Below, in pieces: positions 1 to 56,822 of a DNA stretch of 56,822 bases. The stretch spans positions 1 to 56,822 of the forward strand of contig NKIB01013469.1 in NCBI GenBank assembly GCA_002256025.1. Reading direction: 5' to 3'. The position numbers were made by a program, and so were the translations under genes. The stretch comes from Asterionella formosa (lineage: Eukaryota). The notes under the pieces were generated by a model. That model did not search any database. It saw nothing but the letters and a program-made list of their open reading frames with translations, and was not told the origin of the DNA. Position 1 is the stretch's first letter. Each line of letters begins with the position of its first letter.

Positions 1-2238
1 CTTGCTCGTCAGGAGGCATTGCGTTGGTAGGTTTAGTAGGAGTGTCGAATTCCTCGTCTATACCGGATCCGTCTGTGGTGAATTCGTCCATGTCCGCTGT
101 GGGTTTGGCATTTCCATGCCAGTCGGCACATTTAAGGTCTCTTGTGTTGAAGACCTTTTTCGTTGTAACGTTGTACATGCGGTAGGTATCACCGGCGTGG
201 TCATGGCTGTATCCAAGCATGACACATTTGACACTTTTTGGGGTTGTTTCTGCCTTGGCGTCCGAATCGTGGCCCACCCCACCCTGCCAAACTGAATCAG
301 GTGAGGATAAATCTTAGGCTGAAAGCCGTAGAAAAGCCAATCGGGGCATTTTCCTGTATTCGAGTTAGCAACAGAGTTTATTAGTCACGTGTGCATGTGG
401 ACACTCTCGGCCCACAGTAGCCCCTGGTATTCGTCTGACAATTTTGCGCTGATCATGGAGGCACATGCTCGGTCTGGTATCATCACAAATTTTCGTTCCA
501 CGACTCCATTCTGTTGAGGAGTATGGGGGGCAGTATACTCAATCTGAATACCCTGCGTGGTGCAGACGATACTTAGACTGGTCATGTTTTCACCGGCATT
601 GTCGCAGTGTAGGAAGCGTACAACATAGCCCGCCCGCTGACTTGAGTGTAGTCAATAGGGCATCCGCGATGCTCGCCAAATGACTTTTCTTGTTAACAAA
701 ATAACTCCATGCCTTGCCTGTGTACTGATCCATGAATAGAATCCAGTAGTTGCTTCCAATTTGAGATTTCTTGTAGGGACCTGAAATGTCCACGTACAAT
801 CGTTCAGCAGGAGTAGAGGCCTTGAGGGTCGTGACTTTAGGTACCGCTTTGGCCTTTGCCTTAGCTAGTGCGCAGCCTTCACACGACTGAATCTTGCCCG
901 TAGGTTCAATACCGAGGGACTTTAGCGTTGCGCGAAGGGATGCCTCGCTGATGTGGCCGTATTTGTCGTGGGCCTCGTTGATGTCAATTTGCATTGGTTT
1001 CTTGGTAGTTTTCGCCGTAGGAAGTTGCGTCACTGTCTTGGTATTTGTTGGAGTAGGATCAGGTGTACGGTTTGTTGTCAAGTCATGGATAGACAAGACC
1101 GTTTCGGATTGTAGGGTACGTTTTCCCTTGAAGTAGTAAAGGACGCCTTGATCCTCACAAGAAAAGGTTAGTTTGTTGTCGTACCCTTCCTTATGTAGAC
1201 TCAACTCAGACCCCTTCATGCGTGCCTTGCACCCTCCGTTCTTGACAAATTGCCCGATGCTGATGATATTCTTGTGGAAGTGTGGAGTGTAGAGTACCTT
1301 GCATAGTAACATGGAGCACGTCTTGTTGGTAATTAAAATGTCACCTCGTTTCATGCATACCACCTCTTTACCGTCACTGTCACCGACAATGACCGAGACG
1401 TTGACATTTTCGACATTTGTCATGTATTTGTCAGTCATTGTGATGTGCGTGGTAGCTCCAGTGTCCGCGAGCCAGTGCTCCGTTCCGTTGCTTGATGCAC
1501 AGTATTGGTCTTTGTACCACTCATCTTCCATTGTAGGGACGAAACACAAGCGTAGGATTTCTTCAGTAGGAGTCTCGGTATTATTCTGCGTCACGTCCAT
1601 GGTACCGGGGATATCATCCATCGCCTCCATACCAGTAATCTCCTCGCACATTCCGACGTACATTCCGGTTTCTTTTTTCTTCTCGCCGCGTGGTGCGCAT
1701 TTTGGTTCTGGGCAGTCTTTTGCAAGATGCCCAACATATTTATTGCAATTATAGCACTTTATCTCATTTTTTTGTTCCTACCGTTTGCATTCGTTCCGCT
1801 TGTGTTTGTTTTCGATCGGCACATGTCGGCCTTGTGCCCTTGTTTGCCACAGTTCTTGCAGATACCTTTGTATTTCTGCGTGAATAGGGCAATCTCCTTT
1901 GTGCTCTTCATGCCCTTTAGCTTTCATTTGTAGAATGCTCTGATCTTTCCTTTCAATTCATTGAGGCTGATTGTTGTCATGCCCTCGACGACTGTAACAA
2001 CCTCGCTGTACTCCACTGGAAGCTTGTCGATAACGTTCGCAATCACTTCCATTTCTTTCTTCTCAAATGATGGGTTGATCGCCATCATCTTGCTTTGTAT
2101 TAGATCGAGCTCAATGAACCATTCATCTGGATCAGAGGAGCTATTGTTCAGCTTGCATTTGTTGAAATCGCTTGCGAGCTGGATCAGGTCCGACACAGAA
2201 TGGGGGGCATACCTCGCTTCGAGGTTCTTCCACACCAT
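1..2238 (-). mobile_element. Decayed Ty1/copia LTR retrotransposon (gag, protease, integrase); runs off the left window edge
   Basis: Gag-like ORF 1924-2238 ends in a TGA that is probably a mutated CGA. Read-through gives zinc knuckles CKNCGKQGHKADMC and, after a frameshift, CYNCNKYVGHLAKDC. ORF 590-1663 has the protease motif WLADTGATTH, the pre-integrase HDKYGH...CEGC and the integrase start ERLYVDISGP. ORF 385-585 has EYTAPHTPQQNGVVER. The order PR-INT is copia-type. Confidence 0.93.
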
Positions 2239-3023
2239 AACTTACCTTACAACACTTTAACTAGACAGAAAGATGCAAATGAAATCGTCAACCTTGCTTG
2301 ATCCAAGTTTGAGATACATCATGTCAAGAACATATACTGACTTTGTGAAAGCAAAGTTAATAATGAGCAAATTGGGACCACGCTTGGAGATGAGGTCGTT
2401 TTGACACCAAAATATAATGCAGAAATTGAGGGAGAGCGATTTGAACATGTGCGCCTGTTCCAAAACTCCTGTGTTCCGCTACATGAAGTTTCGCTTGATG
2501 TTTTTTCTTGTCAAACCTTGATAATCGACGCAAATGCTAAATCTGCTGTTATTTCTTGTTGTAGTATCTCTTTCTTGGTGTACTTGTAGTTGCATGCTGT
2601 TTCCCTTGCCTTGGCAAGCTTCACCACGAATATGTCCAATTTTGATGACATCGCCATTTCCACATCATCACAATTGTGGTTCACTGCCGTTACCACCTGG
2701 ATTTTCTTCATTTTTCCTGTTATGAAATTGCTTCCTTTTAGCGCCTTTGTTGCATTGCACTGCATTGAATATGATGCCTTTGTGGTGCTGGTATCGTTGC
2801 AACCAGACCCCAGCGATGTCGCTTTTTGGCTTATTATTCCCGCCAGGGAATCCGGAAACCTCACTTTGTAGACGCACAACCAACGGAATCCTTGCTGCTC
2901 AGTAATTGTACTACCTGTAGTCTCTATTTTTCTTGTCTTTATACTTAGCTAAAAATCTCTCTCAAAATAATCAATATTCTCACAAACAATCCTTTTCAAT
3001 TTAAACTAGTCTGTTCATTCACC

Positions 3024-4000
3024 TTACATTCGCGAGTTGGTCAATGAGAAGACCAAAATATCAGTGGCTCCGATATCATGGAGAAGATCCATCTTTTCTG
3101 AGACTTCATCCTTCTTGACAAGTGATGACACCGACTTGTAATGCCCATCGTCCAAACTGGTAATGGTAGGAGAGCGCTTTCCAGGTGTGATTTTGGTGGC
3201 TTCCTCCAATAATTCATTGACGACATTGTACATAATCATGACATACTTTGTAGAGGTAATGTAGCCGTCAATGCGTCGCTTCAAAAGGTTCACAATATCC
3301 TGGTGTGCTGAGTGGGGGTTGGATATAAGAATGGCCTGTTCCAGTTGTCATTATCGCAAAATGTGAGTTGACAATTCTCTGACCGATCAAAGTGAGATAA
3401 GACACCATAGCCAACACCTACCTGTGTAGACAGGATGTCATGCACAACTTCAAGACCTGCAGCTCGCATGGTTGTTCCTGTCTCGACCAAGTCTACCACA
3501 GCATCGGCAAGTCCTAATCCACAGGCTGCTTCCACAGATCCCGACACAAAATTCACTCTGGTTGTCACACCTCTGGCCTCATCGTATGGCTTGAAAAAGG
3601 CCTTGGTCACATCGGGAAAGCTAGTGACAATTCGTCCACCTGCCAAATCCGCAACGTCCTTAATACGAGTAGAAACAGGGGCTTGCACACACAGTTTGCA
3701 CTTGCCAAAACCAAGGTCCATAATGTGTTGAACCTCAACATTAGATTCTTGAACAATGTCGATACCGGTAATACCAATATCGACATTACCTTCGCCGACA
3801 TATTTGGCAATATCTGCTGCAGGAAGAAACACGAGAGTAATAGGTAGACCCACACAGAGTGCCACATCGAGGCGCTCCTCGCGTCGAAATTCGACCCCTG
3901 CGCCTTTGAGCAGGCTGACGACCTGTTCATGTAGGCGTCCTTTCTTTGGGACGGCGAATCGGCAGTTGCCGGGTGGAGAAGAATTTCCAGCGGCGCTCAT
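3024..4000 (-). CDS. HIS1: ATP phosphoribosyltransferase (histidine biosynthesis), 2 exons: 4000-3422 and 3335-3024, about 296 aa
   Basis: Motifs FAVPKKGRL, DIGITG.D, DLGFGKC.L and GSVEAACGLGLADAVVDLVETGTTMRAAGL, plus the C-terminal TPG.RSPT regulatory domain. A phase-0 intron at 3421-3336 (GTAGGT...AACAG) joins the two ORFs in frame. Confidence 0.96.
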
Positions 4001-4417
4001 GGTTCAAGAATTATTGACAGATTATCAGATTCTTGGATGCTACTTAAACAAATTATGCGTTTGTTGGAGCGATGAATGCGATGGAATGATAGCGCAAGGA
4101 GATGGAGTGGTAAATTATCCGATGTATCATCGCTTCCGGTTCAACCTGAGGCTGCGTTTTGCTTGCATGTGGTTTCATCCTTTTTTGAGACGCGGGCAAT
4201 GTTGGATAGCTACTTACAGACAAATCAAATGGTTACATGTGGAAGGAACCCTGAATCTAGTTTGTCTGATGAATCTGCTCCTCGGCTGCCCTCAGAAGGA
4301 TCCTCATCGGTAGACAGGCAGGGCGTGGGCGCTGAGGAGGAGCCATGAACAAGCAACGATGAGTCCTCAACGCACCATCGAGCGATCAGCGCTGTGTGTA
4401 GCGATACCGTAAAACCT

Positions 4418-4500
4418 GCAAGTTGCAGTAATATTGCTGAAGAAAAGGTTTAGCTTAATTTATCTCAGATTAAATAGTTTATTTAAGCAAAATGACCTCA
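4418..4500. repeat. Short dispersed repeat, sister of 27749-27842 (MITE-like)
   Basis: Shares GCAAGTTGC...TGCTGAAG...ATTAAAT.GTT.ATTTAAGCAAAATGACC with the copy at 27749. Confidence 0.6.
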
Positions 4501-4583
4501 ATGGTATGGATAGTTTTTTTTTAACTTTCTTGCCCTTTTTGGGGAGATACACTGGCTTGCACATTGTGGACTACCTACTATAG

Positions 4584-4805
4584 CTACTCTGAGCTTGAAC
4601 CCAGCCATACCCCATGTGAGGCATCCAGGTCGTATGTACCCCATGTGATGTGTTTGCTGGTGGCATGATTTCGAATAAGATTTTGAGCTCTAAATACGAT
4701 CATTTTGGCAGATACAGCAAAATGATTTTGATTTGGCAAATACATCATACCAGGACTTGCATGCTTTTGAGTAAGTTGTTGCAACTCAATTGAAACCAGC
4801 AACAA
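4584..4805 (-). pseudogene. Old canonical piggyBac transposase fragment
   Basis: The translation FAVSAKMIVFRAQNLIRNHATSKHITWG resembles the piggyBac block (S/A)VDE.MI.F.GR..L.QY...KP.KWG. The catalytic Asp is lost. Confidence 0.4.
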
Positions 4806-5788
4806 AAATTTCTTCGTTACAATTTGAAATTAGGCAATAGTTACTGACTAGTAGTCTCATCCTACTAATAGTAATGTAATTTAGCAAAACCATGGCTGAT
4901 TATATGTATTTTTCTCCATATGTTAGTATGAAGACTGTCTTTCCAGCAATATAATGTGCCAGAGTTTTCTTGTCAACTTTTGCTGTCAGAAAATCTGCAC
5001 CTTCACTCTCTATCATCTCTGCTAGTATTATGCTTACTATCTTGCTGTATGAACTCCTGTTCTCTCACTTACTCCACCATAGTACCACTCTAAAAGCCAC
5101 ATGGGCTCCTTTTCTGACTCCTACATCCTACATTTAACAACCTTGCAAACCTGGCACTCTGGACTCCAGTGCAAACCAATTCCACTACTGGCATGATAAT
5201 TGAGGGTCATTTAAAATATTCTTTTTAGCAACAAGAACTATACTAGAGGTGCTACTGCAGCCATGTACCGGATGCATACCCCCAGGAATTATCACTCGGA
5301 ACAATTGTTGTTTTGTAACCTGGTACTAGGTTTTTACTGGTGTAATTAATTGTAACGGTCAATGATCGGAATTTCTTGAAATTTCTCAATCTATACGCCG
5401 CACTTTTTTTGTGCGTCGTTGTTGCCTTCGCAGCATGATGATAAACGAGCGTGCACATGTACTGTACCATACCTCGGAGTAGGTACCTTTTCATTATCTA
5501 CGTCACTCCCAGCTGGTATAACAGAAGTCATCGGCATAAGAAAGGCAATTACAGCACCACATTGTCACGTTCATCAGACAAACTTAGGTGCATTTTACTG
5601 CTTGTCCGACCTGCTGCTCGTGAAGCGCACTACCAGGTACCGGTAGTTACATCCATCACTCTTACTGGGACGTCAAGAGTACACTGAAGAGCCAGCTGAA
5701 CATACCAGTTCATCGCGTGCTTTCCGGACAGCGTTGGAGGCGTCTCTGCATCCGTGGTGCTGTTGCTCCATCATAGTATCCCGTCGCA

Positions 5789-6907
5789 ATGCAACGGCAT
5801 CATTTGCTCCTTAGCGTCGCTGGAGGGTTTGCCCTCCCAGTTACTGCCTCCTTACCGCCGTTGATCCCCATTCATCGCGTGGTGGTGGTCGGAGGAACGC
5901 ATGGCAACGAGTACACCGGGGTCTGGTGTGTGAAAGCAATGGAACAACAAAAGGATATTTTCGCGGCGAACTTTCCCTCTCTACAAATTTCCACCTTGAT
6001 TGGCAACCCGAGAGCGCACTTGGAAAACAGACGGTTCATTCATTCTGATTTGAATCGGGAGTTCAGAAAGGAATATTTGCTCCAGCAGCTCGATACAAAC
6101 AATGTTGAAGCTGTTCGAGCCAGAGAAGTGGATTCAATCCTCGGTCCGAAATTGACGGAGTTAATGCATGACCAAAGGGTGGACTTGGTCGTTGATTTGC
6201 ACTCGACTACGGCTAACATGGGACTGACAGTCATAGTACCTGAGGGCGACGCAGTCATGGCGCAAGCAGCTGCGTACATGCTTTTGAAATGCAAGGGTTC
6301 GCGATGTCTTATGCATTCTATCCCAGATCAACGAGATCGTCCGAGTTTGTCCTCGGTGGGCAAACATGGAATTACGATCGAGGTGGGTCCTGTTCCTCAG
6401 GGGGTAGTGCGACATGACGCGGTTGAAAGCACACAACAAGCCATTCATGCGCTCATGGAGTTTCTGGACAAACGAAATAGTCAAGGACATGAGTCCATGT
6501 TGAATCAACTAATGATGGCATATCCCACTGGTCGAGTGCCCCTATTTCGGTCAGCGCCCGCAATGGTGAGTGGTGAAATGTCAGGAAAAATACAATGGCC
6601 TTGTGATCCAGACAATCCAAATTTTCCGCTGTGGATGGTGCACAAGTCACTACAGGATCGAGATTTTCAGTTGATTCGAACTGGGGACCCTATGTTTGTG
6701 GCATTGGATGGATCCGTTGTTCCATACGAAGGAACTCATGGTGACGAAGTTTTTTTGATTTTTATCAACGAAGGAGGCTATTACTATAAAAGCTCTGGGA
6801 CAGGCATTGCAGTCGCGGCCCTATCGGAATTCAATCTTAAGACTGGAACTATACTTAATGATGAGGAGATGGTAGGTTCTTGTGTGGAGAAGGGGGACAT
6901 GAAATGA
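5789..6907 (+). CDS. ASPA: Aspartoacylase (AstE/AspA family zinc hydrolase) with an N-terminal hydrophobic leader
   Basis: Motifs VVGGTHGNE, GNP.A....RF...DLNR.F, DLHST, IEVGP.PQG and FINE.GYY in an intronless 372-aa ORF. Confidence 0.92.
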   Translation: MQRHHLLLSVAGGFALPVTASLPPLIPIHRVVVVGGTHGNEYTGVWCVKAMEQQKDIFAANFPSLQISTLIGNPRAHLENRRFIHSDLNREFRKEYLLQQLDTNNVEAVRAREVDSILGPKLTELMHDQRVDLVVDLHSTTANMGLTVIVPEGDAVMAQAAAYMLLKCKGSRCLMHSIPDQRDRPSLSSVGKHGITIEVGPVPQGVVRHDAVESTQQAIHALMEFLDKRNSQGHESMLNQLMMAYPTGRVPLFRSAPAMVSGEMSGKIQWPCDPDNPNFPLWMVHKSLQDRDFQLIRTGDPMFVALDGSVVPYEGTHGDEVFLIFINEGGYYYKSSGTGIAVAALSEFNLKTGTILNDEEMVGSCVEKGDMK

Positions 6908-7606
6908 GAACACATGAGTGGCTTGCGCCTTTTGTAAGCGAATCTGTAGCATCAGGTACGACAATAGATTGGCACCCAAAACAAGAAACAAATGTCTTGG
7001 GCAATAAATCTGGTTATTCCCTATTACATACATCATTAGCCTAGCCAAATTTATCAAATTCACCAAACAGCTACATCAACCATAACAACAACATAATTGT
7101 ATGAAACAATTATTTGAATGTATATATAAAATTTATTCACATGTATGCTATTTATGTAAAAAATTTACTTAGGGTAAAATTATGTGTCCTGGTGACTACC
7201 GGTACAGTGGCTCCCTAATGGTGAATTTGTTCGCTCTTCCATTTTGTTTGAATATTACCCAAGCAGGGAATGGGAATGTAGGGAATACAGGAATGAGCGA
7301 TGTACAGAGCGACGACTGGGTGAATTTGGTCCTATTTCTACCGCATTCCTCCTCCGCCCTCATCAATTAAACTTTGAATATCATGTGCACACAATTAATT
7401 CTTCTTTTCAAGTACCGGTAATCACGACCACATCCACAATATCAAGGATAGGTCAGAGGAAGCACCTTTGTTCGCTCAATTTCGTTGTGTTGGGATTCGC
7501 TTCCGTCATCCCTGCCGCCAACCGGAATTCGTCTTGCAAGTACTCGCCGCTGAGTACCAGGTAGTCTCCCGAAGCAGGCAGTACGAAATATTGCTATCGC
7601 AACAAC

Positions 7607-8371
7607 ATGGCCAGTGCATCTTGGGCGTGGTACAAGTCCATGCTGACTTCGCGGCCACTCTTGACCAAGGCTACGACAAGTGCTGTCATCATGTCCTTGT
7701 CAGATGGACTATGTCAACGATTCGAAATCGACATGCATCAAGAAATCATCCGCAAACACGGCGCGAATGCCAACTTACAAGCAGGATGTCCTGCATATGT
7801 CACGGCACCCGCGTCGCCATCGGACAAGCTCCTTCGGTACGATTGGACACGAACCTCACTCATGGCAGTCACAGGCTTTACATGGAGTGGCCCTATTTCA
7901 CACATCTGGTATCAACTTCTGGAGCTAATAGTCAAAACAAAACATGTCGTTTGGGGAATGCTATTTAGACTCGTGCTGGATGCCGCCATTTTTTCGCCGA
8001 TTGCCGTGGCTGGGTATTTTGTTTGGCGGACTGCTTTGGAAGGAAAAGGGGTGGACGCTATAGTTGATAAGTTGCAAACCAAGTGGAAGGGAGCAGTGCA
8101 AGCGAGTTGGTCCTTTTGGCCAGCTGCAAATGTTGTCAACTTTGGCATGGTGCCTGTACCGTTTAGAGTATTGTTCAACAATTCTCTAAGTCTACTATGG
8201 AATGGATATTTGTCTCACGTCAATTCAGATCGGCTCGAGTCGGTCGTGGCTTGGCGCCTACAAAACCCCGAGGACTTTGTTGCAAGAGGAAGTTCACAGC
8301 GATCTCAAGCAGAAGAGAATGCGCTCGCATCGCCTTGTGTGTGTTCCCATTGTCGACCAGTGAAAGCTTAA
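7607..8371 (+). CDS. Mpv17/PMP22 family membrane protein
   Basis: Motifs WY...L..RPLLTKA.T, D..R, GP..H.WY and W..WPAAN.VNF..VP..FRVLF.N...L.WN.YLS. Confidence 0.93.
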   Translation: MASASWAWYKSMLTSRPLLTKATTSAVIMSLSDGLCQRFEIDMHQEIIRKHGANANLQAGCPAYVTAPASPSDKLLRYDWTRTSLMAVTGFTWSGPISHIWYQLLELIVKTKHVVWGMLFRLVLDAAIFSPIAVAGYFVWRTALEGKGVDAIVDKLQTKWKGAVQASWSFWPAANVVNFGMVPVPFRVLFNNSLSLLWNGYLSHVNSDRLESVVAWRLQNPEDFVARGSSQRSQAEENALASPCVCSHCRPVKA

Positions 8372-8517
8372 GTAGCCCATCATTACTATCATGTATTTCC
8401 ACTAGTAGAAGAACAAGAATGGCAATGAAGATTAAACGAAATGTTTGACAAATAGTTGTTTATTGGTTCGTCCTATGTTGAGTATTGTTTCATTCTACAC
8501 CATGCAACTACGGTAGT

Positions 8518-10249
8518 CTACTCGTGAGGACTGACGAGAGGTGGAACAGGGTCATTTCTCGCCTTACAATGATCTGTCACGTCCTTCAACCGTTCGTACT
8601 CCTCCATTATCCAGTCTGAAAAGATCTCAGCGTCCGGAACAGCTCGCCGATCAGCTTCGACAGTGAAGTATAAATTGCCATCGTAGCTCTGCACGACAAT
8701 GCCGATTGGTATGCCAGGAGGTAATGGAAGAAATGCAATGACTGCCTCCACGGGTCGTCCAGCCCAGTGAGTTTTGAATGGAAAGCCCCGAACATTGGAA
8801 ATAACAGCCACCGAATGTGCATTTCCGTGCCGGAGGGCCCACTTAGAAAATCTGAGTGGTGCAAAATCCGCCAGGAGCTTTGCTAGTGTCCACGAAATCA
8901 AGTGACCCGGGGTTTGTTTACCTTCCAGCAGTGACTTCGAGACTTCTTTTAATCGCTTCGATGGATTTTCGGCATTTCCAGTTGGGATAGCCGCAACAAA
9001 TGCGCCAATCTTGTTGCCCAGTGATTGACCTCGCATGAGAAAGCCTCCTGTGAGATGAGTAGGAACTACAACATTTATATGCGCGGGATGTGCAATCTTG
9101 GTGTGGTTGAGGATTCGATGGTGGAATTTGAGCTGTTTTCGGATCGCAGCTGTAATGCATGCCACCATGACATCATTCACAGTGATTGACTTGGATGTCA
9201 ACTTCCCGACTTGCTTGACTTCTTCAACTGTTGCAACATGCCGCCATGTGGTAGTCCTGGCACCATCATCGTCACCACTGATTGCCAATATCTTGTCAAA
9301 CGGATTGACCGCAGTAAAGCACCTCCATATCCATAGAGTGAGAGCAACCATAGTCCCCACGGTAAAGAAATGGAGAAGACCAATCATGTCAGCAAAGTGA
9401 CGAAGGAGGGACTTTCTTCGCTCGCGACCTTTCTGCACCTCGATCGCTGCATCAATGGCGTCTTGCAACTGCGAAGCTTCATCGCAAAGGTCTCCAACGG
9501 CAACACTCAAGGATACTCCATCGCACAGCGCATGATGAACACGAAAGAGTGCCACCGATTCTTTTTTGTATTGCTTTCTTTCAAGAGATGCCATTCGATG
9601 GAGTGGGATTGCATTGGAAGCACCCAACCGACCCGTAGAGACTTGGGCTTCCCATAGAGCTTTGCTGACATCTATCATATTTGTAGAGTACTTTTCGATT
9701 CGGTCGACTAGTTCAGTGTTACTGTTGTGCGAGTTGCTGACAACTAGACGATCGATGGTACTGTCTTCCACAACCTTTTCGATCCGAAGGATGGAGATAT
9801 TGAGTTGTAAGTAACGATACAAGGAGAAGCGAGCAGTTTACGATGTCACATACCTCAAAAAAGCGGTCGTCATCTTTGTCGACGCAAAATCCGAACCGTT
9901 CATGCCTGGGGAGAACCCTCTGCTTAATGAGATCGTTCAGGATATTGTGATCAAACTCCTTCTCACCCGGTGGGTTGGCCAGGGCAATAAAGAAAGTAAT
10001 TATCGATGGATTCGCCCGGGTTTGCGATCGAAGGCTGAACCTTCCAATCGAGGACGATAGCCGAGTAAGTTTTCGTTTCTTTGACGATATTATTGGCGAT
10101 ATAAGCAGGTACACAAGGAACATCACTACAGGAGCAAGAACAGCCGCCAATCCAGGGGGAACAAGTCCAAGCTCAAGAAAAGATGGGCCTCCGTGAAGGT
10201 ACCAAGCAAAATTTTCGTTACTATCCTGATCCAATTCTTGAGATGGCAT
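8518..10249 (-). CDS. Wax ester synthase/diacylglycerol acyltransferase (WS/DGAT), 2 exons: 10249-9854 and 9774-8518
   Basis: Catalytic HHxxxDG motif (HHALCDG), TVNDV, GN.IG and ISNV.G, plus an N-terminal TM helix. A phase-0 intron at 9853-9775 (GTATGT...AAG) joins the two ORFs. The acceptor position is the best fit and is not proven. Confidence 0.9.
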
Positions 10250-10655
10250 TCTTCTTAGTAGTCTAATTTGGAAAAATATTTCTTCTTGGATTTTATGCGA
10301 CCTTCGTCCATTCGTGGTACCAGGTACCAGGTACTTAGAGTTCGCTTCACTGTGCTGAAGAACAATCGACATTCATGTTGCCGTCAGATTAAAAAATTAG
10401 ACAAGTAACCGCCGGTAGATATTTAATATACCGGGTATAATAATCCCGGTATAAATATTGCTAATGAGAACTGAAGTCGCTTTCAATTACCGGTACCTGG
10501 TACCGAGGTTGTCACTTGCTGATGTTTGTGTTCTTATCAAAATATTTGATATGGAGGAGGGAATGGAGGAAAATTCAAGGGAACAGAACCTCAATGCAAC
10601 AAGGTCTGATAAATTCGGGAGATTTAGCTTTGTTTTACTGAAGGTACAACATGAC

Positions 10656-10819
10656 CGAGGGTGGAGACTGTCTGCAAGTATTCTTGTGTTCGAGGCTTGG
10701 GAGGCACAAGTAGGTTGACTGAACAAGTGGCATCCCTGGTGCAACAAGAGGGTCAACCTGTGAGGGCCTCTCAAGTCGAGTACACAAGATTACGATACAG
10801 AATGCAGACTCCTCCCAAG
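10656..10819 (+). other. Rod-like imperfect hairpin H1 with 16-nt periodic C(G/A)AG mismatch motifs; outer arms extend to about 10500-10873
   Basis: Nested pairings TCTTGTGT/ACACAAGA, GCTTGGGAGGC/GCCTCTCAAGT and AGGTTGACT/GGTCAACCT, with apical GCATC-CCT-GGTGC. The outer pair is 10547-10566 against 10836-10856. Confidence 0.75.
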
Positions 10820-11198
10820 TAGGGTATTAACTAGGCCATTCCCTCTCCAACTATCATCTTGCCACTCAGGTACTTTTGAGTAATTTTTAGGCTCTAAGTA
10901 ATTTATATTTATGAGCAATATGGGCATATCAAATTTTTCAGCATTAAAAATGCAGATTTTAGCATGACAGCCAGAATAATGGTAATATGCATAGAAATGG
11001 GAAAACAAGTGTCAAACACACAATAATGATTATTAAATGCAAATCAATGATAATTGAACATGATGTTTGGAGCAACCAAAGTATGATATGCAATGTAATG
11101 AGTAGCGTGAAATGAGAAACAGAAAAATTTGTATTGGGTTAGAAATGAAGCGAAAAATAGGAGTTTCAGTGGAGATGTAGTATGCATTGTAGTACTTA

Positions 11199-12880
11199 GA
11201 GCATCGCCACCGCATCAACCAAATACCAAGCCAATTGAAGTTGCGGGTCATTACACGTCATGATCCGTTGTGTTGGTCGAAAAAGCAAAAATATTTTAGC
11301 CACCGCATCGACCAAGACCAAATATGCTTTGGTCTCGATCGAGGATGACCCCCTTATCGACCAAATATCAGGTATTTGGTCGATTAGACTCCAACCGTAG
11401 CCAAATAAAAGGAGCATTTCTATTGGTTTAGATTGTGGCTTGCGCCGGCAACATAACGTCAACTGTTTCATTGATCCACAAACGCTTACAATACACATTT
11501 CCCTTACTCTCTTGATGTAGACAAACAATAAACTTAAGTACAAAAACCTTTGAATAATACCGGCAGCTATCAATAAAATGTTGTCCTTCGAGTCTTTGGC
11601 GATCCCAATAAGATATCGTCATCCATTGTTGTCAAAGCAGGATGCTACATGAGAAGGAGCAGCAGGAGCAGCAGGAGCAGCAAGAACAACAGGAGCATCA
11701 GGAGCAGCAGGAGCAGCAGGAGCAGCAGGAGCAGGAGCAGCAGCCAACGAGGATGATTCATCGTCGGTTTCAGACAAAACCAAAGTTGGATTGTTTTGGC
11801 GCTGTCAAGAGCAACAATCGATAGCGATGTGCGAGTTTCGTCAAGGCAGCATTGTTCCTCATGTACCGTGATGTGTCATTGTTGGCAGACTGCTGCATGT
11901 CCCTGGCTAGTATCGATATCTTCTTCCCATGCATGCCATGGGTATATTGTGTAACAGTTTACTGTGTCAATGGTTGATCAATCAGCCGAAGGATTTAAAA
12001 AATGTATCCAAGAGAGTTGTGCCATTTAACGAAGGGTTTCACGCCAATAAAGGCAATGTCATTTAATGGAACAAAATGAAGGAGGGATTAGGTGTGATCC
12101 AATTGCATCTCAATAATTCAAGTGCTTCCAGTACTCCACTGTCCCACCTGTCATCCACCACTTATGATTTTGATGTAGTAGATGATTCCAAATGAAGGAA
12201 AAATAATATAGATTACATGTCAATGCTAGTATGATTGATTAGAAAGCTAGGCTATCACTCTAGCTAATTGGAAAAACGGAAGGTTTTTCTATTCTAGAAT
12301 ACCAATATACAAATGCATAGTCATATTAGTTTTTGATGGGCAGTTTAGATAGGCGTAGTACTAGCTGCTTAAGAATGAGGAATTTACAGGAAACATGGTG
12401 CTACAATTATTCAAAAAACTACAGGTACAGACAACCGGTAGCTAAGCAACTTCCTTTGATCCTCCGCCTCCTCCTTCGGTTGCCTTTTCTCGTTTTCTTC
12501 CTGTATATGTTTAACTGGTATGTACAGAAGTGTAGGAGCGGTTGTCATCTGATGAGTCGCTATCGTTGCTCATTTCATCAGGCAGATATGGATGAGTACC
12601 CTGGTATGCAACCACAAACCACGCAGTGCATCCCATCATTTTCTTATTGGTAGTAATCGGGTTTATTAATATAACGATACACATGAAAAATCATTCTAGT
12701 ACTATTTCTATTCGCTAAAAGTTTCGGCGCGAGATTTGACTATTCTAGGATTTGGTCGATGCGGTGGGAAAAAATATGAAAAATTCGACTATTGATAAAA
12801 AATTTCTCAACCAAGTGACGTGTATTGATATTTTCAACTGCAATTGGCTTTGGTATTTGGTCGATGCGGTGGCGATGCTC
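11199..12880. mobile_element. Non-autonomous PIF/Harbinger DNA transposon (1682 bp)
   Basis: Imperfect TIR GAGCATCGCCACCGCATC(A/G)ACCAAATACCAA(A)GCCAATTG(A/C)AGTTG. TTA target duplication at 11196-11198 and 12881-12883. Subterminal CCGCATCGACCAA repeats. An empty site with a single TTA/TAA lies at 32951-32953. No intact transposase. Confidence 0.93.
11657..11743 (+). repeat. (GAGCAGCAG)n low-complexity tandem repeat inside the Harbinger element
   Basis: About 9-10 imperfect 9-mers, reading EQQEQQ... Confidence 0.9.
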
Positions 12881-14144
12881 TTACACAGGCAACATTGACT
12901 TTCCATCACAAAAATCGAAGACCAAAATAATACAGAAAAAAAGGTGAACCCAACTGAGATCTGCATTGTTATGTAGTGTAGATGATCTAATTGCTGCAAC
13001 CATGCACATAGCTGTAGCCTGACACAAGCAACAGTCCTTCCTCCCACCAAACAACCCTGATCATTCCATTCCATTGTGAGTGAGCGTGATCGCCAGGCTG
13101 CTCCACTGCTATTGACACCCTCTAGCTGAAAAACGATACGTAGCTTGTGATACCACAAGCTCTGAGTAGAAAGGTAGCAAAGCGCGTTCGTACAAGAAAA
13201 GCATTGCTTGGAGGCAATATTGACATCACGCTCAATGACTATACAAATCAACAAATAAGATCAAAAACAGCACAATACATTTTCTAAGAGTGGGCATTGA
13301 TAAATACAATTGTCCTTGTGTAGATAGATACGAGAATCGAACCAAAATGACAGTACGGAAAGACAAACAACGACGAAAGCAATCAAAACGGACCATGGAA
13401 GCAATCAAATCGCAAATTTTACATGTAGTAACTACATTCCACATTCAGTATTTCACTGTTATACTCACCGATCCGCTCTAACTAGCAAAAACAACAAGCA
13501 GCAGACGATGGCATCAAAAGAAAGTCGAAAGGTCCCTGTTGTAAGCCCAAATTGAGCAACGGCTGGCAGGATAGAGGGAGAAGTATAATTGTGAGGACGA
13601 AATCGGGCATACGTAAAATCCATGGATATGTGAAGGATATAATTTAACATTCTGGTCTTGTAAAGATAATACCGAGTCTACAGCATAGATATTATGACAT
13701 ATTCAAAGTACGCATTAACGTTTAGCGTAAATCATGCATTGTTGTTTTGAGTACCATGCACATATGTAGGCTATATGACTAGAATATTCATTAAGCACAT
13801 TAATGACCGGAGCAAAAACTTGCCGCCAATTGCCGGAGTCACATTTCAGGCGAGGAGAAAAACGAGGTAAATACTAGATATATTTTAATCAAATTTGTAG
13901 ATTATACAAAATGGTTTCCTTAAGTTGACACCTTGCCGATTTCAGCAATACCAGGGCTGGAAAATGGAGGGGCAATTGGCATGAATTGTATTGCTGAGAT
14001 GTGAACATATGAAATATACAAAATATTTTTTAATAATGGGCAATACCGGACCCATTGCAAATTTCGATGCGAAGATAGGTAATATACAAAGTATGTTTTG
14101 TATGATGGGCTATAGCAAGCTAGAATTGATTTCCACTCAATGAG

Positions 14145-14436
14145 TGAGCAGTACTAGGTAAGCGAATGGAACAACAATAGCTAGTTTGTAAATTGCCTCA
14201 ACAATAGCCTTCTCAGTGGCTGCATGCCTTCTCGTGTACATGTGTACTCGTCTGGGATGTCGCTCGTAGGGTGACCTTCTCGCAGAGCCAGAGCGCCAGG
14301 GGCGCCACTCGTACTTTCTCATGCCACCCAGCCTCGAAGACATGTAAACTCGCAGGCATGAGACCACTTAGAGCGTGTATTGCCTTCAGCAATTCACAGC
14401 CTAGCTATCGGAGCGCTTTTCGCCACTACATTGCCC
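14145..14436 (-). other. Rod-like imperfect hairpin H2, an inverted homolog of H1
   Basis: Nested pairs ATAGCTAG/CTAGCTAT, AATTGC/GCAATT, CAATA/TATTG, AGTGG/CCACT, CATGCCT/AGGCATG, TACATGT/ACATGTA and CTGGG/CCCAG. CTCG (CGAG on -) occurs at 14231, 14247, 14263, 14279, 14308, 14333 and 14349. Confidence 0.75.
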
Positions 14437-14494
14437 TTTCAGCTAAAACTTGAAAACTGATTTCAGATAGTTTGTATGTTGAATGCACACTAGC

Positions 14495-15145
14495 CAATTG
14501 CCATTCATATAAAACATGCATTGTATATTTCATATGTTCAGTATTTGGAATTATACAATATCTTAAATTGCCCTTCATAGAAAACATATTTTCGATATTT
14601 CGTATGCTCCGTTTTTGGACTGCCAAACTACCATCAAAATTTTCAAATAGACCTTAGATTTGCCCGCCGAAATGGACTGCCGTTTATTTAAGGGAAATGG
14701 ATTATTGATATCTATTTACCCCTATGGACTGCTCTTTACGCAAGGAAAATGGACTGCCGAAATTGTTAGGGAGTAGGATGAGCTATGTGAAGGCACAAAA
14801 TGATGGTTTTCTGTAATGTGTTGATCATGGCAATTTTACTATTTACATCCCTGCTTTCTTCCAGCAGGCTCCGATGTATACAAACTCTGATCATTGATGT
14901 CTTAAGTAACGACCCTCAATCAAATGGATGTGGCTGGGACCGGTTGTTACATGATTCGACTTTTGGTGACACTTGCTTTGTTGCATGGGCACCCAGATTT
15001 TGGTTTTTTGTCAGACATGATCAGCCATTACACTTTAACTATAATGCTTTAGTATATTTTCTATGTGTCCTTCGCTATCTCAAATCAGATCTTGGCAGCA
15101 AATTTTAGTGCTCAATTGCTGGATTTTTCCGCTGTTCTAAAATAG
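14495..15145 (+). repeat. About 650-bp dispersed repeat (family C), direct-orientation sister at 51062-51705; probably a transposon end or non-autonomous element
   Basis: Colinear match from CAATTGCC to GCTGTTCTAAAATAG, with an internal repeated TGGACTGC(C) motif. Confidence 0.88.
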
Positions 15146-15220
15146 GCCAACAACATGACTTGCAATGCACCATGCTCCATTTGAGGTAGAACTTCTGATG
15201 CATGCCCTGCACCAAATAAA

Positions 15221-15422
15221 ATGGAATCATGAGACTTTCGAATATTTTTGAAAATGAGCAGATTTTTCCATTTGATTTTCACTTCACAGAGCTAAGAAAT
15301 GCTTTGATGAGAATGACATTGATGGAATCATGAGACTTTCGAATATTTTTGAAAATGAGCAGATTTTTCCATTTGATTTTCACTTCACAGAGCTAAGAAA
15401 TGCTTTGATGAGAATGACATTG
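15221..15422 (+). repeat. Perfect 101-bp tandem duplication
   Basis: 15221-15321 is identical to 15322-15422. Confidence 0.95.
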
Positions 15423-15941
15423 ATCCCATTGTACTTCGAGTCTTCTGTGTTTGTGTGTTGAAAAAGATTTGGGTTATTTGCATGCTTCTATTGAGAAATT
15501 GAAATAACTCCACCTGCTGCTGCAGTATACTGAGGATATGATTGCTCAGCCATTTAACCATTGAATTATAAGCTTCAATCTGTTGTGGTGTTCCTGTTTT
15601 GTTTTCAGCTTTCACCTGTTATCTTCTTTCTCTTGAATTTGACTCAAGTGTTCATCATGGACATCAATATTGCCTCCTATTACTACAACAGATGCATCTG
15701 TCCCTTCAGAATGAAATGCAGGATGTCTACAGGCTCCAGGCATTCTTGTTGTCAAAAGCACAAGTTGTCATGAAAAATAAGTTGTTGTGGTATGGTGATT
15801 GTGACTTTCCTATTCATGTGAGTCAGGTACCTTAGTACTCCAGAGTAGTCTACAGCACTAACACCAGAGGGAGTTGTGTTGAAGACGGTTTTACTATGAG
15901 GGAAAAACTGCTAAACTTCTCATACTGCAGCGTCCACGTGC

Positions 15942-16312
15942 CAGGTACGCCCATGTACCAGTACATATATTTGTTCAACAACCACGGCCGGTTGGTATCA
16001 TTGCACTCCTACCGGTACCAGGTACCTGCTACCAGTAGTCAACATTCTACCACAGTACCGGTACATACATACAGGTAGAATCCTGCCTTTGGTATTCTGA
16101 CGTGCATGTTGGCGACTCCTTGATCTTGCGTCCTTGCATGCTCCAACGATTACAATTATCACCCACCTATGAAAGTTTTTGCTCTTGACAGACATTCATA
16201 ACAAACTTTGAGGAGGGGTGACGTGCGTGTTTGTTTGTCGTCGTTGGTACCTGGTACCAGGTACTCCCTGCTTACCTGGGCGCTACCTGGTATGCCTGGT
16301 ACCATCAGGTAC
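15942..16312. promoter_or_regulatory. TACCAGG/CCTGGTA/ACCGGT motif cluster upstream of the glycine cleavage H gene
   Basis: Many copies, including the 18-bp palindrome GTACCTGGTACCAGGTAC at 16247-16264. A regulatory role is inferred from position only. Confidence 0.4.
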
Positions 16313-16483
16313 TTATCGCGGTCGAACCACCAAATGTACAGCATATTATTACGTACACAGAAAAGCCAAGACAACGTCACTTTCTCATCACAACAAAAGC
16401 AGTCTTCGTACCGGTTGTAAAAGTACAGCGCTCATCACTAAATCCAAATCATTGTATATCACTGAATCACTGAATCTTTGACC

Positions 16484-17110
16484 ATGGCCACTTTAATGTT
16501 TGCTCGTACTGTCGCCCGCCGTAGTTTCGGACAGGCCATTCGTTTCAACACTGCCGCATCTGCGGGCTCTGTCAGATTCGCCAGCTACTTCACGCCTGGT
16601 GAGTTTTCTTGTTGTTGGTTGAAGTGATGCGCGCCTGGCCGCTTGTGGCAACCGCATGACGCTGGCGACTGTCTCAGGCATATACAGCGTCTGTGTTCCA
16701 ACAATTCTCAGCGAGATTCTTCTGCTAACTCATGTTTCTCCAATGTATATATAGCTCACGAATACTGCATGGTTGAGGGAAACATCGGAACCTGTGGCAT
16801 TACTGATTTCGCCCAATCAGCTCTTGGTGACATTGTCTTTATTGACCTTCCAGCAGTCGGCGATAAGTTTGAGAAGGGTGATTCTTTCGGAAGTGTTGAG
16901 TCCGTGAAAGCTGCTTCAGATGTGTACGCTCCTGTTTCTGGCACTGTTGTTGAGATCAACGAGGTTCTTGGCGATGAGCCTGGTCTGGTGAATAGTGAAG
17001 CTGAGGGAAAGGCATGGTTTATCAAGCTTGAGTTGAAAGATCCTTCCGAGCTCGACAAGCTTATGAAGCCTGATGATTACAAGGCGCACTGCGAAGCTCA
17101 AGCTCATTAA
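16484..17110 (+). CDS. GCSH: Mitochondrial glycine cleavage system H protein, 2 exons: 16484-16598 and 16755-17110
   Basis: Motifs HEY, GITDFAQSALGDIVF, the lipoyl-Lys motif VESVKAASDVYAPVSG and W..K. Arg-rich mitochondrial leader MATLMFARTVARRSF. Intron GTGAGT...GCTAAC...TAG at 16599-16754. Confidence 0.97.
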
Positions 17111-17325
17111 TGAAAATGCTTCATCTTGATTATAGACACGCTCCAACTATTTCGTTTTCCTTGCCTTGGCCATGGCAATTGCCTTCATTTGTTCCGCTCA
17201 AATACTCACTCATGTTAGGTCCAGTTTCTAGATTTCATAACATTCATGTTACGATGAATGTAAACTTGAGACAACCCCATCGCCATCATAGTTGCTGCAA
17301 CTCTAAAGTAGTTATAGCGACTTCG

Positions 17326-19272
17326 TTACTTGTCTGAATTGTGTTGGAATACACTCCAATCAATGCCTTTGCACAACGTCAACCCGCCTTCGTTCGCCTC
17401 GATCTCGTTCAGCTTTGTGCGTTTGTCAGCTTCGGTTGCCACCGACTTGATAGCTCGCTCCAATCGCACTTTGTGATTTTGTCGAAAGCAGACATTAGGT
17501 TTGACCCGAGACCGTCGACCGTTGCAAGTGGTACAAATCCATTCCTTTTCAATTTTGGTGTCGCCTCCATTACTTTTCTTGACTTTGGCATCCTTTTGTT
17601 CCTTAAAATTTTCACGGCGTTCCAAGTCACCCACAATTCGTCGGCTCCTGGCATAGCCTTCGGCGTCAACTTCATCTGCAAACCGACTTTTGGCCGATAA
17701 CATTTTCTCCTTATCAACATTGGAGAACATGCCAAAGAGGGATTCCCGAAGAGAATCATCAGCAACAGTGTGGGTGTGTTCCAAATTCCGTACCACACCG
17801 ACAGCCGCCACTAGCGGTTTTGCATTTTGAAGTACAGCTGCCAATTGCCGCTGCTTGTCCACCAATAGTGCAATTTTGGTTTCTTGCGAGATTTCTTGTT
17901 CTAGTTGTTTGTGGGTGCGAGCCGACGAGGATCGAAAGAGTTTGTTGGGTTTTGGGACAACGACTGTTCCATTAAAACCAGTCGTGCCTACTGTATTGAT
18001 CAGTCTACGTTTCTTGTTAGTCACCACGGCGGGGGTTAGCCAATCACTCGCGACAGTTCGTTGCATGTCGTTAGGACTGTTGACGATGAGTGGTCTGGGC
18101 TTTGGCAAGTGATCCTTTTGATAAGGATTTTTGAGAGGAATGAATTTGTTACTCATAGGGAGCATAGATTCTCCCTTCTTCATATGCAAGGGAACTCGAG
18201 TGAGTGACGGTGTCTGTTTGGGTGTGACAATGGGGGTAGTGGGATTCATGAAACTGCCCGGGCAAAGTGGATTTAAAATAGTTTTGTTGCAGAGTTTATT
18301 TTTTGGAACAAACGACACTGCGACTCCAGACGCCAGTTTGATCGTCATGGTTCCCTTCGGATACTTATTAGCAAGGGGTTGCGCTCCCTCATGTCTGAGC
18401 TTCTGCAGAAAAGATTGACCTTTCACGAAAGTTCCTGTAACAACATTTAGTTGCGCTCGATGCATGTTGCAGTATACACTGACTCGAGTGTCAACGAAAT
18501 GCTTGCAGTGGTTGATATTTCCACTCTGCGAACGTGTCGTTCCCTTGCATATTCCATAATCTTTTGCTTTGGCAACATGTATCACTTGTTTGGCATCTCG
18601 GACTGACAAGGCCACGGATGTAGCATTGCTCTCTGGCTTTGGTGGCACAAGATTCGGCGATAAAAGAGCCACTACCATTCCAGACTTGAGTTTTGTAGTA
18701 TAGTGACTGTATGCATCCCCAAATAAGAATACAGTACAACAAGGTCCTGTCACGAGGTTTCCAATCTTGAGTATAGAAAAGGCACTGCCCTTACCCGAAA
18801 TGCGTGTCCCTGAGTTTTCAAACACAACTCCTAGTGTAAGTATTGAAGTTCGTCCACATACCGTTTCGGGAGTGATAAGGATGGACGGTTCCACCAGTAG
18901 CTGATTCAAATGGGCTCGACTCATGGCGGAAAGGGCCGCTGGAGAATGGTACGGCGTGGTGGAAATGAAGTCTAGCAAGTCGATGCTTGAAATGATGCGT
19001 TGCGTCATGCGAATGCCGACCTTTTCGTCTACAGCTGTTTCGGTAGGATTATGGAAGGGCTTGGGTATCTGATTAGCCGGCGTCGCGAGAGGTTGGCCAG
19101 TACCCGACGAAAGTGCGGAGGCACAGGTCGACGATGTCATCGGGGCAGCTTGGCCGGCAAGACGTCGACTGTAGGGTTTGGCTTCTACTGAGTCTTGATC
19201 GCTTCTGGGGCAGCGATTCTCCTGTCCCTCACTGTCAGCAGTTTCCTCCATTAACGCTATAAGATCATCCAT
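17326..19272 (-). CDS. MCM10: MCM10 replication initiation factor
   Basis: OB-fold region (GVV.......S.KG..F.I.K.G.L...FLFG.AY, VVALL.P) followed by the CCCH zinc finger DYG.CKG...C..FVD.R.S.YC..H. Confidence 0.88.
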   Translation of the reverse strand: MDDLIALMEETADSEGQENRCPRSDQDSVEAKPYSRRLAGQAAPMTSSTCASALSSGTGQPLATPANQIPKPFHNPTETAVDEKVGIRMTQRIISSIDLLDFISTTPYHSPAALSAMSRAHLNQLLVEPSILITPETVCGRTSILTLGVVFENSGTRISGKGSAFSILKIGNLVTGPCCTVFLFGDAYSHYTTKLKSGMVVALLSPNLVPPKPESNATSVALSVRDAKQVIHVAKAKDYGICKGTTRSQSGNINHCKHFVDTRVSVYCNMHRAQLNVVTGTFVKGQSFLQKLRHEGAQPLANKYPKGTMTIKLASGVAVSFVPKNKLCNKTILNPLCPGSFMNPTTPIVTPKQTPSLTRVPLHMKKGESMLPMSNKFIPLKNPYQKDHLPKPRPLIVNSPNDMQRTVASDWLTPAVVTNKKRRLINTVGTTGFNGTVVVPKPNKLFRSSSARTHKQLEQEISQETKIALLVDKQRQLAAVLQNAKPLVAAVGVVRNLEHTHTVADDSLRESLFGMFSNVDKEKMLSAKSRFADEVDAEGYARSRRIVGDLERRENFKEQKDAKVKKSNGGDTKIEKEWICTTCNGRRSRVKPNVCFRQNHKVRLERAIKSVATEADKRTKLNEIEANEGGLTLCKGIDWSVFQHNSDK

Positions 19273-20165
19273 TTTGGCAGCTTATAGCGGATTATCAAAT
19301 TAGATGAGCGATGTAACCTGAAACAGGTACTCGAAAGGGGAGGAAAAGACGATGCTTCAATTAAATGGCTGTGAGGCACTGTCCAGGTAGTACCAGGTAC
19401 ATCAGATGAGGCTTGTGTGCATCATGCGATTACCGGTATATCATCAGCCATCATCATTGCTGTACCGGTAGTCTAGGCATACAACATGTCCAATCAATGG
19501 ATTGAAGGCAATTGAAGCATGGATAATACCGGTACGCCCGTCATGTACAGGCAAGACGTTATACCGGGAGACTAGTCAGTCTATGTACCATGTACTAGGT
19601 AACTTACCGGGTATGCCCACGTTTTGTAGGATAACTGTATCCATTCATGTCAATGAATATTTGAAGATAAATTGGCGCGCACTCTTTACGGGTGGAAGAG
19701 CTGTATGTATTACAATTCTGACGTTATTATTTATTTGCAATAATAAGAGCCTATGTATACATATATGTATACTTTGAGATAAAGTAGAAAATACATTGTT
19801 TTTGTGGCACTGAAGTCTACATTAGTGGTAGCTACAGATGTGCAGAGAATGCAAAAAGTGGATGTGTACGACATTTTGGAAGAAATCATGCTGCCTAGCT
19901 AGAAATTATTGTAGCAAAGATTCAAAATTATCGCCAAAAATTAAATATCGGATATTTCCCGGTAGACTACAGTAAAATAGGTACCGGTAGTAATAGTATA
20001 ACAAGAATACAACCGTATGTATAAACGGGAAATACAAGGCGACATATATCATATGAATACCGGTATATAAAGGAGGATCGTAGTACTAGACTGCTTTGTC
20101 CTCATTGTTTTCGCTCATCTGCCACATTCGACATCTCGTTGACATGAAACGCAATCACTTCGACC

Positions 20166-21812
20166 ATGGCAACTAGCGCGTCCTCCTTTCTCCAAGTTTC
20201 TTGCTGTGCAGTCCCCATCTTCTTCTCAGTCAGTGATGTAGATGAGAATACTGAGGTACTACCGCATTTTTCCACGGACGAGGAATACATTGATGCTGCA
20301 AGCAGAGAAGAGCAGGAGGCGCTAGGGTAAGCAGTTTTCGTGTGATATCGGCGGTGATTGCTTTCACAAATAAGTTGAAATTTGCAGCCCAAAATAAGAC
20401 TAACCATTATGATATCGGTGCGCAGTTGGACTTTGGATGCAGCTGCTCGAGGAGTCGCCGTCATGGGAGGGGCAGTCTTTGTCAGTACGGCGCTGCTGAA
20501 CAAGGCGAAAGAGGCTGCCGGATGTGTCGATCTTGAAGACGACGAATGCGAAGGTCGAGTCTACGGCATGAGACCTTCATCTTTATTAACGAACATTGTG
20601 GCCATTGTGGGTCTGATATCTGCGTGTTTCATTCCGGTTGTTGGGAGCATCATTGATCACACTGATCACAGGCGACAAATCGGGCGGGCATCTGCCTTGA
20701 TGTTTACTCTCTTGATTGTTATTCAAGTTCTATTGTTGGATAACTACTGGTTCGGCTCAGCAATTGTTCAAATTATTATTGCAGTATTGTATTCTGTCCA
20801 CCTCTGTACTGTGTATGCATATCTACCCGAACTCACCACTGATTCGGGTAAATTATCGACGTATGCTTCACACTTTACAGCTGCGCAATACTCGGCCAGT
20901 GTGGTCTTCTTGGTGATCATGGTATATATTCTATCGCTCGTTGATGTGCATTCCGATGTCACTGCAGCCAAAGTATCTCAATCAGTTGTAGTTGCGGTCT
21001 GCACCTTCTTTTTTGGCTATGCTTGGTCCATCCTATTCAGAGATCGAATAGCAAAGCAAGTTTCCCCTCCAGGTCATTCTATTTATTCTGCAGGATTCTA
21101 TCACATTTTCGAAACATCTCAGGCCATTTGGGAACGTCATCAAGCCATCAAGTGGTTCTTAATCGCCACGGCTTTTACTGAGTCGGCAGTAAACGCATTC
21201 TCGTCAATTGCGATTACATTCATTACGGCGCAACTACAATTTTCATCAACAGAGAACGGGATTGCCATTTTGTTGCTATTGGTTTTTGCTGTACCGGGAA
21301 CGAAGATATCAGCCTACATGTCAAATCGATTCAATCCCATTAGAAGTTTACAATGCTGTCTTTTACTATGGATTGTCAACACCGGCGCAGCGGCCCTTGT
21401 GCTGCACGGGGCCGGGCAACAATCCACAGCCTACGCTCATGCCGTCGTTTGGGGGGTACTGTTGGGTTGGGTGTATCCAACTGAAAAAACGCTCTTTTGT
21501 ACAATTATATCCAAGGGAGCGGAAGCGGAACTCATGGGAGTCTATATTTGTTCTTGTCAGGTGCTGTCGTGGCTGCCACCATTGATGTTTACTATCATGA
21601 ACGAGTTTGGTGTTTCCATGAGAATAGGCTTGTTTTCGCTCAATATTTATTTTCTGCTGAGTTTCATATTGTTGTTCTTTATTGGTGATTATAGAGAAGC
21701 TGTGACCCATGCCCGAGATATTGACGAAGGAAAGATCTTTTTCACCTTTTCCGATGCCAATAATGCAGCAGCTTTGTCTCACAGCAAAGCAATTGATTTT
21801 GAACTTCTGTAA
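20166..21812 (+). CDS. Atg22/UMF1-like MFS transporter, 2 exons: 20166-20326 and 20426-21812
   Basis: About 12 hydrophobic segments and motifs GW.LD, P..G.I.D, AYLPEL and E.E..G.Y....Q.L.W.PP. Intron GTAAGC...GACTAAC...CAG at 20327-20425 restores ALG-WTLDAAARG. Confidence 0.85.
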
Positions 21813-22044
21813 AGAATGGGGTGTATGGTCCTACGCAAGTCAGGACCAGTATATTCGAACTGTACTTTGTGCAGTCTGAGATTCGACACATCGACCTCCA
21901 TGAACTGTGCCGCTAAAAACTCGCGCTAGGTATAGAGGTGAGAAAAGTGTATCGCTCCACCTCCACTCGTATCCTTTGGAATTCGAGAAAGTTCATGAAT
22001 AATGGAGGCATTGAACCAACGATGGAGAGTCGGAATTGATATTT

Positions 22045-23682
22045 CTACACTGCCAATTGCACGCGATAACCACTGCCCTCACTCGGGTCGAACGATGCGT
22101 CCAAAATCCATTGGTCATCGCCCACTTGAACGGCAACCATCGTCTCCGTTCCAACCACGTGAATTATAGAAATGTTTTCTCGCAAGTGCAATGGTATATC
22201 TTGCCCACGAAGAAAGTCTTTTAGCTTGATTGAATGATTATCGACACGCCAAGATGGAGTGAAAAACCAATTCCTGGCCTTTGCTGCTGTTGATCTCACA
22301 AAGCTCAATTCTTTGGAAGCTATTCTAATCACCAAAGAATCTTCCCTTTTCCCATCTCCGACACAAATGCTCCATGAAAGTAATTGATCCTCCAGACTAC
22401 GAGTAATTCCCAATGATTCATGCTTCATATCAAGAATCTTGCCATTCCGAATCACATTCCAACCACCGCCAACGTGCAAAGTCCACTGCTTACGGATGGT
22501 GAAATATTGCAGCTGATAGCAGATGCGCATAAGTTGATCATAAGGAAGTGTTTTCATACGCTCTGTTGCCCACATATGTAGTGCTTCCTTCTCTACAACA
22601 TTCAACTTCGGGCTATCTGGCAACGGAAAGTAGCCATCCACAGTATCCTGAAGATAAATCTTGGCCCTTGCTTCCAAATCAATTTGTAGCTCAGAGCTCT
22701 GATGCATCAATTGGTCAAGGCGTTTCTCCAAAATACTTTCGCCACCTGCAATATCAGCCATAAGAGGCATTAACTCATTTCGGACTCGATTCCGCTTGTA
22801 TTTATCTAAGCCGTTGCTCGAGTCCTCGCGCCAAGGTAGCTGGTGTGATTCCAAAAATGTTCGAATCTGAACTTTTGAGAGTCTCAGCATGGGCCTTCCC
22901 AAAATAGCATTTTGCATGCTCACATAAAGTTCCATTCCAGTCAAGTTAGTTATGTGAACACCTCTCAGGAGCTTCAGCAGCAAAGTCTCCATTGAATCAT
23001 CCTTGTGGTGCGCTGTCAAAATCACGCCTTGTTGGTTGGGTCGGAGAGTCTCGAGGAGACTGCACATTGTATTGATTCTCCAAGTTCGTCCGACTTCTTG
23101 AGAGAAAGAATTTTCTGCATCCCAGTAGTGAATATGTAATGGCACTCCGAGTGTTTTGCACAGTTCTGTGACAAAATCTCTGTCTCCGTCAGACTCGACT
23201 CCTCGCTGTTTGTGGTCAAAGTGAACAGCACGGAGCTCTATTTTGTTCGGCAGGCTTTCGTTGAATATCACTGGGAAAATCTGAACCAAAGCATGTAGCA
23301 ACCCGACGGAATCACATCCACCACTAAGGCCTACCAGCAAAAGAGTAGGCTCATCCGAATCGCTGTGATTTACCTGCTGCAATATCTCAGACAGAGACTG
23401 TTGAACTTGATTGAGAACGAATTTGGTCGATTGAGTAGCATGATCTCCATATGTGTTTTCATTGCTAGTTGAGGAAAGCCGACAATTTTTCCATGGTCTT
23501 TGTCGAGCCACCAGTCTTTTGGGGTAATGAACTTTCATATCTCTGGAAAAGGCTGCGCCTGCAGATTTGAAGGATCTCGAAGGACTTGCGACCATCCATC
23601 GATGAGCGACATGACGATGCATGGATTCCAATGCAATGGACGGACAAATCAAGGCAAGAAGCACTGTGAGTTTGACAATCAT
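22045..23682 (-). CDS. tilS: tRNA(Ile)-lysidine synthase, organelle-targeted
   Basis: PP-loop SGGCDS, HFDH, TAHH.DD..ET.L.KL.RG, RP.L and W.EDSSN....Y.RNRVR, plus a C-terminal KLKDFLR...IP...R domain. The likely start is MIVKLTVLLALICPSIA (signal peptide). Confidence 0.93.
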   Translation of the reverse strand: MIVKLTVLLALICPSIALESMHRHVAHRWMVASPSRSFKSAGAAFSRDMKVHYPKRLVARQRPWKNCRLSSTSNENTYGDHATQSTKFVLNQVQQSLSEILQQVNHSDSDEPTLLLVGLSGGCDSVGLLHALVQIFPVIFNESLPNKIELRAVHFDHKQRGVESDGDRDFVTELCKTLGVPLHIHYWDAENSFSQEVGRTWRINTMCSLLETLRPNQQGVILTAHHKDDSMETLLLKLLRGVHITNLTGMELYVSMQNAILGRPMLRLSKVQIRTFLESHQLPWREDSSNGLDKYKRNRVRNELMPLMADIAGGESILEKRLDQLMHQSSELQIDLEARAKIYLQDTVDGYFPLPDSPKLNVVEKEALHMWATERMKTLPYDQLMRICYQLQYFTIRKQWTLHVGGGWNVIRNGKILDMKHESLGITRSLEDQLLSWSICVGDGKREDSLVIRIASKELSFVRSTAAKARNWFFTPSWRVDNHSIKLKDFLRGQDIPLHLRENISIIHVVGTETMVAVQVGDDQWILDASFDPSEGSGYRVQLAV

Positions 23683-24457
23683 GTAAGGCTCATGCGACGA
23701 CTGGACATCGCGATTCCTTATATCATGGCAGTATTGTCTCGTCGAAGTTATGTGTGCGCTGCCATCGGTAGAAAACCACCAACACATATTTTATTTAGCT
23801 AAATGCATTCTCGAAAGTGGTGTTTGGTCCATAATACCAGGATCTACATTATTGTTGAAATTCTACCAAAGTACCGGTAGTATTTTCCTTTGCGCAACAG
23901 GGCTCCGGATGTGTTCTACCAGTCCTCTATATCCGGGTACCTGGTACTGAATGAACCGAAAATCCGTGGGTATTCTTCGTGGTTCTTATCATTTTCGATT
24001 TGCTATCATATGTTTTGAAAAAAGTATCATGCACCAGCTACTCGATTTAAACCGAAAAAATCCATTGCTTCTCCACAAAAACAAAAACAAAATGTATCAC
24101 GAAAATTCAACTGTTATGGGCTTGCTACAATCATGTGCATATTTTATCCCTCCAGGCTTCCCTCATCAAGACTATTTTGATACACTTCTGCTTGCTATCT
24201 CCTTCCAGGTTGACAAGCACCATATCAGCATTATCAGTGCCCAACGACAAACAAGTGGATCAATATTGGACTGAAGGTGCTGTGAATATCAATGATGGCA
24301 ATGATGATGATGATGATGGTGATGATGTTGTCTGTGAACAATTTTTTGGAAATGAAAACAACCATCAATTCTTTGATGATGATGACCATCATCAATTCTT
24401 TGTCCTTTGTCATCTAGCTCTGGAGGCTGAAATGACAGTTTAAAACAGGAAGGCGAC

Positions 24458-24559
24458 ATGGAGCACAAGAGAATGTCATGGCATTCTCATGTCAAGAATC
24501 TGTGTCATGACAATGCTTTTGAACAGACTTATAAAATGCCTTTTCAAGCCTTTATGTAG
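24458..24559 (+). pseudogene. N-terminal remnant of a PIF/Harbinger-type transposase
   Basis: Reads EHKRMSWHSHVKNLCHDNAFEQTYKMPFQAF*, resembling the W..HV..L.....F...Y(R/K)M....F block of Harbinger transposases. It follows an Asp-rich stretch at about 24290-24400. Confidence 0.45.
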
Positions 24560-24917
24560 GTCTGTACTAAATCTATGAGGCATTTTGTCAGGATAAGAGT
24601 GTTACTCACATTCTCATCAACCAAATATTGAAAGATGACAGTGGTGGTGGGCATCCAGCACAACTACACCAGCCATGTTTAGCTAGATTATACAGATACT
24701 ACTAAATAGTAACAAAGATGCTTACTATATTAAATTCTACTTTCATTTTCAATGTAAATTTTTATTTCATTGCCTGCTTACCCAGTATATACATCAGACC
24801 GGTTAAATGTGCATTACACATGACAAAGCTAGCAAAATCCAGCAGTACCAGGGACTGGTAGCAGGTACCGGCAGTACTTCATTAAAACAGCACCCTGGTC
24901 ATGAGAGGTACCTGGTA

Positions 24918-25179
24918 CTGGTACCACCTAAAAACTGAGAGTCAACATTTCATAACTCCTTCTTCTGACTAAAATTATATAAGTTTATTAAATGATAAAA
25001 TTTGAAACAAGTACGAACTTTATTGTAGTCAATAGAATGAGGATAGCTATCATTTAATCAGTTCTGAAGTAGAACATACAGCTATGGAGATTTAAGCCAT
25101 TTAACTTTATCAATGTTGACTCATAACATTGTCTTTCAGTATCTTCCAAACATCAACTCTCAGTTTTTAGGTGGTACTG
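24918..25179. mobile_element. Tc1/mariner-type MITE (about 260 bp)
   Basis: TIR GTACCACCTAAAAACTGAGAGT (24921-24942) against ACTCTCAGTTTTTAGGTGGTAC (25156-25177). The right end reads ...ACTG|TA, and a TA lies at 24916-24917. Confidence 0.75.
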
Positions 25180-26697
25180 TACCGCCCACTCACACACTAT
25201 TTATAGTCCAGTCCATATTTTGTATGTGCGTCATGCTAGTAAAATAATAGTGCACTGCCTTTCACTACAACAAAAATGGTAGTATTGGGGGAAGATTAAT
25301 TGTCAATACTGGCACAGTACTACCATTGATATGGACAAGAAATGTTAGTAATATTTCACAAATTTTGTGTACCCCACTGCATACAATTTTGAGTCTAATC
25401 AATTCAGGTTTCAACACTGCCTCCATTTTGCAAAATCGGTACCAAATGGCAGCAAAATGAACCGATATTTATTCAAAATTAAACTGAGAGGGACAGACGT
25501 CAGACTGTAGACAAACCCTACATATTTTAACTTTTCCACATGCATTGTGGACAAAAGAACTCATAGCCATCATATCACATGCAATCTTCACCATAGTCAA
25601 ACATTTGTATTTTCCGGGTTGTTTTAGCCTTTTTTCCTGCAGGTAAAACGTCTTCTTCGAGTTTCACCAAAATTTTAGTGGAGTCTGTCAACAAATGTTT
25701 ATAATTGCCTATTGGCCTGCCCTTATACTTTGATTCTGAAATTTACCACGTTTACTGATAGTGGGCTGCCTCATCCCCCATTCCATTATCCTCTGTTTCT
25801 GAATCATCCTTCATTATTGTTCAGTTCTTGTTGTAACAAATGCGAAGCAAAACTTGTTAGTAATGTTTTGCTTATAATAATTACTTCTCTTAGCCAAACT
25901 GTAACAGGAGAAGATGTCAATAATAAATTGAAGACATTCTCTATGATGAACATAATCACTTGTCTTTTGATGCCACATTGTCTGTGTCAGCAAAATTACT
26001 GCAACCTGCAGCAATCCCTGTCCTACTAGCTCTATGAAAAACACGCAAAAAAAAGATCGGGTTCAACTATTTCTAGAATAATTAGAGTATATATTATGTG
26101 CATCATTCGATTTGAAATAAGTTTTTAACATGAAGGGCTGTTGACCTGGCACTTCGTGAGAGGCAGTGACCTAAGTCTAGTTGCCACTATAATGGAACCA
26201 AGGGAGCAGGATCTTGAGACCTTATGTTCACTAATTTAACTGATTCAAATTTTGTTCAGGTGAATGAAGAGACAAATCTTTGCCAACAAGCTAAAACTGG
26301 GTTTGATTTCATTATTCTCGAAGAATTTGTCTGAAAGTAGGGCAATGGCAGAATCAACGTTTTGAACTCTTACTGGTTGTCAATATACCTGTACAATGCA
26401 TAGAAGCTGATGGTATTTCACTCTGCAATTTGAGGGCAACTGTCAGTGTCCTATTGCAAAACGAAAATTACTTTGGACAACAAGAGAAGACTTGACGAGT
26501 AAAATGGTTTTCCCTATTTTCTGAACTATTTTTGGTTGCTGCAGATTCAAAATATAGGAATGAATTTTGTAATCATTTGTTTCATGTACACCAAAGCCAC
26601 CTCTTGAATGCACGTTTCTTCTCAAGAAGTTGTGCTTGTGTCTCTAATTTCATTAGTAGGCCCGAGCCCTCAAGCCTTTCTTCAAAATTGGAACAAA

Positions 26698-27125
26698 CTA
26701 TGCATGCACACCTTGTGGAATGATCCCTGGAGCTTCGTAAGCACCAGCCGAAAATAAGTCGTCTGTAGCATACTCGGCCTGACCACCATTATTTGCTAAC
26801 TTTGCAAGTCGTCTCTGCCGTTGCCTTTCTTGCGCTCGCTTAGCACGAAAATAATTTCCAATACAAAGGACGGTGATGAATCCAACCAAAAATGCCGAAA
26901 AGCAAATAGCCTGGGTAGAAATACGCACATGGTTGAGGTCTCAATTGAAAGAAAGCGCTTCTTCCATCATTAAATAACAACCTATGCCAATACATCTTCC
27001 ATGAAGGTCTGCAATCACCGGCAATCAGAAAATGACAACCCAATGACATCAGCCAATGCTTTCGAATTGTAAACACTCACCAATATAACTTCAAAGATAG
27101 AGCGTCCTCGTGATCGATATGTCAT
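26698..27125 (-). CDS. Small single-pass membrane protein (about 85 aa), 2 exons: 27125-27081 and 26910-26698
   Basis: ATG exon MTYRSRGRSIFEVIL, a GTGAGT donor and a CCCAG acceptor give an in-frame continuous TM helix followed by a basic tail (RAKRAQERQRQRR). Confidence 0.6.
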
Positions 27126-27335
27126 CGCTGCCACTGACAAGAATAGCTGTTGAAGGGGAAATATTGAGGAATAGAAGGCGACCGTCTACAGGCTGAATAG
27201 AATGGAAACAAACCAACCAATAATCAGAAAAAAATTGAATGATCAAGGACGAGGCCCCGGTCATCTAATATGTAGAATAAAACATATGATATACTACTTG
27301 GGAGTATGTATGATGAGAAACGCGGCGATGTATAC

Positions 27336-27930
27336 TACCAGGTACCATGTACTATAGGGGGATACCAGTATTCAGGTCTGATGATGGTCTTGCTCAACAT
27401 CATGAACTCCGGCGTGACATCACGATTCTTCCCAACAAGCGTACCTGGTACCGTACCTGGCAAGCTGCTGTCATTTTGCTTGAACTATCATGTTAATCTG
27501 GGATAAAAGAAAACTAAAACTTTCGTTTCAGTTAACTTGTTGTACCAGGTACCTGGTACCCTTAACGTTCCACCACTATCGCCTCATTTCGGACATGTCA
27601 TCACACCAGGTAACTGGTACCAGGTACCATACCGGGAACCGGAAGCTACATGGGGAGTACCTGTTACCAGGTAGGTATTTGTCCCTGGTGCTACGGTACC
27701 ATTACCAGTACCAGTAGTCAGTCTACACCAAGGTACCAGGGAGTACGCGCAAGTTGCTTGCCGTAATTGTGCTGAAGCTAAATATGTATCTATCTTTATC
27801 CCATATTAAATTGTTGATTTAAGCAAAATGACCGCAACTTGCAGGGACCTGGTACGGGTACGTACTGGCTGTTATAAAAAATTATTATTCTTTCTGTTTT
27901 TCGATAAAAGAATACATAGTACCAGGTACT
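27336..27930. promoter_or_regulatory. Dense TACCAGG/CCTGGTA motif cluster
   Basis: More than 10 copies, including the palindrome GTACCAGGTACCTGGTAC at 27542-27559. It lies upstream of the small membrane protein gene. Confidence 0.4.
27749..27842. repeat. About 94-bp MITE-like element with GCAAGTTGC/GCAACTTGC inverted ends; sister at 4418-4500
   Basis: A 9-bp terminal inverted repeat and internal similarity to 4418-4500. Confidence 0.6.
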
Positions 27931-28885
27931 CCCTGTGTGCGTTCATGAATACCTTAAGTAGTTGCACCCAAACTTTGCGGAGCGTTATTCTCGCCTAAAT
28001 ATAACCGACGCCCCTGTCGCCTGTATTGCTTCGACAGAGGGCTGCCTTCTTTTGAGAACGTGGATCGAGGAGGCAACTACGCATGAATAGAGGGAGTACA
28101 TAAACACAGGTACAATGTTCGACAATGCAGGGGTTTTATTATATAATTTCCCTCTTCCATCTGATCATCAGTTGATCCTGGGTCTGATCTTGAGCACATC
28201 ACACGAGGTACAAAATGTTTAAAAGTGTGACAGTTTAGGTCCACAGAACGAACGTCGCCAACGGACGGGATTGCCTACAGGGCCACGTGTATGTATCACT
28301 ACGATGTGATTCTTCAGGATGAAGAACCGTGTATTGGATCACTATTAAGGGTGAAAATCCAACCGGTACATAAATCCCAGGCGATGCAACGAAGCGAAAC
28401 GAAACGATTGCCTGCGGGGTGATCTTGGGACCTGGCCCTCCTTTTTTTCTCAACAGAGCTCGTACCGGTAGTTCCATTGAGTATAAGTTGTGGAGGAAGA
28501 TGCTGTAATTCTTTTTGTACTATCCTTTAAAATTAGATTGTTTGACAAGATAATCATTTTTTAGGAAGCTGTTAGTGGTAGCCGCTTAATCATTTGAAGA
28601 TGCCACCAGCTTATTCATAACTGAAATGCAAATCACTGATGAACTACGAGCACTTCACGAATGTGTAGATTTTGAGGGTATTATATCACCATAATGTGAG
28701 ACAAGTTTCCCCGATGAGTTAGAGCCAAAGTTCTTGTTATCCTGGGCATTCACCTAGTTGACTTATTTCATCCCAGATATAGAATTTCTAGTTGTGGGAA
28801 TAATTGAAAGCTGGGATATTTTCACTACCATGCATGGCTTCAATTTTTAAATAATCTATGGGAAGGGATATGAGTTTGCATCAAC

Positions 28886-30113
28886 CTATACCTTTCGATG
28901 CATTATTCTCACTGACTGGACAAAAGAAAGCTTTGTGGGGCTCGACGACTGATCAGTAAAATCAGAACTAAATTCAATATTGCTGAATTGTTCTTTTGGT
29001 GAATCGCATCTCACTAGCACTGGAAACTTGGGACTTCGACTTAATGACGACTCGCCTCCAACGAATTCAAATTGTGCTTGTATCTCGAGCAATTCCCCTG
29101 GGCCCAAAGTCTCGACTGACCAAGTTACAATTCGTTTCATTGAGTCCCAAACCCCACCATTTCTCGACAGTCGAACGCTTTCTCCATGCACGTCGGGAGG
29201 GATTGCTATTATAATAGCTACATGAATCAAGGATTGCATCCGTTCTGGATTTGATCGGATTTTGATGCCCAGTCGACAATGTTGCTTTGCCACTTGGACT
29301 TTGGTCTTTACCAACTGATAAGAATCAATAGGTTTTTAGCATGAATTTTGAATGGAATTCTAGTTTCGTGCAATGTTCTAGTCCGACTTACCAAAGGAAT
29401 CGGTCTCAATTTTGGGTCGCACTGGTATGTAAAAATTTTGAGTTGCTTACAGGAGCCTTCAGGTAATGTCACTCGCAGTACTCGAATCCCGTCATCTACG
29501 ATAGTACTCGCATTACTTTGCGTTATATCTTGGCATAGTCTGGGATCTGAATCGAAAGTGGCAATAATATTGTCGTCGTCACGCACCACCAAGCAAAATG
29601 GTGCATCACTAGTTGATTGAACCTGTCAGCGCGTTTGACACGAGAGACGACAAGAATCATTTATTAGCAAGATTGGCATGTTATACAGAGCAGATATCGT
29701 TGTACCAATTACAGAAAACATACATGCACGGATCCCTCAACTTGGCAATTTGGCGGCACCTCCGAGTTTCCATCATAAAGACTTGTTAATTGCTCGTGTA
29801 CTGCTACAACAACCTTGCTGACGTTGTCGTCGCTTTCTTTTTCTGATGTGCTAGTCGTAACGAAGGGATCATCAACAAACAAGTACGGCGCCTCAACGAT
29901 TTCTTTCCCTATTTCGTCAGGCGATATTGCGCTGAACGCAAAAGGGTCAGATTCAAATGTCGTATTTAACGCCGAAGCATTAGAATTGAAATCGTAAAAT
30001 TCGGACCCCCATTCTCCTGCGTTGGATATAGCCTGACCCTCTGCGTCGGAGGGTGACCATTCTTGGTCATCGTTGCCTGTTTCAGCAAATGGATCGAAAG
30101 CGTCGTGTGACAT
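28886..30113 (-). CDS. DPF-motif plus mu-homology-domain (muniscin/stonin/AP-mu-like) protein A, 3 exons: 30113-29724, 29622-29392 and 29314-28886, about 349 aa
   Basis: Acidic N-terminus with three DPF motifs. MHD-like pattern V.V.HEQ...VEGSV, PIPLLV, WD..KRIVTW and FPV.VRC. Both introns are phase 0 and GT-AG. Confidence 0.82.
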
Positions 30114-30808
30114 GTGTGAAAAACTTTTGGCTGGCCGGTGGGAGGAGTTCGGAGCAGGAGGCGTACTGTGGCGACAATTGTTGGAGCTGATTTGGCAGAT
30201 TTAACGGACAGGCAGCGAGTGAGCCTGCCGCCTCTCCGTACTGCATCTCTTTTTAGCCTTGCTTCCTGTTGGGTCTTCATGCATAAGCAATACTGTACGT
30301 AGTACACCGCTGCTACTGGTACCTGGTACCAGAGAGATGTTTGGTCTGCCTGGTAACTCCTGGTATCGTACCAGGACAAGCATACCGCATACCTGGAGTC
30401 AGTGGTTACCAGGGTAAAATGACAGAAACAGGTACCGGTATACCAGTATATGGGTAGAAATCTTTTTCTGACATGCTCGGCATCACGGAAGCACTTTCTC
30501 CCTTTCAACGGACATTATGTACAACCTCCATCAATGTATTTATTTGAAAAGAATTGTAGGCGTGCCTTGTGCCCTCTACACAAAACATGGTACCTCATTA
30601 TTACTGCCAAGTGTACAATGCATGCAGTGCCGACCAACACGGCGACCATGCATTGAACGAAGAATTCAACCGAGAGATGAACACGCTAACGGTATCCCTT
30701 ACTGGTGTTAAATCTTAGCAGGTGTTTACAATCCACACCAGACGACGTTCACGAGATAAATTTTCTTGATCAATTACTCTCAGAAAGAAGTTGAAGTAAC
30801 AAGAAGGC

Positions 30809-31861
30809 ATGAGAAAAGAAGAGATCCCGGACGGCTTTGCAGATGTAGTGGACGACAACGGATTCAGCAATGATTTTTTTGATCCGTTCGGCCTCGGCGC
30901 TGATGCAATGCCCCGCAACTTTCTGACAGACGATACATCGAGTACAGGCTCGCCTCACCCTCCGCCAGCGGTCAATCGATTGAACCGATCCACTGAATCG
31001 AAACAAACTCCGGAATTTCTACCTGGAGAGCAACCGTCTTCTCCAGACGCTTCATTTTCCATCCAGAAATCGATTGCTTTACCTCCAAAGATAATGGTGA
31101 AATTCAGTATTCACGAAGAAGTATCTTCCCTAGCTAAGTTTGGTGTAGAAAATGAAGGAGCATCTGAAGTCCATGTTGAAGGAAAGTTACATGCTCAAAT
31201 TCAATCATCGGATGCACTCAAGAATGTACCTTTTGCATTAGTAGCTTCAACCCTAAAAGGCGGGAGGATTCAATTTAGCCCAAACACAGATTACGTACTG
31301 GAGCCCTCCCGTCCCTCGCAATCAATACCAGCTCAAACACTGCACATAGTCAACATTCCAAAACTGGAGATTGGAAGTGTTCCTCTGGGGTCGTATGTCT
31401 TTTCGGAACAAGTGCGACACATGCCGTTGTTGGTTGAACGAAAAGTGACAATTCATCAAAGTGTTGTCCGAATAGCTGTCCAAGTGCGATCGAAACTTTC
31501 CAACAAGGGAGACTTGCATGATTTCACTATAGCTGTCGCATTGCCTGAGCGAGTCAATATTGAGACAGTGGAATTGGTTAAAGGGAAGGGTAGTGTTGAC
31601 GAGTTGAAGCGAACTATCAAATGGACTATGCCTGATTTGACCACCGGAGAATCATTCATGGTCAGTGCACACGCGAAGCTGTGGACGGAAGCAACAAGTG
31701 ATGATGAGTCCACCCTTAGATTTCCAGTTTTATTGAGATGCAGTTCGTCCGTTGATCAAATAAGCAGTATAGAGGTCAGAGCAACAGAGGCGGACGACTT
31801 CCCTGCCACTGTATCATTCAGTAGAGCTCATACTTTTCGATTGCTCCACCGTCTCACGTAA
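30809..31861 (+). CDS. DPF-motif plus mu-homology-domain protein B (350 aa, intronless), paralog of protein A
   Basis: FDPF in the acidic N-terminus. Motifs HEE...VEGKLH, HMPLLV, KRTIKW, FPVLLRC and RLLHR. Confidence 0.82.
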   Translation: MRKEEIPDGFADVVDDNGFSNDFFDPFGLGADAMPRNFLTDDTSSTGSPHPPPAVNRLNRSTESKQTPEFLPGEQPSSPDASFSIQKSIALPPKIMVKFSIHEEVSSLAKFGVENEGASEVHVEGKLHAQIQSSDALKNVPFALVASTLKGGRIQFSPNTDYVLEPSRPSQSIPAQTLHIVNIPKLEIGSVPLGSYVFSEQVRHMPLLVERKVTIHQSVVRIAVQVRSKLSNKGDLHDFTIAVALPERVNIETVELVKGKGSVDELKRTIKWTMPDLTTGESFMVSAHAKLWTEATSDDESTLRFPVLLRCSSSVDQISSIEVRATEADDFPATVSFSRAHTFRLLHRLT

Positions 31862-32104
31862 TTGCAGCATTATATACGTTGATTTTACTATTTTGATGTT
31901 TAAGTGTCACCATGCTTTTTCGATGGCAAGAGATTTGGACGACTTCCCCAGTCCAACCTTTTGTACCAAGCCTTTCAAAGACTTCTTCCTATCTCAGTTT
32001 TTCCATTTCAAAGGGTTGCTTCAAAAATAACCTAGACAACTAGTCATTAGTTTTTTCAGACTAAACTACATATCATTGCAGAACCATCAGACATTACATG
32101 TTTC

Positions 32105-33297
32105 AGTGTGCATTCAATAAGATAAAGATGAATTTGGCTGTGCCCATTTATTGGTTTTTTCATGGAAACAATTGGGTCAGATATTGCCCATGATTAAAAT
32201 AAATTTTTTATATTTCAAATGTTCGCATATTGGCAATACAGTTTATGCCAATTGCCCCTTGGTTTTCCAGCCCTGTGAATGCCAAAATTAGCAGGGGGTC
32301 TGCTTAAGGAAATCATTTTATATACTCTACAGATTTGATTAACATATATCTAGTATTTACTCTGTTTTGCTCATCTCCTGAAAAATGACTTCGGAAATTC
32401 ACCTTTTGCCATGCCGTTCATTGTCCATCATGACCAGTCTGAAGCAACACAAGTTCATTGATGAGGCCTGTAGTGATTTGTCATCAAACAGATGTAGTTG
32501 GTTGTTGGATTGCTTTTGTTTTCACATGGGAAAAATTTAGTCGATTTATCCATATTTCTTCAGACAAAAAATGATTCCAATGTATCTGACGTTGGCAGCA
32601 AGTTTTTGCTTTGGTCATTTATGTGCTTAATGGATATTCTACTCATTTAGCCTCCATACATGCATGCTACTCAAGCAAACAACCATGCATGGTTTGAGCT
32701 AAAATTTAATGCTTACTTTAAACATGTTGTTATAATATGCAATGGAATGATCAGGGTTGTTTGGTGGGAGGAATGACGACTGTGGGCGGAAGGATTGCTA
32801 CTTGTGTCAGGCTACTACAACTAGGTGCATGGTTGCAACAAGCAGATCATCTACACTACATAACAATGCAGATCTCAGCCAGTTGGGTTCACCTTCTTTC
32901 CTGTATTATTTTGATCTTCAATGTGTGATGGAAAGTCAATGTTGCCTGTGTAAGTACTACAATGCATACAACATCTCCACTGAAACTCCTATTTTTCGCT
33001 TCAATTCTAACCCAAAACAATTTTTTCTATTTCTCATTTTATGCTATTCATTACATTTCATGTCATACTATGGTTGCTCCAAACATCATGTTCAATTTTC
33101 ATTGATATTTTATGTTACAATCATTCTCATGTGTTTGATGCTTGTTTTACCATTTCTATGCATATTACCGTTATTCTGGCTGCCATGCCAAAATCTGCAA
33201 TTTTAATTCCAAAAAATTTGATATGCCCCATATTGCCCCAAAATAAAATTACTTAAAAGTACCAGAATGGCAAGAAGATACTAGCTGGAGCGGGAAT
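32105..33297. repeat. Non-coding dispersed repeat family, copy B (inverted relative to copy A); contains the empty Harbinger site
   Basis: Reverse-complement alignment to 10836-14491, with an extra segment of about 190 bp near 32400-32590. Confidence 0.85.
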
Positions 33298-33317
33298 TGA
33301 TATACTGGTATATATAT

Positions 33318-35854
33318 CGGGTTCTTTCCGGCTCGACAGGCTGATATCAGTCTCCCTTTGCGGCCCGATAATAAAGCCTTAACATCTCCTTCCTTTAATT
33401 TTATATACATCGCTGGATAGTAAAAGGGCTACCGGTATATATGTTAAATAGAGCGAAAGAATTGAAATTTGAACTAGTAATATTTAGTTGTGAGCCAGTC
33501 ACAACATGAAAAATTCCTCAGACACCACATATCAGTCTAGACTGGAAGGACTCAAAACTGCTTCCATGGAATGATGTAAACAACAGTCAACACAACGATA
33601 GACAACCATGGATCATATACAACATGTCTGAGTCTTTCTTGTGCAGTCTACACATGTACATTGGGGGTGGGAACTGTCAACATCCACAACCTCTGTCCCG
33701 AAAAATTTCTAGCCTTTGGGTAGCCGGAAAACTCTGTGCTCAGCATTTTTTGTCAATCTCGATGACCTTCGAGGCGATTCTTCTTCTTTGTAATAAGAAT
33801 TACATACCAATGCCTCTGCCAAAAGCTTGCGAAAACCGAGCATGCCATCAACCTCCTCCTTGCAGAAGTGTTGATATGCAAGCATGGCATTTACTTCTGT
33901 GACTGACAAAATGATGCGAACACTCTATTTGGCCACTATTTCTTCGCCCATAACACATCCAAACTGATCGGGGAATGCCTTTTGCATTATGATCGTCAAC
34001 AGCATGCCGAAACTTGTAGTGGTCGTGGATAACCTCAGTATATGTAACCTGTTTTTTGCGCTTTGTTCCTTGTACCAACCAATTTTTCATTGAAGCCTTG
34101 CCAATTGGTTCTAAGGTCCCAAACGTAGACATTAGAGACATCACGTAGTCTGGTTCCTTCATACAATACATGTGGAAGAGGATGTTGTCTAGTTTTCCTG
34201 GCCAGGCATCTGCAAAGCCACACTCAAGGCTTTCGAAGTGTGTCTTGATTTCTTCACCCCGGATGTATTTTGGCCAGAAGCGGCATTTCTTTATCAGTGC
34301 TGATGCATACAATCCCTTCTTCCTTAATTCAATGATTCCCTTTAGTACACAAAATCCACTGTCAAGAATAACTATCCTTGCTGACCCTCAAATCGATTTT
34401 GAGAGTCGAAGCAATAGCCCATCAGTCTTCCCACCAAGATCATCAAACTCTTGATATTTTCGTGATCGGGGAGCATCTTTTCCCTTGACTATTTCCATTG
34501 CAAACATGATTCCTGTATTGCCACAGCAAACTGTGTGGTATTCATTTCCGAATGACCAAGGCTTTCGGAGAGCAAACATGAATCCAGGACAGGTAGTATG
34601 CATGTTTGTCCATGTAGACATTGATTTGTCTAAACATACAATGTGTCCTGGCTTAAAATTATTTTGCATGTTTTCATTCCATGCTTCAATCATTTCCCTT
34701 ACTACATGAAAGCGGTTCGGATAATCAGGTGCTGGCCGAATTGTATAGCATATAGCCTTGTGAATTGAATTGAATCGATCACGAGACATGAGGTGATTTA
34801 GCCGAAATGAGGCATTGTCGAAAATATTGGTAGGCGCAACTGACCAAAAATCATGCTGTTTCGTTCCCTGCGTTGTTGCCATTAAAAACCATATTCCAAT
34901 CCATCTGAGTAGCTCACCATAGGTAACAGATTTGCCCTCTATCTTTAGATTAATGATAAACAAAACATTATCTTTCAAGAATTCAGAAGGAAAAAAAAAT
35001 TCGAACAATTGGAAGACAGTCGGTTTCAAATGAGTTGGAAATGATGAAAGTCTTGGATTGCAATTTGATGCACCCGTCAGTCTCCTGTCGCAAATTCCTG
35101 AGTGTCCCCACCCATCCTCAAACAAATTTTTTATTAATTCCTTGGGAGGAACAACATTTTCAGGTGCTCGTGCATTGTAATCATCAATAGCAACAAATCC
35201 AGCTGCAAGGGCAACGTCATCAGCATCATAAATTGTGCCAGTATGCACATTCGACAAGTTCGAAGAGCACGGAAGGCATCTCTTCATCTTCTACTGCCTC
35301 CTCAGGTACATCATCGCCTTTGCCATAGTAAAAGTAGTCTAAATCACCCTCAAAAATGATCTTGAAGTGCTTTTCAAGAGCATACAGCTCAGTCGTATCA
35401 GCATCATCCACAGTCCCGGGAGCTGTGACCACAATGGCCATCACCTCTTTACCTCTAATTTTCTTGAGCTCCCTCCGCAGAACTGTTATTCCTTCAAGTT
35501 GATGACCTTTTCCAATGTTCAGATGATGATTTCGGACCCACAGTGAGGGGTGAATGTACTTGGATAGGCATGAAATGACGGCACCTTTGTCCATGGTCAG
35601 CCAATTTTCGTTTTCGCGCCATCCCGCACAAACCTTTTTGAGATTTTTTCGGCTGGTAGGCTTCTCATGTATCTGAAATTATTTTAACCTATAAGCTTAT
35701 TGTCATGTATACCTCCAGAAACCTACAGTTCTGTAGGTTTAGATTAACTTTTCAGAAATGAAATATCCGTTGAATTGATCTAGTGGCAAGGGATTGAAAA
35801 TCCAGACTGAATCCAGTCTATTAGACTGAAATCAGCCTAGCCGGAAGGAATCCG
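33318..35854 (-). mobile_element. Full-length but decayed piggyBac-superfamily DNA transposon with ATAT flanks
   Basis: Transposase fragments at 35594-35226, 35287-34388 (MSRDRF, CLDKSMSTW, RKPW.FGNEYH), read-through to ILDSGF, and 34312-33848 (AVDDHN), with a Cys-rich tail near 33570-33660. Imperfect TIR CGG(G/A)TTC(T/C)TTCCGGCT..AGGCTGAT(A/T)TCAGTCT. ATAT at 33314-33317 and 35855-35858. Confidence 0.9.
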
Positions 35855-36114
35855 ATATGGATTGCATGATGGTGCCGGTGAAGCAAAATACGCTAGTGAA
35901 ACAAACGGGGTGAGGTGAAGTTAGGCAACAATATATGCCATTTACGGAGCACGGAAGAAGAAGCTTAATGATAAACTTGATTACTTTATCGACATGATCC
36001 TCGTGTAGTATTATCTGGCATCCTCTCCTGTCATCAAATGAGTTTGCAGTGTAGCGTATAGATATAAACTCATATTCCGGTATTTACAATAGGATTCGCG
36101 GAAGCAAAACAAAC

Positions 36115-37095
36115 ATGTCGTTGTTCAACAGTCGCCAACATGGCAATCATCCCCGCAAGACCATCACACTTCCTCCCCGGCCGCCCCCCACTCGGATTCC
36201 TCCTTATTTTTGGGTTCCTGTTCTTGGCATGTCAAGCCTTTGCATCTACACCTACTATGCCTTTTTAGATGAGGTGCCGATGACGAGGCGAAAGAGGTGG
36301 CTTGCAACTTCTTCCCAGTACGAAGAACTTATTGGCGACCAACAATACAAACAGCTATTGACGCAGTACAAGGGGAAAATCTTACCAGAAACACACCGAG
36401 CCGCCGTGACAGTTAAAAGGGTCGGAGGTAGAATTGCCCAGGCATCGCAAAAGTTTGCCCTAGACGAAAAGTTAAGCAGTGCATCCAAATCTCCCTACAC
36501 CTACACTGTGGTCAGATCGGATCAAGCCAATGCCTTTGTTCTACCCAACAATCATGTCTTTGTCTTGACTGGTCTCTTCAAGTACGTGAAGGACGAAGAC
36601 GAACTGGCAGCTGTTTTGGGACATGAAGTGGCTCATAATTTGGCAAGACATGCAGGTGAGCGCCTTTCAGGTGGTATAATTGTCCAAGTTGTGGCTGGCA
36701 TTCTCTTCGTAATGGACCCCAGCGGTGTCTTGTCCTCCCTCTTTCTCCCCGCCGCTAGTATTCTCCATGAACTTCCACATAGTAGACAACAGGAAACCGA
36801 AGCAGATCGAATAGGCGTCTATTTAGCAGCCAGTGCTTGTTATGATCCCCGAGCTGCTGAACGAGTCTTTCAAGCAATGGGTGAAGGTTTTGCTGCAGGG
36901 GCTCCACCAGAATTTTTGTCTACGCATCCCTCCAATGCCACGCGTATCACGCAGTTTGAAAATTGGATGCCTGACGCCATGCTTGAATATGAGGGGGAAT
37001 TTGGAGACCGATGCTCTTCCGTGCGATCTGATATGCAGGCAGCGAGACAACTTGCTGCTGCTGACTATGCGTCAGAACGAGCAACTAGGACCTGA
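36115..37095 (+). CDS. OMA1: OMA1-like M48 zinc metallopeptidase
   Basis: Motifs NAFVLP...FV.TGL, ELAAVLGHEVAH..ARH, SR.QE.EAD.IG, ACYDP and EFLSTHPS...RI. Confidence 0.93.
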   Translation: MSLFNSRQHGNHPRKTITLPPRPPPTRIPPYFWVPVLGMSSLCIYTYYAFLDEVPMTRRKRWLATSSQYEELIGDQQYKQLLTQYKGKILPETHRAAVTVKRVGGRIAQASQKFALDEKLSSASKSPYTYTVVRSDQANAFVLPNNHVFVLTGLFKYVKDEDELAAVLGHEVAHNLARHAGERLSGGIIVQVVAGILFVMDPSGVLSSLFLPAASILHELPHSRQQETEADRIGVYLAASACYDPRAAERVFQAMGEGFAAGAPPEFLSTHPSNATRITQFENWMPDAMLEYEGEFGDRCSSVRSDMQAARQLAAADYASERATRT

Positions 37096-37161
37096 GGTTC
37101 TTAAAAATCCTTGTGGAAATCATCAGTGGCCCTTGTTTTACCATTTCATTAGAGAATATAA

Positions 37162-39180
37162 TTATTTAAATAGTAAATCATTACAAATTAACCATTGGCG
37201 CCAGAGTTGGCTAGTATCCCACTTCCATTCAGGTGTGGAGCTGCAATTGTAGCTTGACTGTTGGGATTTCTCAATCTGCATCAATATGATTTCCAAGGCA
37301 GTAGAATATTGACTATTGATCTCATCATCAAGGAGCTGAAAAATCCAAGCAGCAATACCCCAGGATAACTTCTGCAAGATTTTCGGTGGTTGCAAGTGCT
37401 CGCTACCAATGGCATTAACTGCCAAATGGACATGAAACCATGCTGTGGAAACAAGATTGATCATTCGTTCTAGCGATGGGGTTGATTTCTTCATTGCCAA
37501 TTGTTTTGGATCAACCATATTTTCTGGAAGTGTCACAAGTATTATAAGTAAGAGTGCTGGTTTTGGGGACAGCAGAAGCGAAGCGACAAAGGTCACATGA
37601 TATTGAGTGGGAATGTCACCAATAAATTGATTCAGTGAGGAAATATTGTCGATTCCAACCATGTATCCAAGTGCTTGTGTGCCACTCAGTTTCTCCCAAG
37701 CAGAGTCCATGGACATGACAACAACTGTTGTTGCCACGTATCCCACACCAAAGCCTTTGCCACACCGAGAATATTCTTGTACCGCACTCGTACTCTTTCC
37801 CCTGAGTAACCATGAATACATTCTTGATCGCATTTGTGTAAATGGAGGATAGAGCCAAACACTTTCAACTAAAATGCATGCCTCAACCTCTGCATCACGA
37901 AGCGGTATTTGCACCTGAGTGTCAGATGGCTTATTGTTGTCCTCGGACTCTTTGGGGAAGAGTATGGCTTCACAAATCAGCTTGTGTATTCGCCTCTTTC
38001 GCTTGCTCTTGCCACTTCTATTCGATACCTTCTTCATTTGGTTCACTGCTAACCTTGAAAATCTATTCTCCCCGCAACTCTCAACAAGTGGCCGACAATA
38101 GAAGATTTCAAAGTCTACGACCCGTTGAATTTCTGGTAGAAGCGAAGTCTTCAATCCCTTTTTGATGGTTGCTAATTCACCCACAGTGTCAGGAAAGTAA
38201 ATGGTATGGACCTTCTCTAACCATTCTAGTGCGTCATTCATTCCCAAAGACGTCAACAAGGCTGTCATCCACCCACCTGGGTAGTGTTTCACATAAACAC
38301 CCACATACCGCAAGACTCCCGTCAGGGCGGCAGCATTCGATGGTGCTGTTCGTTGCTTCTGGCGCAACCCAGCAATATCGGACATGACAATCTTTGCTCG
38401 AGCTTCATTCAACATGGCATTCCCATAGTCACAGCCAGCAAGAGCAGCAATTGCGGTTGCTATTCTGGGATTGTAGGGAATGTAAGCCTTCCAAAACTTT
38501 GAGGAGAGGTAGTGAATGGCAGTTAGTGATACTATTGTGCTCATCGGTTTTTCATTTTCTTCTCGCTTCCACTCCAATCCGCAAAAGGGAACAAATCCGG
38601 GGCAATGGGGATAAACAAAGAAGTCAGAATCTCCCGACATGATGAGTACATTCTCTATATTTTGTTGCTGAATGAAGTGATCGATGTATGGTTCTGCTTC
38701 ACCAAAAGTCGGTCTATGTAACTGCACGCCTTTAACATTTCTCACTGCTTCCTCCATGGCCCACTCGGCAAGGAGATGCAAAATGTTATGTTTCGATTTG
38801 TTGGCATTCGTTGCTCTCTCATCACACTGAATGGCAATCTGCTTGAAACGATCGACTTGCGTCTCCACTTTTTCGAATGGTGCCATACCGTCCATGATCA
38901 CATGGATCATCTCAGATTGTGCCGTCACGGAGCGGAGCGCAGCGAGAAAGTTGGTGGTTCTACTGTAGATAACGGCTGGAGCGACAGGTGTCAGGCCCAG
39001 TCTCACAGAAGGCGAGGGAGGATACTCATCGTAGCATTCGTTGACATTTACATGGTAAAGGAAGGCAGGACCGTCAAGGAAGATGGTTGCTTCCACTGGT
39101 TCATTGGAGCTGAAGGAGATGGTTTCACCAAAGCGGCGTGGCTCGTTGGATATCAACGACCAGGCCCCTTTGATTCCCAT
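37162..39180 (-). CDS. Asteroid/FAM120-like XPG-family PIN-domain nuclease
   Basis: N-terminal MGIKG, LDG, MDG.....K, GEAE, SGDSDFF and the helix-turn-helix LAGCDY. Confidence 0.82.
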   Translation of the reverse strand: MGIKGAWSLISNEPRRFGETISFSSNEPVEATIFLDGPAFLYHVNVNECYDEYPPSPSVRLGLTPVAPAVIYSRTTNFLAALRSVTAQSEMIHVIMDGMAPFEKVETQVDRFKQIAIQCDERATNANKSKHNILHLLAEWAMEEAVRNVKGVQLHRPTFGEAEPYIDHFIQQQNIENVLIMSGDSDFFVYPHCPGFVPFCGLEWKREENEKPMSTIVSLTAIHYLSSKFWKAYIPYNPRIATAIAALAGCDYGNAMLNEARAKIVMSDIAGLRQKQRTAPSNAAALTGVLRYVGVYVKHYPGGWMTALLTSLGMNDALEWLEKVHTIYFPDTVGELATIKKGLKTSLLPEIQRVVDFEIFYCRPLVESCGENRFSRLAVNQMKKVSNRSGKSKRKRRIHKLICEAILFPKESEDNNKPSDTQVQIPLRDAEVEACILVESVWLYPPFTQMRSRMYSWLLRGKSTSAVQEYSRCGKGFGVGYVATTVVVMSMDSAWEKLSGTQALGYMVGIDNISSLNQFIGDIPTQYHVTFVASLLLSPKPALLLIILVTLPENMVDPKQLAMKKSTPSLERMINLVSTAWFHVHLAVNAIGSEHLQPPKILQKLSWGIAAWIFQLLDDEINSQYSTALEIILMQIEKSQQSSYNCSSTPEWKWDTSQLWRQWLICNDLLFK

Positions 39181-39194
39181 CGTTGCTCGTTGGA

Positions 39195-39380
39195 GTACCT
39201 TGGGAGTACCGTACTACGGCTGTGTCTGGCCTGACAAGGTGTACCTGCTGGGAATCAGTGCCAGGTGCCAGGTACCGGTACCTGGTACCAGGGTGTACTT
39301 GTAGAATGTGGATACACCGTCATTCTTTCTGAAAAATGTCATACCGTGACCAGTTACCGGTACATGGTACCAGGTACCAC
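39195..39380. promoter_or_regulatory. TACCAGG/CCTGGTA/ACCGGT cluster in the divergent Asteroid-like/BEACH promoter
   Basis: Palindrome CCAGGTACCGGTACCTGG at 39268-39285 plus further copies. Confidence 0.4.
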
Positions 39381-39644
39381 CAGATAGGAATACCATAACG
39401 GTCGTTCGTAGATAAATCGCTGTGCCTATAGTAAAACAGGGGGCAATAGGAAAGCTGAGTTTTACGTTCAAGGGCTATAATGTACTAGAAATGCTAGTAT
39501 TCAGAACTGGAGGGAGGATCTAGATGCCGTAATACATACCAGAAAAAAGTCATGTCAATAACATCGTCGTGAAGAAATCAGCATACCAGGTACCTAAAAA
39601 TCACAAAACAGAACCCAGGCAGCACACGGTTTCGCTCCTTGACA

Positions 39645-42600
39645 ATGACATGGCTCACAGGCAGCAGCAGCATGAGCATGACTAGCATCGAAAGCAACAG
39701 CAGCATGAACACTAAGCCGCCTCTGAAAGAAGCTGTCAAGGTCCTTCATCCTCCCTCGCATCACGTGGAAGTCAGGTATCGTAACAGGTTTTCACAACTC
39801 TTGCTGGAACATGGAGAGCAACATCTTCAGGACTGGGCTGTCGTAGCCTCTAGTTCCATTGTAAACGAAGCCACAGCTGTAACCAATTCCAAAAAGACGG
39901 AATGGAACAAATCTGCAAAGCAGGGACGCAAAAAGACGTATTCGAATTCGACTGGAAGCGACAACCTTGGCTCGTTGATTATGCGGAAACTGGAAGGAAG
40001 ACTTCACCTCTGTTCGAGGTCTATTGTCTTCGAGCCTCTGGAAACTTCGAGAGGCATCATTCGATGTCCCTTTCAGAGAATGGAAAACAGTCCACGCGAG
40101 ACAATCTCCATCCCTGCACCGGTAAACGCAAATACCGCTGCAACCCCCAACAATTCCCTTAAACGTGAGACGTCTACTTCCGGCGCACTCTTCGGGTCAT
40201 ATGAAACGATTGCGTCCTTGACGATTGAATTTATTGCTACAAGGCATTTAATTATGAAGGAAAATAATGTTATCGGACCCTTTGAATCGATCGAATCGCC
40301 GGCCAAGTTTCAATTTACCTTTTTGCATTCATGTCCGGAGAATTTTGTGGACCTTTGTCAGGTGAGAGCGACTTATGTTTATATTGATTTTGTGGAACTA
40401 GTTTTGATTTCTAAAACATGCTTATTTTACCAGAAATTACATGATCTAGTTAACAACAGCAGCCGACGCCAATCCTTCTTCAGCACACCAGAGTTGGACG
40501 AAATACGGAAACCCATGTTGCAGCGCCCGTTTGATCCCACCAATTTTGTGGATATAAGAGAAAAACCCCTCACCAGTAATTTGAGATGTACGCTGGTTTC
40601 ACCATTGCAACAAAAAGCGGGTTGCGCCATTGTCACGTCGGAACGGCTATACTTTCAACCTTCGGCAGGTGTCTTGTCGCCAACCACAACAAGAGCTACG
40701 TCGTGGCTGCTGGCAGATCTTGTCGCCATTGCTCGCCGGTATAATGGATTGAAGTATAGTGCGTTGGAGATGTATTGGAAGGACGGAACGTCTGTTTTAC
40801 TTGCATATGAACGGCAGCGGGAACGAGAAAAGGTCGTTCGAGTGTTGCCTAAATATTTGTGGTGTCATACCGATCGGGACTTTGTTTTCTCTGCCCATCA
40901 CGAGTGGCAGCAAGGTAGCTTGTCCAACTATGAATATTTACTCGCTTTGAACTCGGCCGCAGGAAGAACCTTTCAGGATTTGTCACGTTATCCTGTGTTT
41001 CCTTGGGTCATTGCGGATTACAAATCAGCCTCCTTGGACCTCCACAAGGAAAGCACTTTTCGAGATTTGTCCAAACCCATGGGTGCCATTAATAAAGAGC
41101 GTCTAGAATACTTTCAAAGTCGTCTCCTGGGAATGCAAGATATGGAAGAGCCGTTTCTATATGGGACACATTACTCAGCACCCGGCTACATTCTTTACTA
41201 CTTGGTGCGAAGCATGCCGGAGCACATGCTTTGCTTGCAAAATGGAAAATTCGATTCTCCTGACCGCATGTTCTACTCCATTGCTCATTGCTATTCCTGT
41301 GCTCTGACTAATCATGCTGATGTCAAGGAGTTGATTCCTGAATTTTACGCACTCAACGACTTTGACTTTCTTATCAATGCCAGATCCCTTCAGTTGGGAG
41401 CAACACAGAATGGAGATCGAGTAAATGATGTCGACTTACCAAATTGGGCAAGATCACCCAGAGATTTTTTGAAAAAGAATCGCAAGGCTTTAGAGTCTGA
41501 CATTTGCACACGAGGACTACCGGCTTGGATTGATTTAATTTTTGGTTTCAAATCCAGAGGAAGTGCGGCGATGGAGGCCGACAATTTGTTTCACAATAAT
41601 GCATATTTGGGACCTGCTTCTTTGGAACGTATGGCAGAGGAGGAACGAATGCAGGCAGAGTTGCAAGCGGTGGAGTTTGGGATTGTCCCAGATCAGCTTT
41701 TTGAAAAGGCTCATCCTGGGCGGACAGAAATAGGCAGCGATTTCATCTTGGCGAACTTGGGCAAGGTCGAATTTGAATTAGAGAGCGATGGCCTAACAGA
41801 CGGAGAATCTTCAAAACAAGGGGAGGCATGGGAACTGTTGGACCCGCCTTCGATTGGGAGTCAGGACGACCGTATAAGTGATCGAATGGAATCGAACGAT
41901 AGAACCGGTAATATTGGTGCCAAGGAGTCGAATCGCGGTATCGGGTTCGGGACTGCAGCTCTAGCGGGCTCAGCAAAAATGACAGCCTTCAAGGAGAAAA
42001 TCTCTCCAATGTCAAGCCAACATGCGGTCACACCAGATAAGAAAACAGCACTCGAACCCTTGGCGACACCTGGTGGGAAAGCTAGAGCATCATGGGCTCC
42101 AGGGGCCAATTCGGTCTTGCCAAGTTCGGACTTGTCGTGGAATGAAAGTCCTGCTCTCGCATACAGACCCCAAGTAATCCCGGATACAACTAACGAGCTG
42201 ATGCAGCCCTCGCTTGGCGATCCGGTAGCAATTGAAGTCGCCTCTATGCATATGCTACCGGATCAAGGATCCATGGAATCTCAGTCACGTTCGTTGCCCT
42301 TGAGTGGTAGTGGCGACTTTAGACGGCCTGGTATTGCGTCGTTTGGAAGTGGCGAGCAAATGGGAATGAAATGTACAAATAAATCAAGTAGAATTCCCGA
42401 GTCTGCGAATCAGACCAGCGACTTGGCTAAGGGATGGGACATGAAAAAGATTGAAACTGAAAGGGTTCATAGCGATGCTGTTACTGGCTGTTCCATCCTG
42501 CTTCAGCAAGGACCACAAAATACATCGTTCTTAACTACCGTCTCGTTGGATGCAACTTTATTGGTGCAAAATGTCTCACTTTGCGAATCAGATGTTGACG

Positions 42601-43613
42601 ACGAAGTGAAGAGACGAGGGTTTACCGGAACTTTGAGCCGTTTCGCTTATTCCGTTGGAGGTTTAAATCAGCCTGCACCAATAGTGGCGCAACCGAAGCT
42701 TGTTACGCATCGCCGCCATACCGCATCAGACCCACTGGCGTGTTTGTCATTGTCTAGCGATGGACATGGTGGCCATCTTGCTTTTGCCGGCGGTCATGAC
42801 GATGTTGTTCTTGCCTACGGTATCAACTCTGCATGCGCTGTTGCTTCGGTATACTCACATCGTGACGCCGTCACTGGATTAGACGTCCTTCCAAAGCCTA
42901 CGTTGGCCACAAAGAATGTACTGTGGCCAGATAAATCAACTCATATTATGGTCAGTGGTAGTTGGGATGCTACTGTCAAAGTATGGTCAGTGGTAGTTTC
43001 GTCTGGAGAGACCGTTTCAATTAACCGCGAGCCCCTCGCTGAGCTGTTTGATGCCGACTCAACCATTGTCTGTTTGTCGGCTATATACATTGAAGGAATT
43101 GGTATCGCTGTAAGTTGTGGTTGCTCTGACGGAAGTTTTATTGTTTGGCTTTGCCATGACGATGGAACCAAGGTCGTTATCCACAAGGAAACTGCTCGGC
43201 GTGGATCAGGGCCATGCTCTGCTGTCAAGTGGTGCGAAAATCATGGGCATACCTACCTTTTTGCGGGATTCTCGACTGGAAAGTTGGCGTCCTACGAATT
43301 GTGCAATGGAGGCTTGACGCGAGTGAGTGCTGTTTCCGTGGGCGTTGCCGTCTTATGTTTGGAATACGCCGAGGGAATTCTGCTTGCTGGTTGTTCAGAT
43401 GGTGGCTTGAGATTGCTTCCTATCCGGAATGGGGCGTCCTTCGATGGCAAACCAACGCTTTGGATGGGAGTAAACGGTAAGAGTTCTCCAGGCTTGACTT
43501 GTGTCAGCCTTGGTTTCACCGGTCCGTTAGGCAACGGGTTTGGCAAATGCATCTGCGCAACGGGATCAACTGACGGCTCTGTTTCAGTTTTTGAGCTTAA
43601 GAAAGTCCTGTAA
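39645..43613 (+). CDS. FAN/NSMAF-like GRAM/PH-BEACH-WD40 protein, with a probable 72-nt intron at 40362-40433
   Basis: BEACH motifs W..G.LSNYEYL..LN..AGRTF.DLSRYPVFPWV, YGTHYSAPG, GKFD.PDR.F, DVKELIPEFY and WIDLIFG.K.RG. WD repeats include H.DAVT and SGSWDATVKVW. Donor CAG|GTGAGA and acceptor TTTTACCAG. Confidence 0.95.
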   Translation: MTWLTGSSSMSMTSIESNSSMNTKPPLKEAVKVLHPPSHHVEVRYRNRFSQLLLEHGEQHLQDWAVVASSSIVNEATAVTNSKKTEWNKSAKQGRKKTYSNSTGSDNLGSLIMRKLEGRLHLCSRSIVFEPLETSRGIIRCPFQRMENSPRETISIPAPVNANTAATPNNSLKRETSTSGALFGSYETIASLTIEFIATRHLIMKENNVIGPFESIESPAKFQFTFLHSCPENFVDLCQVRATYVYIDFVELVLISKTCLFYQKLHDLVNNSSRRQSFFSTPELDEIRKPMLQRPFDPTNFVDIREKPLTSNLRCTLVSPLQQKAGCAIVTSERLYFQPSAGVLSPTTTRATSWLLADLVAIARRYNGLKYSALEMYWKDGTSVLLAYERQREREKVVRVLPKYLWCHTDRDFVFSAHHEWQQGSLSNYEYLLALNSAAGRTFQDLSRYPVFPWVIADYKSASLDLHKESTFRDLSKPMGAINKERLEYFQSRLLGMQDMEEPFLYGTHYSAPGYILYYLVRSMPEHMLCLQNGKFDSPDRMFYSIAHCYSCALTNHADVKELIPEFYALNDFDFLINARSLQLGATQNGDRVNDVDLPNWARSPRDFLKKNRKALESDICTRGLPAWIDLIFGFKSRGSAAMEADNLFHNNAYLGPASLERMAEEERMQAELQAVEFGIVPDQLFEKAHPGRTEIGSDFILANLGKVEFELESDGLTDGESSKQGEAWELLDPPSIGSQDDRISDRMESNDRTGNIGAKESNRGIGFGTAALAGSAKMTAFKEKISPMSSQHAVTPDKKTALEPLATPGGKARASWAPGANSVLPSSDLSWNESPALAYRPQVIPDTTNELMQPSLGDPVAIEVASMHMLPDQGSMESQSRSLPLSGSGDFRRPGIASFGSGEQMGMKCTNKSSRIPESANQTSDLAKGWDMKKIETERVHSDAVTGCSILLQQGPQNTSFLTTVSLDATLLVQNVSLCESDVDDEVKRRGFTGTLSRFAYSVGGLNQPAPIVAQPKLVTHRRHTASDPLACLSLSSDGHGGHLAFAGGHDDVVLAYGINSACAVASVYSHRDAVTGLDVLPKPTLATKNVLWPDKSTHIMVSGSWDATVKVWSVVVSSGETVSINREPLAELFDADSTIVCLSAIYIEGIGIAVSCGCSDGSFIVWLCHDDGTKVVIHKETARRGSGPCSAVKWCENHGHTYLFAGFSTGKLASYELCNGGLTRVSAVSVGVAVLCLEYAEGILLAGCSDGGLRLLPIRNGASFDGKPTLWMGVNGKSSPGLTCVSLGFTGPLGNGFGKCICATGSTDGSVSVFELKKVL

Positions 43614-43658
43614 CGTAGAAGTTTCGATAAAAGTCTAATGTATAACATTAACTATTGT

Positions 43659-44141
43659 TTACTTGCCACCGTTGTCGTCGTCGTCGTCGTTAACTTCATT
43701 GTTGCTCTTCCACAACTTCGGATTACGCTCAATATTCTTATTCTTCATTCGCGTCACGGGAACCATGTTGCCATCGTCGTCTCTCATCCACTGAAAGTAT
43801 CCCGCATTGGCAGGACCTCGGTAATCTTCCGATGGGTCCGCAACATCCTTCTTACTCTTCTTGGCAGCATCTGATTCGCCGTAGAACGAAGATTTTCTCT
43901 TCCCGTAGAAAGCCGCTCCTCCTCCAAGGCGGCGGCTGGTAGCGTCATCCACAAAGGCGTCAAGTTCATCAAAGAAATTCCCAATAGCGCCAAAGAAGCC
44001 TCCTTTTTTGGGTTCATCGTCGCCAGACATGAATGTGTGACTCAAAGATGGTCTCGCATTGACGCCAATTGACGGCAAAAACGACGTGATCTCAACTGCC
44101 AGGGACAATAGCACGAGGATAGCTACTGTGGTCTTTGTCAT
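43659..44141 (-). CDS. Small predicted plastid-targeted protein of unknown function (160 aa)
   Basis: Signal peptide MTKTTVAILVLLSLAVEITS|F followed by a transit-like segment. Conserved-looking core FFDELDAFVDDA.SRRLG.GAAFYGKRKSSFYG. Confidence 0.8.
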   Translation of the reverse strand: MTKTTVAILVLLSLAVEITSFLPSIGVNARPSLSHTFMSGDDEPKKGGFFGAIGNFFDELDAFVDDATSRRLGGGAAFYGKRKSSFYGESDAAKKSKKDVADPSEDYRGPANAGYFQWMRDDDGNMVPVTRMKNKNIERNPKLWKSNNEVNDDDDDNGGK

Positions 44142-45232
44142 GGTGACTCCTTTATGATTGGGTTGTCGGTGGAGCTTGCTAATCAAATATGTACATACAT
44201 GTTATTCTGGAACATGACGATGATTCATCATTTCATATCGTATAGAAAAATAAAGGGAAGATGGGGTTTCTATTGTTGTTAACCAGAAACCGTCTTTAAC
44301 AGTGACGATATTCTCAGTGGCAATACCGGATAATTAAAGGTTGAAATGTAAAATGTAAACTAAAATTATGATATAAACTGTGAAAAATGGAAATGATCTC
44401 CAATGGTCAATCCATTCCTCTCTTCCTCTTGGGTGATACTGGGCGCGCTCTGATAATAAAAAATTATTATAACACAAATCGTTGTACCCATAACCCCAAA
44501 ATTTAGTCCAGTTATAAATAACAGTGCATTATATAAGAAGATGTTTAGGCATGAATGACTGCATATAATTTCCTAGAATATTTCAAGACTTGCTCGCTCA
44601 TACCCGAAATGGCTTGCTCTACCAAAAAAAACGATGTCGGTATGCATATACATATACACATCAATCATCCTAAAGGAATCATCAATCGTCTGCTTCCAGT
44701 TTTGTTGTGATGATGTCTTCTAGCCACTATTAATTCATGTGCAATGTCTGCACTGATTGATGATTATAAGGCGAAATGCTGAAGAAACAGAGCACATTAT
44801 ATCATTCTATACATTTGTTTGTTAGCTTTAATGATTGTGTCACGTCATCATCAACACTGCCATAAACTAAAATACATTTGCTGTGCTTGTAAATGAAGAT
44901 ATTGTGTTTACTACAGACCTTTGTTACTGTAGAATCCTTTGTACAATGGCGTCTGCAGCATTGAACTTATTTTCCATACAAAACGCAGTCCACTGAATTT
45001 CTCTGCTGGTACCTCATGATCATCTCCATCTACAAGCTGCAATACATTTGTATTTGCTGCCAATTCCTCTCGCAGCTGTTGAAATTTATTTTCAATGTCA
45101 TCAAGACTGGATTAATTTCACCTCTGTCCCCATGGGAATTGATACGAACTTGTAATTGAAAGTTGGGAATAAGTTGGGCTTCATCTAAGACGCCGTTTAC
45201 GACACTTTTTCGAATTTATGTCTAAAGTGACA

Positions 45233-45312
45233 TATTTATGCTACTTTTTTAAAATATTATGTTACTTTTCTAAAATAGTATGTTACTTTTTTGAAATATT
45301 ATGTTACTTTTT
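45233..45312 (+). repeat. About 21-bp AT-rich minisatellite, 4 copies
   Basis: Repeating AAAATATTATGTTACTTTTT-like unit. Confidence 0.85.
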
Positions 45313-45697
45313 CCCTAATTTATTCGGGTTAAACAAAAATTTATTTCACTTATCGAATAATTATGTGTGTTTGTGACAATATATGTCAACCAACTAGCCA
45401 TCGTGACAGAATAAAAGCGAAATTATGCTGCTCCGCCGCAATATTATGCTGCTTTCACCATATAATGAACGAAAGTGTCGCCAATTCCGATTCACTTATT
45501 ATTTTTTCCGCTCTGACATATTTCTTTGATCTGAACTGGCAAAGAATAACACATGCAAGAGGAAGATTCACACAGTAGAATTCAGCACACGTAGTAGTAG
45601 TTGATGTTGCTGTAGACACATTGTTTAGTCATTGTTGATTGAAGAGATTACAATAGCCTGCCAGATTAGAAATAAAGCACCGTTGGTACTCGTTGAG

Positions 45698-46338
45698 CAT
45701 TGCATGTCTCCGTAGTGAATCGAAATTGAGATTTGCCGCAATGGCCTTTTCCTTTTCGGAGCAACTACAAATAGTCTACAGCGATAACTCTAGCAAGTAC
45801 AATATAGAAAAAGAAGGAAAGGATGAGTAGCTGACAACAATTGAATCCGTAAATTCGTTAAGAAACAGCTGTTGCATATTTTAACATTGCATGTCGCCGT
45901 AGTGAGTCAAAATTCAATTTGGAGCAGCTACAAATAGTCTACAGCGATAACTCGTCTAGCAAGTACAATATAGAAAAAGAAGGAAAGGATGAGTAGCTGA
46001 CAACAATTGAATCCGTAAATTCGTTAAGAAACAGCTGTTGCATATTTTAACCTTGCATAACGCCGTAGTGAGTCAAAATTGAGATGTGCCACAATGCCCA
46101 TCTCCTTTTTGGAGCGGATACAAATATTCTAAAGCGATAACTCCAACAAGTACAATATAGAAAAAAGCAGAGGAGGAGCAGCTGTCAACGATTGATTTCG
46201 TAAATATGTTTAGAAACAGCTGTTGCATATTGTAACATTCAATGGATGTCGCCATAGTGAGTCAAAATTGAGATGTGCCGGAATGGCCTTCTCCGTTTCG
46301 GAGCAGCTACAAAAATTCTAAAGCGATAACTTTAGCAA
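45698..46338 (+). repeat. Tandem array of about 165-190-bp units (about 3.5 copies)
   Basis: Recurrent CCGTAGTGAGTCAAAATT...GGAGCAGCTACAAA...GCGATAACTC...CAAGTACAATATAGAAAAA...AGAAACAGCTGTTGCATATT. Confidence 0.92.
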
Positions 46339-47039
46339 TTAAACTGGAGTGAAGTTCAATTGTCTTGCAACATCTTTCATTGACCGTTTGAAATACTCAT
46401 ATTCACTCCTAGTTTCATTTGCCACCTCGATTCTTTCATCTGTCGTCTCCACTGATTCTTCGTCAAATTTGCTTTTCTTGAACCTGTAAAAGTCCCTGTG
46501 CAACTTTGCGTAAGCTTCTTCTTAGCCACTTTGTATTTCCTCTCGCCCTTTGCTGCAACCTCCTCAAATTTTTTAATGTAGCTCTCATCATTCTTCATCC
46601 CTTCTTTAATTTCATCTCCAAAAATGTCTAGGGGTGCAATGTTCTGATCAATACAAGCCTTATAAATTTCACTCTTTTTCTTCATCCAAAGCTCCACATA
46701 CATCTTTCTCTTCATCTGTTGGAAGTACCAATCTGTGGCACCCTTGACTTGGTCTGGGGGGAAAGTGAATAATCACGTTCAAACTCTTTGCACTCTTTGA
46801 ACTCTTTGCACTCTTAGTACTACCAGTTGTTATCGTTGAAGTTCTTCCTGAAATATCTTGTGGAGTCTATCCACTGATGGAAGGCCGGAGTTGTGGTTAC
46901 TGGAAGAGAAATGGCCACTAGATCATTACGAACTCTAATGGCAGGCACACTGTTGTTCCCTGGCGTAACTTCAATGAAAATTTCCATCAGTTAGTCAATA
47001 TTTTCCATGAACATCAGTTCAACAATTCAACTTTGTTTA

Positions 47040-50000
47040 TTCCCTTTAATGTGTACTCTTTTTGGATTTCCTTGATAACTGCTAGAGGATCTTTGGAAAA
47101 CACCAAAATATCATCCACATATGTAACGATGTATTCATAATGATCTCCACAGTCTTTGATCCATAAGTCAGTATCTGCATATGATGGGCAATACCCCATG
47201 GTAACAAGTTTGGCCGATAAATTTTCATGGAATCTTGCTGAGCTATTATTACGTAAACCATATAGCCCCTTTTCAATTATGAGGTTTGCGCCAGGGTTTT
47301 GGAATTCTTGTCCTGCAACGATGTACACCTTCTCCCTTGTTTTTCCACATAAGAAGGCGTTCCCAATATCAGCAGCACAAATGTCTAGGTGGTTTATGGC
47401 AGCAATTAGGAATCCCATAAGAACAGTGTCCATCCTCCCAACAACTCCTGAGTATATGTCTTCTTTGGGTGGATCGGTTTGATGTCCTCCTACACCTTGT
47501 CTTGCTTTCCTCCTTAGATCAAATTTGACGTCGAATATTATTTGTTATGGGATTCGTTTGTACCCTACTAGTAATTCATGTTCTGACACCTCTCGAAACG
47601 TATGGTATTCATTGATCTGTTTCAATTCCATGTCTATGGCGGTCCTCCATAAGTTATCATGATTCATCTCATCTAGATGTAATGCATGTTTTCCTGATGA
47701 AGGGACTTCCACTCCAAACTTGTATCTTGGTTCATGACGAGTTGCTTTCATGATTTGTATTATTGCATGCAAGTTTGCGTTGGGTTGTTCAAGGTATTCT
47801 TTCACCTGGTACTATGTTGCCTGTAGGATCATGCTTCTTGGATCTGTGGTTAAGGAATTTTAAGGGTGTCCACATGTAATCATCATACTCTTGTGTCGCC
47901 AGTTTGTCAATGTTTCGGTGATATTCTTGTAACTGTTTGATTTTTTTATGTCATGTACTTGTTTTTCTTGTTGCTTTCCATTGCAAACCTCACCTCGTGT
48001 AGTTATTTGTCTGTAGATGTCAGTAGATGTCACCTTCATAGTTGCTAAAATACTCATCTTGTTTATTTCTTCTTTGTCATCCTGTGGGCGATTCACAGCC
48101 ATCATAATATAATGAGGATTACTAGGCGTGCGTTTACTAATTGACTTCCTAATGTTTGGTATCTCTTGTTACACATGTGCCACCTCCCCTTTCTCTTGTT
48201 CTCTAGTAATCTCCCCTTTCGCTTGTACTGTGTGTATTGGACTCTCATTTGTTACTTTTGGTATCTCTTGTTCTGCTTCTACCTCTTGTTCTGTATGTAA
48301 TACCTCCCCTGTCTCCTGATATCTAACCTCCACTGTCCCTTGTTTTCTAACCTCCCCTGTCTCTTGTAGTACTGTGTGTATTGGACACTCACGCACGCGT
48401 TATTGCTCCCCTCGACGTTGGTATTGTAACGCCAGGTGCCCTTTTGCGATGGCGGGAAATGGTGGGTTCGACATGTGTGGGATTGGAGTAGAACTGTAAA
48501 GCAGGTAAGGGGGCAAGAGGAGTTGTGTTGGCTACCGCAGGGTCGATCATGGGATTAAACTGTATGCGGTGATTGGGGTGGGCCAGGTCACATGGTTGGA
48601 AAACACTGCGGTGTAGCACCTGTTGTGTATGGTCAGTGAGGATTTTGTTGGTCAGGATGTCACCCACATAGTCTGCAATTCCAACCCAGTACCCGGGCTT
48701 TTCTTTAGTGTCTGGATATACCTCTTGGTAGTCTAAGTAATACAATTTCTCATAAAAGTGGAAGTGTAAGAATTTTGAGATATCAGGGGTGCCACCATGG
48801 CGTAGTGTAAGGGGGATCGCCCAATTGAGGGTCTCATCAGCACTATGATTGTGTAAAGCAGCAAGGTACTGTGATTCTAGCAACCAAAGCATAGGAGGTG
48901 CTCCTGTTCGATCTAGTAGCAATTGGGTGTGTTGCTTCAACCATTTAACTGCCTGTAACTCAGCCATATTCTGCTGTGAATGGTATGGTTCCGTATATTC
49001 ATCAACAATCAGATACAAACGGTTGAGTTGTTGGAACCGGAAGCCAGATTGGACACGTGAATTATCTCGACGTAAAATGGTGGGGCAACCTTCATGCAGG
49101 AGGAAATCATTGTTGGCATCGGGGGCACCGTTTTCGGAAGGCATACCATATACATTGATAACATGGGACGTGATTCCATAGAAGACCTGTGCACAAGTAG
49201 CACCAGTAATGTCGCGGCAGTTGGCAAAGACTGTATCAGTTGCTACCTTCTCTTTGAGGCGTGGCCGATTAGCTTGAGGAAAGCGGGATTTAATGTCATG
49301 GCGTCGAAGGGGATAGCGGTATATAGCTTTAGCCATCAATAATAAGCATGGGTCACTGTAGTGTGAGTTAGGATCCCAATTGGAGTCTGCTGTGATATCG
49401 AAGGGTGTTAATGATGCTAATTCTTGTTCTGTTGGTAACCGGTGCCTGAATGTTATAAGACCTCCATTAATGATAAAAGAGATGTATACATGCTGAGGAC
49501 GGGGAAGAAAACACTGTCCTCTATTCCTGCCTGGTACACTTGTTGGGTGCTTGGTGGAAATAGAATCAACAATGCAGTCATGCTCTTGTAATTGAAACTC
49601 TGAGAGGAGGGTAGTAGGACTGCCTTGATTATATTATAAACATCTTCATGCACACGGAGAAGTTATTTGTGCCCTTTTTTCTCCACCACTGTTACCGCAC
49701 TGACAATGGGCATTACAGTTTTCCGGGAAGCTTTTGCATCAAACCCAACAAGGATGGCTTTTCGTGATGTATGTGACTCAATATGCTATCCGTCTCCAAT
49801 GACACAAGTATCTGCTGCATTGTCTGCTATACTTAGAAAAGTATGTTCATTCAGTAATGATAGTAAACATCTGCGGTTGCATATGGTGGTATCCATGATT
49901 GCAATGTCTCGAGTAGTAGTATGCACTGTATAGATGGAGCGTATACCATCACATAGGTTTTCCTTGTGTTGTAACAACTCAGTAGCTAAGTAAGGAAATA

Positions 50001-51050
50001 AGCTGTTCTGCATCCGGGTCATCTGAGGTATCTTGATGTTGTTGAGTTTCAGTCTCATGGGTTGATTGCATTGACATATTCGCTGCTTGTTCTGCCAGAT
50101 TGGAACATTATTTGGGGACCATCGGGGGGTCGCTAAGCGTTGAAGTAGTAGTATCCTGGGTAGTGGAACCTCCTGATGATGGGATACTGTTGGTCGAAGA
50201 TGACATGATATTATCCCTTATGTGTTGAATTTCACTTCTTGCACTTGGGGTCAACTGTCACCAAATGGAACGGGGTATCATAAGTTCATCTGGGTACTGG
50301 TTGGGATTTCGGTTCTGTTGTCTTTACCATAGTCTTTAACAATTGTCTGACCGTCATATCACTTGTTGTATTGAAGGTGCATCGATCAGATGATCCCACT
50401 GTTTGTGCCATCGACGCATTATTCGTAGCCTCAAAAGCTGCAACCCTTATTCCGTCGTGGTCTTGTATATGGTTACAGGTTTCTGTGAAACTGAATCCTT
50501 TGCTTGTATATGTATCAGTGATGGTACTAAGCTCTGGTGTCCAAAGGTTGTTAAGCAATCTATTTGTCATTTCTGTATCTGTATAAATGCGTTGCAATCC
50601 AAAAAGGCCATTGAATGCGCCCTGCTGGTAGTCGTCGACAAAACCAACCAGGGCAATACCAAGTTTGGATAACTTGCTCATGTGCTGCCATATGTAATTT
50701 CTTTGTTCCTCCCAACATATATGTATTTACACATTTTTATGCCAAGCTAGTATCCCATCTTGTGTAGCTCGATGACTTCTAGCATCCGATGTCTTATTGC
50801 TGCCTCAGTACACGAAGTCATTATTGCTCCAAATATGTATGCGCTGTCTGGTTTTAGTTGTTGAAGATGTATAGCTACCTATCTCGGGGAAGTCATCTAA
50901 AAATGATTCTTTTTTCGACACATATGCTTGAACAAAGGATGGTGATATTGCATACCCGCATTGCGATATACAGTGGGCCTTCAAAGGCAACTTGAAAATT
51001 TGCAAAAGTTTCCCTTTGTCCATTCCATCGAATTTTCGAACTAAAACCTG
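47040..51050 (-). mobile_element. Decayed CoDi-like (diatom copia) LTR retrotransposon: gag, protease, integrase and truncated RT
   Basis: Gag fragments (SKIRWNG, 50286-50681), protease IADNAADTCVIG.G, integrase (VATDT, RRDN, EYTEPYHSQQN.AE), YKFGVEVP......A..LD..N....W and RT (ADIGNAFL, LYGL, YVDD). Many stops and frameshifts. It breaks off after YTLKG with no RNase H. Confidence 0.93.
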
Positions 51051-51061
51051 TCCGCGGCAGA

Positions 51062-51705
51062 CAATTGCCCTGCTTGATATACAACATATTATATTTATTT
51101 CATATCTTAAAAAAGTTTTTGGATTACTATATCCTGCAACTACCCTTCATATAAAACATGTTTTGGATATTTCATATGCTCCGTTTTTGGACTTCCAAAC
51201 TACCTTCAAATTTTCATTAGCTCCTAGATTTGCCTGCTAAAATGGACTGCTGTTTATGTAAGGGAAATGGATTACTGATATCTGTTGCCCCCTATGGACT
51301 GATGTTTACTTAAGGAAAACGGACTGCCGAAATTGTAAGGAGTAGGATGAGCTATGTGAAGGCATGAAATGATGGTTTTCTGTAATGTGTTGATGGCAAT
51401 TCCACTATTTACATCCCTGCTATCTTCCAGCAGGCTCCGATGTATAAAAACTCTGATCATTGATGTCTCAAGTACCAACTCTTCATCAAATGGATGTGGC
51501 TGGTTGTTGGATGATACAACTTTTGGTGACACTTGCTTTGTTGCATGGGTGCCAAAATTTTGGTATTTTTGTCAGACATGATCAACTGTTAAATTTTAAC
51601 TATAATGCTTTGGTATTTTTCTACGTGTCCTACATTATCTCAAATCAGATCTTGGCAGCAAATTTTAGTGCTCAATTGATGGCTTTTTCCGCTGTTCTAA
51701 AATAG
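51062..51705 (+). repeat. Family C dispersed repeat, second copy, abutting the 5'-broken gag of the CoDi-like element
   Basis: Colinear with 14495-15145, with the same sharp end GCTGTTCTAAAATAG. Confidence 0.88.
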
Positions 51706-52442
51706 CATTGTTTCTGATATACAAGGAGCTAGCATCACATTTGTTCCTTCCAGCTATAGCTGCAATGTTCCTAGCTAATGTTTCAAATCGATTCCCAAGC
51801 AGTGGTATTTCTAGCATAGTTAAAACCGAAGTTCCTTTCTGCACTTTCTCGACAGATCCTTTATGCTGATGATGCATATATAGAATTGACCTACATCCCT
51901 ACTTTTTCATAAGACTCTATGTAAGCATTCGGAAAGGGTGTATATTGGTGAAAGCTCCGTTTAGCGATGTACATTTATTTTTTACTTGTACAAGTCTGTG
52001 TTTGACTACTCTGACTTAATATTACTATTTGAACCCTACCTCTAATCTAGGGTTGAAATGCAGGAACCTTCATTGACAGATACAAGCCAGGCGTGTGTGT
52101 TCGAGGTCGTACATATTTTAGAGTATTGAATCCCCGGGGTTTCTGGAATTTGCATCCAGCCATGCGTGTCACGCACCAGCCAGTCGTACAATGAGTTTAA
52201 GTATATACCGGTAATTAAGAAACAGTAAGAATTGACAGAGTAAGGTCAATAGCGAAAACCAGCACGAAGGCTAGCAGCAGAAATAAGATAACAATACTAG
52301 TGGTACAACAGGTAAGACCTACGTAAGAGGAACCCGTCAGAGGGGAAGGAGTACGAGACCTTTTAACAATACTGTAAGCCATCATTTTTAATTGCACGAT
52401 ATCACATCATGCGAGACAGCAGAAGGACGATAATGGTTGATC

Positions 52443-55406
52443 ATGACCGAGAAAGATACCAATGGAAACAATAGCGCTGTGAAGCACTGTCCATGTCAGA
52501 CATTTGCATCAATACATGCTATAAGTGTTGCGTTGGGATCAGAGGAACGGACAAGAGCACTCATTGAATGGCTGTCGGCCGAACCCCCCGAACAAGGCCT
52601 TTTCCTCTCTTGCCAGCAGCCGAATCGAAGCAAACTACGGTGCACGAATCGAGTCAAAACCTCCTTTTCGATCTTAGATGCCATTAGAGAAGATTGCCGA
52701 GAATTATTGGCGAGCGCGTCTACTTTAAATCCCGTCGCGGTTGCACCGGAGAATCGACTTGCAACCAAGGGCCCTCCACCCGACGTGCTGTCGTACGACG
52801 AGTCCTTCCCATCGCTCTCAACGTCAACTCAATCCACCCCCAATATTCTTTTAGGTAGAAGAAAGCCAATAAAGAAATCAGTAGCACCTCAGGTATCGAA
52901 TCAACTGCAGAAGCAGAAACGAAGGATGAAACCATCGCCGGCGACACACAAGTCACCTTTGGGAAACATTGAAATGCTGCCCTCAGAAGATCCGATCTCG
53001 CTAAGGCCAGTAAACGAGGTATGGAAAGCTTCCATAGCACTGAAAGCGTCCCAAACTAGCATCGTCGTCTCAGAGCTAGTTTCCGCTCCTACCCCACCAT
53101 CTACTATCTGGGGAGCCACTGCTGCACCCAGCAAACACAATACGATTCCGATTCAAGAATTGCAGGTTTCTGAAACTACTTCTCCATTTCCTCAAACAAT
53201 ATCGGTCCAATTAAGCGACATGCCGATTTTGAAGGAGAATCTCGGTAGACTCGCAAGACTCTATGTTTCACTGATGCTCAATCTACTGGTACCATCTACT
53301 TCAATGGAATTGCATCTGCTTGTGCGATTACTTGCAGTTTCTGATTCGAAAGTGGTTCCCACTATGGATTTAAAAGAAAATACAGGTTCATTGAAACATC
53401 TATTTGTTTCTCCCAGCGCTTGTCGCTTCTTCGCAATCTCCGTATTTTATGCTATCACACCCCTTGTATACAATTTACCCTCGGAAATAGTGACTGCTTT
53501 GATAGAGTGTCCACCTTTTAGAGAAAATATGCCTGATTTAATAGCAGCTCTCACTGCTGCACGATCAGCTAAAGTCAATGAAGATCTCGCAGGAACCCCA
53601 CATTCGACGCCAATGCTTAGCTTGCCATTTGTTCAGCAGCGGGATTCGCGTCACAATTATAAAACCAAAGAAGAGCTGGCAATGTTCAAAAATCGGGAAG
53701 AAAGTCGTGACGCATTTCTGCATCAGCTTCGATTCTTCCAAAACACCCGTGGCAAGATATTGGACACTTCTGAATTAAATGCGTCACTACAAAAAGTGAA
53801 GGTGGCATCCAAGAATGTGATTCAAAGTATTCACAAACTGAACATGAATTGGTTTGCGGATTTTTTTTGCGAACTTCTGCTACAAATAGGCCTGGTCCCC
53901 ATGGAAGAGACAGATGCAGAACTCTTGAGTATCTCGGACACAGATAAAATCCAAAAACTGCACAAACGTTTTTCCTCGAATGTTGGGGCCAGAAAAAGCA
54001 ACGGGAAAGTCAATTATGGCCAGAATGAAGACGATGGTAGCGCGTCACCAATTTTCGAAGCGGAACAGAGATTCCTTGGACATCAAGAATTTTTCTTTTT
54101 GTTTATCCAGGCGACGGATTCGTACAGCTTTGTTATTCACTTGAAGAGTAGGTTGGCGACACTAATTGCTGGGTTGTCCACATCATTTTCTCCAAAGGGT
54201 GTCTCTGCTAAATTGATGAAGTTGCAACTTCTTTCAAGGTTTCTGGGCTTCATCGTTTTCGCACCAAACTGGGGAGTTGGGTGCGAGAATGTTGTACTTT
54301 CTCCAGACGAGACAAAAAGCTGGATCGCAACTACCGAACCGTGCTTGCCAATTTTGGCGATGATTCGGTCATCGTGGGTGAATCGACAGGTTGTCACTGT
54401 TGTTCCTTGGGTTGTAGAGTATCTCCGAATGGCAAAGTGGGACAAGGTTTCACTGCATCGATCGCCAAGTCTTCACTCAATACTGGCAACGCTAAGAACA
54501 ATACAACTCAAATGTCAATCCGAATGGGGGTCCCCAAATGCATTATCTGTTTCGAATTTTCTTGAAGTATTGTTCGGTGATGTATACGGTTTAGGTCGAA
54601 CAAGCTTTCTTCCATTGGTCGAACTACCCAGTCCTGGTGAAAAAGCTACGGACTCCGATTCCCTTGATATGATTCCCATTTCATTCAATTCTGAATTGCT
54701 ATTCACATCGAATCCCTACCTTGACGAGCTTCTGTCCCTGATAACTAGCTTATCTCAAACACCGAAACAGTCATCAGGAGCTTCTCGTAAGCTTCGGCCT
54801 TCAATGGTTTCACCTGGAAAGAAAAGTATGTATTCAGAGGACGACGCGGGAACTGAAATAAGCAATTTGGATTTTTCCATTTCTTCCATATCGATCAACA
54901 ACATTTCTACGCACGCATCAGCCAATGACTCTACCTATGCCATTTCAAGAAAACTTGTTGACGTCTTCTTCCATCAGCACCGAGAATTGAAGGACACTTG
55001 CGAATTCGTTGTTGATCGAGCCGCGAAGAACGCTTTATCTATCACACTTCAACAGTTTATTGTCCCTCGTCTCAAGAAAGCACTATATTTTGAAGCTAAT
55101 TTTCCCAGCCACCTATTGAGCCAACTGGTGAATCAAACCGTGAAGGCATCTCGTGGAAGCATTGAGAAGCTCCTAGATGGCACCATTCGTGGTTCGCTTG
55201 ATCATTTGATTTCGGTTGGAACGCCAGAAGGTGTGATGAATATGGCCGCGTCCTTATGTATTGCGCATGGACTGAAATTGGTGGAGTCCATGCTAGCAAA
55301 CAATGCCATTGTTGAAGCGAAAAAGCTATTTGACGACTGTCTTCGTGAAAGAAAGAAGCTCAAAAATACTGTACCGCATAATTTAGAGCGTGAGAGACTG
55401 CTCTGA
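52443..55406 (+). CDS. CDAN1: Codanin-1-like protein
   Basis: Blocks F.NRE..RD.F, F.G.QEFF..FI....SY.F..HL, VPWVVEYL.M, RKLRP and FFHQ....K...EFV.DR recall codanin-1. Intronless ORF of about 987 aa. Confidence 0.8.
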   Translation: MTEKDTNGNNSAVKHCPCQTFASIHAISVALGSEERTRALIEWLSAEPPEQGLFLSCQQPNRSKLRCTNRVKTSFSILDAIREDCRELLASASTLNPVAVAPENRLATKGPPPDVLSYDESFPSLSTSTQSTPNILLGRRKPIKKSVAPQVSNQLQKQKRRMKPSPATHKSPLGNIEMLPSEDPISLRPVNEVWKASIALKASQTSIVVSELVSAPTPPSTIWGATAAPSKHNTIPIQELQVSETTSPFPQTISVQLSDMPILKENLGRLARLYVSLMLNLLVPSTSMELHLLVRLLAVSDSKVVPTMDLKENTGSLKHLFVSPSACRFFAISVFYAITPLVYNLPSEIVTALIECPPFRENMPDLIAALTAARSAKVNEDLAGTPHSTPMLSLPFVQQRDSRHNYKTKEELAMFKNREESRDAFLHQLRFFQNTRGKILDTSELNASLQKVKVASKNVIQSIHKLNMNWFADFFCELLLQIGLVPMEETDAELLSISDTDKIQKLHKRFSSNVGARKSNGKVNYGQNEDDGSASPIFEAEQRFLGHQEFFFLFIQATDSYSFVIHLKSRLATLIAGLSTSFSPKGVSAKLMKLQLLSRFLGFIVFAPNWGVGCENVVLSPDETKSWIATTEPCLPILAMIRSSWVNRQVVTVVPWVVEYLRMAKWDKVSLHRSPSLHSILATLRTIQLKCQSEWGSPNALSVSNFLEVLFGDVYGLGRTSFLPLVELPSPGEKATDSDSLDMIPISFNSELLFTSNPYLDELLSLITSLSQTPKQSSGASRKLRPSMVSPGKKSMYSEDDAGTEISNLDFSISSISINNISTHASANDSTYAISRKLVDVFFHQHRELKDTCEFVVDRAAKNALSITLQQFIVPRLKKALYFEANFPSHLLSQLVNQTVKASRGSIEKLLDGTIRGSLDHLISVGTPEGVMNMAASLCIAHGLKLVESMLANNAIVEAKKLFDDCLRERKKLKNTVPHNLERERLL

Positions 55407-55652
55407 TAAGGTGGTAATTTTTGAAATGGAGATGGACCGAACTTGAATTTTTTTTCCCCGTGTCTATCACAATTCAATTCACCTCGTGATACCTGGTACC
55501 CAATAATATGATTTCAAGCTTGGGAGTTGCGACTTAAACGACAGCAAATAAGCATTGAATTGGTTGCACATTTTTAAAAGAAGAGTCAACATACTCAGCT
55601 ATAATAATGTAATGTATAGTGTGAAACATGTATGACCAAACGTTGCATTGAC

Positions 55653-56548
55653 TCAGCGGGCACCCAGGTTTTGCCTCCCACCATCAATCGCTATACACTC
55701 GCCTGTAATAAACTTTGCCTTGTCAGACACCAGAAAGGCAATCAATTCTCCAACCTCCTCGGGAAGTCCAACTCTGCCGAGACTTGCGGATAGGGGGTGT
55801 GTAACCTCTACACTCCGCTTCAAAAAGGCCGCATAATTTTCGTCCGAAAGGCCACCGGCCTTTTGCAAGTTGGTTTCGATGACACCGGGGTTCACAGCAT
55901 TCACTCTGATTCCATCAGCTGCCAAATCCACCGACGCGCACCTTGTCAGTTGATCCAGCGCTGCCTTACTCATACAATATGTAACGCAGCCTGCAAATGA
56001 CTGCTTTCCATTGACGGAACTAACGTTAACAATGGACGGCGACGAGTCTTTGTGTTGTTGTTTCAAAAACGGAATGGCATGCACCATGATCTCAAAGGGC
56101 GCTTGCGTGTTGGTCAACATGTTGTTTTGATAGTTTTCCAGGTCAACGGATCCCATGGCTCCAACTTGCAATACGCCGGCGCAATTGACAACTGTTGTGA
56201 GTCCGTTTAGCGTCTCGGCTGCGGCTTCAATGGCGCGTTTGCATTCTCCGGTCTTTGTAATATCAGCCACGCAAAAGTCTTGAATTCCTCCAATAGCCTT
56301 CAATTGCTCCAGCGCTGCAACGTTGCGTCCAATTCCAACGACAGACGCGCATTCACGTGTCAATATTTCACAAGTGGCTTTCCCGATTCCAGAAGAAGCC
56401 CCTGTGACGAGGATCTATGTGCGAACAGTGCGGTGGAAACAGACACAATTATGAGCAAGGCGCTGTGTTGGGGAGGTTCAATGACAAGTCTCTCCTATCA
56501 GCTCTGCAGCGTCATCAGCGGTGCACTCACTTTCTTGCCGCTCAACAT
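55653..56548 (-). CDS. Classical short-chain dehydrogenase/reductase (FabG-like), 2 exons: 56548-56531 and 56414-55653, about 259 aa
   Basis: Splicing (GTGAGT...CATAG) gives MLSGKK-ILVTGASSGIG. Motifs NCAG, NVSS, catalytic YCMSK, IRVNAVNPG and ITG..I.IDGG. Confidence 0.94.
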
Positions 56549-56822
56549 GGCTGATGGCTGATGCTCGCTCTGCTATTCCTGTTCCTCCAGTTTAATAGAA
56601 TACAATGATAAAAGGAAATCAGGTGTTGATATACTACCAGTATTTACCGGTATTTTTATTCATGAAAGCGCACAAAGTCGATTGCGGGTATCTCATGTTG
56701 GAGAAAATATTTTAGGAAAGAAAATCCCGGTATAAATTACCTACTACATATTGAATCGAATGAATCAAGAAAGAATATGGTACCAGAGAATTCGAAAACA
56801 ATCTACGCCAACAGTAAAAACC

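Follow-up and report, generated by a model that had tools for sequence, protein, structure and literature searches.

Paired rod hairpins with a 16-nt period of CGAG motifs in a non-coding repeat family of the diatom Asterionella formosa

The window analysed here is a 56,822-nt stretch of Asterionella formosa DNA (contig NKIB01013469.1, assembly GCA_002256025.1). It is nuclear DNA, and Copia, piggyBac-like and TTA-duplicating elements occur in the vicinity of the hairpins. Two long hairpins, H1 and H2, sit in a transposon nest within it, directly outside the ends of a repeat that we call R. The features are listed below, a level being a pair of motif positions on the two arms of a rod.

10638..10837, + strand: H1 repeat unit, belonging to the hairpin family as an old member, CpG-depleted and low in copy number
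10656..10822, + strand: H1 rod hairpin, closed by a CCT apical loop and bearing five CGAG-type levels
10656/10816, 10675/10793, 10691/10777, 10707/10761 and 10724/10745, + strand: H1 levels, from motif positions and fold
10838..14057, + strand: repeat R, copy A, non-coding, between H1 and H2, very high depth in DNA run X1
11199..12881, no strand assigned: 1.68-kb element nested in R; terminal inverted repeats of 47 nt, target duplication TTA
13998..14113, + strand: two tandem subrepeats of about 68 nt each, left of H2, common to the 3' end of R
14140..14445, - strand: H2 rod hairpin, from its fold; member of a high-copy subfamily
14215..14373, - strand: CGAG-bearing core of H2, from motif positions and fold; inner two levels out of register
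14370/14215 (decayed), 14352/14234, 14336/14250, 14321/14266 and 14311/14282, - strand: H2 levels, from motif positions and fold
14492..15145, + strand: repeat S, starting with inverted subrepeats right after H2
14497..14609, - strand: two subrepeats of the same kind, inverted, right of H2
32173..33297, - strand: repeat R, copy B, with a hairpin on neither side, about 550 nt downstream of piggyBac-like ORFs

The left boundary of H1 was placed at 10638, where three RNA-library contigs start matching and the sequence preceding the match is unlike, and its right limit at 10837, since R begins at 10838. The two subrepeat pairs lengthen the H2 palindrome to about 610 nt. The hairpin boundaries are approximate (10638/10837 and 14066-14609), and no target duplication was recognisable at them. 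Copy A of R aligns with copy B (33297-32173) at 81-83% identity in four blocks, and no conserved ORF or protein was found in R. The nested element has an empty site, contigs from X1 and X2 joining 11198 to 12882, and S has a second copy at 51059-51705 (85% over 665 nt). A preliminary description of this DNA had placed the hairpins near both ends of a dispersed element. Given that R has end-like motifs of its own, at 10838 and near 14045-14113, and that copy B lacks both hairpins, they are not demonstrably the ends of R.

On the + strand of H1, CGAG stands at 10656, 10691 and 10777, CAAG at 10675, 10707, 10724, 10745 and 10816, TGAG at 10761 and CGAT at 10793. On the - strand of H2, CGAG stands at 14352, 14336, 14311, 14282, 14266, 14250 and 14234, TGAG at 14321 and 14215, and TAAG at 14370. 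The coordinates and motif sites first given for both hairpins were all recovered; the original list had missed 14311 and the outermost level of each rod (10656/10816 in H1, 14370/14215 in H2). Off-period occurrences of the motif were also seen at 10772 and 10785 in H1 and at 14200 in H2.

The period and the enrichment lie far beyond chance. Successive motif spacings across H1 and H2 are exactly 16 nt in 9/16 cases and 15-17 nt in 11/16. H2 holds seven CGAG in 125 nt where 0.33 would be expected (P 6e-8, or 6e-5 after multiplication by the number of stretches of that length), and H1 holds nine CGAG, CAAG or TGAG in 122 nt against an expected 1.3 (P 9e-6). Chains of at least three motifs at 15-17 nt occur five times in the window; four of these correspond to the arms of H1 and H2, one to each arm, and the fifth lies at 40015. 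Both chains of four motifs fall within the hairpins, and none of 50 shuffles produced such a chain.

The motif occupies the same (homologous) strand in both arms of both hairpins, and the opposite strands fold worse, by 11 kcal/mol for H1 and 18 kcal/mol for H2. Stable folding had been looked for with RNA and with DNA parameters alike. It was found with the former, at -79.3 kcal/mol for H1 (z -5.7) and -119.6 kcal/mol for H2 (z -4.15), whereas with DNA parameters H2 (z -1.6) showed no significant advantage over shuffles. In H1 all five levels are predicted to face each other at near-optimal energy, forcing them together costing 3.5 kcal/mol (in-register fold -76.5 kcal/mol, MFE -80.0 kcal/mol). 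In H2 only the outer two of the four levels tested face each other: forcing levels 1-2 costs 1.3 kcal/mol and forcing all four costs 12.4 kcal/mol. The inner levels are out of register because a stretch of 12 nt in the 3' arm corresponds to only 6 nt in the 5' arm; given the cost of forcing them, the ladder is not a clean one in this young copy of the high-copy type. The original statement that each CGAG faces another therefore holds for H1 and for half of the tested H2 levels. CGAG itself lies opposite CGAG, at or near the MFE, at 10691/10777 in H1 and at 14352/14234 and 14336/14250 in H2, the remaining levels being decayed or out of register. Counts of G:T wobbles against A.C mismatches were 7 and 2 in H1, and 9 and 11 in H2; a selected strand should show an excess of wobbles, which H1 does and H2 does not.

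We read the G.A pairing from sequence and fold, and its sheared geometry is predicted. The stability ascribed to such blocks at the outset agrees with measurements in both nucleic acids. In RNA, according to the accessible part of PMC2724281, 5'CGAG3'/3'GAGC5' contributes -0.69 or -1.74 kcal/mol, a favourable energy, and ranks third by frequency among tandem mismatches in the RNA structure database used there. In DNA, the accessible part of PMC10085684 describes CGAG as forming 'CGAG blocks' from G:C and sheared G:A pairs.

BLAST within the window aligned H1 with H2 at 79% over 38 nt (E 0.016) and 69% over 61 nt (E 0.7), in colinear order, and the two share an apical 5-bp stem and a CCT loop, an apex that MAFFT misaligns. 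Consistent with the earlier view of H1 and H2 as homologous and strand-asymmetric, the homology is real, though modest, between copies that have diverged. Ten motif sites deviate from CGAG (seven in H1, three in H2), nine of them by CpG transitions, and the third motif base, A, is unchanged at 20/20 sites. Observed/expected CpG is 0.32 in H1, 0.70 in H2 and 0.88-0.94 in three genes. Given this difference in CpG content, together with six contigs at H1 and 84-98 at H2, the two hairpins differ in age, which makes it unlikely that they mark both ends of a single insertion. Double changes in the stems do exist, as had been pointed out. They amount to 3 of 27 register-safe pairs, one of which is a double CpG transition, against 8 of 27 pairs broken in one copy, which is too thin a record from two copies to demonstrate selection on structure. 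A plain inverted repeat, in turn, has CTCG opposite CGAG, and converting it would take two adjacent transversions per level, so the ladder is not the decay product of a perfect palindrome; ordinary inverted-repeat decay would thus fail to account for CGAG facing CGAG.

That the hairpins belong to repeated, presumably mobile DNA is supported. The locus occurs in roughly 20 environmental runs. Positions 14190, 14207 and 14222 of H2 are each covered by 84-98 distinct contigs of DNA run X1, with loose ends and with subrepeats joined to H2 at variable points (14032>14174, 14076>14174), indicating many dispersed copies with different flanks; at H1 position 10733 there are only six contigs. Summed X1 depth reaches about 370,000 in the bin 14208-14424 against 700-1,180 over the neighbouring gene, a figure that is not a true copy number and may include other organisms. 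In both hairpins the inverted arms make up most of the unit, which has no coding capacity: ORFs across the repeat matched no Pfam family and had no protein relatives, and the 76-aa ORF running across H2, searched for mis-called proteins from other copies, gave no matches. The window showed no autonomous relative whose ends match, nor any hairpin homologue around the piggyBac-like ORFs at 33851-35290. Rfam gave no match at gathering score in the window, in agreement with the suggestion that the hairpins belong to no known RNA family; in 10450-14700 only two chance-level snoRNA matches appeared (E 2.9 and 4.2), and no tRNA-like gene was found.

Further copies were sought within and beyond the window. 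A BLAST search of the window at word size 7 detected no third copy, and the chain of three motifs at 40015, considered as a third rod, lies inside a BEACH-domain ORF and shows no rod fold (z -1.5). A pattern of 19 bases, taken from the 5' arm of H2 and chosen to avoid CGAG, gave four metagenome loci, which were chance matches of 23-25 nt, and no locus in viral contigs. A pattern from the 3' arm gave one locus in prokaryote genome contigs, in a Clostridia MAG, which was taken as a chance match without alignment. Four CGAG spaced 16 nt apart were present at no fewer than 120 loci in viral contigs (at least 120), and folding the 120 listed yielded no comparable rod. Most of these (117) had 0-3 G.A blocks; in two richer ones, L099 and L104, the blocks lie 4-8 nt apart and appear from the fold output to be short repeats, and the third, L119, is by sequence a 16-nt tandem satellite.

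These data allow us to propose, with about an even chance of being right, that H1 and H2 are two copies, the first old and the second younger, of a non-coding, non-autonomous repeat family of foldback or MITE-like type, whose ancestor had five CGAG-facing-CGAG sites and whose folded single strand was selected. This freshwater diatom would have many copies of the family in its nuclear genome. The sites of the ancestor would have stood about 16 nt apart, as 12-bp stems plus a 4-nt block, and on folding of the single strand each would give C-G, G.A, A.G and G-C, a tandem mismatch that makes the helix more stable, not weaker. Single insertions would decay and are probably methylated, and therefore the CpG of the block would turn into TpG or CpA, as in H1. 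In the active lineage, we infer, the blocks are kept because the element goes through a folded single-stranded state, either as DNA during mobilisation or replication, or as a transcript. The blocks might then serve as evenly spaced recognition marks on alternate helix faces, or might allow a stable hairpin without ever exposing more than about 14 perfectly paired bp. The hairpins themselves, their period, their strand asymmetry, their status as repeats and their CpG-type decay are observations; mobility, selection of the single-stranded form and any protein partner are inferences from them.

The transcript could instead be the product. The hairpins would then be hairpin-RNA genes, derived from the host or from transposons, that feed a small-RNA and DNA-methylation pathway in which the G.A blocks shape dicing or loading. 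In Phaeodactylum, according to the accessible part of PMC4247016, transposons carry methylation and have small RNAs of 25-30 nt along them, and methylation can be set off by inverted-repeat RNAs. Consistent with an RNA product, the strongest z-scores were obtained with RNA parameters, and contigs from two metatranscriptome runs of two studies cover the hairpins (X12 record 15, 591 nt, 14040-14624; X19 record 18, 10391-10702). Such libraries can hold DNA, however, and the assembled contigs show presence rather than strand, ends or small RNAs, just as stretches without their cover are not evidence of silence. Depth in X19 was 1,573 in the H2 bin against 3-380 in R-body bins that are deeper in DNA, which we take as a hint only since contig depth cannot rank regions. 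H2 is without wobble excess, H1 decays freely and neither matches Rfam, and on balance we find an RNA product rather unlikely. Duplex DNA offers a different reading, in which CGAG is a short site for a transposase or host protein, repeated every 16 bp in one orientation, and the potential to form hairpins is a side effect of long inverted arms. Inverted-repeat transposons commonly carry regularly spaced subterminal short motifs, the H2 fold is unremarkable with DNA parameters, and arms that co-vary could be explained if both must bind one protein. Binding sites at two ends are normally mirrored, however. Here the mirroring is complete but for the two bases in the middle of each site, and the sites of the two arms pair off exactly in position, as expected from a rule of pairing within a single strand but not from one of duplex binding; duplex recognition seems to us unlikely.

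The position of the hairpins suggests a further possibility, that transposons with CAATTSCC-type ends (R and S) insert preferentially at the hairpin base, and some bacterial insertion sequences do target palindromic repeats. Three of the four hairpin boundaries lie within a few bases of such an end (R 5' at 10838, R 3' near 14113, S 5' at 14494). Against this, no hairpin adjoins the other copy of R or of S, no target duplication was resolved, and three junctions in a single transposon nest are anecdotal; we consider such targeting quite improbable. That the motifs coincide by chance in two unrelated palindromes can draw on the weak BLAST similarity of H1 and H2, but the strong enrichment, the absence of any chain of four in the shuffles, the colinear block order and the common apex make it barely credible.

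If the ladder is conserved across the hundreds of copies, this would be a eukaryotic repeat family selected as a folded single strand. CGAG opposite CGAG at a 16-nt period would then be a simple, testable code with which to search diatoms, a group whose DNA transposons and small-RNA pathways have, to our knowledge, been little studied, for a protein that binds it or for an uncommon mode of mobilisation. Without such conservation the family would be an ordinary foldback repeat in decay, curious only in its ancestor. A bolder version, which we regard as doubtful, is that the rods are a new kind of structured single-stranded element in which a dedicated protein recognises sheared G.A rungs set 1.5 helical turns apart. 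That protein would be either an enzyme mobilising the element by way of a folded single-stranded intermediate or a factor assembling on the transcript. This would amount to a eukaryotic transposon family defined by a non-canonical base-pair code and not by duplex end sequences.

Like foldback elements and MITEs, the hairpin family is non-coding and multi-copy, nearly the whole unit consists of two inverted arms, the outer arms of H2 are built of tandem subrepeats, the copies lie amid other transposons and old ones are CpG-depleted. Unlike them, its arms are non-complementary at evenly spaced two-base positions with the same strand motif on both arms, and no target duplication, defined termini or autonomous partner was found for it in the window. 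With attC sites and IS200/IS605-type substrates, the analogy drawn at first, the rods share an imperfect hairpin in which mismatches on one strand carry information. Those hairpins are short (tens of nt), bacterial and adjoin an integrase or HUH gene, whereas the rods are 170-300 nt long and eukaryotic and none of the 28 ORFs scanned has an integrase or HUH domain. Made1, a MITE from which the mir-548 microRNA hairpins reportedly derive, is likewise a transposon-derived palindrome able to fold as RNA; its hairpins are not known to have the periodic non-canonical pairs of the rods. The tandem mismatch 5'CGAG3'/3'GAGC5' of known RNAs, in the accessible part of PMC2724281, is identical to the blocks described here. 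Known RNAs carry it singly, the rods carry it as a periodic ladder, and we found no report of such a ladder in the literature. A parallel in DNA is the set of hairpins in the AUTS2 promoter, where, as far as the accessible part of PMC10085684 describes them, CGAG likewise pairs with CGAG by means of G:C and sheared G:A pairs, as predicted here. The AUTS2 blocks are contiguous in a short CGAG repeat, whereas those of the diatom rods are single and split by unrelated 12-bp stems, within the 170-300-nt rods of a repeat family.

The two rod hairpins, H1 and H2, lie either side of one repeat, R, and H2 is followed directly by another, S.

Features of the hairpin region (positions in the window)
H1, 10656-10822, + strand: long rod; RNA fold -79.3 kcal/mol, z -5.7
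H2, 14445-14140, - strand: long rod; RNA fold -119.6 kcal/mol, z -4.15
R copy A, 10838-14057, + strand, between the hairpins: non-coding repeat, 81-83% identical to 33297-32173 (copy B, - strand)
S, 14492-15145, directly after H2: repeat starting with CAATTGCC, 85% match to 51059-51705

Along one strand, on both arms of H1 and H2, CGAG or a one-step CpG-transition product of it recurs (CGAG 3, CAAG 5, TGAG 1 and CGAT 1 in H1; CGAG 7, TGAG 2 and TAAG 1 in H2), and the sites lie at five paired levels. Of 16 successive spacings, 9 are exactly 16 nt and 11 are within 15-17 nt. Against a CGAG background of 2.3-2.6 per kb in the window, seven fall within 125 nt of H2 (P 6e-8), and 9 motif-family matches fall within 122 nt of H1, where 1.3 are expected. 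Chains of at least three motifs at 15-17 nt occur five times in the window, four being the four hairpin arms, and 50 shuffles yielded no four-motif chain at this spacing. Spacing, enrichment and shuffles thus bear out the ~16-nt recurrence of CGAG on both rod arms reported in the preliminary description, and the periodic pattern is real and unusual. Searches of open-access text turned up no account of a comparable ladder of CGAG blocks (CGAG opposite CGAG: C-G, G.A, A.G, G-C). The hairpins match no Rfam family, and neither a tRNA-like fold nor a protein family explains them, in line with the preliminary description, which did not recognise them as a described family. The fifth chain (40015-40051, + strand), three TTCGAG sites 16-17 nt apart inside a BEACH-domain coding ORF, gives no rod fold (z -1.5) and is taken as a coincidence.

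The ladder is clean in H1, where 12-bp stems with 9-10 Watson-Crick pairs separate the blocks and forcing all five levels to pair costs only 3.5 kcal/mol. In H2 the two outer CGAG/CGAG levels are present in a near-optimal fold (+1.3 kcal/mol), whereas the inner two require +12.4 kcal/mol because in this copy 12 nt of the 3' arm face 6 nt of the 5' arm. The proposal that each CGAG faces another therefore holds for five levels in H1 and the outer two in H2, but fails at the inner two in H2. Counted strictly on the unconstrained MFE, H1 and H2 each have a single perfect GA/GA 2x2 loop, the other levels being decayed or shifted. The motif strand folds better than its complement, by 11 (H1) and 18 (H2) kcal/mol as RNA and by ~5 kcal/mol as DNA in both copies.

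Where one arm of an inverted repeat reads CGAG, its mirror on the other arm reads CTCG. At every level of H1 and H2 the surroundings of the block are mirrored and its two central bases are not, which rules out ordinary palindrome decay as the source of the ladder; to derive a CGAG/CGAG ladder from a perfect palindrome, each level would need two adjacent transversions. CGAG/CGAG pairing in RNA is favourable, at -0.69 or -1.74 kcal/mol as given in PMC2724281, and DNA 'CGAG blocks' are described in PMC10085684 as G:C plus sheared G:A pairs. Given the unmirrored central bases and this favourable pairing, the ancestor shared by the two hairpins carried a ladder of stabilising non-canonical rungs, and such a ladder is difficult to account for unless some constraint acted at the level of pairing. 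Covariation was compared between H1 and H2 only, two copies being a weak test. Of the 27 pairs that could be brought into register without indels, 14 are the same in both copies, two differ on one side yet still pair, and eight are broken in one copy. The double changes seen previously in the stems are present, with three pairs changed on both sides and still pairing, although a double CpG transition, producible by a palindrome without selection, accounts for one of the three. G:T and A.C counts are 7:2 in H1 and 9:11 in H2.

A non-coding 1.68-kb element (11199-12881), bounded by 47-nt terminal inverted repeats and flanked by a TTA target duplication, interrupts R copy A. Its empty site is found in public contigs and, near 32951-32954, in R copy B; the 3-bp TTA duplication resembles those of PIF/Harbinger-type elements, to which it may belong. 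R starts with CCATTCCC in copy A and CAATTCCC in copy B; its other end consists of subrepeats closing with GGGCAAT. Judged by the end motifs of R and S, three of the hairpins' four boundaries thus adjoin outer ends of other elements, and H2 with two subrepeats per side forms a palindrome of ~610 nt. No hairpin was found in the window beside R copy B or the second S copy; the suggestion that the hairpins are the ends of R is therefore not supported. R copy B lies just downstream (about 550 nt) of two adjacent same-frame ORFs split by a stop (33851-35290, - strand; DDE_Tnp_1_7, piggyBac-type transposase, E 1.5e-30 and 1.1e-11), probably a dead piggyBac-like element.

The evidence comprises the window and one alignment of public contigs. 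Judged from contigs only, ~10520 to 15300 is highly repeated in a public DNA run (X1). At H2 positions 14190, 14207 and 14222 there are 84-98 distinct X1 contigs, most differing from the window at those bases, and summed depth, which does not equal copy number, is ~370,000 in the H2 bin vs 700-1,180 over a neighbouring single-copy gene. H1 is low-copy: six contigs cover 10733, and in most of them the base there restores a C-G pair. The hairpins are also covered by contigs of two metatranscriptome runs from two studies, one of 591 nt covering 14040-14624, which is evidence of presence in RNA libraries rather than of transcription, strand or processing.

The window is eukaryotic nuclear DNA dense in genes. 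Its long ORFs include those of MCM10, a BEACH-domain protein, Codanin-1, an AP medium subunit, GcvH and HisG, and an RNA contig confirms a 79-nt GT..AG intron (joint 9772>9852). Diatoms are the best named relatives of one window enzyme (identity <=74%), and public runs containing the stretch carry the labels algae, freshwater, lake or river metagenome. The near-palindromic TACCWGGTACC has 44 matches with at most one mismatch vs 0.47 expected in shuffles (examples at 10316-10333, 10492-10504, 16014-16033, 16246-16303, 24857-24919, 27336-27928 and 39264-39378); these seem clustered between genes when compared by eye with the ORF map, and may serve this diatom as a promoter or transcription-factor site. 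A ~101-nt unit is tandemly duplicated with 100% identity at 15221-15424, either very recently or as an assembly artefact, and a tandem array with units of roughly 160-220 nt and ~82% identity occupies 45700-46331 in AT-rich surroundings. Copia-type retrotransposon fragments lie at 593-1777 (- strand; gag zinc knuckle, Pol_BBD and GAG-pre-integrase matches) and 47017-47544 (- strand; RVT_2 match).

Together these data best support H1 and H2 as members of a freshwater-diatom repeat family of foldback/MITE-like type, with a founder carrying a periodic CGAG-block ladder, and we infer that a folded single strand, RNA or DNA, is its functional form. CpG transitions account for nine of the ten deviating motif sites, and 20 of 20 sites keep A at the third position. 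CpG observed/expected is 0.32 in H1, 0.27 in R copy B, 0.70 in H2 and 0.88-0.94 in three genes. H1 and H2 are of unequal age, which argues against one insertion event for both. The CpG-type decay indicates that individual insertions decay unprotected, and fits the transposon methylation reported in another diatom (PMC4247016). If there is selection, its target is the propagating lineage, as in transposons.
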